Source: Naegleria gruberi
Lineage: Eukaryota
DNA length: 8,205 nucleotides
Strand: one strand, 5' to 3'
Assembly: GCA_000004985.1 (NCBI GenBank)
Contig: GG739081.1
Under the pieces are notes generated by a model. That model saw nothing but the letters and a program-made list of their open reading frames with translations. It searched no databases and was not told the DNA's origin. This document shows positions 1 to 8,205 of this stretch, one piece after another. A program made the translations under genes and the position numbers. Numbering within the stretch: the first letter of the stretch is position 1; every line of letters starts with the position of its first letter.

Positions 1-542
1 AAAATCACTTGTTTGAAATGATTGACAGAAATATCCATTTGATATTTTAATAATATCTGTAAAACCTTCGAATTGATATTTCAAATTAGTTGTTTCATTT
101 GTTGAATCATCAATAACTGCTGTACCATGACTTCCACATCCACATCCCAATACTACACCTTGACTTGTTAGAAATTTAGTATCATCATAACCACAACTGA
201 CATCAATTGGTGTAAATTGTATTGGAAATTTCAATAATAAAGGTACTGAACTACTTTTAATACCTGCACAACATCCATTAGAATCAGATCCTGCAACATA
301 AACTTGAGAATTTCTTGTAATAAATACAGAATGAGTATTGTTAGCTCCTACTTTACAAATAGGTTGACCATCAAAATAATCACTTGGAAGTTTAACTGGT
401 TTCTTTTGAGATTCAGTATCTGAAATTCCCAATTGATTAGCTGAATTAGATCCATTTACAAATACTGAACCATCAATTGAAATGAAAATACTGTGATATC
501 CACCTCCAGCTCCGTCAATTATTTTATATTCATTGATGACAC
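1..542 (-). CDS. RCC1-like gene, exon 3 (partial; continues beyond window start)
   Basis: 180 codons with no stop end exactly in frame at position 1. Translation: GVINEYKIIDGAGGGYHSIFISIDGSVFVNGSNSANQLGISDTESQKKPVKLPSDYFDGQPICKVGANNTHSVFITRNSQVYVAGSDSNGCCAGIKSSSVPLLLKFPIQFTPIDVSCGYDDTKFLTSQGVVLGCGCGSHGTAVIDDSTNETTNLKYQFEGFTDIIKISNGYFCQSFQTSDF. The roughly 50-aa GxxH(S/T)...G.V...G.N..GQLG repeats indicate RCC1/BLIP-II-type propeller blades. Confidence 0.75.
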
Positions 543-618
543 CTATATTGTTGTTGTTGTTGTTGTAATTTGTTAACAAATGAATTTACAATCAAACTTA
601 TAATCATTAAAAACAAAC
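543..618 (-). other. intron 2 of the RCC1-like gene (76 nt, GTTTGT...ATATAG), containing a (TTG)6/(CAA)6 microsatellite
   Basis: Removing it joins 'gct gaa g' + 'gt gtc atc' into an uninterrupted RCC1 repeat frame that stays open to position 1. Its length mod 3 = 1 matches the frame offset. It is more than 80% A+T. The track ORF reads through it, giving LFLMIISLIVNSFVNKLQQQQQQYRCHQ* and then hitting a stop. Confidence 0.6.
548..565. repeat. (TTG)6 / (CAA)6 microsatellite inside intron 2
   Basis: Direct reading: ttgttgttgttgttgttg. Confidence 0.9.
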
Positions 619-762
619 CTTCAGCTCTAATGAGACCTCTAATTGGAGAACCACCTAATGCTCCAGATACTCCACAACATAATTCACCATGAGCATTTGT
701 TCCAAAACTCAAAATTCTTCCTTCGAATGTGATGAGATGAGTGTGATGACGACCAGAAATTA
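619..762 (-). CDS. RCC1-like gene, exon 2 (…VISGRHHTHLITFEGRILSFGTNAHGELCCGVSGALGGSPIRGLIRAEG)
   Basis: The frame is open with no stop. It carries the classic RCC1 repeat signature G-x-H-T-x-L-x-x-x-G-x-(I/V)-x-S-F-G-x-N-x-x-G-E-L. It is the real part of track ORF 530..712, which starts with TTG rather than ATG. Confidence 0.65.
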
Positions 763-853
763 CTAAATATCATGATTTTGTTCAACATCATTTTTACAGA
801 TATTATTATTATAAGACTAAATTTAACAAACGCAAATAACTAAAATTTCATAC
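763..853 (-). other. intron 1 of the RCC1-like gene (91 nt, GTATGA...TTTAG)
   Basis: The interval is AT-rich with GT/AG ends. Its length mod 3 = 1 accounts exactly for the frame change between exon 1 (codon tops ≡2 mod 3) and exon 2 (≡1). It contains in-frame stops. The joined codon g+ta = GTA (Val). Confidence 0.6.
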
Positions 854-1130
854 CTTTTACAACATTGATATTTGGTAAATGAACCACTTTTTGATAAATA
901 GCATCAGCAATCTTTGTAAGATCGGAATTAGTATCATCAATTTTAAAAGGTTCAAATTCTGAAACTGAAGTGGAAGAAACTTTGAATACGTGCTCTCCTG
1001 GAAATACAGCATGTGAAAGTGACATTAATTCACCAACAAGATATAACGTTGAACCTTGTTTGTTATTGTAAATGTTTAGCTTGTTTTCGTACATTTTTTT
1101 TATTTCAAAATTTGAATCAAAAGGATTCAT
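854..1130 (-). CDS. RCC1-repeat (regulator of chromosome condensation-like beta-propeller) protein, exon 1 (5' end uncertain)
   Basis: This is the track ORF 840..1130, MNPFDSNFEIKKMYENKL...NINVVK. Its C-terminal GMKF* tail is better explained as the start of an intron: the exon ends '...gta aaa g' and is followed by GTATGA at 853-848. The second ATG (M13, aaaaaaaATG) has the more A-rich context. Upstream of the first ATG the same frame stays open for 14 more codons (ARDLKRHQLNIKSK) before a TAA, so the true start could lie upstream or in the gap. Confidence 0.6.
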
Positions 1131-1212
1131 CTTGGACTTGATGTTTAACTGGTGCCTTTTTAAATCTCTTGCTTACAGTGTGGACAGGATTGACAATTAA
1201 CGTGAGCTGACA

Positions 1213-4200
1213 NNNNNNNNNNNNNNNNNNNNNNNNNNNNNNNNNNNNNNNNNNNNNNNNNNNNNNNNNNNNNNNNNNNNNNNNNNNNNNNNNNNNNNNN
1301 NNNNNNNNNNNNNNNNNNNNNNNNNNNNNNNNNNNNNNNNNNNNNNNNNNNNNNNNNNNNNNNNNNNNNNNNNNNNNNNNNNNNNNNNNNNNNNNNNNNN
1401 NNNNNNNNNNNNNNNNNNNNNNNNNNNNNNNNNNNNNNNNNNNNNNNNNNNNNNNNNNNNNNNNNNNNNNNNNNNNNNNNNNNNNNNNNNNNNNNNNNNN
1501 NNNNNNNNNNNNNNNNNNNNNNNNNNNNNNNNNNNNNNNNNNNNNNNNNNNNNNNNNNNNNNNNNNNNNNNNNNNNNNNNNNNNNNNNNNNNNNNNNNNN
1601 NNNNNNNNNNNNNNNNNNNNNNNNNNNNNNNNNNNNNNNNNNNNNNNNNNNNNNNNNNNNNNNNNNNNNNNNNNNNNNNNNNNNNNNNNNNNNNNNNNNN
1701 NNNNNNNNNNNNNNNNNNNNNNNNNNNNNNNNNNNNNNNNNNNNNNNNNNNNNNNNNNNNNNNNNNNNNNNNNNNNNNNNNNNNNNNNNNNNNNNNNNNN
1801 NNNNNNNNNNNNNNNNNNNNNNNNNNNNNNNNNNNNNNNNNNNNNNNNNNNNNNNNNNNNNNNNNNNNNNNNNNNNNNNNNNNNNNNNNNNNNNNNNNNN
1901 NNNNNNNNNNNNNNNNNNNNNNNNNNNNNNNNNNNNNNNNNNNNNNNNNNNNNNNNNNNNNNNNNNNNNNNNNNNNNNNNNNNNNNNNNNNNNNNNNNNN
2001 NNNNNNNNNNNNNNNNNNNNNNNNNNNNNNNNNNNNNNNNNNNNNNNNNNNNNNNNNNNNNNNNNNNNNNNNNNNNNNNNNNNNNNNNNNNNNNNNNNNN
2101 NNNNNNNNNNNNNNNNNNNNNNNNNNNNNNNNNNNNNNNNNNNNNNNNNNNNNNNNNNNNNNNNNNNNNNNNNNNNNNNNNNNNNNNNNNNNNNNNNNNN
2201 NNNNNNNNNNNNNNNNNNNNNNNNNNNNNNNNNNNNNNNNNNNNNNNNNNNNNNNNNNNNNNNNNNNNNNNNNNNNNNNNNNNNNNNNNNNNNNNNNNNN
2301 NNNNNNNNNNNNNNNNNNNNNNNNNNNNNNNNNNNNNNNNNNNNNNNNNNNNNNNNNNNNNNNNNNNNNNNNNNNNNNNNNNNNNNNNNNNNNNNNNNNN
2401 NNNNNNNNNNNNNNNNNNNNNNNNNNNNNNNNNNNNNNNNNNNNNNNNNNNNNNNNNNNNNNNNNNNNNNNNNNNNNNNNNNNNNNNNNNNNNNNNNNNN
2501 NNNNNNNNNNNNNNNNNNNNNNNNNNNNNNNNNNNNNNNNNNNNNNNNNNNNNNNNNNNNNNNNNNNNNNNNNNNNNNNNNNNNNNNNNNNNNNNNNNNN
2601 NNNNNNNNNNNNNNNNNNNNNNNNNNNNNNNNNNNNNNNNNNNNNNNNNNNNNNNNNNNNNNNNNNNNNNNNNNNNNNNNNNNNNNNNNNNNNNNNNNNN
2701 NNNNNNNNNNNNNNNNNNNNNNNNNNNNNNNNNNNNNNNNNNNNNNNNNNNNNNNNNNNNNNNNNNNNNNNNNNNNNNNNNNNNNNNNNNNNNNNNNNNN
2801 NNNNNNNNNNNNNNNNNNNNNNNNNNNNNNNNNNNNNNNNNNNNNNNNNNNNNNNNNNNNNNNNNNNNNNNNNNNNNNNNNNNNNNNNNNNNNNNNNNNN
2901 NNNNNNNNNNNNNNNNNNNNNNNNNNNNNNNNNNNNNNNNNNNNNNNNNNNNNNNNNNNNNNNNNNNNNNNNNNNNNNNNNNNNNNNNNNNNNNNNNNNN
3001 NNNNNNNNNNNNNNNNNNNNNNNNNNNNNNNNNNNNNNNNNNNNNNNNNNNNNNNNNNNNNNNNNNNNNNNNNNNNNNNNNNNNNNNNNNNNNNNNNNNN
3101 NNNNNNNNNNNNNNNNNNNNNNNNNNNNNNNNNNNNNNNNNNNNNNNNNNNNNNNNNNNNNNNNNNNNNNNNNNNNNNNNNNNNNNNNNNNNNNNNNNNN
3201 NNNNNNNNNNNNNNNNNNNNNNNNNNNNNNNNNNNNNNNNNNNNNNNNNNNNNNNNNNNNNNNNNNNNNNNNNNNNNNNNNNNNNNNNNNNNNNNNNNNN
3301 NNNNNNNNNNNNNNNNNNNNNNNNNNNNNNNNNNNNNNNNNNNNNNNNNNNNNNNNNNNNNNNNNNNNNNNNNNNNNNNNNNNNNNNNNNNNNNNNNNNN
3401 NNNNNNNNNNNNNNNNNNNNNNNNNNNNNNNNNNNNNNNNNNNNNNNNNNNNNNNNNNNNNNNNNNNNNNNNNNNNNNNNNNNNNNNNNNNNNNNNNNNN
3501 NNNNNNNNNNNNNNNNNNNNNNNNNNNNNNNNNNNNNNNNNNNNNNNNNNNNNNNNNNNNNNNNNNNNNNNNNNNNNNNNNNNNNNNNNNNNNNNNNNNN
3601 NNNNNNNNNNNNNNNNNNNNNNNNNNNNNNNNNNNNNNNNNNNNNNNNNNNNNNNNNNNNNNNNNNNNNNNNNNNNNNNNNNNNNNNNNNNNNNNNNNNN
3701 NNNNNNNNNNNNNNNNNNNNNNNNNNNNNNNNNNNNNNNNNNNNNNNNNNNNNNNNNNNNNNNNNNNNNNNNNNNNNNNNNNNNNNNNNNNNNNNNNNNN
3801 NNNNNNNNNNNNNNNNNNNNNNNNNNNNNNNNNNNNNNNNNNNNNNNNNNNNNNNNNNNNNNNNNNNNNNNNNNNNNNNNNNNNNNNNNNNNNNNNNNNN
3901 NNNNNNNNNNNNNNNNNNNNNNNNNNNNNNNNNNNNNNNNNNNNNNNNNNNNNNNNNNNNNNNNNNNNNNNNNNNNNNNNNNNNNNNNNNNNNNNNNNNN
4001 NNNNNNNNNNNNNNNNNNNNNNNNNNNNNNNNNNNNNNNNNNNNNNNNNNNNNNNNNNNNNNNNNNNNNNNNNNNNNNNNNNNNNNNNNNNNNNNNNNNN
4101 NNNNNNNNNNNNNNNNNNNNNNNNNNNNNNNNNNNNNNNNNNNNNNNNNNNNNNNNNNNNNNNNNNNNNNNNNNNNNNNNNNNNNNNNNNNNNNNNNNNN

Positions 4201-6034
4201 NNNNNNNNNNNNNNNNNNNNNNNNNNNNNNNNNNNNNNNNNNNNNNNNNNNNNNNNNNNNNNNNNNNNNNNNNNNNNNNNNNNNNNNNNNNNNNNNNNNN
4301 NNNNNNNNNNNNNNNNNNNNNNNNNNNNNNNNNNNNNNNNNNNNNNNNNNNNNNNNNNNNNNNNNNNNNNNNNNNNNNNNNNNNNNNNNNNNNNNNNNNN
4401 NNNNNNNNNNNNNNNNNNNNNNNNNNNNNNNNNNNNNNNNNNNNNNNNNNNNNNNNNNNNNNNNNNNNNNNNNNNNNNNNNNNNNNNNNNNNNNNNNNNN
4501 NNNNNNNNNNNNNNNNNNNNNNNNNNNNNNNNNNNNNNNNNNNNNNNNNNNNNNNNNNNNNNNNNNNNNNNNNNNNNNNNNNNNNNNNNNNNNNNNNNNN
4601 NNNNNNNNNNNNNNNNNNNNNNNNNNNNNNNNNNNNNNNNNNNNNNNNNNNNNNNNNNNNNNNNNNNNNNNNNNNNNNNNNNNNNNNNNNNNNNNNNNNN
4701 NNNNNNNNNNNNNNNNNNNNNNNNNNNNNNNNNNNNNNNNNNNNNNNNNNNNNNNNNNNNNNNNNNNNNNNNNNNNNNNNNNNNNNNNNNNNNNNNNNNN
4801 NNNNNNNNNNNNNNNNNNNNNNNNNNNNNNNNNNNNNNNNNNNNNNNNNNNNNNNNNNNNNNNNNNNNNNNNNNNNNNNNNNNNNNNNNNNNNNNNNNNN
4901 NNNNNNNNNNNNNNNNNNNNNNNNNNNNNNNNNNNNNNNNNNNNNNNNNNNNNNNNNNNNNNNNNNNNNNNNNNNNNNNNNNNNNNNNNNNNNNNNNNNN
5001 NNNNNNNNNNNNNNNNNNNNNNNNNNNNNNNNNNNNNNNNNNNNNNNNNNNNNNNNNNNNNNNNNNNNNNNNNNNNNNNNNNNNNNNNNNNNNNNNNNNN
5101 NNNNNNNNNNNNNNNNNNNNNNNNNNNNNNNNNNNNNNNNNNNNNNNNNNNNNNNNNNNNNNNNNNNNNNNNNNNNNNNNNNNNNNNNNNNNNNNNNNNN
5201 NNNNNNNNNNNNNNNNNNNNNNNNNNNNNNNNNNNNNNNNNNNNNNNNNNNNNNNNNNNNNNNNNNNNNNNNNNNNNNNNNNNNNNNNNNNNNNNNNNNN
5301 NNNNNNNNNNNNNNNNNNNNNNNNNNNNNNNNNNNNNNNNNNNNNNNNNNNNNNNNNNNNNNNNNNNNNNNNNNNNNNNNNNNNNNNNNNNNNNNNNNNN
5401 NNNNNNNNNNNNNNNNNNNNNNNNNNNNNNNNNNNNNNNNNNNNNNNNNNNNNNNNNNNNNNNNNNNNNNNNNNNNNNNNNNNNNNNNNNNNNNNNNNNN
5501 NNNNNNNNNNNNNNNNNNNNNNNNNNNNNNNNNNNNNNNNNNNNNNNNNNNNNNNNNNNNNNNNNNNNNNNNNNNNNNNNNNNNNNNNNNNNNNNNNNNN
5601 NNNNNNNNNNNNNNNNNNNNNNNNNNNNNNNNNNNNNNNNNNNNNNNNNNNNNNNNNNNNNNNNNNNNNNNNNNNNNNNNNNNNNNNNNNNNNNNNNNNN
5701 NNNNNNNNNNNNNNNNNNNNNNNNNNNNNNNNNNNNNNNNNNNNNNNNNNNNNNNNNNNNNNNNNNNNNNNNNNNNNNNNNNNNNNNNNNNNNNNNNNNN
5801 NNNNNNNNNNNNNNNNNNNNNNNNNNNNNNNNNNNNNNNNNNNNNNNNNNNNNNNNNNNNNNNNNNNNNNNNNNNNNNNNNNNNNNNNNNNNNNNNNNNN
5901 NNNNNNNNNNNNNNNNNNNNNNNNNNNNNNNNNNNNNNNNNNNNNNNNNNNNNNNNNNNNNNNNNNNNNNNNNNNNNNNNNNNNNNNNNNNNNNNNNNNN
6001 NNNNNNNNNNNNNNNNNNNNNNNNNNNNNNNNNN
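1213..6034. other. assembly gap (4,822 N)
   Basis: An uninterrupted run of n. The 1656-aa 'ORF' 1117..6087 exists only because N translates to X. Confidence 0.99.
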
Positions 6035-6089
6035 AAACAGTAATTTTCTCTCTTAATCCAAATAAATATTAAAATAATAATATTCATAT

Positions 6090-6359
6090 TTACCCTTCAT
6101 ATTTACATGGTGAATTTACTTGAATTAATTCAAATTCATTTATAGAATTATCATATATACATAAATAACAATGACGATAATGTCCAATTCCAACTAATTT
6201 ACAATCCCTTGAAACAGCAACAAGTGTATCCGAATAATTTAATAACCATTCATCATAGGATTTATCATCATTATCATTGGAACGATCATATATTTTTAAT
6301 TCCTTTCCGATCCAATTTAAAGAATGATCAATATTAAATGCCTTTTGAATTGTTTGCAT
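6090..6359 (-). CDS. small hypothetical protein / possible first coding exon (MQTIQKAFNIDHSLNWIGKELKIYDRSNDNDDKSYDEWLLNYSDTLVAVSRDCKLVGIGHYRHCYLCIYDNSINEFELIQVNSPCKYEG)
   Basis: The track ORF 6090..6455 is trimmed to the internal ATG at 6359-6357, which sits in a perfect A-rich context (aaaaaaaaATGcaa). The 32 residues upstream are translated from AT-rich low-complexity DNA. That leaves 89 codons with ordinary AT-rich-organism codon usage. The segment VAVSRDCKLVGIG weakly resembles GNAT acetyltransferase motif A, but this is not secure. Confidence 0.5.
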   Translation of the reverse strand: MQTIQKAFNIDHSLNWIGKELKIYDRSNDNDDKSYDEWLLNYSDTLVAVSRDCKLVGIGHYRHCYLCIYDNSINEFELIQVNSPCKYEG

Positions 6360-6465
6360 TTTTTTTAATTTTAAATAAAAAATAACAATGTAAATAAATG
6401 AAGATGATTCCAATATATAATTGAATGATTTGTGTTTGCTCAATTTAATGATCAAATTCAGAAAT

Positions 6466-6609
6466 TTATTCCTCTAAAAAAAACTTCACCCGTTTTGTGT
6501 TGCCAGCTGAATCATGATCAGCACTCCAAACAGATGAACAAGTACTAAAACTGATATTATCCGATAATTTATTGGAAACAAAGTTAAAGTACTCCATATT
6601 AATTTCCAT
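6466..6609 (-). CDS. candidate small ORF or upstream exon (MEINMEYFNFVSNKLSDNISFSTCSSVWSADHDSAGNTKRVKFFLEE*)
   Basis: 47 codons with an ATG at 6609-6607. It lies partly in a locally GC-richer block, and rare codons (ggc, cgg, gtg) cluster at its 3' end. A plus-strand frame is also open over the same block (6429-6545), so strand assignment is ambiguous. It could splice (GTGAAG…AAAAG) onto the 6090..6359 CDS. Confidence 0.2.
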   Translation of the reverse strand: MEINMEYFNFVSNKLSDNISFSTCSSVWSADHDSAGNTKRVKFFLEE

Positions 6610-6611
6610 AA

Positions 6612-7687
6612 ATAGATACAATTCCAGAACTTGCTGGTATTACATATTTAACTACAGTTACAACTAATCAATTAAATAATTTAATAATTGCCATAACTAC
6701 CAAGAAACAATGTTATGTATTTGATTCAGAATGTAAATCATGGAAACTTAAATTTAAATTACCTTTATTTAGTTCTGTTCAGATTGACAGTCAATTTGAG
6801 AATGTTTATATTGGAACAAGAGATTGTATTAAGAAATATTAGATAATGTAACAGACTATTCAAAAGAATCTCCTATTTGGGAAAGTAAGATTAGTTCAAA
6901 GTATAAAATGAATTGTGCTAAATCAAAGAATGAAATGTATATCATACATAATATTAATACAATCTATGTAATGGATTTATTGAATGGATCAACAAAAAGA
7001 GAAATTAATTTAAATCAATCAGATTATAATAATATTGATGTATTATATGTGGATGAAAAGGAGGGACAGCTAAATTTCCCTCATTAATAATAAGAGAATA
7101 TGATGAGAATATGAAACCAGACTGTTTGCAATTTTTAAATGGTATTGATTTTGGAAATAAGAAGTTGTGGTTTGTTGATAATGAAATTGCTAAATACTTT
7201 GAATTTCAATTTGACTTTGAAAATGAGGTTCCAGATGGTCATGATGATGATATTGTAATCGGAGGAAGTTATGAATTTTTTGACAAATATCAAGTTTGTA
7301 TCTATGTAAGAAAATCAGAAGTTTCAAATAATTATGATTTTCCAGTATATTTACTTTACAACGAATCAGTCAATGATGATTTTATGAAAACAAAGAGTTT
7401 AACATTTTCAGAATTCATTCCAAAATTGAAATTATCTGAATCCGTTGTCATTGAGCATAACTGTTCATATGATTTATGAAGAATTGATTCAAAAATCAAT
7501 CATTCATCCTCAAACCAAACTTATTGATAATAATATCCTTGTTGAGAAGTATAAGAAAATGGTGTGTGGAGTCGACAAAGAGGATTACTTTGGATTAGCA
7601 CGAAAATTTAACAGCTCTACAATCAACTTTGATAATACTGTATTTCTAAAGATGGATTGTTGCCTTGGCCATGGATTGTTGTTCTGA
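6612..7687 (+). CDS. plus-strand coding region, hypothetical protein; four overlapping open segments in frames 0/2/1/2 (6612-6842, 6833-7087, 7057-7479, 7430-7687); possible pseudogene, draft-sequence frameshifts or unresolved introns
   Basis: By hand translation, segment 1 (frame 0, 76 codons, stop TAG at 6840) reads IDTIPELAGITYLTTVTTNQLNNLIIAITTKKQCYVFDSECKSWKLKFKLPLFSSVQIDSQFENVYIGTRDCIKKY*. Segment 2 (frame 2, 84 codons, stop TAA at 7085) reads …DNVTDYSKESPIWESKISSKYKMNCAKSKNEMYIIHNINTIYVMDLLNGSTKREINLNQSDYNNIDVLYVDEKEGQLNFPH*. Segment 3 is the track ORF 7111..7479 and is open from 7057. Segment 4 is the track ORF 7445..7687; it has a TTG start and is open from 7430. Four long stop-free segments on one strand are not expected by chance at about 80% A+T; each stop-free run of 76-84 codons has a chance probability below 0.001. 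The opposite strand is full of stops. Confidence 0.5.
7111..7479 (+). CDS. best-supported segment of the plus-strand gene (MKPDCLQFLNGIDFGNKKLWFVDNEIAKYFEFQFDFENEVPDGHDDDIVIGGSYEFFDKYQVCIYVRKSEVSNNYDFPVYLLYNESVNDDFMKTKSLTFSEFIPKLKLSESVVIEHNCSYDL)
   Basis: It is in the track with an ATG start, but the frame is open 18 codons upstream (KGGTAKFPSLIIREYDEN-M), so the ATG may be internal. Confidence 0.5.
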   Translation: MKPDCLQFLNGIDFGNKKLWFVDNEIAKYFEFQFDFENEVPDGHDDDIVIGGSYEFFDKYQVCIYVRKSEVSNNYDFPVYLLYNESVNDDFMKTKSLTFSEFIPKLKLSESVVIEHNCSYDL

Positions 7688-7743
7688 AATTTCGTTTTTA
7701 AAAACCAAATAAAAGAATAAGAACACGAAAAAATGGTTTAAAA

Positions 7744-7750
7744 GATAAAA
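7744..7750 (-). terminator. RNA polymerase III T-run terminator of the 5S gene (…gtcTTTTatcTTT)
   Basis: A T4 run sits directly after the 3' end of 5S helix I on the transcribed strand, and a second T3 run follows 3 nt later. Confidence 0.6.
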
Positions 7751-7870
7751 AGACTACAGCACCACAGGTTCCCAAGTTGTCTCCAACCTCAGTACTGATG
7801 TGGCTCGACGATGCTTAACTTCTCAAATCGGACGGGATGAGGTGCATTCATCGTGATATGGCCGTAGCCA
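7751..7870 (-). rRNA. 5S ribosomal RNA gene (about 119-120 nt)
   Basis: The minus strand reads tGGCTACGGCCATATCACGATGAATGCACCTCATCCCGTCCGATTTGAGAAGTTAAGCATCGTCGAGCCACATCAGTACTGAGGTTGGAGACAACTTGGGAACCTGTGGTGCTGTAGTCT. It carries the universal 5S blocks GGCCATA-C, CCCGTCCGAT, AAGTTAAGC, AGTACT, GGGAA and GGTGCTGTA. The 5' GGCTACGGC pairs with the 3' GCTGTAGTC over 9 bp, including two G·U pairs, forming helix I. It is immediately followed on the minus strand by TTTT (plus 7747-7750), a pol III terminator. Confidence 0.93.
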
Positions 7871-7888
7871 TCAACTACCTTGATTTCT

Positions 7889-7898
7889 GAAATATAAA
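7889..7898 (-). promoter_or_regulatory. TATA-like element (TTTATATTT) about 20-28 bp upstream of the 5S start
   Basis: On the minus strand the upstream sequence reads …gaactgaTTTATATTTcagaaatcaaggtagttga|tGGCTACGGCC. Upstream TATA-like boxes at about -25/-30 are required for 5S transcription in several fungi, plants and insects. Confidence 0.35.
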
Positions 7899-7969
7899 TC
7901 AGTTCACCCTTTGCATGGCTTCAGAACAATAACAAAGAAAGAGATAAAGGATATTACAATGTAATATAA

Positions 7970-8205
7970 TTAGGCCGAAAACAGACCTCTTTTATTCACC
8001 AGTGCATACGTATGTTTCTTCAATTGTTCATCTATAACTTTGTGAATTTGTTTACAACCCTCTATTGCATGTTCCAAAACCTTTTCAAATTGATCCAAAG
8101 ATAATTTCGAATCCATTTGTAATAAAGTGACCTTATCATGTTTTGGAAGAAGAGCAATTGGTACATCTGGACCACCAGCACAATCTTCAATATAATTAAA
8201 TCTGT
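7970..8205 (-). CDS. 3' end of a protein-coding gene (partial; continues beyond window end): …RFNYIEDCAGGPDVPIALLPKHDKVTLLQMDSKLSLDQFEKVLEHAIEGCKQIHKVIDEQLKKHTYALVNKRGLFSA*
   Basis: 78 codons with no stop end at TAA (7972-7970). The composition is coding-like at about 35% GC against a much more AT-rich background. It is not in the track because no start codon lies within the window. Confidence 0.6.
   Translation of the reverse strand, partial: RFNYIEDCAGGPDVPIALLPKHDKVTLLQMDSKLSLDQFEKVLEHAIEGCKQIHKVIDEQLKKHTYALVNKRGLFSA

Follow-up and report, generated by a model that had tools for sequence, protein, structure and literature searches.

A probable duplicated pseudogene behind a coding stretch in several reading frames in Naegleria gruberi

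Duplicated pseudogenes of eukaryotic multigene families decay with a deletion bias, and the locus described here resembles them in having intact paralogues in the same genome, in carrying several frameshifting deletions, some of them between short direct repeats, in lacking both a start codon and a large part of the interior, in being made of fragments that are still recognisably coding, and in being unannotated. We found no difference in kind between this locus and such pseudogenes. With a probability of roughly 0.85, positions 6461-7712 (plus strand) represent an unannotated, non-processed (duplicated) pseudogene of a family specific to N. gruberi, which makes the locus a further case of a known kind that will not surprise a specialist.

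The window, by which we mean the whole stretch of DNA that was analysed (8205 nt), is a complete scaffold of N. gruberi NEG-M, in which two contigs (1-1213, 1213 nt, and 6035-8205, 2171 nt) are linked over 4821 N. The N. gruberi genome assembly is Sanger-sequenced (PMC9928731 Table 1). Around the locus the two contigs carry the following features:

10-543, minus strand: exon of an RCC1-like gene, 100% identical to the N. gruberi 'predicted protein, partial'
6093-6360, minus strand: open reading frame in neighbouring constrained sequence, without lesion
7751-7869, minus strand: full-length 5S rRNA gene of eukaryotic type (Rfam, 105 bits)
7973-8203, strand not given: RNase PH-like exon with an open reading frame

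Three RCC1-like exons match the gene model at 98-100% identity and are separated by GT..AG introns of ~90 and ~70 nt, and the neighbouring genes are readable with the standard genetic code. The 5S gene lies 38 nt past the stop codon of the pseudogene, on the opposite strand. No tRNA was found with ARAGORN, and scans of 6036-8205 for promoters, terminators and repeats returned nothing above chance expectation.

The original prediction had described four stop-free runs on the plus strand (76, 84, 140 and 85 codons), and when the runs were recomputed their coordinates were reproduced exactly, together with the overlaps of 7, 28 and 47 nt and the frame path 0→2→1→2:

6612-6839, plus strand: run 1, 76 codons, then TAG
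6833-7084, plus strand: run 2, 84 codons, then TAA
7057-7476, plus strand: run 3, 140 codons, then TGA
7430-7684, plus strand: run 4, 85 codons, then TGA

For comparison, 6612-7687 (27% G+C) was shuffled 2000 times with its dinucleotide counts preserved. The shuffled sequences had a longest run of 53 codons on average and 138 at most, against 140 observed, and their four longest runs together came to 167 codons on average and never to more than 280, whereas the four in the window total 385. On the minus strand no stop-free run exceeded 66 codons.

When the segments were concatenated they matched two N. gruberi proteins, P0001 (E = 1e-171) and P0002 (E = 1e-151). The first of these, 584 aa long, is NAEGRDRAFT_74207 (XP_002670698.1), and the second is 587 aa long. 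By tblastn and frameshift-aware protein-to-DNA alignment, window 6527-7709 resolved into seven collinear blocks that correspond to residues 36-584 of P0001, with an amino-acid identity over aligned codons of 82% to P0001 and 78% to P0002. The tblastn check that had been proposed with the prediction has an answer: the four segments are collinear with paralogues that are read in a single frame, and so are two short pieces upstream of them and another at the C-terminus.

An exhaustive HMMER search also returned two fragments from the environmental metagenome ERZ929261, here called L001 and L002, whose contigs were compared with the window as DNA. L002 is a copy of the P0001 type: its protein is 94-96% identical to P0001, its DNA is 91% identical to the window, and its own frame is broken by an extra A. 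No convincing likeness was found between the upstream gene of the window and the region upstream of L002. L001, an Illumina metagenome contig, is much closer to the window, being 98.3% identical to 6532-6704 (3 mismatches in 173 nt). It has an ATG-initiated ORF, shows none of the window's deletions in the part that the two share, and is broken elsewhere, with a jump from residue ~108 to ~316, a frame change and stops. The remnants and blocks identified from these comparisons are as follows:

6461-6481, plus strand: 5' leader remnant GAAATTTATTCCTCTAAAAAA, 21 nt, 100% identical to L001 15-35
6482-6531, plus strand: degenerate N-terminal coding remnant, from the L001 alignment and a weak alignment to P0002 residues 20-35
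6527-6574, plus strand: segment a, frame 2, QTDEQVLKLILSDNLL, P0001 residues 36-51
6577-6612, plus strand: segment b, frame 1, NKVKVLHINFHK, 12/12 identical to both paralogues
6615-6839, plus strand: segment c, frame 0, DTIPELAG...CIKKY, P0001 residues 77-151, from run 1
6842-7072, plus strand: segment d, frame 2, DNVTDY...DEKEGQL, P0001 residues 155-230, from run 2
7075-7461, plus strand: segment e, frame 1, FPSLIIREY...VVIEHN, P0001 residues 367-495/501, from run 3
7463-7657, plus strand: segment f, frame 2, VHMIYEEL...FLKMD, 85% identical to both paralogues, part of run 4
7659-7712, plus strand: segment g, frame 0, VALAMDCCSEISFLKTK followed by TAA, the ancestral C-terminus, with the stop where both paralogues have theirs

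Within the N-terminal remnant, window 6486-6506 could not be aligned. The block boundaries abut or overlap throughout (6577/6577, 6612/6612, 6848/6833, 7072/7072, 7461/7457 and 7657/7656), and therefore leave no room for introns. Relative to P0001, the window copy lacks the ATG as well as residues 52-63 and 231-366 (P0001 numbering), and needs six frame corrections. The description of the four coding runs was thus correct as far as it went, but it missed the frame changes at ~6575 and ~6613 upstream and at ~7658 downstream: the full frame path is 2→1→0→2→1→2→0, of which 0→2→1→2 is the middle, and the last 9 codons of run 4 (7658-7684) lie outside the homologous frame, the real stop being the TAA at 7710-7712.

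Wherever two blocks meet, the window has on balance lost nucleotides that the intact relatives retain, and all the lesions are deletions. There are at least eight of them in 1.25 kb, six of which shift the frame. Because DNA of the paralogue type covers roughly the 5' third of the gene, protein alignments supplied the sizes given below for the three downstream lesions:

After 6481, plus strand: loss of the ATG region, 25 nt gone; L001 36-60 (CTAATTAAAAAATGAAGAGAAAGTC, with the ATG at 47-49) has no counterpart
Between 6529 and 6530, plus strand: deletion of ~47-49 nt relative to L001
Between 6542 and 6543, plus strand: 3-nt in-frame deletion relative to L001, within segment a
6575-6577, plus strand: deletion of 34 nt relative to L002 or 31 nt relative to L001, 'EIPQGLKDQLGR' lost, frame 2→1
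6606-6614, plus strand: 1-nt deletion, CATAAAATAG in L001/L002 versus CATAAATAG in the window, frame 1→0
6834-6841, plus strand: 7-nt deletion (gap at L002 1097), frame 0→2, creating the TAG at 6840
7071-7074, plus strand: junction of the large deletion, ~390-406 nt, frame 2→1
7459-7468, plus strand: deletion of 14 nt relative to P0001 (STYLI) or 20 nt relative to P0002 (TYLINFE), frame 1→2
7656-7658, plus strand: 2-nt deletion, frame 2→0

In the protein alignment with P0001 the deletion at ~6575 amounts to 12 residues minus 2 nt (34 nt), and in L002 its site is flanked by a direct repeat of GAAA. The 7 nt lost at 6834-6841 (3 residues minus 2 nt in the protein alignment) make up one full unit of a direct repeat in L002, AAATAT(A)AAATAT. 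The large deletion corresponds to 136 codons minus 2 nt (406) relative to P0001 and to 130 codons minus 2 nt (388) relative to P0002, while the 2-nt deletion near the 3' end leaves an out-of-frame tail, CCLGHGLLF, which runs after 7658 to the TGA at 7685-7687. There is no usable start codon, the homologous frames containing no Met before 6908. Once the frames are corrected there are no nonsense codons derived from substitutions, and the fragments are still nearly stop-free, presumably because the decay is recent.

The homopolymers that had been pointed out in the overlaps of the runs are present, but they are incidental, since the actual breaks are multi-nucleotide deletions save for one 1-nt loss in an A run. 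The related proposal, that homopolymer indel errors had broken an otherwise intact frame, did not hold: only one of the at least eight lesions fits it, the A4→A3 change between 6609 and 6610, which is the only homopolymer lesion, and the others comprise losses of 2, 7, 14-20, 31-34, ~47-49 and ~390-406 nt together with the loss of the ATG. Homopolymer error was ruled out by these lesion sizes, by the Sanger platform and by the unbroken neighbouring genes.

The parent family is small and apparently restricted to the species or genus. An exhaustive search over 1.84 billion representatives yielded no more than 10 clusters; every named one was from N. gruberi, and five lay on one 261-kb scaffold. 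When the family alignment was used in a further, word-index search, P0001 and P0002 alone were recovered, and a scan of JGI metagenomes for relatives gave no match. More distant N. gruberi paralogues are NAEGRDRAFT_74118, 74123, 74124, 74125, 53271, 48197 and 67571. At its 3' end the gene model of NAEGRDRAFT_74118 runs through a 5S gene in antisense orientation, where its final ~100 residues would be expected.

No Pfam family scored above threshold and a sequence search of the PDB gave no significant match. We modelled P0001 with AF2 from a nine-sequence family alignment (mean pLDDT 75), and in the model the N-terminus is disordered, residues ~65-350 are all-beta and the C-terminal part is alpha/beta. 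This all-beta stretch resembles the beta-propellers BamB, YncE and WDR5 in the PDB (Foldseek E ~1e-11 to 1e-10). For the C-terminal region the resemblance is to SUKH domains (SMI1/KNR4, Syd, YobK, FBXO3) and is weak, which hints faintly at a SUKH/SMI1-KNR4-like fold; when the C-terminal 235 residues were modelled alone (pLDDT 82) there were zero Foldseek matches. It is to this part of the parent protein, with its weak SUKH-like resemblance, that segment e corresponds. According to the model, the large deletion, which takes P0001 residues 231-366, would remove about three predicted propeller blades and a linker helix, so that even a frame-corrected product would lack an intact propeller.

The original prediction had listed a recently decayed pseudogene among its explanations and had closed by remarking that the protein was either much longer than annotated 'or it is dead', and the collinear paralogues and the disabling deletions support this option. 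On this reading the locus would have arisen as a copy of a member of a small N. gruberi-specific family of ~585-aa proteins, which are predicted to begin with a short tail, to form a beta-propeller over residues ~65-350 and to end in an alpha/beta region that weakly resembles the SUKH fold. It would have diverged from the intact paralogues to a dS of ~0.12 (measured to the P0001-type copy), and since then it would have lost its ATG and suffered at least eight deletions, six of them frame-shifting, one of which would also have taken ~130-136 propeller codons. What looks like a gene in four frames would then be the ancestral coding sequence, recently decayed. The lesions most probably arose in vivo, and the AAATAT and GAAA repeats suggest slippage or microhomology-mediated deletion. 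A functional product is presumably absent, and searches of the N. gruberi proteome returned no protein from the pseudogene locus.

We also analysed how fast the locus has been changing. In a Tajima-type count over 386 shared columns, unique amino-acid changes numbered 29 in the window, 28 in P0001 and 38 in P0002, and there is consequently no excess of amino-acid changes on the window lineage. A comparison of dN with dS had been proposed as a check, and against L002 (Nei-Gojobori, 135 codons) it gave dN 0.090, dS 0.116 and an omega of 0.77, with the differences spread evenly over the three codon positions (13/11/12); since the window lineage has no excess of changes, however, this omega cannot be assigned to the pseudogene branch. 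Two readings fit these numbers: the locus may have been inactivated recently compared with the time since duplication, or the family as a whole may be under weak constraint and evolve almost neutrally. That both fit is the chief weakness of the pseudogene case, but neither of them speaks against it. The parent family appears to evolve fast.

We then weighed whether the real locus might be an intact gene and its lesions an artefact of sequencing, cloning or assembly, arising from low-coverage Sanger reads, from AT-rich plasmid clones deleted in E. coli or from mis-assembled paralogous reads. The scaffold is tiny, has a 4.8-kb gap and was probably covered at low depth; two of the lesions are bounded by short direct repeats, a pattern that cloning deletions also leave, and one affects a single nucleotide of an A run. 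Moreover, we found no independent record of the window's ORFs nor an assembly of the exact locus, and the window lineage shows no excess of amino-acid substitutions. Against this, 1.25 kb holds at least eight lesions, whereas ~1.5 kb of constrained sequence elsewhere on the two contigs (the RCC1 exons, the 5S gene, the RNase PH-like exon and the ORF at 6093-6360) holds none, and if the lesion density of the pseudogene locus held over the 1535 nt of neighbours the probability of seeing zero lesions would be ~5e-5. Lesions of 2-406 nt are atypical of Sanger base-calling errors, the Sanger platform is not prone to homopolymer errors, and the annotated proteome holds no intact, near-identical source copy, its best match being at 82%. 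L001, which belongs to the same sub-lineage at 98% DNA identity, was sequenced separately and is broken at other sites, and therefore decayed copies of this gene exist in nature. We consider an artefact unlikely.

It is very unlikely that the gene is functional and rescued, either by splicing (through introns or 'intronisation', for example at 6733-6842 and 7397-7481) or through a shortened protein, for instance one made from the 122-aa ORF at 7111-7479. The fragments remain stop-free, and the GT..AG pairs at 6733-6842 (110 nt) and 7397-7481 (85 nt), on which the introns offered in the original prediction were based, do exist, are phase-compatible and are near the ~70-90 nt of the RCC1 introns; GT and AG are nevertheless frequent in DNA of 27% G+C, and such pairs are expected by chance. 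Collinearity rejects the intron reading itself, as the homologous blocks abut or overlap with no intron-like insert between them, and removal of the two candidates would cut out conserved codons whose translation is ~75-80% identical to the paralogue proteins. There is also no evident GT..AG pair at 7073, and the shifts at 6575, 6613 and 7658 would need mending too. Finally, the ATG is deleted with no in-frame Met before 6908, and about three propeller blades are predicted to be gone.

Programmed recoding, by ribosomal frameshifting or by a variant code such as that of some ciliates, can practically be dismissed: the overlap of the open segments and the A-rich runs in the overlaps give it a superficial appeal, but the neighbours use the standard code, the shifts run in both directions at junctions that share no common motif, and P0001 and P0002 are read in a single frame and have extra residues at every junction, so that the shifts are deletions and not conserved recoding sites. 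An alternative genetic code or a ciliate origin, raised by the AT-richness of the DNA, was likewise rejected, the neighbour being 100% N. gruberi and read with the standard code.

With the locus taken as a duplicated pseudogene, its surroundings raise a further idea, namely that this is a lineage-specific family with fast turnover whose copies are tied physically to dispersed 5S rRNA genes, since a 5S gene recurs at the 3' end of two members, the pseudogene and NAEGRDRAFT_74118. We regard this as quite unlikely. If 5S genes and family copies did duplicate or move jointly, or if 5S insertion truncated copies, this heterolobosean would have a 5S-linked duplication unit of an unusual sort. Weaker still is the idea that the damaged stretches are being 'intronised' and that the locus still yields a product. 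A search of the literature on Naegleria pseudogenes and on 5S gene organisation found nothing directly relevant.

For annotation, the two ORFs called in prokaryotic style, 7111-7479 and 7445-7687, are pieces of a dead eukaryotic gene that should not be taken for proteins, and the locus should carry a flag as a pseudogene of the NAEGRDRAFT_74207 family. It offers a small, clean example of all-deletion pseudogene decay in Naegleria, and together with the broken environmental copies it hints at a quick turnover of this Naegleria-specific family of propeller/SUKH-like proteins.

The pseudogene shares the scaffold with the following genes and exons:

1-1130, minus strand: RCC1-repeat gene, partial, annotated as P0003, with two GT..AG introns.
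6093-6360, minus strand, running into the N gap: open first exon, reading MQTIQKAFNIDHSL...SPCKYEG and followed by GTAAAT; it matches nothing in Pfam.
7751-7869, minus strand: 5S rRNA gene, matched over its full length by Rfam at 105 bits.
7973-8203, minus strand: open exon with an RNase_PH_C match (PF03725, E = 7.7e-6).

The pseudogene and the 5S rRNA gene are convergent, with 38 nt (flank 7713-7750) separating the stop codon of the former from the latter, and on the minus strand a T-run lies immediately beyond the 3' end of the 5S gene. The gene model of a paralogue, NAEGRDRAFT_74118 (P0006), ends in the residues '...KKTTTPQVPKLSPTSVLMLDDA', which are a 5S gene translated in antisense and stand in place of the final ~100 residues; when this end was compared with frame 1 of window 7702-7815, 21 of 26 residues were identical. 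Since a 5S gene follows the pseudogene and antisense 5S sequence closes the P0006 model, a 5S gene is therefore found at the 3' end of two family members.

On the other side, the exon at 6093-6360 is divergent to the pseudogene, ~100 nt from its 5' remnant, and probably belongs to a real gene truncated by the assembly gap. The exon at 7973-8203 is probably the 3' part of a gene for an exosome RNase PH-like subunit that continues past the scaffold end. As a reference for how real introns look in the N. gruberi genome we used those of the RCC1-repeat gene, at ~764-854 and ~544-613, both GT..AG, the second of which contains a (CAA)n run.

Sequences of the family were also found in the ENA metagenome ERZ929261. 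The first, L001 (contig k127_324391, 1-530), is 98.3% identical at the DNA level to window 6532-6704 and retains an intact ATG and N-terminus, and it jumps from family residue ~108 to ~316 with a change of frame and stop codons. Either L001 represents a second copy or allele of the pseudogene's sub-lineage, one that decayed independently, or it is a chimeric metagenome contig. The second, L002 (contig k127_366876), is an environmental orthologue of the intact paralogue P0001, with 94-96% amino-acid identity. At ~1132, in TCAAAAAGAATC, it carries one additional A (A5 versus A4 in the window, A4 being also implied for P0001 by its protein sequence), which breaks the frame, and homologous reading resumes in a different one. 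Either this frameshift is real or the additional A is an error of the assembly.

The parent family (P0001, P0002 and P0005-P0012) gave no match to any Pfam domain, and its predicted architecture is a beta-propeller followed by a weakly SUKH-like C-terminal domain. Among the 1.84 billion representative proteins searched, the family occurs only in N. gruberi, plus unnamed environmental fragments, and five of the paralogues are grouped on a single 261-kb scaffold. Between family copies omega is ~0.8, suggesting that the family evolves fast.

What the first reader, a model, noticed from the sequence alone, without database searches (positions are those of the whole stretch)
7744..7900. Unannotated dispersed 5S rRNA gene between two convergent protein-coding genes
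A complete 5S rRNA with all conserved blocks, a 9-bp helix I and a T-run terminator lies on the minus strand at 7751-7870. It is invisible to an ORF track. It sits in the 280-bp space between the stop of the plus-strand gene (7687) and the stop of a minus-strand gene (7970). It is transcribed toward the plus gene's 3' end and has a TATA-like box at about -25. In Dictyostelium discoideum, whose codon usage and introns this window otherwise resembles, 5S is encoded on the extrachromosomal rDNA palindrome rather than dispersed. The central region of this 5S also differs from the D. discoideum 5S as I remember it. This makes it a useful taxonomic marker and a hint that the source is a different AT-rich lineage, or a dispersed or orphon copy.
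Basis: partly seen in the sequence, partly recalled or inferred. Interest (0 to 1): 0.55.

Follow-up and report, generated by a model that had tools for sequence, protein, structure and literature searches.

The report
Known chromosomal 5S rRNA gene, Naegleria
This is a genuine, complete 5S ribosomal RNA gene, one of about 279 copies scattered through the Naegleria gruberi nuclear genome; this exact copy was already listed in a 2012 paper, so it is real but ordinary.

Summary
Rfam RF00001 matches window 7751-7869 (minus strand) full length at 105.4 bits (gathering score 38). The five-helix fold is predicted from this sequence alone and is backed by covariation with related 5S genes. A T5 run follows the 3' end, and a TATA-like box lies at -29 to -21.

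The source is not a dictyostelid. An exon in the window is 100% identical to a Naegleria gruberi protein whose contig is 8205 bp long, the same length as the window.

Table S1 of Feng et al. 2012 (PMC3369914) lists 279 putative N. gruberi 5S genes. One row reads scaffold_269, 7750-7866, which is this copy.

Those coordinates span 117 scaffolds. The median gap between neighbouring copies is about 34 kb, with no repeating period.

Three corrections:
- The plus-strand neighbour is a frameshifted, internally deleted copy of a 587-aa paralogue. It is probably a pseudogene.
- The -25 TATA is not conserved in a related organism. A short AGAWWT block near -19 to -12 is conserved.
- The literature coordinates omit the first three bases of helix I.

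Verdict: already known, low interest.

The parts
7751..7869 (-). 5S ribosomal RNA gene, 119 nt, 51% G+C in a scaffold of about 30% G+C
   Evidence: Rfam RF00001 at 105.4 bits, full length. The fold has five helices. Covariation supports all five helices. It coincides with row scaffold_269 7750-7866 of Table S1 in PMC3369914.
7747..7751 (-). T5 run at the 3' end of the gene; inferred RNA polymerase III terminator
   Evidence: Read directly from the sequence. Every other full-length copy examined also ends in a T4-T5 run. TTTT occurs in only 3.1% of 6-nt windows elsewhere in the scaffold. The terminator function is inferred from the established behaviour of Pol III at T runs.
7728..7743 (-). Two further T runs (T4 at 7743-7740, T6 at 7733-7728); possible back-up terminators
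   Evidence: Read directly from the sequence. Function is inferred.
7806..7820 (-). Box A of the internal control region (+50 to +64)
   Evidence: The pattern NSYYAANC used by Feng et al. 2012 matches exactly once, at +50. The paper reports an internal control region in N. gruberi 5S genes.
7773..7790 (-). Box C-like segment (+80 to +97), GAGGTTGGAGACAACTTG
   Evidence: This is the best match to NNGRTGGGNGWCCNYNNG, with 2 mismatches. It coincides with helices IV-V, so its conservation could reflect RNA structure alone.
7890..7898 (-). TATA-like box TTTATATTT at -29 to -21
   Evidence: A TATA box is reported for N. gruberi 5S genes in PMC3369914. It is not conserved in the L006/L007 copies.
7883..7888 (-). 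AGAAAT block at -19 to -14; candidate upstream promoter element
   Evidence: An AGA[AT][AT]T block occurs at -19 to -14 (window, L002) or -17 to -12 (L006/L007) in all six aligned copies. The background frequency is 0.9% of 8-nt windows. There are only three independent lineages, so this is suggestive only.
7970..8203 (-). Last exon of an exosome RNase PH (Rrp41-like) gene, cut by the scaffold end. Its stop codon lies 100 nt upstream of the 5S start, on the same strand.
   Evidence: Pfam RNase_PH_C, E = 7.7e-06. It is 97% identical to P0002. Rrp41-named homologues appear.
6500..7700 (+). Frameshifted, internally deleted copy of a 480-590 aa gene family; probable pseudogene. It converges on the 5S gene.
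   Evidence: tblastn of P0107 gives 7 pieces in frames 2,1,3,2,1,2,3 at 70-79% identity over the main pieces. P0107 residues 237-363 are missing, and homology reaches 7700. The family was detected.

Best explanation
Window 7751-7869 (minus strand) is one member of the dispersed nuclear 5S rRNA gene family of Naegleria gruberi. It sits on assembly scaffold_269.

Shown here: it has the full 5S sequence and fold, an exact box A, a box C-like segment, a T5 run at its 3' end and AT-rich upstream motifs.

Inferred: RNA polymerase III transcribes it from the minus strand, starting at or near 7869. The internal control region recruits TFIIIC and TFIIIB, and the upstream AT-rich element helps to place TBP/Brf. 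Termination occurs in the T5 run. The 119-nt RNA binds ribosomal protein uL18 (L5) and enters the central protuberance of the large ribosomal subunit.

The copy lies in a 282-bp spacer, 100 nt downstream of an Rrp41-like gene on the same strand. It faces the 3' end of a decayed paralogue on the other strand.
For: Gene identity: Rfam 105.4 bits, full length. The sequence folds alone into the 5S fold.

Covariation: five 5S genes from three or more lineages give 95.7% paired cells and 16 of 37 pairs with compensatory change. None of 500 shuffles reaches these values, and slid controls give 27-45% paired.

Organism: an RCC1-like exon is 100% identical to an NCBI 'predicted protein, partial [Naegleria gruberi]' whose contig is 8205 bp, the window length.

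Prior record: PMC3369914 reports 279 putative 5S genes in N. gruberi, not linked to the rDNA unit, with an internal control region and a TATA box. Its Table S1 has the row scaffold_269 7750-7866.

Dispersal: the 279 rows lie on 117 scaffolds. The median spacing between neighbours is 33.9 kb, only one pair is closer than 1 kb, and there is no common period.

Independent copy: metagenome contig L002 carries a 5S that is 99.2% identical. Homology between L002 and the window covers only 129 bp, window 7748-7876. L002's 5S lies upstream of, and divergent from, a different 361-aa ORF.

Promoter and terminator: box A is exact at +50, the box C-like segment has 2 mismatches, TATA lies at -27 and a T5 run is present.

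Ribosomal DNA circle: the N. gruberi rDNA circle is described as encoding 18S, 5.8S and 28S only.
Against: No expression data could be consulted, so activity of this particular copy is inferred. It carries U at position 24 (loop B), where L002 and the L006/L007 copies have A. It sits on a small scaffold with a 4822-N gap, next to a probable pseudogene, so it could lie in a decaying or poorly assembled region. Feng et al. found no TFIIIA in N. gruberi, so the factor that reads the internal control region is unknown. Box C departs from the vertebrate consensus at two positions.
Confidence: 0.9

Rival explanations
1. The copy is a silent orphon or pseudogene. It looks like a 5S gene but contributes no RNA to ribosomes.
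For: Table S1 contains degenerate and truncated entries: 15 of 279 are shorter than 110 nt. The neighbouring plus-strand gene is decayed. The scaffold is small and gapped. There is one substitution (U24) relative to L002 and the L006/L007 copies.
Against: The copy is full length with every helix intact. It has an exact box A, a T5 terminator and upstream AT-rich motifs. It differs from an independent copy (L002) at 1 of 119 positions, in an unpaired loop. It falls in the modal similarity class (0.75, 117 nt) of Table S1, which by hand count holds about 160 of the 279 rows.
Confidence: 0.1
2. The 5S is expressed as the second half of a tRNA-5S dicistronic Pol III unit, as in Yarrowia lipolytica, which would explain the reported lack of TFIIIA.
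For: TFIIIA was not found in N. gruberi. Y. lipolytica has dispersed 5S genes, and 48 of 108 are fused 3' of tRNA genes.
Against: ARAGORN finds no tRNA gene anywhere in the window, nor in L002, L006 or L007. The 100 nt upstream of the 5S is the tail of the Rrp41-like gene and an AT-rich spacer.
Confidence: 0.01
3. The copy is a retroposed 5S transcript or a 5S-derived SINE, which would account for dispersal of a unit barely longer than the RNA.
For: Homology between the window and L002 stops 7 nt upstream and 3 nt downstream of the gene. The family has hundreds of scattered copies.
Against: No direct repeats of 7 nt or more flank the gene, and there is no A-rich tail (sequence). The copy keeps a short conserved upstream block outside the RNA. 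In the relative L006, the repeated unit includes about 110 bp of flanking DNA, mostly upstream, that is outside the RNA. That flank points to DNA-level duplication.
Confidence: 0.04
4. The segment is part of a protein-coding exon read on the plus strand.
For: Gene models elsewhere do run through antisense 5S sequence. P0110 ends in KKTTTPQVPKLSPTSVLMLDDA, the antisense translation of a 5S gene. An ORF in L002 also reads into its 5S.
Against: In the window the plus-strand frames across 7751-7869 contain stops. Homology to the intact paralogue P0107 ends at 7700. The RNA-level evidence is overwhelming.
Confidence: 0.01

Closest known systems
The N. gruberi 5S rRNA gene family catalogued by Feng et al. 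2012 (PLoS One 7:e36878, PMC3369914), Table S1 row R33683
   Same: It is the same locus: scaffold_269 7750-7866 against Rfam 7751-7869 in an 8205-bp scaffold. The paper reports the same features: an internal control region, a TATA box, T-run terminators and no linkage to the rDNA unit.
   Different: The paper's BLAST-derived limits omit the first three bases, GGC at 7869-7867. These bases pair in helix I, and one of the three pairs covaries. The paper marks the family as 'tandem', but its own coordinates show a dispersed family with loose clusters.
Dispersed 5S rRNA genes of Schizosaccharomyces pombe and Yarrowia lipolytica (Acker et al. 2008, PMC2566860)
   Same: There are on the order of a hundred or more copies scattered through the chromosomes, outside the rDNA unit, each with its own Pol III signals.
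   Different: There are no tRNA-5S fusions here. The large rRNA genes of Naegleria are on an extrachromosomal circle, not in a chromosomal array.
[quoted passage not shown]
   Same: Both hosts are AT-rich amoeboid protists whose large rRNA genes are extrachromosomal.
   Different: In D. discoideum the 5S gene travels with the rDNA element. In N. gruberi it is chromosomal and dispersed. The organisms are unrelated: Heterolobosea against Amoebozoa (established taxonomy).
Vertebrate and yeast type 1 Pol III promoter (box A, intermediate element, box C, read by TFIIIA)
   Same: Box A is exact at +50, a box C-like segment lies at +80, and a T-run terminator is present.
   Different: Box C has two mismatches. 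TFIIIA was reported as not found in N. gruberi. Short upstream motifs may carry more of the promoter function; this is inference.

Membership tests
5S rRNA (Rfam RF00001) | Covariance-model score at or above the curated gathering score, over the full model | tested here: met
   105.4 bits against a gathering score of 38, model positions 1-120, not truncated.
5S rRNA (Rfam RF00001) | Three-way junction with helices I-V | tested here: met
   The minimum-free-energy fold of the single sequence gives all helices. On five sequences 95.7% of cells are paired, and every helix has 2-4 pairs with compensatory change.
5S rRNA (Rfam RF00001) | Length near 120 nt with conserved loop sequences (loop A CCAUA, loop C, loop E region) | tested here: met
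   The gene is 119 nt. The cmscan alignment shows the conserved loop residues at high posterior probability.
5S rRNA (Rfam RF00001) | Transcribed and incorporated into the large ribosomal subunit | not testable with these tools
   No RNA-seq or ribosome data are available here.
Type 1 RNA polymerase III gene | Box A of the internal control region near +50 | tested here: met
   NSYYAANC matches exactly once, at +50.
Type 1 RNA polymerase III gene | Intermediate element and box C near +67 to +97 | tested here: inconclusive
   The intermediate-element pattern is too degenerate to be informative, with 11 hits in 119 nt. The best box C match is at +80 with 2 mismatches.
Type 1 RNA polymerase III gene | Terminator of four or more T directly after the gene | tested here: met
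   A T5 run at 7751-7747. T4-T5 runs follow all other full-length copies.
Type 1 RNA polymerase III gene | Recognition by TFIIIA | not testable with these tools
   Feng et al. 2012 found no TFIIIA in N. gruberi by BLASTp or PSI-BLAST. This was not re-examined here.
Dispersed (non-tandem, non-rDNA-linked) 5S organisation | Copies not arranged head to tail with a fixed short period | tested here: met
   Table S1 coordinates cover 117 scaffolds, with a median neighbour distance of 33.9 kb, 1 of 162 distances under 1 kb and no recurrent period. There is no second 5S in the readable 3.4 kb of the window. No tandem array lies near it.
Dispersed (non-tandem, non-rDNA-linked) 5S organisation | Not on the 18S-5.8S-28S unit | tested here: met
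   The gene is flanked by intron-containing nuclear genes. The 14-kb rDNA circle is described as carrying 5.8S, 18S and 28S only. Table 1 of PMC3369914 says it is not located with rDNA units.
tRNA-5S dicistronic genes (Yarrowia type) | A tRNA gene immediately 5' of the 5S gene | tested here: not met
   ARAGORN finds 0 tRNA genes in the window and in L002, L006 and L007.
5S-derived retroposon or retropseudogene | Flanking target-site duplications and a 3' A-rich tail | tested here: not met
   No flanking direct repeat of 7 nt or more. The 3' flank is T-rich on the RNA strand.

The most novel reading that the evidence does not exclude
Naegleria keeps hundreds of scattered 5S genes nearly identical as a unit barely longer than the RNA: 129 bp are shared between the window and L002. 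It may also transcribe them without a recognisable TFIIIA, using a short upstream AGAWWT-type element about 12-19 nt before the start. This would be a lineage-specific Pol III promoter design, coupled with gene conversion or a DNA-level copying process that has not been described.
Probability: 0.1. Interest if true: 0.45.

Novelty: already known. Interest (0 to 1): 0.1.

Why it matters
Its main value is as a check and a label. The hit shows that the scaffold comes from Naegleria gruberi, not a dictyostelid. It also shows that ORF-only tracks miss a gene that is already in the literature.

Two small points are useful to people working on Naegleria:
[quoted passage not shown] That is not true of 5S.
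- The published 5S coordinates are three bases short at the 5' end, and the family is dispersed, not tandem as the paper's table says.

None of this changes how 5S genes are understood.

Tried and rejected
Look-ups that found nothing:
- Exact-protein look-ups to fetch the public record or paralogous loci found nothing on record. The queries were an 89-aa window ORF, P0002, P0001, P0110 and P0107.
- Two scans of viral contigs with 5S patterns gave no match.
- Clark and Cross 1987 and Fritz-Laylin et al. 2010 are not held in the paper library.
- A search for later work on TFIIIA in Naegleria found nothing beyond the 2012 paper.

Scans that returned other organisms:
- The scan of bacterial and archaeal genomes returned only unrelated eukaryotic contamination.
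- The single metagenome scan gave one close copy (L002) and four 5S genes from a G+C-richer organism. These served for covariation but not for flank comparison.

Synteny test: Rrp41 homologues were fetched in ten contigs. None has a 5S in the spacer downstream of Rrp41. L006/L007 have 5S genes upstream of Rrp41 and about 6.6 kb downstream instead. The position is therefore not conserved.

Neighbouring plus-strand ORFs: they gave no convincing Pfam or PDB match.

Other checks: a sub-threshold snoZ165 match at 6204-6264 (24.8 bits against a gathering score of 90, E = 0.51) was dismissed as chance. I could not compare the sequence with the D. discoideum 5S because no copy of that sequence was available.

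Full report

Yes. A scan of the whole window against Rfam 15 returns a single hit above gathering score. It is RF00001 (5S rRNA) at 7751-7869 on the minus strand, at 105.4 bits against a gathering score of 38, E = 5.7e-23. It covers model positions 1-120 and is not truncated. A permissive scan adds only one chance-level snoRNA match.

The 119-nt RNA folds on its own into the classical three-way junction with a 9-bp helix I (-41.5 kcal/mol, z = -2.6). The gene is 51% G+C in a scaffold of about 30% G+C.

On the RNA strand the gene ends in a T5 run (7751-7747), followed by T4 and T6 runs. Upstream lies TTTATATTT at -29 to -21, with TATA at -27 to -24.

The minus-strand ORF stops at 7972-7970 and a plus-strand ORF ends at 7687.

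**2. Where does the window come from?**

The window has a run of 4822 N (1213-6034), so only about 3.4 kb is readable. Short GT...AG introns and a CAA repeat show that it is eukaryotic.

An RCC1-like exon at the left end is 100% identical to an NCBI protein named 'predicted protein, partial [Naegleria gruberi]'. That protein's only contig is 8205 bp, exactly the window length. The window is therefore a whole small scaffold of the N. gruberi assembly. It is not a dictyostelid.

**3. Is it already known?**

Yes. Feng et al. 2012 (PMC3369914) searched the JGI N. gruberi assembly by BLASTn and reported 279 putative 5S genes. They describe these as not located with the rDNA unit, and as having an internal control region, a TATA box and T-run terminators. 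They found no TFIIIA, but did find TFIIIB and TFIIIC.

Their Table S1 contains the row 'R33683, scaffold_269, 7750-7866, similarity 0.75'. This coincides with the Rfam hit in an 8205-bp scaffold, so this very copy is catalogued. It falls in the modal class of the table. By my hand count about 160 of the 279 rows share the value 0.75.

**4. Tandem, orphon or dispersed?**

I computed spacing from the Table S1 coordinates:
- The 279 entries lie on 117 scaffolds, and 57 scaffolds carry a single copy.
- The 162 neighbour distances have a median of 33.9 kb, with quartiles of 8.8 and 77 kb.
- Only one distance is under 1 kb and 22 are under 3 kb.
- No period recurs.

This is a dispersed family with some loose clusters. 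The 'tandem: Y' entry in the paper's Table 1 is not borne out by its own coordinates.

The large rRNA genes of Naegleria are on a 14-kb extrachromosomal circle carrying 18S, 5.8S and 28S. [quoted passage not shown] The 5S family is the exception to that statement.

**5. Related copies and what they show**

One metagenome scan with a two-block 5S pattern gave five contigs. L002 carries a 5S that differs from the window's at one position, A instead of U24 in loop B. Homology between L002 and the window is limited to 129 bp (window 7748-7876). That is the gene plus 7 nt upstream and 3 nt downstream. In L002 the neighbour is a different gene, a 361-aa ORF. L002 is therefore a paralogous locus in a close relative, and the shared unit is hardly longer than the RNA.

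Rrp41 homologues led to ten further contigs. Two of them, L006 and L007, come from one JGI sample. Their Rrp41 C-terminus is about 60% identical to the window's, and their 5S is 78% identical. Each holds two 5S genes: one upstream of and divergent from Rrp41, and one about 6.6 kb downstream of Rrp41. The spacer downstream of Rrp41 there holds an HD-domain gene, not a 5S. The 5S position is therefore not conserved, although scattered 5S genes are.

In L006 the two loci share 230 bp at 92% identity, which is the gene plus about 110 bp of flank, mostly upstream.

**6. Structure**

I aligned five 5S genes: the window, L002, two from L006 and the G+C-rich L005. The consensus structure has 37 pairs in five helices. 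Of all cells, 95.7% form standard pairs, against 27-45% when partners are slid by 1-3 columns. Sixteen pairs keep pairing through changes on both sides, and none of 500 shuffles reaches that number.

Of the first three helix I pairs, G1-C118 is invariant, G2-U117 changes on both sides in one sequence and is unpaired in another, and C3-G116 covaries as CG/AU/UA. The RNA most likely starts at 7869. The start at 7866 implied by the 2012 coordinates is three bases too short.

**7. Promoter and terminator signals**

The box A pattern used by Feng et al. matches exactly once, at +50. The best box C match is at +80 with two mismatches. The intermediate-element pattern is too degenerate to be informative.

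The -25 TATA of the window is not conserved. L002 has TTATAG at -23 to -18, and L006/L007 have CATATAG near -45.

All six aligned copies do share an AGA[AT][AT]T block, at -19 to -14 in the window and L002 and at -17 to -12 in L006/L007. Its background frequency is 0.9% of 8-nt windows. With only three independent lineages and a motif defined after seeing the data, this is a lead and not a result.

All full-length copies end in a T4-T5 run.

**8. Mechanism**

Shown: this is a complete 5S gene with Pol III-type signals.

Inferred from established knowledge of type 1 Pol III genes: transcription runs from about 7869 to the T5 run. The internal control region directs assembly of TFIIIC and TFIIIB, with help from the upstream AT-rich element. 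The RNA then binds uL18 and joins the large subunit.

Unknown: which factor reads the internal control region, given that TFIIIA was reported missing.

**9. Rivals**

- A tRNA-5S fusion is excluded, because no tRNA gene is present.
- Retroposition hallmarks are absent. There is no flanking direct repeat of 7 nt or more and no A tail.
- A coding reading is excluded by stop codons, and homology to the intact paralogue ends at 7700.
- A silent copy cannot be excluded without RNA data. It is unlikely, given the intact structure and signals and near-identity to an independent copy.

**10. The neighbours**

The minus-strand neighbour is the last exon of an RNase PH / Rrp41-like exosome subunit. Its stop codon is 100 nt upstream of the 5S start on the same strand, so the 5S promoter region lies within or just past that gene's 3' end.

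The plus-strand 'gene' belongs to a small family of 480-590 aa proteins. The closest member, P0107 (587 aa), aligns to 6500-7700 in seven pieces in frames 2,1,3,2,1,2,3 at about 70-79% identity over the main pieces. Residues 237-363 of P0107 are missing. This is a pseudogene or a badly assembled copy, so 'between two convergent protein-coding genes' is only half right.

**11. Verdict**

This is a real, complete, correctly interpreted 5S rRNA gene. It is an ordinary member of a family that has been published, including this copy. Novelty: already known. Interest: low.

Noticed in passing
window 6500-7700 (+): The plus-strand ORFs are pieces of one decayed gene. The intact 587-aa paralogue P0107 aligns in seven pieces with six frame changes, and about 127 residues are missing. 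Homology runs to 7700, not 7687. It is a probable pseudogene or an assembly error in a small scaffold.
   Followed up: partly
protein P0110; compare window 7738-7815 (+): A 477-aa member of the same family ends in KKTTTPQVPKLSPTSVLMLDDA, which is the antisense translation of a 5S gene. A gene model elsewhere therefore runs into a convergent 5S at the truncated 3' end of a paralogue. This may be coincidence, an old gene-plus-5S duplication or a 5S insertion. The DNA could not be fetched.
   Followed up: partly
window 7883-7888 (-); L002, L006 and L007 upstream regions: An AGA[AT][AT]T block 12-19 nt before the 5S start is shared by all six copies examined, whereas the -25 TATA is not. It is a candidate upstream Pol III element in an organism reported to lack TFIIIA.
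   Followed up: partly
L006 759-877 and 8574-8692; L007 1-112 and 6827-6945: An unidentified relative has two 5S genes within 8 kb. The two loci share about 110 bp of flanking sequence, mostly upstream, so its repeated unit is promoter plus gene. In the N. gruberi-type copies the shared unit is only the gene plus a few bases.
   Followed up: partly
window 7866-7869 (-): The published coordinates for this copy (7750-7866) omit the first three bases, GGC. These bases pair in helix I, and one of the three pairs covaries, so the 5' end is better placed at 7869.
   Followed up: yes
window 1213-6034: A run of 4822 N makes up 59% of the scaffold. Anything in the gap, including further 5S copies, is invisible.
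   Followed up: no
L016 and L018 (contig CBDHDT010000127.1, labelled as an Ekhidna sp. MAG): A contig filed under a bacterial metagenome-assembled genome carries a tandem array of eukaryotic 5S rRNA and U1 snRNA genes with a period of about 2.14 kb. It holds seven 5S and seven U1 copies. This is eukaryotic contamination of the bin.
   Followed up: partly
literature (PMC5805870 and related announcements): [quoted passage not shown] The chromosomal 5S family contradicts that wording.
   Followed up: yes
window 1-1130 (-): An RCC1-like repeat gene with at least two short introns, one containing a CAA repeat, is annotated at NCBI as a partial protein (P0001). The RCC1-like genes near Rrp41 in L006/L007 are only about 30% identical, so synteny is not established.
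   Followed up: partly
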